From contig BCGN01000001.1 in NCBI GenBank assembly GCA_001599295.1, forward strand, positions 1,054,001 to 1,118,000: a stretch of DNA of 64,000 bases. Direction: 5' to 3'. Numbering within the stretch: position 1 is the first letter of the stretch; each line of letters starts with the position of its first letter. The stretch is from Sporopachydermia quercuum (Eukaryota). Positions 1-64,000 of this stretch are shown in pieces. The position numbers and the translations under genes were made by a program. The notes under the pieces were generated by a model that was not told the origin of the DNA, did not search any database, and saw nothing but the letters and a program-made list of their open reading frames with translations.

Positions 1-1870
1 AGATAATCTAGTATAATCTTGTTGTAATGAAAATTGAGCGTCTGAACATATGAAGTACATTAAAATTACGGAATTTTGGAACTCACGGCTATTGAAGTTA
101 ACATATATAATGTCATATTAGTAATAGATCGCGTATGTTTTCGCTTTATATCTCTTCACCCGATTCATTCCTCTCATCTTTGATTACCTTTCCAAACGAT
201 TTTCATGTTGTGATATCGATCGGAATTAATAACCCATTCCAATTCATTGCGGAGTTAATATAATGGTACTAGTTGTCCAGGGGCATTCGGCAGATGCTTG
301 CATATGATCACATGAAAATGCATATTTTTTTTCCCCCGCCAAATTAATAATGCCAGTTAAATGACAATCAAATCACCCATCCATTGTAGTTAAGTTGATG
401 GTCTGACCTGAAAAAGCGTTCTGGATCTTAGGATCATTAGCTCTGTTGAGAGCAGATAACGNGATAGATAAAAAGAAACTAGGGAAGTTTCTACTGGAGA
501 ATTGGCAGAATTCAGCAATCGGTGGGTTTCAGAAAACAGAGGAAGATCTGCGTGACGTCTCCAATAGTTTCTTGGGATGCCGTTTCTTTCAGAACTCTTA
601 ATTCGGTGGATAAATGAATAGTATAGTATATACACATACTCGTTTACTTGGCTTACCTTTTAAATAGAATAACGGCAAATATTATCAAAAAAAAAGCATT
701 GCTCCGCAGCCAACTGACCAAGTGTATTCGTATCGCCAATTCGCTTATTGAAACAGTACATCATTAAAGTCATCAAATTATGTAAAGAACGCCTACTAAA
801 TCAAAATAGTTCATCAAAACCACATCTTCTCATCTACTCCACATTGAATTTTATTTTTACTTTTAGCTTTTACTTTAAATCTTTACTGTTTGGAAGCAAA
901 CTGGGCTCCGTCCCAACTCTCTCTACTGTATGTCTCAGTTTACTAGTCTCATCATTTCGATGCAAATTCGAACATTCTACTCTAAACTAAGTGGGTGATC
1001 GAATAGATAAACTTTCCTTTTTTATATTATTTTATTTGATCATGTTCAGAATAAGATTACTGGGCATTTCAAAAGTTCAGCAAAGCTTCCAGTCCTTCAA
1101 TATGTCGTTAAGCAAGCCTCAATTAACTCTCTTTTCCTCTTACCTATATTTTGTTGATCCTTCTTGTTGATGCGCATCCACTTGTTGATTTGGTACCAAT
1201 TTTTGCAGCTTTTAGTGTACTTATTTCCATAATTTCATTGATTTTACTCAAATCGGAAATTATGTAAATAGCAAACAAATAGAGAGCTTTTTATGAGACA
1301 TTTGAATTTTGACTGCTTGAGTAAGTAATATCACTTCATTATTTCTATTTTACGTTCTTTAGCAGGCAAATGAATAAGAGAAACATAGAAATCAAATATT
1401 ACTTTGCTATTAGTTATTCAAATTTTTGTATCTGTTAGTTGTTCATTCAAGTACATTGGTACATTGGAGTGTAAGCCTGTGGCTCTCTGATTGCATCTTG
1501 ACTTGCTACGTACTGAATGAATGAATGAGTAGATAGGTAATTAATTGAAATAGGGAAAACCTGCTGAAGAATTCATTGCTGAAGTTCTCGAAAGAAAGAN
1601 CTTGAAAGGACTCAAAATAAGAAAACCCTTCAACCAACGACAAACTTCAAGCAAATAATTTGCTATCAATCTGATCCTTTTGCTGTTGACTCAACCCCAG
1701 AAATGTTTGATCACTATTCTAAGATACGACAAGCAAAGTAACTCGAGACAAGTAACACAAGGATTTATCGTGTTTATTAAAGGTGTCTTTAAATGAGCTT
1801 TTGAGCTTTTGGATCAATAAAGTACTCATTTCGGTCTAATATTCATAACATCGTGTCGAAAAGAGGAAAG

Positions 1871-3784
1871 ATGATTTCCAATAATGTATTACGAAGTTCT
1901 TCTGAGAGCACCAATTCAAGGACCCCTAGTTCGAATGAGCTATTAAATCCTAACTCACATTTACTTGAAGCATCAAGATCAAGGTCATATTCCACATTTT
2001 CAGCTAAATCTATCCAATCTATGAGCTCTTTTCGGTCCCTTCAGACAGAACAAGANATTTCCATTCTTTCTAAGATTTGGAACCATCATCTAGGAATTAA
2101 TTCACTGAGAAACTCACCGAAAGATGCTTTCATTATTATTGCGTATCGCTTTACCCGCCTATTAGCGTATGGATGTTCATCTTTAATTCTTGCATTATTT
2201 TTCAAAGAACATGGATTTACGGAAAATTCCATTGGAATATTCATGTCATTTACTTTTATTGGAGATGTAATATCATCCCTCATATTCACTGTCATGGCTG
2301 ATCACATTGGCCGTAGAAACGTCTTGATTGTAGGTAGTTTATTAATGACTGTTTCAGGGCTGACATTTGCTACATGTTCCAATATTCANATTTTATTACC
2401 TATGGCAATAATAGGTATTATGAGTCCTGGAGGNGGAGACATTGGACCATTTACAGCTATCGAGGAATCAATGTTATCTTCTTTAATTCCAGTGAAATCC
2501 CGATCGGACGTTTTTGCTTGGTACTCATTATTAGGCTCAGTAGGGCATGCATCCGGTAGTTTTGTCGTTGTATTTATACGAGAAATATTGAGAGAGGGCC
2601 TTGATTTGGATATATTGGAAATATATCAAGCCGTCTATGTAGCATATGCACTATTGGGGGTTGTTAACTTCTTTAATTCTATATTTTTAAGCGAAATGTG
2701 CGAACTGAAATCCAAGCGAAAAACTAAAGCATCTATAACTATTATGAACAATCCAAGTGTTTCTGGAAATGAAACATGGATTGAAGGTTACTTTTCGGGG
2801 GATGACGCTTCTGCGGATCCTGCTGGTGTTAAAAAGAGCACAGTTTGCTTTGCCAAAAAGAAATCACTAATCTCTCGATATAGAAAGTCTTTTACATCGA
2901 TGACAGAAGGAAATCCTCCTACAGCTTCCGATATAGTTGCAGAGAACTCTTACCTGGAATGCGATCCATTTGATGATACTTTCAACGAATCAGCTATTGA
3001 TTCTGATGGTGAATACGACGAGTATGATACGACAATACATTCGGAACTGGAAGATGAAGTAGATGAAAATGGTGAGAATATTGGATCCTGTTCAATGGTA
3101 CGTGGCAGAAGTGAACTATCGACTAGATCTAACAAATCTACAAACTCTTTGGGTATAGTGAAACTATCAGCTGAAGATCTGTTCTCATTAATAATTCCAT
3201 TGTCTATTCTGTTTGCTTTAGATTCGTTTGCTTCATCTTTGATATCTCAAAGTTGGATTTCCTATTACATTTCAAAGAAATTCAATGCCGACCTGACTCA
3301 ACTAGGACAATTATTTTTTTACACTGGTATTTTGTCATGCTTTTGTCCTCTATTGGGGTCATTCTTAGCCAAGACGTTTGGCTGTGTGTTGACAATGGTG
3401 TTCACTCACCTTCCTGCATCAATCTTATTGATTTTACTACCATTACCATCTTCATTAGATGTTACCGTTTCCATTCTGTTGGTAAGAGCAATAACATCTA
3501 CACTGGATGTTGTTCCAAAAACTGTATTTCTGTCTATCATCATACCAGAGGAAAAACGTACCTTTGTGATGGGATGGATAGGAGCTGTAAAGTCACTATC
3601 ACAGACATCTGGACCTACAATTACTGGCGTATTAGCTTTTAATGGTAAACAAGTGTATTGTTTTATATTAGCTGGAGCTTTGAAGATATTGTACGATTTG
3701 GGTTTATTGGTTAAGTTTGTTTCGTTAGAAAGAAGTCTAAGAAAAAAGAGAACCTCCGAGGATGTCAGCCATGGGCTGGTTTAA
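1871..3784 (+). CDS. Major facilitator superfamily transporter (YJR124C-like), substrate unknown
   Basis: Two blocks of ~6 hydrophobic helices with MFS motif A-like 'MADHIGRRNVL' and 'GDIGPFTAIEES', separated by a long acidic/Ser-rich loop. First ATG is at 1871; the track start at 1853 is GTG. Confidence 0.85.
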   Translation: MISNNVLRSSSESTNSRTPSSNELLNPNSHLLEASRSRSYSTFSAKSIQSMSSFRSLQTEQXISILSKIWNHHLGINSLRNSPKDAFIIIAYRFTRLLAYGCSSLILALFFKEHGFTENSIGIFMSFTFIGDVISSLIFTVMADHIGRRNVLIVGSLLMTVSGLTFATCSNIXILLPMAIIGIMSPGXGDIGPFTAIEESMLSSLIPVKSRSDVFAWYSLLGSVGHASGSFVVVFIREILREGLDLDILEIYQAVYVAYALLGVVNFFNSIFLSEMCELKSKRKTKASITIMNNPSVSGNETWIEGYFSGDDASADPAGVKKSTVCFAKKKSLISRYRKSFTSMTEGNPPTASDIVAENSYLECDPFDDTFNESAIDSDGEYDEYDTTIHSELEDEVDENGENIGSCSMVRGRSELSTRSNKSTNSLGIVKLSAEDLFSLIIPLSILFALDSFASSLISQSWISYYISKKFNADLTQLGQLFFYTGILSCFCPLLGSFLAKTFGCVLTMVFTHLPASILLILLPLPSSLDVTVSILLVRAITSTLDVVPKTVFLSIIIPEEKRTFVMGWIGAVKSLSQTSGPTITGVLAFNGKQVYCFILAGALKILYDLGLLVKFVSLERSLRKKRTSEDVSHGLV

Positions 3785-4208
3785 GAGCTCAGAGGGTGGA
3801 ATGTAGATTATTAAATGTGTTGATGTATGAAATATTTTATTTTTTTATGTAACTAATAAAGTAGTTCCAAGAAATCTCGGGATTACAATGTAGACTGTTA
3901 ATGTCAATAGCATTGAAAGCAATACGGAGATTATCTGAGAGTTCCGGGGACTATACCTGGAGGGGAATGTCTGAGATAAGTCAAATGAAAGATAAAGGAT
4001 CAAGACTGCTAAAGAATTATGATCATTAACGTGGCAATTTCAAATTAAATCAAACCTATTTTCTCTAAAACAAATGATACCGTAAGTTATATATAGTTAC
4101 CTAANTTTCATCTAATAAATATATGATAAAATCGCTTATGTTAAAACTCTTGGTCATTACCAGTTCAGCGCATTGTGAGAGAGACTATCCTGGTACTTCC
4201 CCTTATCC

Positions 4209-4278
4209 CACGTGATAGTTAAGTTATTACCTTCTCCGAAATTTTGAAATCAGGTCATCTCATTGAAGTGAAAATTTT
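4209..4278 (+). promoter_or_regulatory. CACGTG (Cbf1-type) and RRPE (TGAAAATTTT) elements upstream of TPA1
   Basis: CACGTGAT at 4209-4216 and TGAAAATTTT at 4269-4278, about 220-290 bp before the TPA1 ATG. RRPE is typical of ribosome-biogenesis and translation genes. Confidence 0.5.
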
Positions 4279-4494
4279 CCTTATGGTGAACCCATTTACA
4301 TACAAATCAAGAGATATCAACATCAGAATCCTAACTCTTCTGCTGACATAGGAGCACCTAATCAATAGAAAGTTGCCTCGAGACTGTTTTTATTTTGTGT
4401 TGCTAGATATACACTGGCCCTGCTGTTTTAATTGAAACTGTAAATGTGGACATCACAATTGTTTTAACGTTTAAGTACCGGTAAGCTTTCAGCA

Positions 4495-6339
4495 ATGACA
4501 GTTAATAAGAGACCAGCTGACTCTGGTGCCATTGAAGACTCAAGCAATAAAAAGATTAGAGAGTCTGTTGAATCCTCATTCCACGAAGGTTTATTGTCAA
4601 ACAAATATAAGGAACAATTGAAAAGTGAGATTTCGAATTCTGGTCCCTACAAGCATGGTGTGATTCCTCAGTTATTTGAAGATTCTTTGTTACGAAATGT
4701 AAGAGATGAAATCTTATCCCAAATTCACTTCACCAAGAAGGAAACAGACATCTACAAGGTATTTCAAACAGGAGATCTGGCAAACTTATCAGGACTTGAT
4801 GTTGAAGAACAGAATCAATTAAAACATCTAATGATTTTAAGAAATGCCTTGTATTCGCCAGAATTCAGACAATTTATGTCTTATGTTACTGGCTGTGGAG
4901 ATTTAAGTGGATCCAAACAAGATCTTTCTATCAACCTTTATTCAAAGGGATGCCATCTATTGAATCATGATGATGTGATCGGTACAAGACGGATTTCCTA
5001 CATCTTATACTTGCCTCCACCTGATAAGCCATGGAACCCAAAGTGGGGTGGAGCTTTAAGATTGTATCCTACTCTTACTGATAATGTTCCTATTGCTGAT
5101 TATACATTATCCCTACCGCCATCATGGAACCAATTGGCATTTTTTACTGTCCAGCCTGGACTGAGTTTTCATGATGTAGAAGAAGTTTATGTTGATCAAC
5201 CTAGATTATCGATTTCTGGCTGGTTTCATATTCCTCAAGCTGGAGAGGAAGGTTTTGTTGAAGGTGAAAAGGAAGAAACAGAAGCTAGATCAAGCCTGCA
5301 ACAGCTTCAATCGAAAGCATTACTTGAGTATGATTTTCCTAGGCAAGTCTTTGATCCTGTTTCTCCTCCTTTTGGAAATGAGAGTTCACTTTCTTTTTCT
5401 CCTGTTGATGAAGAGTATTTAGCTGAGTTCATCAACCCAGTCTTTCTCACCAAAAATCAAATTCAGCATTTACAAGAAGTATTCTTAGAAAACTCCAAAC
5501 TTGAATTATCAAACATTTTGAACAAATCATACAGCAATGTCTTGAAGAAAGCCATTTTGTCTGGGGAGTATGCTAAAATGCCCACTACAGAATCGGAAGT
5601 GAAATTTCCGTGGAAATTATCCGTACCTCCTCATAAGTTCAGATACTTATATTTGGATGGGAGAAAACTAGAAAAACGCTATGACGAGAACAATAAGCCT
5701 CTGGAAATAGATTATAAGGACCCAGCTGATTTCGACAATTGTAAAGGATTTGGTGATGACACTTGTGCTGCAGCTCTAAGTAAATTAGCCAATTATTTAC
5801 GTTCAAACGCATTTCATAAATGGCTAACTCTTGTTACTAATCTAAATCTCAAAGGAGAGCAGATTTTGTGCCGGAGGTTCCGCCCAGGTATGGATTTTAC
5901 CTTAGCAACAACCCCTGATATTCCAGAAGATACTGGCCGGGAAACATATATTAATGCTTTACTGGAGGCAACCTTGAATGTCACACCTACTGATGGTTGG
6001 GAAACAGGAGAATTAGGAGGTTATGAAGTAGGCATGATGACAAAGGAAGAGGAAGATGACGATCCTGCTGTTTATAAAGGAGGTGATAAAGAAGACGATG
6101 ATGATGATCCAGTACTATTTACTAATCAGGCCAGTTGGAATAATTTAACTATTATTCTACGCGATTCAAATGTGCTAAAATTTGTAAAGTATGTCAGTAA
6201 GAATGCTCCAGGAAGTCGGTGGGACTTTGAATGTAAATGGGTTGTGGAAGCCAAAGATGATGACGCCGAAGGAGACGAAGCAGTTCAAGAAGGGGAGAAG
6301 GCCAAGAACGTTGAAATTAAAGAGAAGGAAAAAGAATAG
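4495..6339 (+). CDS. TPA1: uS12 prolyl 3,4-dihydroxylase Tpa1/Ofd1 (2OG-Fe(II) oxygenase)
   Basis: 'FTKKETDIY', Fe-binding 'CHLLNHDDVIG' (HxD), 'SFHDVEEV', 'RLSISGWFH' and C-terminal Ofd1 domain 'RRFRPGMDFTLAT'. Confidence 0.95.
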   Translation: MTVNKRPADSGAIEDSSNKKIRESVESSFHEGLLSNKYKEQLKSEISNSGPYKHGVIPQLFEDSLLRNVRDEILSQIHFTKKETDIYKVFQTGDLANLSGLDVEEQNQLKHLMILRNALYSPEFRQFMSYVTGCGDLSGSKQDLSINLYSKGCHLLNHDDVIGTRRISYILYLPPPDKPWNPKWGGALRLYPTLTDNVPIADYTLSLPPSWNQLAFFTVQPGLSFHDVEEVYVDQPRLSISGWFHIPQAGEEGFVEGEKEETEARSSLQQLQSKALLEYDFPRQVFDPVSPPFGNESSLSFSPVDEEYLAEFINPVFLTKNQIQHLQEVFLENSKLELSNILNKSYSNVLKKAILSGEYAKMPTTESEVKFPWKLSVPPHKFRYLYLDGRKLEKRYDENNKPLEIDYKDPADFDNCKGFGDDTCAAALSKLANYLRSNAFHKWLTLVTNLNLKGEQILCRRFRPGMDFTLATTPDIPEDTGRETYINALLEATLNVTPTDGWETGELGGYEVGMMTKEEEDDDPAVYKGGDKEDDDDDPVLFTNQASWNNLTIILRDSNVLKFVKYVSKNAPGSRWDFECKWVVEAKDDDAEGDEAVQEGEKAKNVEIKEKEKE

Positions 6340-6649
6340 ATTCAATTTCCATAGATGTGTTGAAATCTTATGGATCAATATGTGTGGTTATAAGTTAGTC
6401 AAAAAATAGAGGTGCTATGATTGTTATGAGTATACTTTCATCAACTGTAGAGACACTGTTTGGTTGTTTGGTATGGTATAGTTCTCTTGGAACACTGTAG
6501 ACCATTTATTGCTTGCAGTTATAGAAGGAAAGAATCATTCAGAATAGTTACACGCACCATTCTACAAATCAGAGTTACAATAGAATCAATACTTTAAACA
6601 TAAAATCAAATAAACAAACTAAACATCACAAAATAACATGTATAGTCAA

Positions 6650-7886
6650 TTAGATATCATCGGTTTCAATTTCTTTAGCTTCATCTTCTTCCTTGAGCTT
6701 TTCAACTTCAGGTAACAAAGTGGCCAAAGTTTCATAAGCAGCCTTATGGAAAGCTAATTGAGCAACAATCAATTCAATTAAAGAAGAAAGAGTTTCAGTG
6801 TTATCAATAACAGATCTCATGATAGCAACTGCATCCTCGGTAGCAGTAGCAAATTCGTCTTCGGCAGTTTCCATTGCAACTCTTGCAGCAGCTTGCTTTT
6901 CAGGCTTAACACTCTTAGCATGAGCTCTAGCTGCGTCGTAGGAAAGGCGCTTGTTGGCAACATTCTTACGAGCTTTAGTAGCAGAGGCAATAGAATCTTT
7001 GAGTATCTTATTGACTGGTTCATTGAATCTTTGAGTAATCAACTTATCTTGAGAGAGTCTTGCATCCCCAATTTTTTGTTCAGCCAATGAGTACTTTTCT
7101 AAAGCAGTAGCTAATGACGCAGTAGATGAGGCAGAAAGTTCAGTAGATGCAGCTAAAGCAGCTCTTCCAAGAGCGTGATTCAGGGTCTTTGGAGGAGCCT
7201 TAGGCGCAGATGAGGTCAGAACAGCTTGAGCTTCTTGAGCAGATGAGGCATGGGTTAAGCCTTGAACTTTGCCTGAAACTGTCTTAGAGAAATCAATAAA
7301 CGATTCTTTCTATACAGATAAAATAGTTAATAAAAATTCATGAAATATGAACAAAGGCAATGAAACTCCTATTCAGCGTTTCACAGTTGAACATCAAATA
7401 AACGTACCAAATTAGGAGGATAGTCGTAACTCTCATTTTCATACTGAGATCTGTCAGTGTTCGGTTAATACTCTGTAATGAAACATTCAGACATGACAAT
7501 ATTCATGTTTTACCACCTGCAGTGCCGTAGACTATACTGCAAAACACAACTACCAAATGACCACATACGTAACAGCTAACAATTGTTGATGGACGTCTTT
7601 CAAGGCATCGATCTTTTTTTCTAGTTCAATATATTCTTGAGGCAATTTGCTCTAAAAGTTAGGTAGTTAGAAACAGTTTATATCCAGATCAAGTAAATCA
7701 TAACCGATTCTTTCCCATTCCAATACTTACAACATCTTCTGCGTTTCCAAGCTTCTCTTGAACTAATCGTGTAGTCCTTTGAGCAACAGGTGTGATATTT
7801 GATCCAATAGTTTGGATATTTGTACCAATTTGACTTCCGAATTCTTTCAATCCTTCGTTGAATTTTGCAAAATTAAATCCACTCAT
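6650..7886 (-). CDS. GVP36: BAR-domain protein Gvp36 (4 exons, 313 aa)
   Basis: Exons 7886-7731, 7651-7569, 7450-7408, 7309-6650. Introns: 7730-7652 (GTAAGT..CCTAAC..TAG), 7568-7451 (GTATGT..TATTAAC..CAG), 7407-7310 (GTACGT..TATTAAC..TAG). The spliced frame is open and gives 'SKLPQEYIELEKKIDALK..YENESYDYPPNLKESF..PPKTLNHAL'. Confidence 0.88.
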
Positions 7887-8785
7887 TTTGATATTGGCTA
7901 TTCTATCTCTTAACTATTCAATTGCAGNATCAAAGGTATGGTAGACGATGTAGGTATGCTGTAGATGGATGAGATCTGAACTAAAACACGTAGAACTTTT
8001 AAGTGATAAATTTGTTGGGCTATAAAAAACAAATCCAACTAAATAGCAATTCAATTATCTGTTTGAAAACGTTATTTCTATTCAACAGAAGTATATCCAA
8101 CATATAATGAAGGTGATATAAGTCATAAATTACTCCACTGTCATGAGCCTCTTGTTTAAGATTCAATTTCCTCTCACGTTTGCATTTTGGATTTGTGCTT
8201 TGGTGTCCCATATGGAATTTCTATTTCTGGCAGTTAAATCAAACTTGCTTGCGAAGGGAGAGATAATAAACTATTGAAGGGGGGTAACTGGAGATTTTGA
8301 TTCTGGGAAGACTTAGAGATTGATGCAAGGAAAGAGCGATTACTACATATATGTATGTATGATAACGATTGAGAATGAAAAGGTAAGTAAAAAATAATAT
8401 ATTCTGTTTGACAGTTTTTCATTAGGTTGAGGTTACATAGGGCTATTGACGTAGTTTTAAGATGGAACAAAACATTTGGAATGAGGGTTTAGACAAAAAA
8501 AGAAAAAAGCGTTTGAACAGGCTATGACGGTTTATATAGTTTTTGTTTAGTATATTTGGAGTGCTCATTGTTGGATAGCATAATTCTTTCGTTGTTTGTT
8601 TGAATTTTTTATGTAATTAGACCGTTTGCTCTAGTTGATATACGAAAGTATAATCGCTACAAAAACATTCAGGGACGTTGTATAAATTATTAGTCATTAA
8701 TTTGCAATCAGCATGGTCTCAGATTTATGTTAAACTCTTGCTTGATCATTATCTCATCTTATTAAGTACCTACTCACCAATTATA

Positions 8786-10342
8786 CTAATACATTCCAAC
8801 ATCGGTATCTTGATTATTTTCTGGAATGTGATCTTCATCATCAGGCTCATCATCAAGATAAGTATCTCCTTCCGCGCGAATATACTCATCAATTAGCTGC
8901 TGGACCATCTCTCGACTTTCCGCGAACTCACCCATAATTCCATCACGATTTATGCTATCAAACATAGCTGACATTCTTCTGAAGTTTTCTAAAAACGCAG
9001 TTCGTTTAATCAGTTTATCATATTGATGGCTTGTCTTCATTAGTATACTTTTCATACTTGTAGTATTCGATATCATTAGTCCAGATACTGGCATAGTTGA
9101 GTTCGAGAATCCGCTTTTCGACTCAAGAAAAGGAGATCTCAAACCTTGTGCGACGTGTAATGAAGATGGACCCCATGATATAAAATCGGCTCTTTTCTGT
9201 GCTTTCACTATACCCTTTCTCACATCCATCTGATCAATATTACCCAATAGAATATCAAATGTCGAGATATACTTTCCCTCGTCATCAGGACAATCTATCA
9301 TACGTATCTTCTTATTCAGGAGTTCCAATATCACATCGTAAGCTGTTGATTTCCTTACATCCTTAGCCTGACTGACAAATTCGCTTGTGAACGGCGTGAA
9401 GCTTGTTGTAAGGAAATGTAGCGATGGATTGGGTATTAAGTTTGATAGAATAGAGTTCATAGTGTTGTACATATAACCAGGAAACCTCAGTGGATTTGAG
9501 ACTGTTGACATAATCGTGGCTATAAGTTGATTTGTTTGTTCAAACGATGGGTTCTGTAGTGACAACGTTTTATAAGCAATGTTGCTTAATGCTGCGTTAT
9601 CAAACACGTAACAAGCATCTGTGAATTCAATCAATCGTTTTAACGTTAAAATAGAATTGTAAGGCTGAACAACAATGTCATTATTAGAAGGAAATACGGA
9701 AAACGACGTCACAATCTTCTTAGGATATCGATCTGCCAAGTTTTCCAAAAGGCAACTGCCAACACCAGACCCAGTACCACCAGCAATTGAATGAATTAGT
9801 TGGAAACAACTTAAATTATCACAATTGTCCACTTCTCTATCTATCATATCACTTAGAACTTCTGCTTTACTTTGCCCGTGATCAAATCCTAAAGCCCAAT
9901 TATTTCCTGCTCCTGCACCTGACGAAGCAAGATATATATTACGCGGGTTAAACATGGAGCCATATGGACTTGCTAGGATTCCATTCACTACCCGTGGTTC
10001 CAAATCAACCAATAACGATCGCGGCACATATTTAAAGTCATCGGATTTGTAAAAATATACTTCGGGCTTATCTGTTCGAGTCCCAGGAGCTATGGGTTGG
10101 AACACCGAGCCTTCTGCTGTATTACTAGTGGTTGGAATTTCAACTGATGTACCATCGTTGCTTATTCCATGCTCTCTGCACAACTGAGACCAGAATTGTT
10201 GGCCAATTTGGTTTCCACATTGGCCTACTTGTAGGGTGATAATTTCACTAAATATGATAATTGTTAGTAATTAGTTCATATGTAAATCTGCGTATGAACT
10301 ACACAATGACTTTCAGTACACCGGACCCACATACCCTGACAT
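8786..10342 (-). CDS. TUB4: Gamma-tubulin (2 exons, 489 aa)
   Basis: Exon 1 10342-10335 (ATGTCAGG), intron 10334-10248 (GTATGT..TACTAAC..TAG), exon 2 10247-8786. Gives '[18 protein letters not shown]', 'DLEPRV', 'GAGNNWA', '[10 protein letters not shown]', '[11 protein letters not shown]'. Confidence 0.95.
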
Positions 10343-11812
10343 CGCGTATTCGGTTCGTTGAGAGGCGATAAATCAAAGAATTCGTAGTCGTGTAGCAGAA
10401 CACTTTAATTCAAAACTAGTTTTATCGTGAAGCTGTTCANACGAACGGTGATCACGATATCAGCACAATGGGTCAGCTAATTATGTTTACACTTTATACT
10501 CTGTGGCANTTCAGTGCGATTCGTATCTGAGGTGAATAAAGTCGAAAGCTCCGTTTCCGAAAAAAAAATCACTGTATTCTGTATTTCCAAATAAAAATAC
10601 AGCTATACTTCAACCGTTCTCCATTGGTGATTGTCAATCGTTTCTCTTAATTTCTTTAGCCTACATTGTTTTTATTATTTTTGTTGATTTATCATTGTTG
10701 TTTCATAGAAAGAAGTAGATAAACAAAGAAAATCCTCTAATGGGATGAAAAGCTAATATAGATTACATAATCTATTAAGTTAATTTTACATCAAATTTCC
10801 ATATGTAATTTCAAGTGTGAACTGAGACTTGAGGTTATCAATGCTTATCAGATCGTCTACATGGAACACCTGTTAAGAGCAAGGTTATACGAACGTTCCC
10901 GTCTTTTGGTCGCTTTTTTTCAAACATTCCTCTTACCAAACTATGGATACTCTTCACCGTGTTACTTCTAACGTTTGTAGCGGAATGAGATCCAAGATAT
11001 GCAGAACTGCACCTTATTTTATGGTTCTTTTGATCTTCCTTTCGAAATTAGTGAGTAAACTTTGATAGGTAGTTTCCCGATTCAGGCTTCAAATTTTCTC
11101 CGCAATCGGCAAAAAAGCCCGGGACAAACAATTGTTCGAAATGAATAAGGGAAAAAACTGACGGGCGAATGATGAACTAAACCAAAAAAGCGAATAATTG
11201 TAGATCGAAATAAATCTGGAAATGCTCATAGGATTATGGGCTTACAATTGATAATGGGAAATATGAATGACAATTGGCCTGTCAGTCAATGGTAGCCTTG
11301 TTGGGAACGAATCAAAAAGGCAAACTGTTGGCAGAATATATCAATGGCCAGCAATAGTCAATCTCGTAAATATCAAAAAAAAAAAATAAAGAACTGTAGC
11401 TAAAATGTAAAATTAAATACACAACTCACCTCATCATTTTCATGCCTAAAAAAGAAATTATATGTATGTATTCATCCCTTCATTACGTTCCTGAAGTGAA
11501 GATCCAAACGTGTTATCAGTACTTCCAGAGTAAGGCATTCCATACTTAAACAGCTGTCACTATATATAAGAACTGACACATCCTGTTTAGAATCCATTTC
11601 CTTTTCTCTTAAAGGCTACACAAAACAATCAAGACCTCCTATAAAGTATTCATCGTTTATTTCTCTCTCTGTTCTCCTTCTCATCAGATACCATGTATCT
11701 TTTATAGGTAAACAGCAATTGAATCTAGACTTCGTATCTCATCTTGTATTATTGGAATCAGGAGGAGTTCAGGATTTGTTGTTCAAACGGCTCATACCCT
11801 TAATTACATTTG

Positions 11813-11925
11813 GTATGCTTCATTGCATTTGTTCATTTGTTACACCAAAGGAAGAATTAATCAGAAGCATATTGAAACAAAAGCTACAATTGAGTAAATC
11901 CTTTGAGGCTAATTGTTTGTTATAG
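11813..11925 (+). other. Possible 5'-UTR intron of CBR1
   Basis: GTATGC donor at 11813, GCTAAT branch-like motif at 11908-11913 and TAG acceptor at 11923-11925. It lies downstream of TATATATAAG (~11561) and 78 nt before the ATG. Confidence 0.35.
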
Positions 11926-12003
11926 ACTATAGAACCTAGAGGGTAGAACAGTATTTGCTCCTTTTGTCGAACCTTTTGCGAAGAAAGATCGATTGCTAAG
12001 AAA

Positions 12004-12834
12004 ATGAATGAAATTCTAGTTGGGATTGCAGTAGCAGCAATCGCTCTGTATGCATTATACATTTTTTCATCAAGCGGATCAAAAGCCGTTTTGAAGCCAG
12101 ATGAATTCATTGAGTTACCATTAGCTGAAAAGACTGTGTTGACTCATAATTCGGCGGTTTATAGATTCTTATTACCAAGAAAGACAGATGTTTTAGGATT
12201 GCCAATTGGTCAACACATTTCTATAGGAGCCAACATTGATGGAAAGGAGATCGTTAGGTCATACACGCCAATTTCTACTGATGATGATGCTACTGGATAT
12301 GTTGATCTATTAATTAAAACTTATCCCAATGGTAATATTTCGAAGCATGTTGCAGAACTGAATATCTACGATACTATCAAGGTCAGAGGGCCCAAGGGAT
12401 TCTTCACTTATACTCCTAATATGGTTAGATCTTTTGGTATGGTTGCTGGCGGAACTGGCATCACTCCAATGTATCAAATTATTAAAGCAATTGCTAGAAA
12501 CCCTGAAGATAANACAGAGGTGAATTTGATTTATGCTAATGTCAATGAAGAAGATATTCTTTTGAAGAAGGAATTAAACGATATTGCAGCTAAGAACTCC
12601 AATATCAAAATCTATTACGTTTTGAACAATCCACCTGAGAATTGGACTCAAGGTGTTGGTTTCGTTACTCCTGAAATCCTCAAAGCTAATATCCCATCTC
12701 CTGCTGGCGATGTCAAACTGCTTCTATGTGGTCCTCCTCCTATGACTAGTGCTATCAAGAAGGCAGCTGTTGGTTTAGGCTACGAAAAAGCTAAGCCTGT
12801 ATCTAAGTTACCTGATCAAGTGTTCGTTTTTTGA
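12004..12834 (+). CDS. CBR1: NADH-cytochrome b5 reductase
   Basis: N-terminal membrane anchor, FAD motif 'RSYTPIS', 'LGLPIGQHI', NAD motif '[13 protein letters not shown]', 'CGPPPM' and terminal 'DQVFVF'. Confidence 0.93.
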
Positions 12835-13111
12835 ACTGGTATATGGCCGCTAATTGATGTAGATAATAAATAACTATCGAACGAATTTAATACTAACAAA
12901 TGGTTATTTTTCACGTAGAGTTGGAAACCTTGGGGTGAGAATCCAAACCTGAATGCAAACTTGACTCCAGAAAACGAAACAGTAATAAATTTTTTTTGCT
13001 ACGGATAAAGTATAATATACAATTTTGAACTTGGTCTATTTAATCTATGATATGTGACTATCATTTATGAATCTATGATTGTATGACTGTATGTATGTGA
13101 TGTAATGTGAT

Positions 13112-14740
13112 TTATAAGTCTAGCTTCAAAGATGCCACTCGACTATCTAAAGGAGAGCCAGCATCAAATGCTTTTTCAATCAAAAGTTTCTGATGAATGA
13201 CTTTTAAAGCTTTGATACTATCATTTTCATTGATAACACATGATATATTGATTTCATTGGCACCTTGTGAGATCATTTCAATATTGACATTTGCAGATGC
13301 TAGCGTACTAAACATTTGACCAGCAATGCCAACCAAAGACTTCATTTCCTTACCAACTAATGAAATAATAGCCATGTTTCGAACGACATCAACTGAACCA
13401 TTTTGACGTAACTCTTCGATGGCTTTCATGATGCTTTTCTTTGATTCGGAACTAGCATGTAATGCCATGGACACATGCACTTCTGAAGTTGAAATCAAGT
13501 CAACAACTAACTTATATCTATCAAGTATAGAGAAGATATTGGCCAAAAATCCATGAGATAAGGATCGTTTGTTGGAATGGACGTTCAATACTATAATGTT
13601 GCTTTTCGTTGTGACAGCCGTTGGTGATTTTTGCTTTTGCTTAAAAGAAGCTAAGTTTAAGTAACTTGAGCTTAGTAAAGAAGGTGGATGTGGTGGTGTG
13701 GCTTCACCTCTTCTGCCAATGTTATCAGGATAAATAACAGTACCATCTCCTTGGGGATTATCAACATTTTTTATACGGATGGGGATTTGAGCTCTAATGA
13801 CTTGTTCCATGGTAAAAGGGTGAATAACTTCAGAGCCATAATATGTTAATTCAGCAGCTTCTTCAGGAGTAACTGAAGGTATAAGTCTTGCGTTGGGGAC
13901 TTTCCTTGGATCTGCTGTGAAAATGCCATCAACTTCTTTCCATACTTGTAGTTCATCAGCATTCAGTCCTACTGCAACTAGAGCTGCACATAAATCGGTA
14001 TAACCTCTACCGACATTATCTAGCAATCCTCCGGGAACTGTTCCAAAGTATCCAGTAATAATAGGGATTTTATCACCACACTTATAAACTTCTTCTGCAA
14101 ATCGTGTTGCAAGATTTTTGTAGAAAATAGCATCCAATCCAGTTTTCTTTGATACTTCAAATCCAACAGGAATGATAGCTGACAAATCAACATACTGTGC
14201 GGGGATTGATTTATCGTTTAAAAGAGCAGCAAGAAATTGGCATGACAATTTCTCACCCACAGCCATAATAACATCAGTAGTTCTTGTCGAAACTTCACCA
14301 ATAATGTGGGAAGCTTTCAACANTTCAATGACTGCGTCACATTCTCTATTAATATCATCAATCAATTGTTCTCGAAGATCAGCATAATTCACAATTTTTT
14401 CCTTAGCTGTTTCAATATGGTCATTGCGAACTAGCTCAACAACGTCAATAAATTTATTATCATCAGAATCAGAATCAGTCGCCAAATCAAAACCGCTGCT
14501 TCCACGATTGACAGAATTTCCTTCAATCGCATACTGGACAGCTCTTAGAAGTCGGGAGGTAGTACCTTCAGACTTCGTATGAGATGATCTAGCAGAGCAA
14601 ACAACTGCAACTTGGAACTCCTCAGAATATGGTTCAATGATCGAATCAGTGATTTTTTCTGGGAACTTTCCTATGGAAGTTCCTCCAAACTTCTGTACGA
14701 TCCAGCCAGTTTTGGCTCCTTGAATAGGTGAAGATGACAT
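13112..14740 (-). CDS. HOM3: Aspartate kinase
   Basis: 'WIVQKFGGTSIGKF', 'GRGYTDLCAAL', 'WKEVDGIFTADPRKV', two ACT domains ('VDLISTSEVHVSMA', 'NIEMISQGANEINISCV'). Confidence 0.97.
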   Translation of the reverse strand: MSSSPIQGAKTGWIVQKFGGTSIGKFPEKITDSIIEPYSEEFQVAVVCSARSSHTKSEGTTSRLLRAVQYAIEGNSVNRGSSGFDLATDSDSDDNKFIDVVELVRNDHIETAKEKIVNYADLREQLIDDINRECDAVIEXLKASHIIGEVSTRTTDVIMAVGEKLSCQFLAALLNDKSIPAQYVDLSAIIPVGFEVSKKTGLDAIFYKNLATRFAEEVYKCGDKIPIITGYFGTVPGGLLDNVGRGYTDLCAALVAVGLNADELQVWKEVDGIFTADPRKVPNARLIPSVTPEEAAELTYYGSEVIHPFTMEQVIRAQIPIRIKNVDNPQGDGTVIYPDNIGRRGEATPPHPPSLLSSSYLNLASFKQKQKSPTAVTTKSNIIVLNVHSNKRSLSHGFLANIFSILDRYKLVVDLISTSEVHVSMALHASSESKKSIMKAIEELRQNGSVDVVRNMAIISLVGKEMKSLVGIAGQMFSTLASANVNIEMISQGANEINISCVINENDSIKALKVIHQKLLIEKAFDAGSPLDSRVASLKLDL

Positions 14741-15001
14741 TTTAAAATCCTTTGTTCTTATTAGTATTCTCTTATTTTTTACTCAGTATCCTACCGAATA
14801 ATAAGAAGNTTGAGATCTACTTTGAATTCAGTCCAAATAGCAATAATGTAGTTATTCACAACAATTTCGAGCACATCCAGACCGATGACTGATGTGTCAA
14901 TATTCCTGTTTTCTCTTGTCATCTCCGGTAATTTCCTCTCTCAGATTTTCAGTTTACTGAAATTTTCACTTTTTTCTTTTCCCTTTATCGTTTTCGATCG
15001 A

Positions 15002-15010
15002 ATGAGTCAA
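15002..15010. promoter_or_regulatory. Gcn4-type site upstream of HOM3
   Basis: ATGAGTCAA (TGACTCA core on minus strand) ~260 bp upstream of the HOM3 ATG. HOM3 is a known Gcn4 target in S. cerevisiae. Confidence 0.6.
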
Positions 15011-15478
15011 CAGCATACTGAGGGGTCATCTTGAGATAATAGGAATGCTTCCCAGAAGTAAGGTCTTGTGAAAGCCTCTTTTTGTATGTAGGGAAGACGG
15101 TAGATAGGAAAATGGAAGCGATAGAAGCTAGGAACCGAAGAACTGGATGGCTGCGATAAGATAGATAAAGGAAAAAGGGTATAGATGGATCTATTGAGGA
15201 TTAAATGAATTGCATGGTATGATGGATAAGAGAGATAGAGCTGTTTTGAGTTTGCTTCTGTGATCCCTTGAGTATGGAAAAGNTATGAACAGTAGGATGT
15301 AGGACCAGACATATACGATGTTTAGAATGAAATAAACACAGAAGCACCTGCTGGCGCAGTCGCATTTTTCATTACTGCAGAGTGAGAACTCATAGTCATA
15401 TTTATAGATTGCCGTTAATATATTATGTATATATACCTGTAACCAAGATAAAGAGTGTAATATATAATTGTGTTCTGT

Positions 15479-16117
15479 TTAATGACATGATAAACCTCTA
15501 ACTTGTGCAGTAACTTCTGTATTCCACAGGTAATGCCCAATGGCAGCTCCAACTACTACTGCTAGCATTGCCCAGCCATTATAAGTCATAAATACTAACA
15601 TTAAGAAGAATGAGTACCCAACTTGAAGTGCGTAAAATGATGCTTCCACCACTCTGGTCTTCACTTGAATACTAGTTCCAGGTCTTCGTGGTAATCCATC
15701 AATGTTACCTGATTATGCGTTAGAATATATAGTGACTATAATGTATCGAACAAATCTGTATACTAACCTGTGTCTTCATCACTTAAAGTTATTGACGTTA
15801 AATCCACTAGATTATCACAGAATGTTAGCTCATGTGATTTCTACGCCAACAGAAGTGTTATCAAACAAGTACTTACCCACAGAGCCATGTAATCGCGATC
15901 CAATTACTCTTAAATATTCGTATCCCATACCAAGTAGCGCTATGCCTATTAATGTAAGGAATAAATCGAGATTACTTCTAACATGCCACCATTTGAAAAC
16001 AACACATAAGTCTGTAGAGTCCCAAGTAAATATCATGTTCATGGAACACATATCCATGTGTCCTGACCCATCGCCCATATCCATGTCAAGCGTATGAATG
16101 TGTTCTGAATGATCCAT
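15479..16117 (-). CDS. CTR2: Ctr-family (vacuolar/low-affinity) copper transporter (3 exons, 169 aa)
   Basis: Exons 16117-15877, 15806-15768, 15708-15479. Introns: 15876-15807 (GTAAGT..GCTAAC..TAG), 15767-15709 (GTTAGT..TCTAAC..CAG). Met/His-rich N-terminus, 'CSMNMIFTW', 'CVVFKWWHV', MxxxM motif 'FLMLVFMTYNGW' and C-terminal 'SCH'. Confidence 0.92.
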
Positions 16118-16271
16118 TGTCAAGAGTTTTGTGTATTCTAGCGTTCTTCGGCTTACTATCTTCTTGGTCACTTATTTGAAAGTCCAAAAACCACTAAATT
16201 ATGAAGTAGTTCCGACTGCGCTTTGATATATGGTGGTCAGCAAAACAATATCAGCTAATCCTAACTGAAAA

Positions 16272-16546
16272 ATTGCTCAAGCTCCTAAAGAAGTAACCTG
16301 ATATCGAGTCTCAGAAAGTGTCTTCAACTCTTCCTTTTCTAACTGCTAGATAATTTTACCTTTTACGTAAAACCCTTGTCGCTAAGCTGAGAACCACTTC
16401 AGTTCTACCCTGGAAGCATTAATATGTTGTGATTCTTCTAAAGTTTGGCATTGCAACAATAAAATGATNTCTGATTAGTGAGCAAAAAGAAACAGGTTGC
16501 TGTCGATAAGACAGGTAGTATAGATTCCTAGTTGAAGTAATGCTCA
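16272..16546. promoter_or_regulatory. Copper-response (Mac1-type TTTGCTCA) elements and a Yap-type TTACGTAA in the CTR2 promoter
   Basis: ATTGCTCA 16272-16279, TGAGCAAA (= TTTGCTCA) 16479-16486, AATGCTCA 16539-16546; palindrome TTTTACGTAAAA 16361-16372. Confidence 0.5.
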
Positions 16547-17518
16547 TGTAATTAAATATTAGTTATCTAAAATTGAATATCAATGGTGCGATTACGTTAT
16601 CTTTATTTCGGGAGGTCAAAGGATCATATGATAACTGAATGCCATGGATCTCTTGACAATTTCAATGCGAATGTCACACTGATTTTAAAATCCACATAAG
16701 AATTGTAAGAATTGAGAAGGAGTGCATCCCAAGAGTTGTGAGTTGTATTTCTTTCATTTGGTTTATATGCCATAGGAACTACTCATTTTTTATTTGCAGG
16801 AGCTCAGTGATTTTTATGATGCCTAAATCAATTCATGAAGTGGCAATAGGCTAGCCATTGATTTTGTTCGTTATAGTACACACATACCATGAAAATTGTC
16901 ATGGCATTCTATGACATGTTCAATTTCGAACGAATATTTCTGACTCTGCTACTAGATATATATATCTCTATTATAATACAATCTTTTTAATGACTCAGTG
17001 AAGAGAAAAATTCCATCAGTTCATAATTCCACAGGAAAATTGTCAATTTACAAAGAAGCTAATGTCACGATATATCTGAGTGGAATAATCTGCATATATT
17101 ATTCATTTCCACTAGTACCAGTTCCATACCCGCTTTTTCTATTTTCAACTTTCACATGGCATGACACATTTATGTCTCAAGCAGTTCTCGAGTGAAATTT
17201 ATGAACTTTCATACCGTTTAAAGCAAACAACAATCGCATGATAATTATCTTAATTACTATTATAGGTAGTGCAAACAACTAACTTATCAATTGTAATGAG
17301 AGTGTTTGAGGTTTGAGGTTTGAGGCATATTACTCCTTAGCTTTTGGACCATAGATATAAACTTGGCTTTAGAAAGTCTTAATGCTTTGAATCAGAAAAG
17401 AATTAAAGTATATATGGAAGAAAGTCTATGATTGTTGGTTGAATGTAAAAATCTTAGGAGGAGATTAATTGATAGTGATTCAGAAGGTTATACAAGACAA
17501 ACAACAGCTTCGTTCATA

Positions 17519-18949
17519 ATGGCAAGTGAAGAATATGATATGATCATTATTGGTGCTGGCGTGCTGGGTTCAGTTATGGCAGTAGCATTCTCAAGACCGC
17601 CTCAGAAAAGAAAGATTTTACTTATAGAAAGAGACTGGTCCGAACCTGATCGTATTGTTGGTGAATTGTTACAACCATCTGGCGTGAACTCTTTGAAAGA
17701 ACTAGGTTTAGGGTGGACGTTTGAAGGTATTGATGCCGTACCCGAAGTTGGGTACGAAGTTATTTATAATGGTGAGCGACAAACTATCCCTTACCCTTAT
17801 ATTCGGAAGGATAAAGTGGAGAAGATTTACAATGAGTTGAGTAAAGAGGAACAGAAAGATAGAGGTGTCGAAAAGGCTACCGGTTACTCTTTTCATCACG
17901 GAAAATTTGTCTCCAATCTCAGGAGGGCTGCAAAACAGTATGATAACATTACCACGTTAGAAGCAACTGTTACAGATATAATGCACGACAAGATCACCAA
18001 TCTCGTCTCTGGTGTTAAATGTTCTGATGGGAAAGAATACAAAGCAGCATTGACTGTTGTTTGTGATGGTATCTTTTCCAAATACAGAAAGCAATTTCTC
18101 AAGGTTCAACCTAAAGTTGGTTCATATTTTGTTGGAATGGAACTGGAAGATGCAGTTTTGCCTAATCCTAACCATGGTCATGTTATTCTATCTTCTCAAG
18201 CGCCAGTATTAGCTTATCAAATTGGTACTCACGAGACTAGAATTTTATGTGCTATGAGAACTCAGACTTTGCCTTCAAATACAAATGGAAAGATAGAAAA
18301 ATATTTTATGAATGATTTATACCCATTGCTACCTGAAGAGATCAAACCATCGTTTAAAACAGCCGTTGAAAAGAAGAAGTTCAGGTCAATGCCAAATTCC
18401 TTTTTGCCTGCTTCCTGTAACAACATACCTGGTTTACTGATCGTTGGTGACGCTCTCAATATGAGACATCCTCTTACAGGAGGCGGTATGACGGTTGCAT
18501 TCAATGACGCTTTAGTTTTACGAAACTTATTGTCCATGGAAGAAGTTCCAGATTTATCCGATACAGAACTAGTGGTCACTCAACTACAAACTTTCCACTG
18601 GGAACGTAAGAAATTATCGTCTGTTATCAATATCTTGGCTATGGCTCTTTACTCATTATTTGCAGCTGATGAATACTATCTGAAGGTTTTACAAAAGGGA
18701 TGCTTCAAGTATTTCCAAAGAGGTGGTGATTCCATCCTAGGACCTGTTTCACTATTATCAGGACTTTCACCTGATCCATTGCTATTGGTTTACCATTTCT
18801 TTTATGTGGCACTTTACGGAATTTATTGTCACTTTATTGAATTGGGATTCTGGGGTTTTCCAAAGGGTATTTTTGATACAGTTATGACTTTATATACTGC
18901 ATGTGTTGTGATTTTCCCATACATCTGGGCTGAAATCAAGCACAAATAA
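17519..18949 (+). CDS. ERG1: Squalene epoxidase
   Basis: FAD motif 'IIIGAGVLG', 'ERDWSEPDRIVGELLQPSG', 'FHHGKF', 'GDALNMRHPLTGGGMTVAFND' and C-terminal membrane helices. First ATG is at 17519. Confidence 0.97.
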   Translation: MASEEYDMIIIGAGVLGSVMAVAFSRPPQKRKILLIERDWSEPDRIVGELLQPSGVNSLKELGLGWTFEGIDAVPEVGYEVIYNGERQTIPYPYIRKDKVEKIYNELSKEEQKDRGVEKATGYSFHHGKFVSNLRRAAKQYDNITTLEATVTDIMHDKITNLVSGVKCSDGKEYKAALTVVCDGIFSKYRKQFLKVQPKVGSYFVGMELEDAVLPNPNHGHVILSSQAPVLAYQIGTHETRILCAMRTQTLPSNTNGKIEKYFMNDLYPLLPEEIKPSFKTAVEKKKFRSMPNSFLPASCNNIPGLLIVGDALNMRHPLTGGGMTVAFNDALVLRNLLSMEEVPDLSDTELVVTQLQTFHWERKKLSSVINILAMALYSLFAADEYYLKVLQKGCFKYFQRGGDSILGPVSLLSGLSPDPLLLVYHFFYVALYGIYCHFIELGFWGFPKGIFDTVMTLYTACVVIFPYIWAEIKHK

Positions 18950-19623
18950 GCGTTCGCTACAGCATAGTCCAGCATAATCCTTCCTTTGATTCGTAATTTT
19001 AAATATAAATGATAAACTAATGATAATATAAATTAATTGCCGTATAATGATTCTATTCATCTCGTTCGATCCAATAGTTAATCCTTTCTGACATCTGTAA
19101 AATGATCTCATCTTACTATGTGATTACGTAATCTAAATATATCCAATGCGGTGATCAGAGGTAACTTTAGTAGTTTACAACCGGTACGTACTACTCTATC
19201 TACGAACACCAATATGCTCGGTTCTAAAACAAATTGTCTTTTTTATGAATGTATTTCTCCTCTTTGAATCAAACTAAGACAAGTTTGTATAGGTTATCCT
19301 AATGAAGGACGATGGACAAGTATATAGTAGTTTTCAAGTCTCCTTATAATCCCATTTACCCGTTTACTACAGGTCATCTTTCTGAGTCTCGGGATGAGAC
19401 TTGATGTGTCTCTTTGCGTATCTTTTCAAAAGTTGCTTATTTCTGAGATGAATGGTTGGTTTAATTTTATGGCCGAGTGAATAAAGCAAGCAAGATTATT
19501 CTAAAGATATTCTGAAGATATTTATGATCCGTTCTCTGTTAATGTTTCACAACTTTCAGAGATATTGAATATCATTCAGAATTACTGATTTATTTTTTTA
19601 AATAGTAAGGAACAATATACAAG

Positions 19624-20019
19624 ATGTCGAATCCGAATGTCATCCGTCAATGGCTGAGAGTTTGGGCCACAGGAATAGGGATTGTTGGCTTTGGTGTGTT
19701 ATGTTTTAAGTATACAACTCCTACCCCTGAAGAAGTACTGGCTAGATTCTCACCGGAAATGCGAGAAAACTATTATGCTCAGAGAGACCGACGTCAAGCA
19801 GAACATGAAGAATTGATGAGACTAATTAAAAGTACTTCAGAATCAAATGAACCAACATGGAAAACTGGTTATCTTGAATCACCTATGGAAAAACGAAGTG
19901 GGCGCATTGATGAGCAAGTTCGAAGAGAGAGAGAAGAAGCTCAAGCAAGAGTAAAGGCACGTATTGAGGAAATAAGAAGAGAACGGGGTTTGGCTGAACA
20001 GGCTAAGGAAGAAAAATAA
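19624..20019 (+). CDS. CBP4: Cytochrome b / complex III assembly factor Cbp4
   Basis: 'WLRVW..G..IVGFGVLCFKYTTPTPEE..RFSPE..R..R' and 'S.S.EPTWKTG' match the Cbp4 pattern. Confidence 0.88.
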   Translation: MSNPNVIRQWLRVWATGIGIVGFGVLCFKYTTPTPEEVLARFSPEMRENYYAQRDRRQAEHEELMRLIKSTSESNEPTWKTGYLESPMEKRSGRIDEQVRREREEAQARVKARIEEIRRERGLAEQAKEEK

Positions 20020-20251
20020 ATTCGGGTTTAATTTGATCTTAAAGGCAGAATTTCGGCTGTAGTGTATATATTGNTTTAATACATCTGTAATTCAATCATT
20101 TATTTGATATTATTTGAATTTTATTGTAGACGTAACTGTATATGATAAGATGTGAAGCCTGGATTATCATTCTGATAGTAAATGATGATATATTACAGGC
20201 AGTGAGTNATTGAGAGATATAAAGTCTTCTTAATTCTCAAAGTAAATTTGA

Positions 20252-20850
20252 TTATCGAGTCCACATTCTTCCATCTCTTGCCATTGTTGTGAAAAAGTGG
20301 GAAGCTGATGATAAAGCCTTTGAAGCAGAGTTGGTACTTCCGGTTGCTTTGTTAGCTTCATCAACTGCTTCAACTATTCTATTGATATTTGTATCTATCA
20401 CCATACCTCCTTGAACTATTTCTTCCAATACAGACTGCAGTACTTGCCATCCAAATACCAGATCGAGTTCACACACATTTTCAAAACAGCGATCAAGACA
20501 TTCAACAAATACTTGGATCAAATCCAATATTCCTAATTCAGATTCTTGTTCGTCAACAATGAAAACGAAGTAGAGAGTAGCATAATGTCGATATATCACT
20601 CTGATATCATCAATACCTTGTAATAATGGTGGCGGAGTTAGAAAGGAAGACTGGGTCGATGATCTCTGAGATACTAATGTGTAAACTTGCTTCAGCAGTA
20701 GTTTTTGGGTCGGTAGATCTACAGGAGTATAGAACTTCATTAATCTAGGTACGGCATCTTGGTTGACTAAATACGCACTCTGCTGTTAGTATAATATAGT
20801 CTCGTTAAAATAGATTCTAATAACTTACAAATCAATACTGAATGAATCAT
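20252..20850 (-). CDS. APS3: AP-3 complex small (sigma) subunit (2 exons, 178 aa)
   Basis: Exon 1 20850-20829, intron 20828-20767 (GTAAGT..TACTAAC..TAG), exon 2 20766-20252. Gives 'MIHSVLIFNQDAVPRLMKFY', 'YRHYATLYF', 'ESELGILDLIQVFVE.LDRCFENVCELDL'. Confidence 0.95.
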
Positions 20851-21899
20851 GATTGAATATATGCTATTTATTAGTAAATTTTGAGATAGGCTGGTGTGTC
20901 TTGTTTTTCTTATTCTCTTTTTCTTGGATAAGCTTATTTTTGAATAGAAATTGACCNGCTCATACATTNCCTGATGGAAGATTCGACTATTGGATCATAA
21001 ATCAATATGAAGTATCATCTGAAGAAAAATTGCTGATTTGATGGCTAAATAATTCTTTTTTTCTTTCTACGATTTCCAATGGCTTTATGGCTTCATAGAA
21101 TGAAAAGATTGTGCTCCAAAATAGGTAGTGGATATTGATAGTACATCTGTCCAGATTTGTTGTAATGCGAAGAGGAAATTGAGACCTACTGTTAGATTAT
21201 CCGGGGATGGGACAAGGGACAAAATAGTTCTTACAGTTGTGTTATCATCTCCGTCTATGGAGTTTATTTGCCTTATCATTTGAATACAAGATGATTGTTA
21301 TTTGTATTTTGAAGAAATATAAAATATGGGACTTTAAAATTGAAATCTCTCTTGAATGGTTGACTCCTAATGAGTATCACCTTGACCTGTACTGTCCAAA
21401 TGTTCTTCTTATCAGAAGAACATTTGGGAAACGGTTTGAGATGACAGCTCAANGTGATTTACGATGTATGAAGCGCTTTCTCAAGAAATGAACAAAAATT
21501 TATCTTGCTATATCTGTTACTGACTGATTCATATGAGATTAAGTGTTAATTTCTGGTAGGAAAAGCAGGTTTGAATGCTCACCCAGACTAGAGCAACAGG
21601 AACCGTTGTTTTTGACTTTCAAAAGCAACTTGTCAAGGCTAAGTCAGCTGAATTCCACTACTCCATCTCCGATGTCTGTCCATATCGAATTTTTCATAGT
21701 TATTATTTTCCACCTAGTTTTAGTTCTGACTTTACTTCCATTCCATATCGAAGATCTAATTCTAGTCATCTGGATCTGGCTATCACGTTTTTCTCACGGA
21801 ATCTATACAATTTAAGTTTCCTATTCCGAATTCTTCCTGAGTAGTTTTATTCGAGTGATAATTCAATTATACTTCCAAGTTAAAACAATCAGTGGTAGA

Positions 21900-22274
21900 A
21901 TGAGTCAACCAACCGATCCTTTGATTCATCTACTACAATGGAACNACTGNTTCTCCGTATAGATCCGAAATGAGTCAGTCCAAATTGAGTATGAGATGAG
22001 TGACACATATTTTGGAGGTTTTTCTGATAGGATGAAATTTGAAGAAAATTTCCATGTACTCTAATGTACTCCTCTGCATGATTGAGAAGTTTAATTGAGA
22101 TAACTGTAGTAAATCATACCTTCACAAGAAGAGAGTCTTTGTACTTTCTGTAGATTCATGTAGGATCTCACGAAACCTTATTTGAAGAACACTTGTCACT
22201 TGCCTCCCATTCGTACAAGATGTCAATGTGTACGGGCCTTGTGTTTTATGGACACACCATCGAATCTATATATA
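21900..22274 (+). promoter_or_regulatory. Tandem Gcn4-type sites and TATA box of the PCL5-like gene
   Basis: ATGAGTCAA 21900-21908, ATGAGTCAG 21970-21978, variant ATGAGTGAC ~21997 and TATATATA 22267-22274. Confidence 0.6.
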
Positions 22275-23275
22275 TGAAATGAACCGCCTTGCTTTTTTTT
22301 TCTTTTTGCCGTCGATAACAGATGAGATAGAATAAAGATAGATAGAAGATAGAATCAAGTGAAGTTGATTTGATGCTATTCAACAAGATTTCTTAAATTA
22401 ACGACAGAATCAATTGCTTTATTCATATTTATTTTTTTGTTATATTCATTTTATTCATGAATTATTGTATATTTACATTGTGGGTTTATTAGTTATTGGT
22501 TAAGGGTTTTCAGGATGTCTGGTGTCATCATCTACTAAATCTCATAAGTTATTGAGATAGGTTTATTCAGTATATCAACGGTTCACTATAATTCGAAACT
22601 AGGTGAAGTTGGTATTGATATATTTGAATAATTTTTGCATATATTATTACTGGTTAAAAAGTTNTTAATCAGTCTGTACCATTGGTATTTTCCATAAACT
22701 TCACTTCTTGGTGCTTGTTGGAGATTTGATATTGGCCCAGTACAGATTCACCTGGCTGATACTATTCTCTGACATATTCTTTCTTGATTATACTCCATTA
22801 TAACCAAGCATTTAAAAACTATTCAGTTTTGTGAGTTTGTTTTTGAAGACAAGGTGATATACTTTTCTTTATCTGTTCTTTCAGTATCGCTTCGGCGGCC
22901 TATCAGTATCCGAAAAGGTTTTCACACATCACGTATCCTTCCAACTGGTCGTATAAGGCATAACTTGAATGAACACTGATCAACTGTGGCATGAAGTTTA
23001 CTAAGAACGAAACTTGCTACTGCTGATTTTTACTATCGAAGACAATTAGTCAAGATCATTTTCTGAAGNTTTCTATTGCATTTTTGGTGATATTCATTTC
23101 TTTTGGTTTTTTTTTTTTGTATATTCGTTAATCATTTTGGTGGAGCTTGGTGTGCATTGTTTGATCTAGAAGCGAACTAGATCTCGTTAAATTCAATTTT
23201 TATATTTCATTCAATTTGGTGCTTTTCAGAAGAAGTAATAATCTACTCATCACGAATTGTGGAAAGTGTTTCGAT

Positions 23276-24385
23276 ATGTTTTCTCTCTATAATCTTACTT
23301 CATTGAGAGATGAGGCAAGCATTCGTAATGAGGGTACGCATGAAAATGATTCACCTAACCAAGATTATGAAAGTGACTCACAGTATTCTGATTCTTCAGT
23401 CTTCTCAACCAACGTTGACTCTCAATCTGGGTTATCCTCACCAGAGGACAGTCTTGAAGCTTTCACAACTCTAGGAGGTAATGACAANCAAAATGTGATG
23501 ATAAAAGAGGATGAGAAGGTGGAAGAATGTTCTGTAGTTGTGAACAATTTCACCCTACCTTCTATGGAACAAGAGCGTACTACAGTTATACCTTCTCAAA
23601 CGGAAATCAAAGAAACGTCATCAAAGACTGCGTTCGTTGACTCTCTATTGACATGCGCTTGCGCATTAATTGGTCTGATTTGGGGTAATATGTCTCGCAA
23701 TTTATTCAGTGAGTCTGGGAACTTCGATAGCTCAAGTAGTATGTTCTCCGGTAATGAAATCGCTGGTAATGAATATTTTGGCGATATTCGATTTGAACTT
23801 CGTCGTACTATTCGTGCCATTAGCTTGAATTCGTCACATGTGGGACAAATTGACAGCTGTTCTTGTAGTTCTGTTGTTTTGCTACCATGGTTTATAAAAG
23901 AATCATTGAAGCGATCTAGAACTTCTTACTGTACATTACAAGTTGCTTTATATTATCTCTATAGAATCAGATTTTTTGTCAAAAAGTCTAGCGGTCAAAC
24001 CAAGGCGTGTCACACATCAGATTCGGTTTTCACTTGTGAAAGAAAAACTTTCCTGGCCGCCTTGATTTTAGCTAGTAAGTTTGTTCAGGATAGAAATTTC
24101 TCTATCAAATCATGGTCCAAGATATCTGGCTTATCTGTCATAGAACTCAACAGAAATGAAAGACAATTTCTTCAAGCCATGGATTATAACTTATCAGTGC
24201 CCGTGGAAGTTTATCAAAGATGGAGTATGATGTTATTGGAATGCACTCAAAGCACTCAGTGCCCTGCAGCGGTCACATGTGATATTGGAGTTCCTAACCA
24301 TCATAAACGATCCAGATATGAAGAAGGATCTGATTACATGAAGCTTTCTCATTATCTGACTTCAAAGAAGGTGAAAGTAAACTAA
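23276..24385 (+). CDS. PCL5: Pho85 cyclin, Pcl5-like
   Basis: Cyclin box 'FIKESLKRSRTSYCTLQVALYYL..R' and 'CERKTFLAALILASKFVQDRNFSIKSWSKISGL..ELNRNERQFL'. First ATG is at 23276. The Pcl5 assignment also rests on the Gcn4 sites and uORF leader. Confidence 0.75.
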   Translation: MFSLYNLTSLRDEASIRNEGTHENDSPNQDYESDSQYSDSSVFSTNVDSQSGLSSPEDSLEAFTTLGGNDXQNVMIKEDEKVEECSVVVNNFTLPSMEQERTTVIPSQTEIKETSSKTAFVDSLLTCACALIGLIWGNMSRNLFSESGNFDSSSSMFSGNEIAGNEYFGDIRFELRRTIRAISLNSSHVGQIDSCSCSSVVLLPWFIKESLKRSRTSYCTLQVALYYLYRIRFFVKKSSGQTKACHTSDSVFTCERKTFLAALILASKFVQDRNFSIKSWSKISGLSVIELNRNERQFLQAMDYNLSVPVEVYQRWSMMLLECTQSTQCPAAVTCDIGVPNHHKRSRYEEGSDYMKLSHYLTSKKVKVN

Positions 24386-24570
24386 GTTTGTATATTAAGA
24401 TTTTAACCGTACTATTACTATACATGAACTTCATAATAAATGATGATGATGATGATTTTTAGACCTTGGAGTTATCTGTAGGTGTAAAACGGCGCTGAGC
24501 CAAAACTACATACATAACGAAGTTTATTTAAATTTGAATTCGATCTTTTGATGACTTATATACAAGATAC

Positions 24571-25296
24571 TTATTTTGATTTGATTTTGATTTCACTAAT
24601 ATGAGGAATAGCGTCTTTATGTAATCGACTTCGTTTCTCAAAAATCGTCGAGCTACCATTACTAACAGCTAAAAGTTCTTCAGCGAGTCTTACTGAAAAT
24701 GCATTACTCTTTCTTTTCTTGCTAGCGTCAATAATCCACATCCATGCTCTCCTAATACTTGATTTGGTGCTCAAAGCTTTTGGAACGTGTCTCGCTTTAG
24801 CTGTTCCTGTAGACTGAACTTCCACTTCAACTAAAGGCCTTGCCTTTTCTACGCCAGCTTTCAACAACTTCACTGGATCTTGTCTTGTTCTCAAATACAT
24901 CAAATATAAAGCTTCATTCAAATGACGTCTAGCTTGCTGTTTCTTGCCATTTTTCATAGTCAAATTCACTAAATAATTCAAAAGTTCGTCTCTTTTGACA
25001 GGAATTGGCTTATCTTTCAGAGCTTCAGCTTCTAATTCCTGTTCTACTGTCGGGGTCCATACTGGCTCCTTACCATCTTCTTTGATTGCTTCAACTATTT
25101 GTGGATTTAAATGNCCATCTTCTAATTGTGCTTGGAGGCTCTGTAATTCTTGAGTCCATTTGTCTACTGTAGCATCATCTGGCTCAGCAGCATTCAACTG
25201 AACTTTGGTTGCTGAAATAAACCTGACTGTTGGTGATCTGATACCACTGATACCGATTCGAGATACAGCCCTTCGTTGAAAAAAAGCTTTTAACAT
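24571..25296 (-). CDS. RSM7: Mitochondrial ribosomal protein uS7m
   Basis: Arg-rich presequence from ATG 25296 ('MLKAFFQRRAVSR'). S7 motifs 'VNLTMKNGKKQQA', 'QDPVKLL', 'RRAWMWIIDAS', 'VRLAEEL', 'KRSRLHK.A'. Confidence 0.85.
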   Translation of the reverse strand: MLKAFFQRRAVSRIGISGIRSPTVRFISATKVQLNAAEPDDATVDKWTQELQSLQAQLEDXHLNPQIVEAIKEDGKEPVWTPTVEQELEAEALKDKPIPVKRDELLNYLVNLTMKNGKKQQARRHLNEALYLMYLRTRQDPVKLLKAGVEKARPLVEVEVQSTGTAKARHVPKALSTKSSIRRAWMWIIDASKKRKSNAFSVRLAEELLAVSNGSSTIFEKRSRLHKDAIPHISEIKIKSK

Positions 25297-26170
25297 ATTG
25301 CAAGTATTCGAACAGTAAATATTGACTATCCTTTGCGCGAAAATATCCTGTTTAATAACCAAACGATTTTTTTGTTCAATATTGAGCAAATCTACAATTT
25401 TGAATTCTCTGAGTTTCAACAATCTTTGTATGTCATCATAATATCTCTTAATCATGGCTCTATTGAAAAATCTACATGAAAATTTCCACTACTAAATGCA
25501 GATAAAATGAGTTACTTGATGTATGGGTGTTATTGATAACCTGGAATGAGATATAAAGTCACATTAATGATTATGTAACCTCCAAGTGATAGATGACGAA
25601 TAATTTCTTCGTGGAAGAAGGAATAAGTCATTTGATGTGTAAGCATACCTGGACTATAGAGTTTAATGATTAGTAGTAAGTTTGTTGAAGTCAGCAAAGT
25701 AAAGCAATTAAACGGTTTTTCTGGTATAGTGACTATTTGGTGCCTTAGCACTAGCACTTCTTCTGTTGCAATTTAATTGGCATACAAGTGGAGTCTATAA
25801 TTAAGATTAACGTTTATGCATCTTTGCAGAATTGGTAAAAGCTTATTAGTATGCCATATCAGAACATTTGATCAGAAATATATAATTATCCAAAGAAAAC
25901 ATGAACAGAGCATACTCAAAGAAAAGTTATTAATTTTGCTAGTATTTTGTTGTCGATGAATCTTGGTCGAACCGTTGATCTAGAATAGGTGTAGAATGAA
26001 AAGATGTATGTCGTCAGAATGGAAAGATGTCACTTTCCAGAGTAGATTTTGAAACTCGAACTTTTGAACGGAAAACTGATGGTGTAGCATAGTTTCTTTG
26101 GCATCAGTCTAATAAGATAAAACTATCAATGATTGCGTTTCCTTGGCAACATTTTTTGATTGGATACTTC

Positions 26171-27225
26171 TCAACCAAACTTCATGAACTCTTCACTTGT
26201 TCTCCTCTTATTTGGATGTTCGTCATGAGATTCTTCTAATGAGCGTTTCCCCATTATATTTGAGGGTGCAATTTCAGAAGAGTTTAAGTCTGTAGTGGAA
26301 GGGCTCGTAGCCGAGAAAGTTGATGATTGTTCTGGAGATTTTGGTGCATCCTCAGCGTCTGACTGTTGCGGTCCTTCGTTTGTCTCATCTGCACTTGGAA
26401 TTTCTTTATGTTTTTGCTCTCCTTCTTTTACATCGTTTTCTTTGTTTTTAGAATCGCTGGAAGAGGCCTCTTTGAGCCATAAAATAGGCTCCATAACAAT
26501 ACTTTGATCTTCATACTGGCTCTTACTGTTCAAACTGTAGTGATTATCTGTGGTCTTGTTATATTCATCGGCTCTACTAGAATCATTGAAGTCGACATAA
26601 TAGCTTCCCACATTCACAACTTTATCCAAAGCATTAAGGTATTTATCTGGGCTGGATGGGTTATAGTATTTATTGGGGTAAAGAACTAACTCTACCAGTC
26701 TCTGAATGGTAAATGGAGGTGACTCTCGGAAGTTCTTATCAAGATGCATCAATACCCTGTTCATTACTTGTTTCAAAGTCTGTGTAGATGATGATAACGG
26801 ATTTTTAACTTCTTGCGTCAGGGGCACCGTGAATTTATTGTCCAAGTTCTATTCCCATTGTTAGTTTAGATTGAGTAAAGACAAATTGCTGCTACTCAAA
26901 GCATCACAGCAGTCGATATCGATAGTTATCCTTACTTCATTTATTTTGTTTATTATTCCATCTAATACTACAGACCATTCCAGTATGTTTGTCTCATTAC
27001 NATTCTGATCTCTTATATCTGTGGCCGATGAATCCTTCTTCTCATGTAGATCAATCAACATTTCTAATCTGCCGGTATCAGCAATACGAGATAGGACAAT
27101 GTCATCTAGTCCATTTGGTTAGTTTTGCGTACTTAAGTATTCTGTTACCAGTTACCGACCTTTCACGAAAGAAGCAACTGTGTTTTGTACTTCAAAGTTA
27201 TTATCATACAATCAACCACTTCCAT
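26171..27225 (-). CDS. PSY4: Protein phosphatase 4 regulatory subunit 2 (PPP4R2/Psy4-like; 3 exons, 287 aa)
   Basis: Exons 27225-27210, 27105-26936, 26848-26171. Introns: 27209-27106 (GTATGA..AACTAAC..TAG), 26935-26849 (GTAAGG..AACTAAC..TAG). Product has 'LSRIADTG..EWS' and the hallmark 'PPFTIQRLVELV..P..YY....KYLNALDKVVNV' with an acidic tail. Confidence 0.8.
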
Positions 27226-28827
27226 AGCTGAAGCAGAAGTTATACAGATTACTAAGAGAAATGATGGGTCATCTGCCTCGTGTTAGTTATCTTTGATGTT
27301 TGTTATTGTTTGAGCAGATTGTGTGGATGTTCTCACAGTAATAAATTCAAGTTCAAATGATGAGTATGATGAATACTTATTTCTCAAATCAAATCACTAA
27401 TGAAAATGTTCAAGGTGAATATCTATAAACCTTTGAAGTTCTATCTATTATCATATAGCGAAATTAGATCATTAAAAAATAGGGAACACTAATGCAATTA
27501 AATGATTAGATGATAAAATACTATCTCCAAAGTCATGACAATTATACCTCTTGTCCTAAAACATTTGTCACTGTTTTTTGAGTTTCAACTAGTTCGAAGT
27601 GCAAGAAACCTTAACGTTAATATCTTCCCCATTCTTTTTCTATCAAACTCAACTGATGAATATTTGATTTCAACAACTAATCATGTTTTAGCAGACNAAA
27701 CAAGTCAGAAAAAATGAAAGGAATTGATATCATTGTTGTTCGTTTTATTTCCCTTTTCTTGTTTATTCCTACTAGAGTATTTTGTGGAAGTGATTGATTT
27801 ATCAAAATCTACAGATGAAGCTAGTTATTCAAGAAACATACTAATCGGTGAAGTCGGAAGGTTAGCATTCTATTACATTATTCTATTATATTTTACAATA
27901 ACAACATGTATGTCGTTAACCTTTTGCTATCAATTAGGTTTTTCTATTTAGACCCTCCAGNTCCTTTTCCTTTCAAGGGTCTTGTTTGTCTCGCAAATTT
28001 ATACTTTATACTCATACAATTTCCGAAGATTTTCATGCACCTACCTGCACTTACCCATACGATGAATACTAAAGTCCACTTTATATATTTGAAATTACAA
28101 TTATAAGTAGATGTTTCGTTTTTCTTGTATTGATTCTACAACTGCCCCTAAGATATTTATAAGCTGAGTTTCCCACTCAATATATAAAAGGCTTTGAAGT
28201 ATTTTTTTAGTAATAGTTATATTCTATCTACACAATGTAATACACCCCTTTTTCTTTAGTTTCCTGACTGAAACTGAATTTTTCATATTTGGGTTTTGTA
28301 ATTTTCTTTTCTTAGTTATTCTTACGTTGTCCATATTTGGCAACGTATCTTTTTTCCGTAGACCACTTTTCTCGATGAAAGATTACATAATTCTCATAAA
28401 GGTTCCATCATTTAGTTGAGTTTTTTTACTTTGCCCCAAACATTCTTAAAACAGAGATTAAAATGAAATACTGAAACCCTAAAGTTTATTGTACAAAGTT
28501 TACCAAAACGGAAGTTGAAACTCAAGAAATTATAATTCGTAGAAGCTTAATCTTCTCAAATGAAAGCGAAAAACTAAATATGCCATATTCCTTGGAAGAA
28601 GTGTAATTTTATTCCAGTAATATTTGAAAATGTCTATTCCTTTACTGTGTTGCTTCTTGGAGATNTTGTAAGCTGTAGTTCATAGNAGTTGTTGGAATTA
28701 CCTAACTGAATGTGGTTTCTCTTTTTATTTTTCAGTGTTATAACTTACCAGAAAGAATATAAACAAATATAAAAATCAATACAAATCCTAAACGTCAGAT
28801 TCAAGTGACTAACGTGAGTAGCTTTGT

Positions 28828-30820
28828 CTTTGTAGGTTTGCAAATGAATATTCCAATCTACATCATAAATTGTAACTATATCAGAANCACTTTCATTCGC
28901 TTAGTCAAGTAATAATCATGGCAACTAAAGCGAAAAGTGTCAAGTGGTTTCGCCGGCTAAGAGTCCTAAACAGACATTTCCATTTGGCAGCAGTTTGGAT
29001 TATATACGTTCTTCATTACTATGACTGTCAATGGTGGAGATAGTGCCTACATAAAGCAATTCAAAGGAGATAACTTAAAAGCACGCGTGTGGATATGATA
29101 TGATCTTTCCAAAGACAATTCGATAAGTTTTTTTTGTTTATTGTATTGAGACCAAGGCATTGTTTGGTAATTGTATTGCTTATTCTTGCCGGTAAAATTT
29201 CAAAAATGTGGCTGACAGCATGTTCATTGGTTTGTCTATTCTCAATACAAAACCACGATTTCAACAAAGCTGAGAAAGATAATCAAGCAAAGTTTCCTGA
29301 AGGGACAACTAATCCCAGTTATATAAATTCATTGCAAAATACTATACACATAGTTATAGAGATTATTGTGCAATATTTTATTTATGGTATGGTTAGATAA
29401 CGACACAGATTTTCAACACCTTACTATAACTCAACTAACAAATAATTGAAAAAACTAAAGATCAAAAATTAAAAAATATGAAAAAATATTGTTCATTGGA
29501 AAAGATGATGTTTGAATAATTCAGTTACGCTTAAAGGCATTTCAACCGAGAGTTGACCTTATACTAAAACATCAGTTAAGTTGTTTCTGTCCCATATCAA
29601 CATTGAACCTGTTTCTTCCTCTAATGTAGTGAAATACTTATTCAGATTTATCAACAAATCTTTTGATCATTCTACAGCAACTGATACATATTACGAAGAT
29701 AGTACAGAAAACTTTGAAGTTCCAACTATTTAACAGGACAATATATTACTGCCGAGATAGCAGCTCTAAGAATATTTGAATTTCCTCACAAAAGTTTTCC
29801 TTCCTGCTATATGTTATGTTATACCTTTGAATTTCACCTGCCTTCACAAGTTTTGTTTAACGATGCTGACTACGATACAAGTTTAGAACAATTACAATAT
29901 TCTGAGTCTCAATTTTACGGTACCTCAAAACAAGAATTTAGTTCATATTACAACTATATCGACTTTGTCCATCATTGCAGACGGGAGAACAAATGGATTT
30001 CAAGGTCAAAAGCAAGTGTCATTGTAAAACTACAGAGAATATGTCCTTCTATGCTTTAGGTATATTACTTTTCACTTTATTAGAACATGTGGCAGTTCCC
30101 AACCTTTTTTATCCTCGGGATGTCAAGTTTCAAAAAGGCCTGAGGCTAGCTTAAGTCAATTCCTATGGCAGATGATTCTTGGAGTTTATTCTTTAAAGAG
30201 GCAGCAGAATATTCAACCCCTATGAGATCATGATATCAGTTTGCTCACTATCTAAAAGGTGGATACTGTAATACAACATCATCAACCTTTATATTCTTAA
30301 TAAAATGCCGATCATTTACAAGTGATATGGAAGATNCTTTACTTTATCATTATAGCATTCACCATGCTCAGATCACTCAAGAATTACTTCAAACAGCAGT
30401 TCTGATATGGGTTATGTCAAACTGCAATATTTCCTTAAATATAAGAAAAATTACGCAATGCAAATTCTATTTAATGATAACTGTGCTTCTTTATTACGTA
30501 ATGCTAAAATTCTATTTGGAGAGAAATGATTAGATTCTGCTCAAGATCATATTCAACTTTTAAGTGATAGCTTACTACTTTTAACGGAAAAACAATTATT
30601 GACTTTCAACTTCGTGAGCAATCAATTAAGGATCATTCAGAATCAGAGAATCAGCCTTTTTCTAAATAGGTTGTTACTAACATAATCCATATCACTATCT
30701 TGCTATGTATGAATACCTAGTCCAAGATGAGTAAAAGGCTGGTGTCCTGCTTTCATTTTTTCATAATTCAAACTATTATGCTGACTCAATTCAAAATTAT
30801 GATTATATCAAGAAGAATAA
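28828..30820 (+). mobile_element. Degenerate Helitron (rolling-circle transposon) Rep/Helicase fossil
   Basis: Collinear frameshifted peptides: LCRFANEY..NYIR (28828-28885); motif 1 IWQQFGLYTFFITMTVN (28982-29032); HUH motif 2 LFGNCIAYSCR/VKFQKCG*QHVHWFVY (29160-29239); motif 3 PYTKTSVKLFLSHINIEPVSSSNVVKYLFRFINKSFD (29557-29667); NYLTGQYITAEIAALRIFEFPH..FHLP (29724-~29842); DDSWSLFFKEAAEYSTP..QFAHYL (30171-30254); PIF1 helicase lead-in LTEKQLLTFNFV..ISLFLN (30581-30667). Element ends not resolved. Confidence 0.85.
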
Positions 30821-31939
30821 TTATCTTTGCATGCAGTGATATCTTTACCAAAATGAATAAACAACCAATAAATCGCTTTCTTTTTTTTATATATCATTAA
30901 ACAACAAATTAATAGGGGTACAGTAAAGCATAGATGGTATCAAACGTGAATCAGAATGTATAATTCAGAAACCAACAATAGTAATCCTGAGAGAATTAAC
31001 GTCTTAACTTCAATCAAGGTTTACTAATTTAAGTTTATAAGCTTAGCTACAGCTTTTTAAGTTTAAGTTTAATTGTTAGGTGAAATTTATTTCTCATCAA
31101 TTATTGCTTGACTCATTTACTACGGTTTGTGAAGAAAATTGTGTTTTGGAAACAATTATAAGTGCCCAAATATCACTTTGTACTATTTCAGTTTATCCAA
31201 TTTCCTCTCACTTCGAANNTTTGTAATTTCTCTTCCAGTTATTGCGAATAAGATCTCAAGATTGTTCTGTGTTATTGCTCTTTCTTTACTAGTTCAAGAA
31301 ATTGGTAATGTCATCATAAGTCGCATTATTCGCCATTTCCAAAACTCCTATAAGAACAAGCAAAAATCTCACTTTCTGGAGCGGAACAATAATATAATCT
31401 GTAAATAAAGATGTATATAGATAAATCAAATAACAATGAGTTCATCTTCTCTTACTGTCGCAACCTTTTCTTATCTAGAGCAAATGGAACTTCGAACAAG
31501 NAATAAATTCTTTACTATGTATTCCTGTTAATATATATAAACTATAACTTTGTAATTCTATGTACCTTCAGTATAGGCAGGACTACTTAGTCCTGAGGTG
31601 TATGTACTGCAAAACTGAGTTTGTTACAAAATTGATGTCACAGCTGTTGATGCTTCTATTTCAACCTCATTTTCGCTGGGATATTTTGACAAGTCTGCTG
31701 AGCGGATATTCGGATTTTCCGCAATGGCATTCAGCAAATATTTCAACTATGCTCCAACAAAGCAACCCTAATATTAAAGCTGGTTAAGACACCATTATTG
31801 AAAATATAAACTATACGTATAACGCCTTTTATTTACAATTCGGCCAGCAATGTTTCCTACAAACCTTTTGTTNTTCAATCGCTTTTATTTCCAAAAAAAA
31901 AAAGTAGAAAGACGACTCCTTCCAAAATTTCAATTCCAA

Positions 31940-31962
31940 CATGAAACCAAATTGGTTTCATG
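31940..31962. repeat. Perfect 11-bp inverted repeat with 1-nt centre
   Basis: CATGAAACCAA-A-TTGGTTTCATG. Confidence 0.9.
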
Positions 31963-32806
31963 ATCTCCTGAGGAAACCCACCTTAATGATACCTATCAAG
32001 CCGTAGATCAAATGACTGATGAACAGCTGTGATTTAACATCCCTACCTCAAGATATATCTGCACGTAATAAAAGGTTGATTGCCAAAAATGAACCCACTA
32101 TAATTACTTGCAGAAAANGTTCATTATCTAAAAGCCGAACATTTGATAGCTTGAGTTAATGTTTATTATATTTTACTCCTCTAACCACTTCATTTCATTA
32201 TTCTCTTAATTTAAGGTTGGATCTTTCTTACTATGTTCTTTTCTCACTTCACTTTATGTTCTTCGTACAATGAATCACACTTTTTGATCAATTATCTATT
32301 TACTTTCAGTACTACTTTCAATTCTTTGTTGGTATCCCAGTGGTTATACTATCTGCTATAATATATTCATTTAAATCAATCAGTATACATATTTTTATAT
32401 ATTTTTTGCGTAAGCTCTCCACTCTTGGTTATTGTTTAAGTTGAAGGATTTATGCGAAAAGTGCATTAACCAGCATGAAATTTCTTGACTTTTTACTTAG
32501 CCTTCTCCATTTCTACATATTTTCTGTTTCATTCTACTATATTTATTAGATATTAGGGTCTACATGAGGGTCTCATCTTCCAATTATCAACATCAAGATT
32601 ACTGAGATTCTCAGATCCCATCAACTTATTAAACGTTCCCAATTTTTTGAGCCACTACACTACGTAAACAGAATTAGTTAAGCGTGAGGCGCTCTAGTAA
32701 GTATTAAAAAGACGCTAAAAAAGAAACAATTCCTAAAACTGCAAAACCAATAAAAAACATCAGAATTATGAGCCTGTTCATGAGTTGAATAGATCTACTC
32801 AATAGA

Positions 32807-33613
32807 TTATTCACTAGAGAGAACCGTGCCTGGCATATAGTAGGGCTTTGGAACAAAATAAGAATTTTGTTTAGTAGCAATACCAGCATAACCATTATAG
32901 AAGCCAGTGACACTTAAAGCAAGTGCAAAAGCGCCACCAGCTTTCTTTGTCGTTTCACTACCGGTGAAGTCAGCGATTACCAATAGTAAAATCATTATGA
33001 ACACTTGTGCAATGAGTAAACAGAACGATAATGTCGACCTCAATGTCATAGTCCACATGATAAGAGTGAAGACCAAAAATGGTAATGATAGAAATCCTGT
33101 CGCATTTCTGAATTCTACAGGATCATCAGCGTATGCAGCTTGAACTCCAAATGATGGGTGCAATACTGCACCAAATGAAAGGAAAAATCCACCAAAGTTA
33201 CAAAGTAAAACTGCACCATATGTATTTTCAACAATAAGTTCCCAAATACCAGCAATAATTTGTAGAAGACCTCCATGGAAAAAGCAAAGACCAACTAAAA
33301 TATTCGGGCGGTGAACATCAAGTCCTCCTACATAAATGCAACCAAGGGTAAAGACAGAAATAGAGAATGCCATCAAACCAATGGGTGCAGGATTACCAAA
33401 TTTTCTTTGAGGGGCATGCTGAATACTTGGTACTAAAGTACCAGCAAATGCTTGAACAAATTCATCTTTATGAAATCTGCTCTCACCCAAATGAATATAT
33501 TCCGCATTGGCACCTGATGTGCGAATTCTTCCAATTGGTTCTGTGAGGTCAGAATGATGATTAGTAGTTTGTTTTTCAAAATCTATGGAGTCACCGGATC
33601 TTGAGTCAGTCAT
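32807..33613 (-). CDS. GPR1/FUN34/YaaH (ATO/ADY2, AceTr) acetate/ammonium transporter
   Basis: Signature 'FGNPAPIGL', 'GGLLQIIAGIWEL..ENTYG', variant N-terminal 'AFAGTLVP' (canonical AFGGTLNP) and six TM segments. ATG is at 33613. Confidence 0.92.
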   Translation of the reverse strand: MTDSRSGDSIDFEKQTTNHHSDLTEPIGRIRTSGANAEYIHLGESRFHKDEFVQAFAGTLVPSIQHAPQRKFGNPAPIGLMAFSISVFTLGCIYVGGLDVHRPNILVGLCFFHGGLLQIIAGIWELIVENTYGAVLLCNFGGFFLSFGAVLHPSFGVQAAYADDPVEFRNATGFLSLPFLVFTLIMWTMTLRSTLSFCLLIAQVFIMILLLVIADFTGSETTKKAGGAFALALSVTGFYNGYAGIATKQNSYFVPKPYYMPGTVLSSE

Positions 33614-36600
33614 TTTGATCAATTGAAAAATATAGCTAAAATTCCTTTTTTTCTTTCTGAAAAGATAATAATGAGTGAGACTGATTAATAGTCTAGTAGT
33701 GTTTGTCTAATCTTTATTAATTGAGTTCTCTTTGGTTATTTGGAGTAGTGAAATTAAAAGAATATGAAAATCATTTAGGATTGTACTTGATAGAAGGCGG
33801 ACTCGATGCTTTTTATAATTAATTCCTTTACTATTTTATTTATTTCTTGGTATTATAGCACGCCCTGAATTAAATCATGAGATTCTATCAAACGTTTTTA
33901 GTGCTGAATGTAATACCAAAACTTGGAAGTGTTGAAATGTTGAAAAACAAAGTTCACACTAGTGTCGAAGTTTATTTTTCTAATTTGCGGGGGAAATAAG
34001 TATCAATATCTCAAAATTAAACGAGTGTTGCGCAAGATGGTAGAACTTTTTTTTGGAATTAAGGATTTAGTTACATTGGGGGTGAACAACCAAACCCTGC
34101 ATTCAATGAAATCTCACTGTTGTTGATATGCATAATGAATTAAGCTGAACGGAGGAAAATAAAGTTGTAAGCTTGAACATTAGGTTATGCCATACGGGTC
34201 TTATTTTAAGCTTCACACATTACGATGAGTTTTCCCTGCCTTGCTGATTTTGATAATAGCAGTGAAATGTAGTAACAATATGCTGTTTCTGCAGTTTATT
34301 CAAAAGCTTTGTCAGAAAATATTGAGAGATTTAATTGTATTNCTTTCTTTAATATAATTTGATTGTCTCGCTCAGTAATGATCTCAATGGAAAATATTAT
34401 TTCTCAAATTCAGTTCCCCTAGGTAGACCCAATCAAAAATTTCAATGATGAATAAATCTCAATATAATTATTACTGGTAATAATTCTCAGATCAACTATA
34501 GAGTTATAGTCTTTTGAAAGTATATGTTACTCTCCACCATGAAGTGATTATTCAGTTGATTGTCCTCCTCGTGTGTCTGACCTACAATTAGCGTCCTGTT
34601 CGCTCATTCGTCATTGCTCAACAAAAGTATTGGAACAAAATTAAAATAATAAAATAACAAGGCTACGGCAATCATATAACAACCATCATACTACAAATTG
34701 AAATCTTTAAGTTCATTAAATAAACCAACTACCAATAGTATAAGTAAAGTCACAGGGTGGAAATCTTTATGCGTTCAAAATTCTCACCTTTTTTGCTTGC
34801 CTCGGGGAGTTCTAAATTTAATACAAAATAAGCTTTGAGCCCAAGAAAAAAGAGGTAAACTCAATTCTGAATTATTGATTCCTCAAACAAAACTGATAAG
34901 TCACCAATGGGATATGTTTTCAACATCTCTTGAATGAAGGGTTTAAATGTTTTTCTAAAAATGTTCTTTTAATGTCGTGAGTTTACTTGGTCGAAACTCG
35001 GTTGAGGTTTGACTTGTTGAAAGTTTGAGGTAATTAGCCTAAGTGTGGAACAAAGTCTGCTTTTTCTAACCATTAAGGTTTCTCTTCTTGTGTATTATGT
35101 CATTTTTCTTTCATTTAATATTCACGAATCAAAGCCTCTTTGAAAGAAGTTTCAGTAACTTTTTTGTTAAATAATAGCGTATTGATTACGGTAATAGAAT
35201 GTAGAGGAGTAACTGAGTTGTGGGGAACTCATCGATTTTCGTTGATTAACAACCGAAATGTATGCTACTGGGCAAACAGCAAACTCTATCTCAATTGTTA
35301 GCCGTTCTGGGAATTGAAACTCTGCATCTTCAGACTTGAGGTTTTCCATTGTAATCAAACTTAATATCAGTTTTACCTTCCCGATTTGATACTTATACAT
35401 ATTTGTCAAACTCTATTTAATAATGCTTTTACATGTTCTATCAAATCTCGGTTATTGTAGAAAGAGGGAGAGAAAACTTTCTGAGGAGGTCGCAACAATT
35501 TCTGTCCCAACTGAAAGTGAAAACCCGATATCCATCTTTCTGCATGCTGAGAACCCTAAAGCTGTCAATTTTTTTACAGAATGAGATTTCAAGATGGTAG
35601 TATATGAATTTACCCGAAATGGAATTTGCGGTCTTCCTTATCGTCTTGCTGAAATGTAGATGAATGAGTATTAACTATGAAGCAGGTTAATATTAAGTAA
35701 GTATCACTAAGTATATATTCATCTCGAATTCTAGTTCTTCCTATCTCTCTAGTTATTTAAATTATTTGTCGTTTTCTGGTTCAGCTGGGTGTTCAATTCC
35801 AATGGCGGTAGTCAGTTATATTGGATTTAGTAACTCCTTGTTAAAGCGTGAAATCAGGAGGAAAACTTATCCACTATTCCGGTGGGGTAAAATGGTGGGG
35901 TATCACAACCCGTTTTGTAGCATCCGAAATGTAGCTCTTCAGAAGGAGATCCAATGTTTAGTCCATTTCAATTGATCTTGTCACGTATTACAGCATTTTC
36001 TAGATAACATATATTAATTGAATTTTAACTATATTATGGAAAGAATAAATGCTTACGACCTTCACCCTTCACTATGCAATTGTCTGATTATTGTACTGCA
36101 TGTTACTGCTAAACCATATTGATTGTATTGTTCTTATTACTGTTTTCTAACAATTCAAAGTATATGAAGACATTGAGTTTCTGGATGATAAGCAATCAGG
36201 CGATTTAGGATAGTTGTAGTGTTGATGATATACCATTGAATATCGAGCAATCATTACAAGCGCAAGCTCTACTAAAATGATTACTGCCAAGTGATAAACC
36301 AATAATTTTGGGCAGAACAAAAGTTTGTAACAGAAAGCCTACTACAACACTACAGAATCAAGAAGTAAATCAGAAAGTCAATTCCAAACAATATGAAGGA
36401 ATAAAAGGAACTAATGCATGAGANAAAAATACCATATAAGCACTATTTGATGATGTATAAGAAAACAGCATGAATCAGATTTCTAGTAATTCCGATGAAA
36501 AAGAAGATATCAACACTGGGACTATGCAATGTGCATTTATCAGATTAATAGAACTATTTCATACATTTAAATGTTGCTTTTTTTAGTTGAATTGAAATAA

Positions 36601-36666
36601 ATCAAACCTTACAAGATAAACAAGTACGTAAAGTATAGTAACCGTAAAAACATAAAGCTATCTTCT

Positions 36667-38007
36667 TTACCATCTCAACATGCTCATGTCATTTCTAATT
36701 CTGGAGTAATCTAAAACACCTTCGATAGAACCGATGGCAGCAATGCCAACATCCTTATCCCATAGAGCATAAGATGACCACTTAGCAATGGAATCAACAC
36801 TAACGGCATCAATCTTCTTCAAAACTTCACCATAAGAGAAGCCACGTCCATTGACAACGGTTTGAGTACCAATGGAGTTCGCAACGCCTTCAGTAGAAGC
36901 CAAAGAAGCCAGATATTTGGTCTTTGAAACAGCCTTAGCTCTGGCAACTTCAACATCAGTCAATGAAACAGTAAGACGATTCCATTGCTTCAAAGTGAAG
37001 TGTGTCATGTCTTCAAGATTAGTAAGGTTAGTAGAGTCCAAAACAATACCCCAGACACCAGTATCACTATAAGATTTGGAGAAAGAAGTGTATTTATCAG
37101 CCAAATGGAAATCGTCGATGATGTGAGATAAGTCAGATGATAACAAAGAAGCATTGAAAGCGGTGTGATCGTAAGAGCCGAATACTTCGGATGCAACTAG
37201 AGCAGTGAAAAAATCAGGAGACTTGGCACTAGGTCCTTCAACAAGGACAGCCAAATAAGCATGAGGAATGTTGTCATCTCTGATACGAACTTCAGATCCA
37301 GTGTAGGCNGGTTTCTCACCAAATGATGGAACAGGTCCAGAAGGTAGAGAACCTAAAGAAGATTCAACTAGCTTAACTAATTCTTCATGGTCAACGGCAC
37401 CGGAACCAGCAACAACAATATTGTCAGGGGTGATGAGTTTCTTGATATGTCTTTCCAAATCTTGGGTTCCAATATCATTTATGTTTTCGACGATACCCTT
37501 AGGAGGTAAGGCTAAAGAAGTACCTTGGAAAGCCACGGAGTGCGCGTATTCAATGGCACTATTGAAGAAATCAGAGTCAGCAGCTTCGATTTCAGCAGTG
37601 GCGTAAGGCTTGATAGCCTCAACAGTTGATTCAGTGAATTTAGGCAATGCGACAGCTTCAGCTAAAAGAGAGAAAGCCTTTGATATATCTCCCTTAAGAG
37701 CAGTAGTGGTGAAACCATTGGCCTCCTTGGTGACAAAAGCGTCGTATTTTGCACCACTGCCTTCAAGCTTTTCAGCGAAGTCAACGGAAGGCTTGAAGAT
37801 AGTGTGGTTTAAGATGGTGGAGACACCACTGTTGTAAGGTGTTTCGAGTCTGGAACCACCCTTTGTGTAAATACCAACGGTAGCAACATCAGAGCTAGCA
37901 GAAGCATCAGTAGAGATGGTGATTCCATTAGCAATGGTTGTGGAGATGGTTTTAGGGATGGTTGAGTAAGCTCTCTTACCGAGTTTAAAAGCGGATTGTC
38001 TAAGCAT
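36667..38007 (-). CDS. COR1: Ubiquinol-cytochrome c reductase core subunit 1
   Basis: M16-family fold lacking the HxxEH zinc motif ('ILNHTIFK'), 'GGSRLETPYNSGVS', 'YTGSEVRIRDD', 'SYSDTGVWG' and terminal 'YSRIRNDMSMLRW'. Confidence 0.93.
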   Translation of the reverse strand: MLRQSAFKLGKRAYSTIPKTISTTIANGITISTDASASSDVATVGIYTKGGSRLETPYNSGVSTILNHTIFKPSVDFAEKLEGSGAKYDAFVTKEANGFTTTALKGDISKAFSLLAEAVALPKFTESTVEAIKPYATAEIEAADSDFFNSAIEYAHSVAFQGTSLALPPKGIVENINDIGTQDLERHIKKLITPDNIVVAGSGAVDHEELVKLVESSLGSLPSGPVPSFGEKXAYTGSEVRIRDDNIPHAYLAVLVEGPSAKSPDFFTALVASEVFGSYDHTAFNASLLSSDLSHIIDDFHLADKYTSFSKSYSDTGVWGIVLDSTNLTNLEDMTHFTLKQWNRLTVSLTDVEVARAKAVSKTKYLASLASTEGVANSIGTQTVVNGRGFSYGEVLKKIDAVSVDSIAKWSSYALWDKDVGIAAIGSIEGVLDYSRIRNDMSMLRW

Positions 38008-38010
38008 TGT

Positions 38011-38587
38011 CTGTGATGGTTTGGTTAGTAATTGATCAACAGTTAATGGTTAATGATAGTGGTAATAGGATGATGGTTGTAATGTGAATGATCTTTTTAT
38101 AAGTTTGTTGATATTTCTATGCATTATCGTTCTAACGGCTCAATCCCCCCGTCGCACGGACATCAGTTCTCAAATAGAATTTTAAGTTGGCTTGATAATC
38201 CATTCTCGTTTCATATTGTCGTTAACTGCTGATGTTCCGTGGGCTTGTCTTTCAGCTATGCAAAGCTTCATGTTTCCACTGATTTTGATCCAATGAAATG
38301 CTGTTAACCCATTATTACTGCCCTTCCTCAACTCCAAAAGCTACATGGCTGTGCTAGGCAAAACATTTTATCCACCTTGAAAATACGGAAGTACCATCAT
38401 TCTTGTATAGCTCCAGACCGCTCACTAACTGATAGACCACTCCATTTCAATACCAAACAAATACAAAAGATCTTTGATCGTCCTTCAAAACAGAAGCATA
38501 TCCTTCACTAAAATACTTTTCTGTCCTGATTATCACATTACATATATCCCTATTCCCTATTCCAACAAGCTATTCTCTTTAGCTTAC
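38011..38587 (-). other. Probable 5'-UTR intron of COR1 (~577 nt)
   Basis: Perfect TACTAAC at 38030-38024 and CAG acceptor at 38013-38011, 3 nt before the ATG. Best donor is GTAAGC at 38587, with an in-frame TAA just upstream, so exon 1 is non-coding. The acceptor is strong; the donor is less certain. Confidence 0.65.
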
Positions 38588-39328
38588 CAATTATAAAGAT
38601 GATCACCAAAAGGTATTTATACAAATGTCAAGACACAATACAGATCTCAACAATATGCAATCAGACAGATTAAAATGCAAAGATCAATCTATAAATAAGC
38701 TGTCTTTAATATAAATCAATATATCAAATTTAACCTAATCGTCAATCTTTGTTCTTCGAAGAATCTCAACTATGGCTAATCGTTCACTAATAGCAAAGTA
38801 AAAATGGATAAGTTTGGGTAAAGCCTCTTCGGTTTTCTATGCATTTTCATTCTTTACTACAACAAACGAGCCACTGACAATTAAGCTGTTTGACACTAAG
38901 TTGTTTGAATAAGGTTTAAAAGTGTGCATTAAATGTGCTTTAGTCTCGTGATATACCCCCATTATTTGGGAGTAAGTAAGTGATGTAAATGCTGGCGAAC
39001 AAGCTATTTCATTGAAATTTATATTAATTTATTGAGTAAGTTGTTTATTAATAAAGATATAATTGTAACCGTTCTAAAATAATCGCCTGAGTGCTGCTTT
39101 TATCAGAATTGAGGAGAACTACGAGACCTGAGGCCGATCTAAGATTTGGAAGAGCATAGTTCTTTTGCATATAAATACAGTAGTTTATAGACATAATTTA
39201 TGCATCCGATATTAACATGGTCTTTACATGTTAATATCTTATTTTTTAGCCAATAAAACTTGAGGGAAATTCATAATCAGGCAATGAAACTAATTTCTCA
39301 CATCTTGTTTTGAGACAAGAAACAACAC

Positions 39329-39376
39329 CCAATCATTTTTTATCTATTATATCAAAGTCATATGATATATCACGTG
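39329..39376. promoter_or_regulatory. CCAATCA (Hap2/3/5-type) and ATCACGTG (Cbf1-type) sites in the divergent COR1 / SDH4-TIM18 promoter
   Basis: CCAATCA 39329-39335 and ATCACGTG 39369-39376 between two divergent mitochondrial inner-membrane genes. Confidence 0.45.
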
Positions 39377-39896
39377 CTATTTGCCATTTGATCTCAAATT
39401 GGGGGGTAAAAAGGAAATTGTTGATTGTTTTGTGATCTTTTCCGAAATTTGGAAGCAAAAGTATCGTTGTCGAAGAGAATAAAACAGCATAAAACAATTA
39501 GGAGCATGTTGCCGTAGTCAGCATTTGAATCTAATATAATTTAGTTATTGAGAAAGTACACACTCTAATGGTACTATAGTCAAATGAAGTCAGATACTGT
39601 TTTCAATCCTTTCATTGTATCGTTCAACAGAAAATGGACATATCTTCTCCGTAATTTCTACCTCATCTTTTCCGACAAAATATCCTTTGAAAATTTATTT
39701 GACAATAAAAAAAAATACAATATGCATAACTGTGCAATTCACTTGATAGATCAAGAAACTGTTTTGAAAGATCACGCAATACTTTCGTTTTGTTCAGATC
39801 TCGAATTATCTTGGGATACTCAACTTGCATTTAACTAGTACCTCCTTTGGAAGGGTGTATTGTTAATCAGCTCATTCAATTTATATACATCTCACA

Positions 39897-40445
39897 ATGT
39901 TCACCCGATCAGTATTAAGACTTTCCTCATGGAAGGCAACTCAATTCAATACAACATCTAATATCACAAAAAGTCTCCTACAGTTTCACACCAGCTGTCA
40001 AACAAGAATATCACTCAAACTTAAATTGCCAAAATTCAAATTACAAGATCTGAAACCGGTAGAACAACCACCAGGATATGTTGTGGGAACAGTTAATGAT
40101 TCATATACAGCGCCCGCGCCTGATTACTATCATGGGTCCTATCATTGGTGGTATGAAAAAATGGCAACAGTTTCATTAATTCCTTTAACTATTTTGCCAT
40201 TTGCAGCTGGTGTACCGACCCCCTTACTTGATAGTTTATTATCGGTTTTATTACTTATTCACAGCCGAGCAGGTTTTCAAAGTTGTATCATTGATTATAT
40301 ACCTAAAAGAGTGTATCCATTCTGGCATAAAGCTGCATTGGTGGCTCTAAATCTTGGGTCATGGCTTAGTTTGTATGGTGTATTTTGTTTAGAAACTCAA
40401 GATGATGGACTCGTTAGTTTGATTATGGATATATATAGTGCATAA
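39897..40445 (+). CDS. CybS-family mitochondrial inner-membrane protein (Sdh4/Tim18/Shh4)
   Basis: Presequence, 'QPPGYVVGTVND', 'HGSYHWWYEK', 'LIHSRAGFQSCIIDYIPKRVY', 'LETQDDG'. The paralog cannot be resolved from sequence alone. Confidence 0.9.
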   Translation: MFTRSVLRLSSWKATQFNTTSNITKSLLQFHTSCQTRISLKLKLPKFKLQDLKPVEQPPGYVVGTVNDSYTAPAPDYYHGSYHWWYEKMATVSLIPLTILPFAAGVPTPLLDSLLSVLLLIHSRAGFQSCIIDYIPKRVYPFWHKAALVALNLGSWLSLYGVFCLETQDDGLVSLIMDIYSA

Positions 40446-40719
40446 GAGGCAAATAATTGCCGGTGAGGTATAGTGTGGTGTTCCGGGGTTGTATTATTGT
40501 TTGTTGATGATTATCACATTGTACATACGAATCTAATATCTTCAGCATGATACTTTGAATCTATATTTTCTCCTAAAATTAGGATTACCTTAATTTTTCA
40601 TATTACAAAGTTACATTCTTCCCCAACGACAACTGAAGCAGAAGATTTGGCGTTGTAAACTTACAATCTTTATATTCATGAGTTTGAACTCCTCGTCAAG
40701 ATAATCCGGCTTCTTCTCT

Positions 40720-41586
40720 TCAGCGACTAGCTTCACAGTAGTAAATCTTCGGCATTGTTGTTGTAGATCTATATTTTTTGTTTCGATCACTATTTCGTCT
40801 TCTAGAATCATCTTCATTATCATAGTCTTTTCCTCTACTTCTTTTAGCAGTGTATCTATCACCTTTGGTTATCCTATCGGTCGCATTTCTTTCCCTGTTT
40901 TGATCACTAAATGAGGCTTTCCTTTTCTTACCTTCGCCAGTTGAAGAGCTTTCAATGGATGTTGTCGCTATTGATGGATATGCTACAGCTTCAACTAACT
41001 GGAGATCACCTGAGTCTTGTTTCTCAACTTTCCATCGTTTTAGATTCTTGAATCCTTCTAGCTTAGCTTCGCTTTCCTTCTCAAACTCAATAAAATCTTC
41101 AGCTTTAGTTTCCGGTAAATATTGAACTTGGATGAGTAGTCTGTCTGTCTCACTCTCGGGATATCTTGTACCTTTTAATGATGATTTAATCTTCTCTGCC
41201 TCTTCCTCAGATGATAAAATAGCAAAAGCGTGTGTTCGCAGTCTATCAACGAAAAACTCTACAAAAGCTTCTTCAGGAACGCCACTTATGCCGGAAATAT
41301 GTGTCTTGAAGTGCCTCACTACCAAAGGTCTGGTCAATTGTGAGATGTATAATGAACGCGAAGTTCCTGATATTAATGATGACTGCTCATCATCGCTTGC
41401 GCTTTTACTTGTCTTCTCATTTTCTACTATCGTTGTATTACGGTCAGTGCTTTCTGTTTCATTCTGTGAGTTTCCCTCTTCGCTCTTGCTTCTATCAATA
41501 ATCGATTTTTCAGTCTCAGGTTCTGGCGCTACGAGCACCTCTACTTTAGTCTGAGAGGTATTTTGACTGACTTCTTTGGAACTCAT
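40720..41586 (-). CDS. Acinus-like RRM protein with C-terminal RSB (RNPS1-SAP18-binding)-like motif
   Basis: RRM 'SLYISQLTRPLV..FK.HI...FFVDRLRTHAF...EEAEKIKSSLKGTRYP....L.VQY' resembles the Acinus RRM, followed by an RD/RS-rich tract and terminal 'YRSTTTMPKIYY' (cf. RSB 'FRKTKAxPxIYW'). Confidence 0.7.
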   Translation of the reverse strand: MSSKEVSQNTSQTKVEVLVAPEPETEKSIIDRSKSEEGNSQNETESTDRNTTIVENEKTSKSASDDEQSSLISGTSRSLYISQLTRPLVVRHFKTHISGISGVPEEAFVEFFVDRLRTHAFAILSSEEEAEKIKSSLKGTRYPESETDRLLIQVQYLPETKAEDFIEFEKESEAKLEGFKNLKRWKVEKQDSGDLQLVEAVAYPSIATTSIESSSTGEGKKRKASFSDQNRERNATDRITKGDRYTAKRSRGKDYDNEDDSRRRNSDRNKKYRSTTTMPKIYYCEASR

Positions 41587-42332
41587 TTTGGGACAATCAA
41601 TATTTCTTTTCGTTAAACCGTAACAATACGCAAGAAGTCAAGTTTCCAGACGGTCAGTTGATTCAATAAATTACCAAAACATTTAACATTTTTTGGTATT
41701 TAAGGGTAGAAATAGAAAAATAGAATTCAACCATAGTGGTGTCAGTCGGTATTACTATATTTCCGTAATGTAATTATGATGATTGATTGTTTTCTCATTA
41801 TGTTCGAAAAAAGGTGGAATCATTTCGGAGATGATAACTGATATAGTTTCCGAAGGGGATAAGCAAGATAAAATGGAGAGAATCTGTGATGAGGCAAGAA
41901 GCAAGATGATGGTTAGTATGCTTTATAAGAGTAAAAGGTATGGTGCACGATAGTTATTTTACAGCTGATTTAGAGCATAATTGTNAACCTCCGAATAACA
42001 ATAGTTTCATGTTGATTGTAGTGGATGATATTGGAAAAACCTACACATTACATGAAAGCCATTGCTACTTTTTCATGCAAGATGTGCAATTCATGCTCAT
42101 ACCTGCATTAGTTAGTGTTAGAAAATCGTGCACTTGATCCGGTGATAACAGCAAAAGAGTTAACTATAATATACAATTCTATACTATGCGCCAGATTCCA
42201 TAAACTGATTAATATAATTGTACCAGTACAACAGGTGTTGATGCTACCCTATCTAATTCATCTCAGTATCAAAATCGCTTGTAGAACAGTTAACCATCTG
42301 CCATCTAATTCATATCCTCTCTAGTGATCCCT

Positions 42333-43898
42333 CTAAATAGAAAACAAAATAATAACTATAAATGCCAATCCTAGTGAATGAAAGAAAAATTCAATAATAC
42401 CCTTTTTTGAAATGAGATAGCTAGAAGAAGTTGGATTAATGCCGAATAACCTTTGCAAAAAGCCATTCTTCCGTCTTCTAACTACAGGTCCAAACCCTGA
42501 TGTTCTGAACNGCGATGAATCCTCAGGATGAAGTAGATATTCAATGTTATATTCTCCATCGAAATCTTGTGAGTTATGTCTTGTTTTCTTAGCTAAATAA
42601 GCACTTTGATCAGAAACTGAAGTATTGCTTTGAGAGAACGTGTCTTGGGGTTCTTTCACTGAAAGATAAACAGCACTCGACCTTCTCCGTTCCGAAGAAC
42701 GGAATTTATTCTCCACTTGCCGTTTGACAGATGGAACAAAATCATATAGCACCAATGAAAACCATGAGAGTATTGCCAGTCCAATGTAAATCGCAATAGG
42801 TATATAAGGATGAGGCATGTAACAAGTCATTCTCTCGTACAAGGGCTGGTCCACGGCCGTTGCATTCTCATTCAACCATAACAATTCTATAGCAGGATAT
42901 TTAATGCCCATAGCCATTGATATAGATTTGACATTTATTTCTAGTGTAGAATGTTTGTTTCCGTCAATTTCATATTCTAATTCCGTTGAACAATAATCAT
43001 GATCATCCCCAGCAAATGAAAGCGTAGGACGTACCTTCTCTAGTATCTCATTAGACAATGTATACTCGAGCATAGTTTGATATTGGTAACCCTTAGTACG
43101 AGGAAACTCCGCTGATTCTCTTGCAGATCCACATTCATCTAACTTGTCTTTCCAGAAGGCAACATGATGGAACATTATTCTTGGCACATTAGGTGAATAG
43201 CTCTCTGTTAGTTCTTCCAATTGCTTTCTAGGACTAGAGTAGACTTCTGAGTTATTAGTATTTGATAAAGAAATTGTATCTAAAAAGACTAGTTCGTATG
43301 CACCCAACTTCAGAGCATGTTCAGCATAGCCGAAGTTGCTTTTATATCTATTTAAAGAATCTAAACGAACTGTATCTCCCCAGCCTATATCATGGTTCCC
43401 GGGTAGAGTTAAAAAGCCCTTGGCTTTATTTATCATCTCTTTAGTATATTCGTCAGTGTTGGTTTCAATTTTCTTTGTTATAGTTTTTGGAGTGAAAATG
43501 TTGTAAAACCTCTCATATTGAGTGTACCAGTATTCCTCTGAGCCTGGTTCTCTACCATTGTCTAATAAATCGCCGACTATGACAGTTAAATCGGGAGACA
43601 AGTAATGATCTATACGTTGCCAATTCCGACTGATATATCTATCAACTATTAGTTGGGATAGTTTGAGTAAAGGTGCTGGTCTTCCAGGATATGTGTGATT
43701 ATCTATTAGTTGTGGATCACCAATGACTGCTATATGGTACGAGTTATCTCGAGGAGTCCATTGGGCCCAGTCGCATTTCCTGATGCCATAATAAGGAACT
43801 ACTTTATCAAAAACCCCAACTGTTATTATCCAGCATAATGCTAGTGGAATTATTGGTATGGAGTACCGAAACAGCTTCTGGATCGTATATATTACCAT
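42333..43898 (-). CDS. CDC1: ER metallophosphoesterase Cdc1 (GPI remodelling)
   Basis: 'IGDPQLIDNHTYPGR', 'VGDLLDNGR', 'PGNHDIGWG', 'GYQYQT', 'AGDDHDYC', 'VKSISMAMGIKYPA'; N- and C-terminal TM segments. Confidence 0.92.
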   Translation of the reverse strand: MVIYTIQKLFRYSIPIIPLALCWIITVGVFDKVVPYYGIRKCDWAQWTPRDNSYHIAVIGDPQLIDNHTYPGRPAPLLKLSQLIVDRYISRNWQRIDHYLSPDLTVIVGDLLDNGREPGSEEYWYTQYERFYNIFTPKTITKKIETNTDEYTKEMINKAKGFLTLPGNHDIGWGDTVRLDSLNRYKSNFGYAEHALKLGAYELVFLDTISLSNTNNSEVYSSPRKQLEELTESYSPNVPRIMFHHVAFWKDKLDECGSARESAEFPRTKGYQYQTMLEYTLSNEILEKVRPTLSFAGDDHDYCSTELEYEIDGNKHSTLEINVKSISMAMGIKYPAIELLWLNENATAVDQPLYERMTCYMPHPYIPIAIYIGLAILSWFSLVLYDFVPSVKRQVENKFRSSERRRSSAVYLSVKEPQDTFSQSNTSVSDQSAYLAKKTRHNSQDFDGEYNIEYLLHPEDSSXFRTSGFGPVVRRRKNGFLQRLFGINPTSSSYLISKKGIIEFFFHSLGLAFIVIILFSI

Positions 43899-45016
43899 TG
43901 TATGTGTATGACGTTCATAAGTGGGTTCGAGTTATATCTTCATCTCGTTCTAGCAACGTATGGGAGTTAGAGTTACTTCTATGGATAATGAATTCGAACA
44001 GGTATAAGTTTTTTTTGTGCACTTTTATTGAAGTCGCAGCTGAAAATCAAATACCTAATTGATGTCACTTATACTGATGTTTGATGTTAACTCAATTATA
44101 TTAGCCCAATCCGCTGACCTAATTGAGCTGTTGATTTGGATTTTAAACTGTGACTTCGAGTATATCTAAGATAGCTCAACAAAACCTACCAAGCATTTGG
44201 TGTTTTGAAGGTGGAATATTGGTTATTCTGTAAGATTATTTCATAGATCCTACTTAACTAACTAGAAAAATCGTAACTACATATAGTAGATGGCAGTAAT
44301 ACTTTATTGATGGGATGGGATGAGGGCGTAACATTTTAGTGTCCGTAATTGTCCGGGTCCTGCAGGGTCCTAAATCCCAATCCTTGAACCATTCAGATAA
44401 GGACATGCAGACCTATAATGATTGTGTGTAAAATTCCGTATTTCAAAGAAGTTTCCAGTGGAGGAATGACTGTTATTTCAAGCTAGGAGTTATTGGAAAA
44501 GATAATAAAGTGAATAACAATTACCATTGTTGTCAGGATGGGATACGAGTCTTCGAATCGATTAACATCAAGGTTTTTGATGGCGTCCATTTGTAGTTGC
44601 ACAGACTGGAGTGATCCTTTTGTCTCCTGTTTACGACGTCCCATATCAGGGCATAATGTCTCTCTCAATTCTCTGTATTCTTGCTGTTGTATTCTCTGTA
44701 TGACTATTACTATTCTCTATTGAGACCAAAAGTATTATTATCGCCATAGGGACAAACTGTATATCAACGATCTGCTCAGTAAAAATCTTGTTATTGTTAA
44801 ATGATTNAATATAAATACACATATAATGGCCAATTAGTACTCGATTTTACAGTCATGTATTATTGTTATTATCATCTAATCATAAGTCATTACATTACTA
44901 TCCTTTCTGCAGTGAAACGCATGTCAGTAGGCTACATAGATAATAGAGAAAACCAAACGATTAACGACGTAAGAACCCTTAAGTACGTACCAGTTGTACT
45001 GAATTAGAGGATCAAG

Positions 45017-48000
45017 TTAGAAGATCAAGTTGCCTATTGATAAAGGATGAGATTTTTCATTTCTCTCCTTTGGAGCAGGAGGTACTGCTTCTTTCCTTGT
45101 AAGAAATTGATTCTCATCAGTAGTGAAATGCATTGTCCAGGGTCTTTTCGTATTATCTCTCTTCTTTTGCTTTTTACGAGGCACTGATTCGGATTTTCTT
45201 TTCTTTGGACTAGATTTCTTGTTTGCATCTTGCTTCAATTTACCCTTAGAAGCTTGGTTCGCTTTCCTTCCGGTGGTATTACCAGACGGGGATTCTGGCC
45301 GTTGCTTATTGAGATTATGATCAAATGGAATAACAGATGGTGAGCTGAAAAATGCATTGGAATCAAATCTCATTGGCCCTAGAGGTGGAAGTCCACCTGG
45401 AGGACAAGGTAATCTTTCTTGGAATCTCTCTGGAATTCTTTCTGGTAGTCTTTCTGGAAACCTTTCTTGTATACTCGAATTTTGCATCATAGGATAGTAT
45501 CCTGGAGTCTGTTGTTGAAATTGCGGTTGTGGCTGTGTTTGTGGTTGCGGCTGCTGTTGAGTCAAAGGTGATAATTGGGGAACTAGAGCTTCTGCTTGGA
45601 CTTTTACTTGAGATTCTGTTGAAGCATTTTCTTTCGCTNTTCCTTTCGTCTTTCCCGACAATTTTTGTGACTGTGGTGTTAGTAACGAGGTCTGTTGTGG
45701 AGGTTGTGAAAATGATTCCATTGAAGATTGCGGAGGTTGTAGTATTTGCTGCAGTGGTTGCTGTTGTAACTGCATTGGTGATCCTTGTTGTGCTTGATAT
45801 ACATAATTCATTCTGCTTCCAGTCGGGGGATTCATAAGAGGATTATTATATACTTTCACAAGAATTGGTCCTTCTCGGGCTGGAGGATAAACAGGTTCAA
45901 TGTATACATTGTTATAGCTTTGGTTTGGTGACAATTGAGCATTTGAACGATCTTCAGCATCTCTCAGGACTCTATCAGGCCCAGCACCTCTTGGTAGTGT
46001 TGGTCCTGCTGTAGCTTCAAAAGGCACTAGTTGCCTTCGAGTAAAAGTTATTGGTGAAACTGGTGAATAACCTGGCTGCGTGTTGCGAACGGTATCTCCT
46101 GTTTGATCCTGTTTGTTGACATGTGACTCCTGTCCTTTAACCTTGTCCTTACTTCGACGCTTATACGTTCTCTTCGATAATTTCTCACTTAGAACGCCAG
46201 TATCGTTCCCACTTTGTCCCGGCATAGATTTCAGCTTCGGTGGTCTTCCTACTTTACGTCCTTTACCTTTGGGTAGTTTCTTGGTGTCTGGTTCCTCTGG
46301 CTGTCTCTCCGTCTCTATTGGCAACAGCTGATTTTGAACTGAAGCGCTAGTAGGTTGATTTTCTGCGGTAGACCTCCATATTTGAGGTTGTTGAAAAACT
46401 GGAGTTCCATTAGCATCTAATGGTAAAGAGTGGCCTATGTATAGAGGCCTTTCAATGACATTGCTAGGCAAATTTGGAGGAGCCCTTGGAATTGCATTAG
46501 GGTTCTGTTGGACCATATGATGAGTAGGAACACCTCTAGAGACTAGAGACGAAAATGGCTGAGCAGTGAATTGAGACTGTGTCGAAGTGTTCAATGGAGG
46601 TAAATTTGGCGGTAGGCCTAATGAGGGATTGGGAGTCTGAGGTTGTTGTAATTCGTGAGGAGGAAACCGTAGTGGTTGGAATGGGCCCAGTGAGGTACGT
46701 CGATAATGTTCTTGAGGTTCCTGACTGTCTGTGGATAGTACAGGTGCAGGTCCAGCTTGAGGGCTTGGAAGGGTCACTGGAGAAGGACTCATAGCTCCAC
46801 TGATGTTCAAATGAGGAGACGGTCCGTGAGAAACAGGATTTCTGTTGAATGCTGGAGAAGGAGAAGAGACATTGATGAGATCTGAAATAGCAAGTGAAGA
46901 TCTTCTGTTATCTGGTACTCTAGAGAGCGGTTTACCGTTGGAAGAAGAGAACATGGAAGTAGTACTTGCCGTAGAAGCTAAGACATTATTAGACTTTGTG
47001 ATACTAGGGACTGGCTGAGAAACAATTTCAGCACTCTTCAGAGTAGCTCTAGCAGAATTATCATTATCAACATTCGATTCTGAAGCCTTCTTTCTTCCTC
47101 TTCGCTTCTTTGGAAGCAAAACTGAATCAGTTTGCTTTTCTCCTCTTCCTTTTGTTCTCTCAGGTTTCTCAACACGAGACAACAAGACTTCAATTTGCTT
47201 TAATTCAATAGCTTTTGACTCATTGCTCGCATTACCTTGCATTTCGATATCAACAACATTTGGCTCTTTTGTTCCTGCTGTACGTGAAGCATTTATAGGT
47301 CTTCCTACAACATTTTCTAGCTTTTCGGTTGCTACAGCCTTTACGGCTTCTAGAGCATTGGCTGGATTAGATTCTCTTGACATCGACGACTTATTTTGAG
47401 GTGCTTGCGTGTCCTCATTTGTATTTCTTACCTTGATAGCTTGTTCTTTTTTGTTTTCTGAAGTTCTCCTTTTAGTGTCTTTAACTTTTCCCTTCTGTAT
47501 TAATTCACGTTGGTGTTTTCGTTCAATATCTCTTTTTTCTTGATCCAATATCCGTTTCTTTTCAAGCTCATCTCTCCTGTGTTCTTGTTCCTTACGCTTC
47601 TTTTCAGCGTCGAGTCTCTGTTGTTCTTCCGCAAGTTCCTGTTCTCTAATTGCTTTGAGCCTTTTCACATCATCAAGTCTTCTTCTGCCACGACGACTAG
47701 ATGGTTGTATGATTTCCTCAGCAGGCATTTCAATGGGGTGTTTCCGTTTTCTTCCTCTTCGTGGCTTCTCATCAAAAGTTGTGGTTATTGTAGGTTTAGC
47801 CTTTTTATTGTAAGATCGTTTGCCAGTTGATTTGTTAGGAAGTGAGGATGATGAAGATGACGAAGCTATTGAGGGAGATGCANCTGATGATGAAGAAGAC
47901 TGAATAGAAGATGTACCATAACCAAATTTAGAAGAAGTCAAGATTGATGGTGAAGACAACGAGTTAAGCACATTATGGTTATTGCTGTGGCCGGTGTTGT

Positions 48001-49399
48001 TTCCGTTGGAGTGATTATTGATGGTGTCATCAATGGAACTTTCATTTTCTTCTCGTCTTCTTTTCTTTTCCTCAAACTCGCTTGAGCTTCTTTTCCCGAT
48101 CACACCTCTACAGTTAGCTGAACCACATAAACATTCCTGAGCTTGAGCTCTATCAAACCAATCAAAATTGTAATCATAGGTTATTTCCTCACCGGGATTT
48201 ATACCATTGGGCCCAGCGAAGAGTCCTATTCTTGCCACACCTTTGACTAGCCATTTTTGCATTCCAGCGTTTGGAGAACATGAATGATTCGCAAATTTAG
48301 CGGTGGAACCTCTGATTCCTGCATCAAGAACAAAACCCTTGTCATAATTGAGAAAATAGTAGTTCTGTTGATCTTTATAGATAGAAGACAGTCTCTTATT
48401 GACTTCAGAGTATGAAATAATATCACCAGTGTATTCAACAATTAATTGGTTCGGGACGTAAGACCGAATAGCTCTTAATCCATAACCGCGGTTCGAAGTT
48501 TCCACAACTTCATAGCCTTCGGCATATCTCTTGTGTCTCTGTAGTTCTTTAGCCAACGTAGTGAATTGTCTGTTCCCACAGTTCTCATTACCAAAAGGGC
48601 ATATAGCAGGATCACATTCCCATTGAAGCAATCTGTTCAAACAATCCTCTCCACATTTCTCAGTACAGTTACATATCGGTTTGTTGTAGTAATCAATTTT
48701 CTTTGGTTTAGAGTCAACCCAAATGTTCTTTTTCAGGTTTTTCCATTTCAAAACTTTGCGCTCTCCACTAGAAGGGCAATAAATGTTCCAAGGCAATTTG
48801 AATGGACGGTCAGTGTCAATCAAGCTCTCGTCATGTGGTAAAGTAATCAAAGGTTTTTTGATATTCAATGAGCTTGATGATGACGATGAATATGAGGACG
48901 ATGAGTTCAGTGTTACACCAACAGATCTACGTTTCGGAACTGTGTAAAGACCTGTTGTCAAATAAAGCTTCACAGGTTTCTTACTGGAAGCACCATTGGA
49001 AAATGTATCAGAATCATTGTCCGAATCCGAGTCTGAAGAATCATAGTAAGCAAATTTCCTGTTATATGAATGCTTTTGATAATAAGCTTCCCAGTCATAA
49101 ACTTGGGAGATCGAATCAACAACGTGATGAAGCATGGAATCGCCAATCTTAGGAATCGGACAATTACAAAGGAAGTCCTTTATTTCAGCAACAGCATTTA
49201 CCTTTGAGGTTCTCCGTGAACTGATTCTTCCAAGTTTGGAAATCGATGTGTTGATATGATAAATTGGAGTCTTGCTAAGCAAATCTTTGACTGGTTTCGA
49301 GGGTCTTCCTTTTCCTCTGGGTCTTCCTCTTGGTGCCTTTGTCGCCGATGATGAGGACGGGGAGGATAAAGATGATGTTGGTGAAGTTTTTGGCGGCAT
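45017..49399 (-). CDS. ASH1: ASH1/ASH1L-type histone H3K36 methyltransferase (AWS-SET-postSET, AT-hooks); not the S. cerevisiae Ash1 transcription factor
   Basis: AWS 'CNCTEKCGEDCLNRLLQWEC..CPFG..CGNRQF', SET 'RGYGLRA..EYTGDII..AKFANHSCSPN..GEEITYDYNFDWF', postSET 'CLCGSANCRGVIG', upstream 'LYLTTGLY' and 'PFKLPW', AT-hook-like 'PRGRPRG' and 'VGRPPK'. No WW/SRI domain as in Set2. ATG is at 49399. Confidence 0.8.
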   Translation of the reverse strand: MPPKTSPTSSLSSPSSSSATKAPRGRPRGKGRPSKPVKDLLSKTPIYHINTSISKLGRISSRRTSKVNAVAEIKDFLCNCPIPKIGDSMLHHVVDSISQVYDWEAYYQKHSYNRKFAYYDSSDSDSDNDSDTFSNGASSKKPVKLYLTTGLYTVPKRRSVGVTLNSSSSYSSSSSSSLNIKKPLITLPHDESLIDTDRPFKLPWNIYCPSSGERKVLKWKNLKKNIWVDSKPKKIDYYNKPICNCTEKCGEDCLNRLLQWECDPAICPFGNENCGNRQFTTLAKELQRHKRYAEGYEVVETSNRGYGLRAIRSYVPNQLIVEYTGDIISYSEVNKRLSSIYKDQQNYYFLNYDKGFVLDAGIRGSTAKFANHSCSPNAGMQKWLVKGVARIGLFAGPNGINPGEEITYDYNFDWFDRAQAQECLCGSANCRGVIGKRSSSEFEEKKRRREENESSIDDTINNHSNGNNTGHSNNHNVLNSLSSPSILTSSKFGYGTSSIQSSSSSXASPSIASSSSSSSLPNKSTGKRSYNKKAKPTITTTFDEKPRRGRKRKHPIEMPAEEIIQPSSRRGRRRLDDVKRLKAIREQELAEEQQRLDAEKKRKEQEHRRDELEKKRILDQEKRDIERKHQRELIQKGKVKDTKRRTSENKKEQAIKVRNTNEDTQAPQNKSSMSRESNPANALEAVKAVATEKLENVVGRPINASRTAGTKEPNVVDIEMQGNASNESKAIELKQIEVLLSRVEKPERTKGRGEKQTDSVLLPKKRRGRKKASESNVDNDNSARATLKSAEIVSQPVPSITKSNNVLASTASTTSMFSSSNGKPLSRVPDNRRSSLAISDLINVSSPSPAFNRNPVSHGPSPHLNISGAMSPSPVTLPSPQAGPAPVLSTDSQEPQEHYRRTSLGPFQPLRFPPHELQQPQTPNPSLGLPPNLPPLNTSTQSQFTAQPFSSLVSRGVPTHHMVQQNPNAIPRAPPNLPSNVIERPLYIGHSLPLDANGTPVFQQPQIWRSTAENQPTSASVQNQLLPIETERQPEEPDTKKLPKGKGRKVGRPPKLKSMPGQSGNDTGVLSEKLSKRTYKRRSKDKVKGQESHVNKQDQTGDTVRNTQPGYSPVSPITFTRRQLVPFEATAGPTLPRGAGPDRVLRDAEDRSNAQLSPNQSYNNVYIEPVYPPAREGPILVKVYNNPLMNPPTGSRMNYVYQAQQGSPMQLQQQPLQQILQPPQSSMESFSQPPQQTSLLTPQSQKLSGKTKGXAKENASTESQVKVQAEALVPQLSPLTQQQPQPQTQPQPQFQQQTPGYYPMMQNSSIQERFPERLPERIPERFQERLPCPPGGLPPLGPMRFDSNAFFSSPSVIPFDHNLNKQRPESPSGNTTGRKANQASKGKLKQDANKKSSPKKRKSESVPRKKQKKRDNTKRPWTMHFTTDENQFLTRKEAVPPAPKERNEKSHPLSIGNLIF

Positions 49400-51299
49400 T
49401 GTGGACAAGTAGATTGAAAATCGAAATATAGGCAATGCAATAAAGGTGAAATGAGAATTGTTTGAAAGAAAACGCGTAGAATATTAGTTCTCTCCTAGTC
49501 GGTTTAGATGTAAACTGCAAGACCGTTGTTTAAAAGGGCAAAATCAATGGCTGATTTCTTCAGCGTAAGCAAATTATCTGATATTTGATTCAATGATACT
49601 ATTGCTGAATTGATATCTCATACGTGTTTCCTGTCATCAGTTTTTGATAAGTCGCAAGAAAGAACACAACTAACAAAACAACGAAGCCTTGGTTGCGCCT
49701 AAAGTCAACGGGCAACTATATCAAGAAGAATTTTATAAACAAATGATAACAAAGTAAACCTCATAACCATCTGATCACTTAAAAAAAATACTCTCTATAT
49801 GGAAGGTCGTTATTAGATATACTGAAAATTATGTAACAAGAAGTACTCTGATAAATTACAGTAAAGGTAAAAGAAACAAACAACACTGAAGCACCTGTTC
49901 AATATGTGTAACTTCCAACAGTTGAGAAACAAAAGTTGAAATTCAAAGGAGGTAACTGTGTTGTTATGTAAGTGGCACTGAGGCTTAAAGGTTAACTCTA
50001 GAAAGATGAAGCTAAAATGTGTGAGGTTTAACTCAAAAAGGAAATGGAAAGAGAAAAGGGCAAGTAAAAAAGTAGATAGAAGAAAAGAGCAAGTGAAAAT
50101 GGAGAATCTAATTTTACATGTGAGTTACAGTGTGACTTACTAGTGGTCATTGTATGGGTGTAAAAGATAGGGTTAGAAACATTAATCATCAATTAATTGT
50201 TGCGTTTGATATACTTAGTCTATAGCTTATACGTAAAAAGAAAGCTGTTTGCAAGTGAACAAAAAGAGATGGAATAAATAAATGGTTGATGATTTCATTG
50301 ATGTTTCTATATAATAACTAATGCAAAAAGATGTAGGAAGGGGTTAGGCAGTAGTAGAATTTGCTATTGACAAGTGAATTTTAGTAGTAGATTGAATTCA
50401 ATGTGGATCGGTAATGGATATTGTAGCAGTATGAATGAGCCTAATGAAATGAGTCAATAGATATATAATTCTTGTCCAGCTTGTTCTGATTCAGTTTCCT
50501 TGATTGATTTATATATTATCTCTGAGATAGCATGTGTCATATCTTAACTCAATTGATCTCTGTCATTATTGATTGCTTTAGAATTATTCAATGAGCTCTT
50601 TTCTTGAAAGTCTCATTTCATGTGGCAGCATGAATTGGTGGTACAAATTTAAAGTTGAGCCTTAAAATTGGGATGATAACTTAAATACTTTAATTTCCAC
50701 TCGGGGTATCATACCGAAGTTTAGTTAGCTTTTGCTATATAATAGAGAATACTCAACTCATAACAAAAAGTATAGCAGTTGCTGTCAAGTTAGTCAACTT
50801 TATTTGTTATACTTACTGCTTTGAGAATGTGAAAGCATTCTTTGTCACCAGATCTAATTGGACTTCTTGATTTCTCCTCAAAGATAACGTCGTGTTTTAG
50901 ACATTTAAAAAATTAAGACTTAGAACAAACTATAATTGACGGTATTTATTCAATATTCTCAGAATCCTTGAATAAATATACAGATATTTCTGAACTAAGA
51001 TGTTTGAGTGTCTTAAAGAATAACATGAGAGAATTCTCTGGTTCGTTCAAGGACTAATCAATGAAAAAGCACAGTCAAAAGCTGTGAACTAAAATTAACA
51101 AGGATTTAACTTACAGTTTGGTCTGAAGTTTATTCCTGTACACTAGCATCAGCACATTCATGCATCATATTGTATATCATCAGCCTTACTTTCTCGACGC
51201 CATTGGCAGGAAAAAACAAGTCTTCAATCACGAATTTATATATCATACATGGTAGCATTTCTTTCATCTAGTATAACTTTCACATACATTCCGTTGTTC

Positions 51300-53340
51300 T
51301 CTTTGTGGTCAGTTCAGTAGGAGAATAGTTATGTCTTATGGTTCCTGGTCTCTCCCCTGCTTGAATAAAGCAATGTTGGGGAAGACGATGTCCTGCCAAA
51401 CATACTGGTTTCCAGTTTGACAATATAAAAGAAATCTGAAACAAATCCCTGAATTGAATCGTCTAAATGCTCCCTGAAGTTAATCTCTCTTCTTTTTTTC
51501 GTGTCTGCTTCTCCAATCAAAATGTACTCTGACCATGCGCGGAGTCAGAAGAAAGGTTATAAAGAATACTTTTTTTTGTTGACTGAAAATTTTCGAGAAC
51601 CAGTTGAGATGAGCATATGGAGATACTTTAAGAGCTATTATACTAAATTCTGGCTCTCAAGTTTTGATTTCCAAGTAGGTGATTGAGTTTGTGTTTAAAT
51701 GAGAGNAATTTCTTTTTCTATTCAAATAATAAGTTCATAATCTTCATTTTCGATCGAATCTTTAAAGAATCACTCTGCTACAGGTTGTTGCTGTTAATGA
51801 TACAAATAAATCAAGGAATATTCATTATCTGGAAAACATCATTAGAGTAGTTTAATGAAACGGAATATGTGAGTGATATGGACATGGCTTCTTTTGCTTT
51901 TATTGTTACCTAATCAGGTCCTTCTAGTGAAATACCAAAGGGCTTAGTCAATTTGTCAGTTAGGGCAAAAATATCAAGAAACAACTATATCAGAGAGTAC
52001 CAGGATATAACTACAGCGTTAATGATTATCGAAATATAAAAGACAGTGTTGAATTATTAGAATACAAAAGCTCCATATCAAATGATTCCGTTGTTTTGGA
52101 TCGCAATTTTGTCTTTTCAAGAGCTTATCTCATATGTCGGTTAATAGATAGGTTCAGCCTGATCACAGCTCTCTTTCATTATCGTTTTAATTAAATGGAA
52201 ATGCTGACTTGTAAATGAAGTCAAAACACTATTTTTTTATGAAAGTTATAAATACTTTTTCTATTTTAACTTGTATCTTTTTGTTGTCTTTCATCAAATT
52301 GTAGTATCTCAAATACTATTTCAAAAGTTAAACACGACTAGACCTAGGTGCAAACTTGTACATCTCGCAGTATTTCCTCTTATTTCTTACATTTACATTA
52401 GGTTAAGTTCTCTAGTTCAGTTTTAATTTTATGAATTGCTGACTTATCAGCTTTGCAAGTTCAAGTAGTTATGCTTTTTCTTGCTATACAATTAATGTTG
52501 TTTGCTCTTCAATCTTCTGGGTTTNTGTTTCCACTTAAAAGACTGTTGGCTTTTCATAAATTTAATCAACCTAACAAATGAAAGCCATTGCTCTCATCTT
52601 GGAAAATATAAGTAAGTATTGTANTTGCATTACCCATTTACCTCTTCGCGCTGTTAATTTTTTTGACAAATTCTTCATGGGATGCAACGGCTGAAAAATA
52701 ATTCAAATATCTAAGAACTTAACTACAAAAAGAAACTCATAAATGGCATCCATCGTTCAGATTTCTACAAGACAAATATAAAATAAACAGGGAAAGCCAA
52801 ACTCCATCATTGTGTATTTGAAATTATTATGTTCACCGTTTCCTACACTAGCTCAATAATAACTTGAATATTGCATGAGAAAAAGCCCCTGCAAGGTCTT
52901 TTCCACTGGAGCAACCATCAACCATATTCAAACTGGTTAAGCAGACAAACAAATCAATGAGCTGTTCCAAAAAAAAGTTGTTTATTTGATATTTATCAAT
53001 ACCCTTCCTCTTAAAAACTATTTTTGTATTGAAATATCAGAAACAATAATAAAATATATGCTCAGTTATCTCAATANCTAAATGTAACCAAGAAAAAGAG
53101 TATTCACTCAGTTTGAAAACCCCCATTCANAGTGTATTGTTTACTTATAATTTCGTACTACAAGTATATCGGATCAAATTATAAATAATCATAAAGACAC
53201 TGTAATACACAATCTTTTCTGAAATATTCTCCAATATTCTTCATCGCTACCTATCTCTTTGGCCTCTTTCTTATTAAATGCATAGTGAAAACGAAAGCTT
53301 GTCAGACCGCGTTGTATGGATTATCAACTCAAACAAAATC
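51300..53340 (-). mobile_element. Possible highly decayed hAT-type transposase remnant
   Basis: Weak but collinear minus-strand peptides across stops and frameshifts: FV*VDNPY..RPKR*VAMKNI (~53330-53230), LFLGYI (~53095), DGCSSGKDLAGAF (~52920-52880), IHNDG (~52810), degenerate CxxH (~52745), WK..FPNIAL (~51410-51365). These resemble hAT VENPxF/PSR, HTGxxLA, TDN/DG, CxxH and WW..FP motifs. Confidence 0.3.
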
Positions 53341-53963
53341 TACATGTAGAATTACGTTAAGGTTTCCAATAGAGTCATAAGAATAAAATAGTACACTCAA
53401 CTTTAACTAAGGGAGAGAAAAAGAAAAATACCAACTAAGTTACTTATTACTTAATTTAATAAGCTATATCATTTAGGTTTTACGGTTGTTACAAACTTTG
53501 GTAAGTAGACCGAACTTTCTCTCGCTACTGTGGGGGCATTTAATGTTCTTCTCTACCATGGGAATATTCGCTTACTTTTTTCACATTTTGCTTCTGAAAA
53601 CAGATCAATGATAGACAAATGCTTTACATGTTAATTGGTGAATCAGAGAGTTTTTANGCGTATTACACAGAGATTATATTGTCATTATTGTAATTTAAAG
53701 AGGGATAGCAATGAACAACTATAAAATTGAATTATTAATAANCCCAACTAGCCAAACCTAAAACTTTTTGGCTGCATATGTTCCTGTTTAGCTGACAACT
53801 GGATACCTCCTAGAACTCCAATCTGCAGTGTTATTTCCTCTTCTAATTTACTCCGTTAATGATCTTACTCAATAGTCATTTATCTTACATTGATTATCCA
53901 ATTACTACTCCAAAACAATTAAGTTAGTCATTTTCACATTGAAATACTTCTTCCTAATTGGTT

Positions 53964-54010
53964 ATGAAGTATCATTCGAATCCCTGTACTAATTCGAATG
54001 ATATTTTCAT
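53964..54010. repeat. 12-bp perfect inverted repeat, extendable to ~18 bp
   Basis: TATCATTCGAAT (53970-53981), 10-nt spacer, ATTCGAATGATA (53992-54003), flanked by ATGAA/TTCAT. Confidence 0.9.
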
Positions 54011-55609
54011 TCTTATTTCCGTAATCCGTAGTTAATTTACTTCCAAGCACTTAAAAAATCAGTCGGATAAATAAAGTTCAAGATCTATTGGATTCGCTCA
54101 TTTGGGTTTCTTTGACGAAGACTTTCCAATATGGAAGGTCAACTTTATTTAAGAATCTTATTACTAATANCTAAAATTGAGTTTTTCTTTGAAAAGAATT
54201 TAAAAGATAATAATTGATCATCGAATGTTTAGAATAATGAACGTTGATTAATGGAGTAGAAAACTTCTAGAGCTATATAACTGAAATCAAAAGTTGAGTA
54301 TTCAATTTGAGTTACCTGATTGAGAAACTTCTATCTGACAGATATTTGATTAGGTTATGCGATATAGCAGATTAGCATAGAAATGAAAATAAAGCACTAT
54401 CAAAAGGTTAGTTCCTCTCTGAATGACAAGTGAATGACAAAGATAGTGAGTCTATAGAGAAATAATTGAGCAATTTTTGATATTGCCTTTACTGCTACTT
54501 TTTTGATATAATTGTGCTTGTAATTCCAATAATTCATGACTCTAAAGTTTGATTATTGCAAATATAACACAATGTGCCTGAAGATGTAAGATTCATTATT
54601 GATAAGTCTGTTCTTTTATATACACTTCCTTTTCNTGCTCTCTCATGACTGCATCTTAAATATNCCTAAATAAGTTCCCAAGAGTTGTAATGAGTATACT
54701 TTGTAGGCTTTGAGTCTGTTCTATATCCTCCTTCTTAAATTAAAGACAATACTGCATCTTTATATAAGAGTTTATCACTTAGTTCACTGGGAGACTGGAT
54801 AGTGAATTTTTTGGTCAAGTTTATCTCAAGTGGATTGAGTTAATTCAATCAAACAGTTCCCTAATAAGCTATTAATAAACTAGTATATGTTATGTTTGAT
54901 GGAAAAGCATCATCAAATGAGTTTTTATAGTAGCTATAAGACAGAGATTGAGTTTCTATCTTTGCTATCACCAAGAGTTTAAAATCAACCTATATCGTCT
55001 CCGGTTATTTATCAATAATTGCTACAGCTTTGGTAGTCCCCACAGAGTATAAGGATTGAAATGCAATTACTATCATTACTATCATCACTATCATAAAGCT
55101 AGATTAATCGCAACCTTTGTATTCAAAAAGTTTATACCACTTCAATCAGATATTGTCATCTTAACAAAGTATATAAGAACCATTAGTTCTATATAATCAT
55201 AAGAATACTATTAATACATAAGGTTTACAAAGCAATTATCAATAAAAAAAATGTGTTCAATATCATTACAACGGCTTGTCATACAAGTCATCACTAGAAC
55301 TAAGATGAATTGCGATATTGACATTGGATTCTTAACAGATTTTAATAGTTGCATATAAACGGTTGGTATAGAGGTTGCTATCATTATAGTTATAATTATA
55401 GCAAATACTGAATTTAGTACCAATTTGTATAATAAAATCACTTTGCCACAAATAAAAACTAGATAACTAACCAGACTCTTCTCGAGGGAAGCTATTGAAT
55501 ACATAAATATGAACTATCACTACGGCTAGCACAATTTTCAAATTGAAATAATTATGATAAAATAAATATTATGCTAAATAAAGTATCATTAATCATTTAG
55601 GTCATTACT

Positions 55610-58600
55610 TTAATCATTTTTGATGAGACCATGACAATAATCAATAAAAGCTTTCTTTTCTAGTAAGCCAACGAAACTATTATTATTATCATAAATTGCA
55701 ATGATTCGAACCCCCATTTTATTGAAGGTCTCATAACCCAAAGTTATTGTTGAATCACTTTTCAGAATAACTAATGAAGTTTGGATAATATTTGTTAAAT
55801 TTGTTAGTTCTTGTAATAATCGAATTCCTAGCATTGAACTGTTAATGATCGAACTATTAACATTCACATTATTAATATTACTACTCATACTATTATTGTT
55901 TCTTCCAGTAAGTTCTTCACTTGCTGCATCTGAATTATAGTAGTGAACACCGATATTACAATCATCAATAATAGTTTTGTTTATATTATCATCAACAAAT
56001 ACCCCATGATTGGCATCCCTTTCTAGAATACAGAAGATCTCATCATGATAGGAAAATTCATTATTGAATTCTCTCAATTTATCCAAAGCAAACTCCAATT
56101 CAGGAGCATGTAAAACACCAATGAGGTGATTACTCGATATGTTATCGTCTCTTCTTATACGTTTAATTATTGGTATATTCCCATCCAATTGACCTTTATT
56201 CTGAATTCTGATCAGTGTCCTTCTCAATTCATTTGATGAAACAAACGGTGAATTTGTTATGTCAATTATTTGATTACTATCCTTATCATAGTTAATATCA
56301 ATATGTTCACTTATAAGATCGCCAAGCGTAACATTAGTATCAAAAACCTCTGAAGCTTTATTATCAAGAAATGGTAACCGATATTGCATCAATAACAAGT
56401 CATACACTGATCTTTTCTCAATAAACGAGGAAACCAAGTTTGAAAAAAATATTGATATTGATATTGGTAAAACATATGTATAGCTCGATGTTATTTCAAA
56501 TAATATAACAGCCAATGTTATGTTCATTCTTGTGACTCCAGCCATAAATGATCCTGCACCAATGATTGCATAAATTCCTGATTCAATGCATTCAATTGAA
56601 CCTGAAGGACTGGTCGAAGCCTCNCAGGTAAATAAGACCAAATTCGAGTTCTTGGATTGAACTAGTTGTAAAATAATTGCGATTATTCTACCATAAATAG
56701 CACCAATTATGAGACTTGGAACATAAATCCCTGCTGGTAATTTCAGACCGAATGAAAGAATTGTGAAGCAGATTTTGAATACCAGTAAAATTGTCAAATT
56801 ATAAATTATTGTTAATGAATCATTCTTACTGTTGATTGAACAAAATAGTGATTTGTTGTTTGAACAGGAGTTTGCTAAATTTTCAAATAATTCAGTAGCT
56901 GGAATCTTCCCATACTTAAGAAAATATGAGGAGACAGTAGTCAGAAATGTTATAGCTAAAACTTCAATCGTAGGACTCAAAACTTTCTTGAATAGCGCCT
57001 TCTTCTTTAGATTAAAACACCACCAATTGACGAATTTACAGAAGAAACCACCAAATATACCACCAGATAATCCAATGAAAATGTACCAGACCAATTCAAT
57101 TGTAAGCCAATCAGAATAATTTGTGCTGACAGTAAATGGTAACGTTTTGCCGTTACCATTAGGATTTAAAATTCTATAGGAAAGGATTGAAGTTATGGCA
57201 GTGAAAAAAACCTTGAATAACTGATTTGAAGGAAAATAATAACTTATCTCTTCTAATGAAAATAAAACTCCACCAAGGGGGCTACCAAAAGCTAGCGCAA
57301 TACCAGTACTAGCAGCAGCAGATAATATCTGTCTTCTTTCTTTATCATTAATTGAGAATTGTTTAAATAAACGACATGAGATGTTTCCAACACATGTTGC
57401 TAAATGAACATATGGGCCTTCCTTACCAATGCATAAGCCTGATGACAATGAAAATATTAGAGCAATTGATTTGCAAATGAGAGTATAAGAACCTAGAACC
57501 TTTCTCATGATAAACCCTGATAATATCGTTTTGACTTCCGGTACTCCACTACCTGCTGCTGTATAAATAATTCGTGGTTCAATAGGAGTAGAGGAATTCT
57601 NAGTATAATATTGCATTTTATGCTGACTAGTGTGTTTATTGGTATGGTGATTCTCATCAGTTTCACGATTCTTATTCAAGTCATAGTAATTTGTAGATGT
57701 GGTCAAATTACTACCATAAGATACCACATGGTTTAGTAAACGACTCCCAATTGTCATTGATTCATCATTCTTATTATTATTTTCATTATTGAAAGCCCTT
57801 TCTTTTGATTTCTTAGCCTTTTTTTCTCTAGCATTTCTCTTATTGTTAGAGTTATTATGGTTTTTAACAGGAATAACTGCTTCAACTTTTGTTTTAAGAG
57901 TAATCAAAACACTTAAGTAAGCAAATAATAAAGATAAAAACAAATAGATAGTGAAATCGATAGGAATATCAAAATTGAATAATTTGATATTAGAGAATAA
58001 ATTACTTTCTGACCAATTCATCCAATTTTCACATTTCCTCTCCCTAGTGTCATTGTTTTCACAACATTTTGAACGAGAGTTTAAAACACTATTCAAACAA
58101 TATCCAGTTTTCAGATCAGTTAACAATGTTTCAGATATGGTTATAGTATAAGCAATTATGGAAAATGAGATAGCAATAATCGTAATCAATACCCAAACTT
58201 CGATTGCTTGTGAAAATCTTACAATTTTACCTCTTAAGCCAGGAATTAGTTTCAATGAGTAGTTTCTGGAGTTTATTTTAATTGAATCGACAATCCAATC
58301 CATTGTTGTAAAATCGTCATAGAAACTTCTTTCAAAAGGTAATGGTGCATTCAAGCCTTCATTATTAATAGGGGAATTGTTGATATGTGCACTACTACGA
58401 TCGTTGCTATTATTGANTGAGTCGTCAAATAAGTCAAAATTCCCAGTGTTTCTCTTTCTAATAGATTTCAATGATTCGATATTGGTAGAGTCAATTGATG
58501 CTTCTTTATTGTTATCGTTATGAGTCCGACTATTACTTGTGATGTTGCTATTGTTGCAATTGTCCTTATTGAAATCTGAACGTTTATGAATGAAATAATT

Positions 58601-59476
58601 GATAATTGAATCATCATTAGTAGTAGTATTTTCATAATAAATTGGTGATACATTATTTGATCTTAAAGGATTAAAAGGAATAATAGGTGATCTTAAATCA
58701 GTTGAATATGTTGCACTAATCAATAACTCTGATGGTAGACCTGGTGTTCTTGGTTTGAGCGGAATTGAATCNAATAGTTTATTGTTACTCGGTGTTGATG
58801 CTATATCATAGTTGTTATAGCTGTTACTACCATTATCAATACCATGACTGNTCTGATTGTAATTTGTTCTAATAGGTGGTAGTGGTANTAGCAAAGGTGA
58901 TTTCGATTTTTGGTTCATTAATGATTGAAATTTCTGTTTATAACTTAGCGGTGATTCTTTCTCCGGTGATTTGTCTGCACACTTATTGATAATCTTATTT
59001 ATATCATCATAAACTTTCAGTTTTGAATTATGACTGATATTTAGTTCAGCTTTAGAACTGATATTCAAGCCATTTTCCCTAACCGTCATGATTCCACGGC
59101 TATTGTATTTGGTAATTGAGATATCCTTAAAACTATGGTCACTTTGCATACTGTTCTTGTTATCACTATTAGTTTTAGTTATAAAGTTTGTATTAAAATT
59201 TTCACGGGCCGGAGATACAATATGCATATTGGATGTTGTTGACGGCATTGACAGTACTCTANGTCCCGTAACGTTCAGACCAGATTTTGTAGATACTAAA
59301 GGTTGAATTGAACATCTTGAGGATTTGAATCTTATCTCGCCATTATCAGTATTCATAGGTATTTTATCTTTTTCTTTTTCCTTTTTTGTTGTTGCTGGTG
59401 GATTCAAAGCACCTTCTTCAACTATCACCTTATCATTATCATCAACCGAGCTTTCAGAATCAGTAGAGACATCCAT
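55610..59476 (-). CDS. CLC-family chloride/proton antiporter (Gef1-related paralog) with Asn-rich expansions
   Basis: 'YDDFTTMDW', 'AAGSGVPEVKTILSG', 'IGKEGPYVH' (gating Glu), 'FGSPLGGVLFSLEE' (proton Glu), 'PAGIYVPSL', 'FEITSS..YVLP' and a degenerate CBS region; ~380-aa low-complexity N-terminus. Confidence 0.92.
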   Translation of the reverse strand: MDVSTDSESSVDDNDKVIVEEGALNPPATTKKEKEKDKIPMNTDNGEIRFKSSRCSIQPLVSTKSGLNVTGXRVLSMPSTTSNMHIVSPARENFNTNFITKTNSDNKNSMQSDHSFKDISITKYNSRGIMTVRENGLNISSKAELNISHNSKLKVYDDINKIINKCADKSPEKESPLSYKQKFQSLMNQKSKSPLLXPLPPIRTNYNQXSHGIDNGSNSYNNYDIASTPSNNKLXDSIPLKPRTPGLPSELLISATYSTDLRSPIIPFNPLRSNNVSPIYYENTTTNDDSIINYFIHKRSDFNKDNCNNSNITSNSRTHNDNNKEASIDSTNIESLKSIRKRNTGNFDLFDDSXNNSNDRSSAHINNSPINNEGLNAPLPFERSFYDDFTTMDWIVDSIKINSRNYSLKLIPGLRGKIVRFSQAIEVWVLITIIAISFSIIAYTITISETLLTDLKTGYCLNSVLNSRSKCCENNDTRERKCENWMNWSESNLFSNIKLFNFDIPIDFTIYLFLSLLFAYLSVLITLKTKVEAVIPVKNHNNSNNKRNAREKKAKKSKERAFNNENNNKNDESMTIGSRLLNHVVSYGSNLTTSTNYYDLNKNRETDENHHTNKHTSQHKMQYYTXNSSTPIEPRIIYTAAGSGVPEVKTILSGFIMRKVLGSYTLICKSIALIFSLSSGLCIGKEGPYVHLATCVGNISCRLFKQFSINDKERRQILSAAASTGIALAFGSPLGGVLFSLEEISYYFPSNQLFKVFFTAITSILSYRILNPNGNGKTLPFTVSTNYSDWLTIELVWYIFIGLSGGIFGGFFCKFVNWWCFNLKKKALFKKVLSPTIEVLAITFLTTVSSYFLKYGKIPATELFENLANSCSNNKSLFCSINSKNDSLTIIYNLTILLVFKICFTILSFGLKLPAGIYVPSLIIGAIYGRIIAIILQLVQSKNSNLVLFTXEASTSPSGSIECIESGIYAIIGAGSFMAGVTRMNITLAVILFEITSSYTYVLPISISIFFSNLVSSFIEKRSVYDLLLMQYRLPFLDNKASEVFDTNVTLGDLISEHIDINYDKDSNQIIDITNSPFVSSNELRRTLIRIQNKGQLDGNIPIIKRIRRDDNISSNHLIGVLHAPELEFALDKLREFNNEFSYHDEIFCILERDANHGVFVDDNINKTIIDDCNIGVHYYNSDAASEELTGRNNNSMSSNINNVNVNSSIINSSMLGIRLLQELTNLTNIIQTSLVILKSDSTITLGYETFNKMGVRIIAIYDNNNSFVGLLEKKAFIDYCHGLIKND

Positions 59477-61548
59477 GGNTAATGAAAATAGTCAAAAACT
59501 CACCAATTGTATTGTCAACCAAATATGTAAGAAACCATGCAAGACCGTGGAAATCAATACATATTACATATCTTTCTTTGATTTGATTAACGATCTTAAT
59601 TGCTTATACACGTTCTCGTAGAAATAGAAAACAGAACAGTGCTGAAAAGACTTTGGTTGGATAGATGTTGTATACTGAATGGCAATATGAGCGTTTCCAG
59701 TTCATAATACCAACAAAAAAGGAAACCGGTATAATATAATATCAATTTAGTGGGATTAACTTCTTGACAACTTTTCTTGAAAAGATAAATGAGCAGCATA
59801 CAAGATAATTCTCTTTCAAATACATTGCATTCTATGATGTCTTGTAGATAATATGACACGCTTGACAGAAATGCCATCTGCTTGGTGTATTCTGGTTCTT
59901 CTTAGACCTATCGTGCATCTCTATTATGAAACAACAATAGCGATATGATAAGTAAATAAAATAAAGAGANAATGAATGGGTAAGCAAAAGATAGTAAAGA
60001 AAATAGTGATTGTTTGTTGTTGATCCTGTACTTAAGGGTCTTGCCTAAGGTTGTCAATTAAAGTTGAAATATACCTGAAATTTATTAGAGGTTATTTTTG
60101 TATGGATTAGATTTGATTCAAAGTAATGTTGATTTGCTATACATTGTTGAAGAACAAATACATTGAATACAAGATGTTAACTAATATCTAGGNNTGATTA
60201 ATAAGAATAACATAAAAGAACACTTAATTCTCATAATAGTTTGTTTAGAGAGATTTGGAGAAGCAAAACTCAAGGATGGAGTTCACAAGGAAAGTAAACT
60301 TGGAATAAATAGAAGATAGAGCTATGTTTTGACATAGAATGGGAGTTGATCAGAAGCAAAGATAATATAAGGAAAAAGCTAAGAAACAGCCAAAGCTTTT
60401 AGAGTATTTATAACTATCTGTTTGTACTAAATTCAAAAGGCCTTTCCTGTTTTTAAACGGTTTGATATTTCACTGTTTGTTATATATGAAAAACAGAATA
60501 TACTGCTTTGGTTGGCTTACCTTACTTTCAGTCAAGATAGATAATTCGGGCGGCCATAGGCTCAAACAAACTGGAAATCTATTTTTCCCTTACCAAAATG
60601 CTTGGTGGTATATATTTGCACCAGTTGATTTTCATTTCTGTGTTGATTCGTACTAGTTAAATAGAACAATTTGCAACACATCGCTTAGCTGATCATCTTT
60701 TAATTTCCTTACAAGTGGAATAGGTTAAAGTTCATAAAGCTTNTGCTCAAGTTAAAGTTTCAAATGCAAAATTGTATCATCAGCCACTTCATTAGACACT
60801 TTATTGTGGTTTNTATATTTCTCAAAGAGATAGCATATCAGAAAGAAATAATTAACAAATAGTATACTCAATTGAAGATGTAATACGACTCACAATATAT
60901 TCACTAACAATATAATAATCGTTTGTGTTGGTTATTTCTATTCTTTCAATGATTGTACAATGCAGTTGAAACATGATTGAGGAAGTCCATAACTAGCTAA
61001 AATAGCTGTACTACCAACAAACTGAATTCGAAATATTTACCTATCTTTCAGTAGATGATGAAGAACTTCCATTAACTAAATGCTATTCCTGTAGCGAACT
61101 TCCCTTAAGATAAAAGTTCACCAAGAATATTACTACCTAGGTAATCAATCGACCATCAATAAAAAAAGTATCGTCTTGTCGAATGCGATCTCAAATCAAN
61201 CAAATCAAATCAGATCGAATTCTCAAATTCCATTGACACCCCTAATACTTATGCGGTACCTGACCAAATTCTGCACGTACGTATATATATCGTTGCGTGC
61301 TATGCATTAGATGATTGAATCATAAAGTATTTCCTCGAACTACAGGAATAAAATATCAATCATAGGTTATAATGACAACTAAAATTATTGCATATATATA
61401 ATTATCATAGATTTATCTATCTTGACCCATTCACAACCATCTTCCTAACCTTTAGAAACGTTAAACTTATAATACAAGAGTAAATGAATTGTTCTTCTTC
61501 ATAGAAACAATCAACATAAAATATAAAAAAATATTCGTGAAATCATTT

Positions 61549-62646
61549 TTAATCAAGAGAGTAGAATGATCTACCTTCTTCAAGTTCATCTGACATCTTA
61601 TCAATGAAATCATCATCATCGTTGTCTTCAACAAGTTCGATAACGGCGTACTTTATGAGATCCCATCTCTTCCAGAACTTATCTCCGTCGTTATACTTGT
61701 TGCCATCAACGACATCTTGAAGATAGTATTTAGCATGAGTTAAGCGATCCTTTAACTTTTGGAGTTTAACAGCAGCTGGCAGTTTTGAAGCAGGAACATT
61801 TTTGTCCTCGTCTTCATCTTCATCTTCATCGTCAGAAAATCGCAGGGAGTTTGGTGTATTAGGGAAATCGTATTCATTGTAAATTTTATCCTCTGCACGA
61901 GATGCACAATCGCAATACATTGCAGTTACTTCATCGATAGCACTGATTAAATAGTCAAAGCATCTAGCTCTGGCATCCAAGTCACTGAACGAACACTTCT
62001 TCTTGTGACGAATGCCACTTGTTGTTGTTGGTGATGGAATCCCATTGGTGATTCTAGTTTGTTCATTGTCAGATTTTCTTCGAGTACTAAGATACATGTC
62101 AGATTTGCGTCGATGATCATCAAGAGTCATCAAACCGTCATTAAAGCAAAAAACGAATTCAGGGGCTATGGAATTAGAATCCGTTATTTTGTTAAAAGAT
62201 TGAGCTTCATCATCAGACTTAGGATCAGAACCATCAGAATACTGTGAAACTGCAGTAAGCAAGCATGATTCTTGTCTGTTTCTGGACTCCCAATTAACTG
62301 AATTCAAAAGCTTCCGCTTTTCTTCATTAACAGGGCAGTAATCAGAAGCCTCAGAATCAGATTCGTATGACTCAACTTGACTATGGTTCACATGATAAGT
62401 GCAGATTGCCCGCCTGAGAGTGGCCTTTCGATCAGCTGTACATAAACGTTTGTTAACTTGGTGCTTTTCATCAGAAATCGATCGCTTAGAAATACTACTG
62501 TTGCGAATTCTCTTCACAGCAGTATGGTTCAATAAAGAGTTTGGTACATCCTTGGGATCAGAGAATGTATATGAAAATTGTAAATTATCTTTACATTTGA
62601 CNGATGGAAAAGGGAATGCTTCAATAGCTAAGTTTCTGGCAGACAT
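61549..62646 (-). CDS. Conserved yeast protein of unknown function (YBL029W-like)
   Basis: C-terminal blocks 'ARARCFDYLISAIDE..AMYCD', 'LQKLKDRLTHAKYYL' and 'KFWKRWDLIKYAVIELVE' recalled from the YBL029W family. First ATG is at 62646. Confidence 0.7.
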   Translation of the reverse strand: MSARNLAIEAFPFPXVKCKDNLQFSYTFSDPKDVPNSLLNHTAVKRIRNSSISKRSISDEKHQVNKRLCTADRKATLRRAICTYHVNHSQVESYESDSEASDYCPVNEEKRKLLNSVNWESRNRQESCLLTAVSQYSDGSDPKSDDEAQSFNKITDSNSIAPEFVFCFNDGLMTLDDHRRKSDMYLSTRRKSDNEQTRITNGIPSPTTTSGIRHKKKCSFSDLDARARCFDYLISAIDEVTAMYCDCASRAEDKIYNEYDFPNTPNSLRFSDDEDEDEDEDKNVPASKLPAAVKLQKLKDRLTHAKYYLQDVVDGNKYNDGDKFWKRWDLIKYAVIELVEDNDDDDFIDKMSDELEEGRSFYSLD

Positions 62647-62920
62647 GTCTGACAATGTGTAGGGTATAGTAGTAATGAAGCACAGAAATCANACCTCGAT
62701 AAATTAATATGAGGAATGATTATGTAAACAAGATTATGATACTACTAAGGTCAACAAATATATATACATATATATATATTCTGAACTTATTAATACCTTA
62801 ATCTTAATATCACCTTTAACCCAATAGACCTCCGGTAAAAGAAATCTTCAGAATGGAAATAATAATTATTTTCCGGAGAAGATATCTTATAAAGAGAGCA
62901 AGGAAAAATCTTCAGTCCAC

Positions 62921-63007
62921 TAGGGAAAGAACATAAGGGAAGACTAGGGTGTAGTCCAGGGTGTAAATAACACTATAATTTAGTCGAGGGATAAAATTTT
63001 AGGGTGT
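62921..63007. promoter_or_regulatory. Cluster of AGGGTGT/AGGG motifs upstream of the YBL029W-like gene
   Basis: AGGGTGT at 62946, 62958 and 63001, plus three AGGGA within 90 bp, ~170 bp beyond a TA-rich TATA region (62757-62779). Confidence 0.5.
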
Positions 63008-63855
63008 TACGTATCTAGAGTAACGAAATCGTGACGGACAGTGAAATTGCAAGAAGAAGAAGAAGGAAAAAAAATTGGAGAGAAAAAATAATATATATGA
63101 AGCTCTTCAAATTCTTAGAAGATGAAGCTGGTCATCACAATTAGCCAATATAGTTTGTAAGATATGCGCAATTTCTAAGAAGATTTCAGCTACACACTAA
63201 AACTTTAATATTATTCTGCGGTATATATGAGCATGATATTTCTCAGAATGGTTAAATATAGAATTTTTGCTAATATTGAAACTTTAATTCATTGATTTCA
63301 GATATGGTTGAGGACTTCGAAAACGTTTCTTGATTACGTAAGACATAATTTGTAACAAGTAGAGGATTGAATATATGTCACGAAACTGTTATTTATAAGT
63401 ATAGTGCTCTATAATCACAAATATCCATGAACCTACTGATTATTTTCCTTCTAGTTCATCGAAANCTAGGGTAGAGTATCAAAATATATGTTGGCATAGG
63501 TTCAATGCATCAAACCTGTAACTGTCCTGCCTCCTGACCATTAACCAATTACATTGTAATAAGAGTACTAGACCCACATATTCCATGTTAATGTATACGG
63601 GTAAATTACTACTTCTTTATGATGTGGAATGTGGAAGAAATAAACTTTATTTTGCTGAGGCCTTCTGTGGAATTTCCAATTTTATCATCCAACGTAATCG
63701 AATAAAAAAAAGAATAAAATGAAAATAAAGTGAAATAATCAAACACCTTCAGCTCAACGGAGGCAAACAGCNAGTACCATATCTCGTTTTGCAGAATTCC
63801 CACTTGATATTCACGGCTCTGATATAATTAACTAAGATTTAGTACAAAACTATGA

Positions 63856-63935
63856 TGAAACCAGTTCCAATATGGGACGTGTTGTCTGAAACGTTGTCCA
63901 GGCGTTTCATTGGCTGGTGAAACATTAAAGTTTCA
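63856..63935. promoter_or_regulatory. Cluster of five Ste12-type pheromone response elements (TGAAAC)
   Basis: TGAAACC 63856, TGAAACG 63887, CGTTTCA 63903, TGAAACA 63918, AGTTTCA 63929. Confidence 0.6.
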
Positions 63936-64000
63936 AATTTTACTGTGTCACTCCAAATTTTCTAAATCGTCTTGAGAATGCCCATTCCCTACTTGTGGCA

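Follow-up and report, generated by a model that had tools for sequence, protein, structure and literature searches.

A probable relic of a Helitron RepHel transposase gene in a gene-free gap of a yeast-like genome

Does the gene-free gap between a PSY4-like and an ATO-like gene of a yeast-like genome contain the remains of a Helitron, and how much of such an element can still be recognized there? Budding-yeast mobilomes are small, and to our knowledge Helitrons have hardly ever been reported from the yeast lineage. An initial annotation of the locus had proposed, from short peptide strings, a fossil Helitron Rep/Helicase gene broken by stops and frameshifts. The whole stretch of DNA analyzed here, 64 kb in length (the window), is compact, AT-rich eukaryotic DNA with housekeeping genes, containing 18 large open reading frames (ORFs) with 0.2 to 6.2 kb between them. 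Its genes include those for an MFS transporter, Ofd1/Tpa1, gamma-tubulin, aspartate kinase, squalene epoxidase, PPP4R2, ATO, SDH4, a SET-domain protein, and a CLC channel. The gamma-tubulin gene has a single intron with GTATGT...TACTAAC signals, and these signals, together with the spacing of the ORFs, indicate that the host fits a budding yeast. The locus was found inside long contigs of sequencing runs belonging to two studies (samples S1 and S2), both of which are possible sources of the window DNA, which indicates that it is genuine host DNA and not a contaminant. In the same kind of search of sequencing runs, the locus was absent from organisms B and C, which gave short low-complexity or high-copy matches only, plus a single identical 229-bp contig with a depth of 2.4 that may be carry-over.

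The relic is located in a 5.96-kb gap without genes, and Pfam assigned families to both of the flanking genes, PPP4R2/PSY4-like on the left and Gpr1/Fun34/YaaH (ATO) on the right, which confirms the intergenic position proposed initially. A second gap without genes in the window (49.4 to 56.0 kb) yielded no Pfam family at an E value of ≤0.01 in six frames. The features of the locus are listed in Table 1.

Table 1. Coordinates in the window of the relic segments, the flanking genes, and the two portions of the gap around the relic
Feature	Position	Strand	Evidence or remark
Left flanking gene, PPP4R2 (PSY4-like)	26171..26764	-	Pfam PF09184, E = 2.1e-14
Gap, left portion	26849..28978		Helitron N-terminus and 5' element end undetectable
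Rep nuclease segment 1, frame f1	28979..29254	+	FFITMTVN and HUH region; 4 in-frame stops; 5.3 bits
HUH-Tyr spacer	29255..29556	+	No similarity left; at least 1 frameshift; length conserved
Rep nuclease segment 2, frame f0, PYTKTSVKLFLSHINIEPVSSSNVVKYLFRFINKSFDH, catalytic Tyr motif	29557..29682	+	27.4 bits; no stops
Post-nuclease linker toward the helicase, frame f2	29724..30362	+	20.7 and 3.2 bits; 5 in-frame stops
Gap, right portion (expected place of the helicase)	30363..32806		PIF1 remnant and 3' end unrecognized
Right flanking gene, Gpr1/Fun34/YaaH (ATO-like)	32807..33613	-	Pfam PF01184, E = 1e-71

A reference set of Helitron proteins was assembled by scanning metagenome contigs with a degenerate DNA pattern for H-I-N-[V/I/M]-E-x8-K-Y-L-[F/Y]-K-Y, which was derived from the alignment of the Helraiser transposase. 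In total, 120 metagenomic Helitron loci were matched by the pattern; the window itself falls outside it, having R-F where K-Y is required. Helitron_like_N and/or PIF1 were identified by Pfam in 13 of the 14 long ORFs tested, and four of the 14 (L001, L076, L080, and L061) combine both of these domains with the Pif1 2B domain and represent full or near-full RepHel genes. Metagenomic ORFs of at least 300 amino acids, 29 in number, were used both for a profile hidden Markov model (HMM) and as tblastn queries.

All of the 29 ORFs matched a single place in the whole window by tblastn, at 29497 to 29745, with E values from 5e-9 to 0.08, and 18 of them had a second collinear match at 29721 to 30401 in a different frame, with joint E values down to 5e-9; the top match elsewhere in the window had an E value of 0.20. 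The profile HMM was searched against 1,278 overlapping six-frame chunks covering the window. Its four top matches are all on the plus strand within 28979 to 30362 and occur in the same order as in the profile: 5.3 bits at 28979 to 29254 (profile positions 133 to 224, the HUH region), 27.4 bits (E = 4.4e-8) at 29557 to 29682 (322 to 363, the Tyr motif), 20.7 bits (E = 4.7e-6) at 29724 to 30224 (383 to 563), and 3.2 bits at 30123 to 30362 (531 to 607). The best score outside the relic in the rest of the 64 kb was 2.5 bits, and no second relic-like match to the profile was present in the six frames of the window. In 300 dinucleotide-preserving shuffles of 28900 to 30400, none reached 5.3 bits (top score, 4.3 bits; mean of the maxima, -2.8 bits, with a standard deviation of 1.4). 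The 27.4-bit match is partly circular since the references were chosen via that motif, whereas the 20.7-bit and 5.3-bit matches are not circular since they lie outside the motif by which the references were picked. The homology of the aligned blocks to the Helitron RepHel profile is far beyond chance. The proposal of a fossil RepHel gene with stops and frameshifts was thus borne out by the agreement of tblastn, the profile HMM, the shuffles, and the stop counts.

Searches of public libraries pointed in the same direction at much lower scores. Helitron_like_N (PF14214) was the sole Pfam family matched by the frame f1 read-through of 28970 to 29326, with an E value of 0.053 and 14.1 bits over positions 104 to 189 of 191. 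The score is below the curated cut-off of 28.9 bits, as is expected of a decayed fragment that covers half of the model and contains four stops. Pfam searches of the individual stop-to-stop pieces gave no Helitron match, and those of the whole 767-residue frames gave no match. When the plus strand of 26850 to 33001 was tiled, PF14214 was matched again with an E value of 0.19, among 10 rows with eight unrelated families and E values of 0.00024 to 0.54. The Pfam tiling covered the plus strand, and the minus strand was covered by the six-frame profile search. The match to hSac2 (E = 0.00024), which lies in a Leu-rich stretch, is noise in this tiling.

Among structures in the PDB, Helraiser (7lcc_A, residues 710 to 738) was the sole match of the Tyr-motif piece, with an E value of 0.51, and this match is independent of the selection of the references. 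It was the only Helraiser match from the five pieces searched by phmmer; the other four pieces matched unrelated chains or none, with comparable E values. Atlas neighbors of two separate pieces carry Helitron_like_N, with scores of 0.88 and 0.76 to 0.80, and those of the Tyr-motif piece carry Helitron_like_N and REP_ORF2-G2P at 0.88; these neighbors are leads only. A phmmer search of the 272-residue frame f2 read-through (29718 to 30533) against 1.84 billion proteins returned one match, a tandem-repeat artifact, and word-index protein searches of the relic pieces returned nothing. Each of the public-library matches alone is at noise level, yet all of them point toward the Helitron family. A small, purpose-built profile was thus decisive where Pfam, the PDB, and phmmer against 1.84 billion proteins gave nothing significant, which offers a practical route for such cases.

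The nuclease half is represented by two segments in different frames. In segment 1, the FFITMTVN block lies at 29009 in frame f1, where the profile line 'gkpdlFiTftcN' pairs with GLYTFFITMTVN, and the string KFQKCG*QHVHW lies at 29198 in the same frame, where the profile reads 'efqKrglPhaHi'. The H-V-H triplet at 29219 to 29227 aligns both to 'PhaHi' and to the end of PF14214 and represents the HUH motif, with weak scores (5.3 to 6.7 bits against the profile, the higher value being that of the trimmed piece of the segment, and 14.1 bits against Pfam). The score of the HUH region exceeds those of all 300 shuffles and of every site in the window outside the relic. No profile match above noise was found inside the spacer that follows (29255 to 29556), which is 302 nucleotides or about 100 codons long, versus 97 profile positions (225 to 321). 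Similarly, the HUH histidine (29219) and the first tyrosine (29635) are 139 codons apart, versus 134 for H593 and Y727 of Helraiser.

Segment 2 reads PY..HINIE..VKYLFRF in frame f0, and the profile line 'PYNpyLllkYnaHINVE..avKYLfKYvyKGhD' is aligned there with PYTKTSVKLFLSHINIE..VVKYLFRFINKSFD. The Tyr motif (..HINVE..KYLxKY..) is recognized both by the 27.4-bit profile match and by the match to Helraiser in the PDB. In the Helraiser alignment, the first tyrosine is retained at 29635 to 29637, on Y727, and the second is replaced by phenylalanine at 29647 to 29649, on Y731, and thus the two catalytic tyrosines are not both intact. According to the study of Helraiser, Y731 is required for cleavage and a Y731F mutant cannot cleave (PMC4778049). 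Because of the phenylalanine at the Y731 position, the locus is assigned to the family by ancestry, as a relic, and is not counted among its working members.

Downstream of the nuclease, the linker contains the strings AALRIFEFP, FHLP, KWISRSKAS, and DDSW..EAA. The frame f2 blocks YLTGQYITAEIAALRIFEFP, FHLP (29832), and DDSW..EAA (30171) are aligned in order, and the profile line 'eYldarYvsaseAvwrlfef' pairs with NYLTGQYITAEIAALRIFEF. The stretch between nuclease and helicase that is typical of RepHel proteins is therefore present, as recognized by the 20.7-bit match and by the second match of 18 of the 29 tblastn queries.

The peptide strings quoted in the initial annotation all occur literally on the plus strand, in three frames and broken by stops, and six of them align to the RepHel profile in order, whereas three found no support. 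LLEHV (30077) is in frame f1, while the profile alignment stays in frame f2, and the f1 piece containing it (29942 to 30154) has no profile match. The proposed lead-in to a Walker A motif (approximately 30575 to 30680) scores -3.3 bits against the profile, and the RxANEY block (RFANEY, 28834, frame f0), on which the assignment to fungal-type Helitrons was based, has no profile match. The supported homology extends from 28979 to 30362, within the broader interval of 28828 to 30820 given initially. The label 'Rep/Helicase' also proved too wide; the Rep nuclease and the linker alone are detectable, with no PIF1 remnant.

No match above noise was found past profile position 607 in 26850 to 32800, where a PIF1-type SF1B helicase would be expected. 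Likewise, the plus-strand Pfam tiling of 26850 to 33001 gave no PIF1 match, and no G.GK[ST] Walker A motif occurs in any plus-strand frame of the gap. The helicase half either was deleted or has decayed past recognition. In the left portion of the gap (26849 to 28978), the top profile match, -0.9 bits at 27674 to 27850, is noise, Pfam searches with stops read as X gave unrelated noise matches only, and scans of the gap for repeats and tandem repeats gave chance-level pairs only. In total, the relic lacks profile positions 1 to 132 and all of those past 607, including the PIF1 and 2B domains. Since no helicase, N-terminus, element ends (5'-TC and 3'-CTRR) or hairpin, or second copy was found at the locus or in the window, the former presence of a whole element at this place is something that we infer.

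The state of the relic is that of a long-dead sequence. Its aligned portion contains nine stops in 347 codons (2.6%), versus 7.4% expected for random sequence of the same composition; stops of all three kinds and at least two frameshifts occur within 1.4 kb. The three segments share 22%, 37%, and 27% identity with the profile consensus; among the intact references, the corresponding means are 67%, 68%, and 51%. In a second strain (another sample of the same organism), a further 5-bp deletion is present at 29810, inside the relic. The G+C content of the relic (30% to 33%) is equal to that of the adjacent spacer. The stops, frameshifts, low identity, spacer-like G+C content, and strain deletion indicate an old insertion that evolved neutrally. 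No current function of the relic is apparent from its sequence, and its wider importance is modest for that reason.

Taken together, 28979 to 30362 on the plus strand very probably represents the truncated remnant of a dead Helitron RepHel transposase gene, of which the HUH nuclease and the linker were kept. A Helitron, or part of one, would have inserted, in an ancestor, into the interval separating the PSY4-like gene from the ATO-like gene. Selection may then have ceased, and the insertion would have adopted the AT-rich composition of the spacer while stops, frameshifts, and the change from Tyr to Phe at the cleaving tyrosine accumulated; the helicase half and the ends were presumably lost through deletion or decay. 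The transposition mechanism has been established for Helraiser (PMC4778049). By analogy, the HUH/Tyr nuclease of the ancestral protein would have nicked one strand at the element end, forming a covalent link, and the fused PIF1-type helicase would have peeled off that strand, which would then have been copied and pasted elsewhere.

Compared with known systems, the relic shares with the Helraiser/Helibat1 transposase of a bat Helitron (PDB 7LCC) the Tyr-motif alignment over residues 710 to 738 and a similar HUH-Tyr distance. It differs from Helraiser in the phenylalanine at the Y731 position, nine stops, at least two frameshifts, the absence of a helicase, and four pieces without a Helraiser match, and its host is a yeast instead of a bat. 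With the metagenomic autonomous RepHel genes (L001, L076, L080, L061, and others), the relic is collinear over profile positions 133 to 607 and shares the second half of Helitron_like_N, the HUH motif, the Tyr motif, and the post-nuclease linker. However, its consensus identity is 22% to 37%, against means of 51% to 68% for these references, which are contigs without organism labels. Truncated or nonautonomous Helitron remnants of other eukaryotes are likewise dead internal fragments of a transposase amid unrelated host genes. Unlike such remnants, the relic has no recognizable ends or captured gene, and it is present as a single copy in the window.

Some of these features would also fit a dead host gene that had earlier captured a Helitron Rep domain, as in a host-transposon fusion or a domesticated gene, without an insertion of the element in place. 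The Rep half stands alone here, with neither ends nor helicase, and a survey of fungal genomes lists proteins combining Helitron_like_N with other domains in 35 genomes (PMC10799480, Table S4) and describes a high share of transposon-derived genes in Saccharomycotina (PMC10799480). However, the organisms listed there for PF14214, among names from A to G, are filamentous or basal fungi and not yeasts (PMC10799480), the plus-strand Pfam tiling showed no other domain next to the relic in any of its frames, and the decay looks neutral, with nine stops and a strain-specific 5-bp deletion. A captured domain is therefore improbable. An integrated fragment of a non-Helitron HUH Rep, from a circular single-stranded DNA virus or a rolling-circle plasmid, is less probable still. 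HUH and Tyr motifs are common to these families, and weak matches to REP_ORF2-G2P and RepSA are seen even among the true Helitron references, as well as in an Atlas neighbor. The longest independent match (29724 to 30362, 20.7 bits) covers the post-nuclease stretch that leads into PIF1 in the references, and the sole Pfam and PDB family matches are Helitron_like_N and Helraiser, both of which argue against a viral or plasmid Rep. We know of no counterpart to the post-nuclease stretch in viral and plasmid Reps.

The remaining two readings are both extremely improbable. Chance resemblance in AT-rich junk DNA had to be considered since the blocks were originally picked by eye and each public-library match alone, with E values of 0.05 to 0.5, resembles unrelated noise. 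It is refuted by tblastn, the profile search, and the shuffles, given that the top four six-frame profile matches of 64 kb fall together on one strand in profile order, that all 300 shuffles stayed below the lowest-scoring of the three main matches, and that all 29 references match one place. A working gene with unusual decoding, by programmed frameshifts or stop read-through, has its only precedent in KAT1, a domesticated yeast transposase with a programmed frameshift (PMC5499181). Such decoding would have to overcome nine stops of all three kinds, plus a minimum of two frameshifts, within 1.4 kb, and the loss of the cleaving tyrosine, the absence of the helicase, and the 5-bp indel between strains likewise argue against it. 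The relic of a Helitron gene is the reading that is retained.

A Helitron relic identified this securely in a yeast-like genome indicates that rolling-circle transposons reached such a lineage and were later purged. No described Helitron family in Saccharomycotina was found in full-text literature searches. The word Helitron is absent, by term search, from a large review of budding-yeast genomes (PMC5499181), and Table 1 of another review gives a Crypton/Helitron content of 0% for both of the model species Saccharomyces cerevisiae and Candida albicans (PMC7175516). Novelty is thus possible and unproven. It is tentatively suggested, though we consider it rather doubtful, that the relic provides this branch of the budding yeasts with its first sign of a Helitron lineage. 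If this is true, Saccharomycotina were invaded by Helitrons, or retained them, on at least one occasion, and copies that are younger or intact may be present elsewhere in this genome or in relatives. The relic may also serve as a marker, dated by its decay, for transposon loss in compact genomes and as a query for better-preserved copies.

The right portion of the gap also contains a 46-bp sequence, at 31516 to 31561, that is identical to high-copy genome sequence, and in the contigs of the sequencing runs, those at approximately 30 times the single-copy depth join the locus at 31512 to 31561.

The strongest noise match to a Pfam family in the 5.96-kb gene-free gap around the relic of the Helitron RepHel transposase was to hSac2 (E = 0.00024, 21 bits) and lay at 30575-30680 on the plus strand, where the initial annotation had placed the lead-in to a deleted PIF1 Walker A motif. 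The translation of this segment is of low complexity and rich in Leu. Such a noise match at E = 0.00024 illustrates how misleading single weak matches can be in this DNA. Within the second gene-free gap of the window, which is AT-rich, no ORF exceeds 103 aa, no Pfam family matched at E ≤ 0.01 in the six frames with stops read through, and zero matches were obtained with the Helitron profile built from 29 metagenomic RepHel ORFs.

Two sequencing samples of the same organism differ from the window inside the gap around the relic, one carrying a 5-bp deletion at 29810, within the relic, and the other a 1-bp deletion at 31715. The whole window contains 73 N letters at 71 places, which are mostly single and scattered all along it, including one in the relic, at 30336, and a closely spaced pair immediately upstream of it, at 28665 and 28686.

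To the right of the relic, a 46-bp AT-rich stretch (window 31512-31561) is identical to sequence found at approximately 30 times the single-copy depth in both samples, with matching contigs at depths of 2901 versus 100 in one sample and 997 to 1093 versus 33 in the other. The assembly graph breaks at this stretch, and another organism has a related high-depth contig with 5 mismatches to it. The stretch may derive, as a scrap, from either mitochondrial DNA or a high-copy repeat.

Locations of the second gene-free gap and of the gamma-tubulin gene and its intron signals in the window
Feature	Position	Strand	Description
Second gene-free gap	49400-55610		~6.2 kb, 28-33% GC; from SET-domain gene to CLC channel gene
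Gamma-tubulin gene	8786-9955	minus	plus a short first exon
Gamma-tubulin intron signals	10269-10340	minus	in an intron directly after the gene's start

The signals of the gamma-tubulin intron are those canonical for yeast, with GTATGT located at 10334 and the TACTAAC sequence at 10269.
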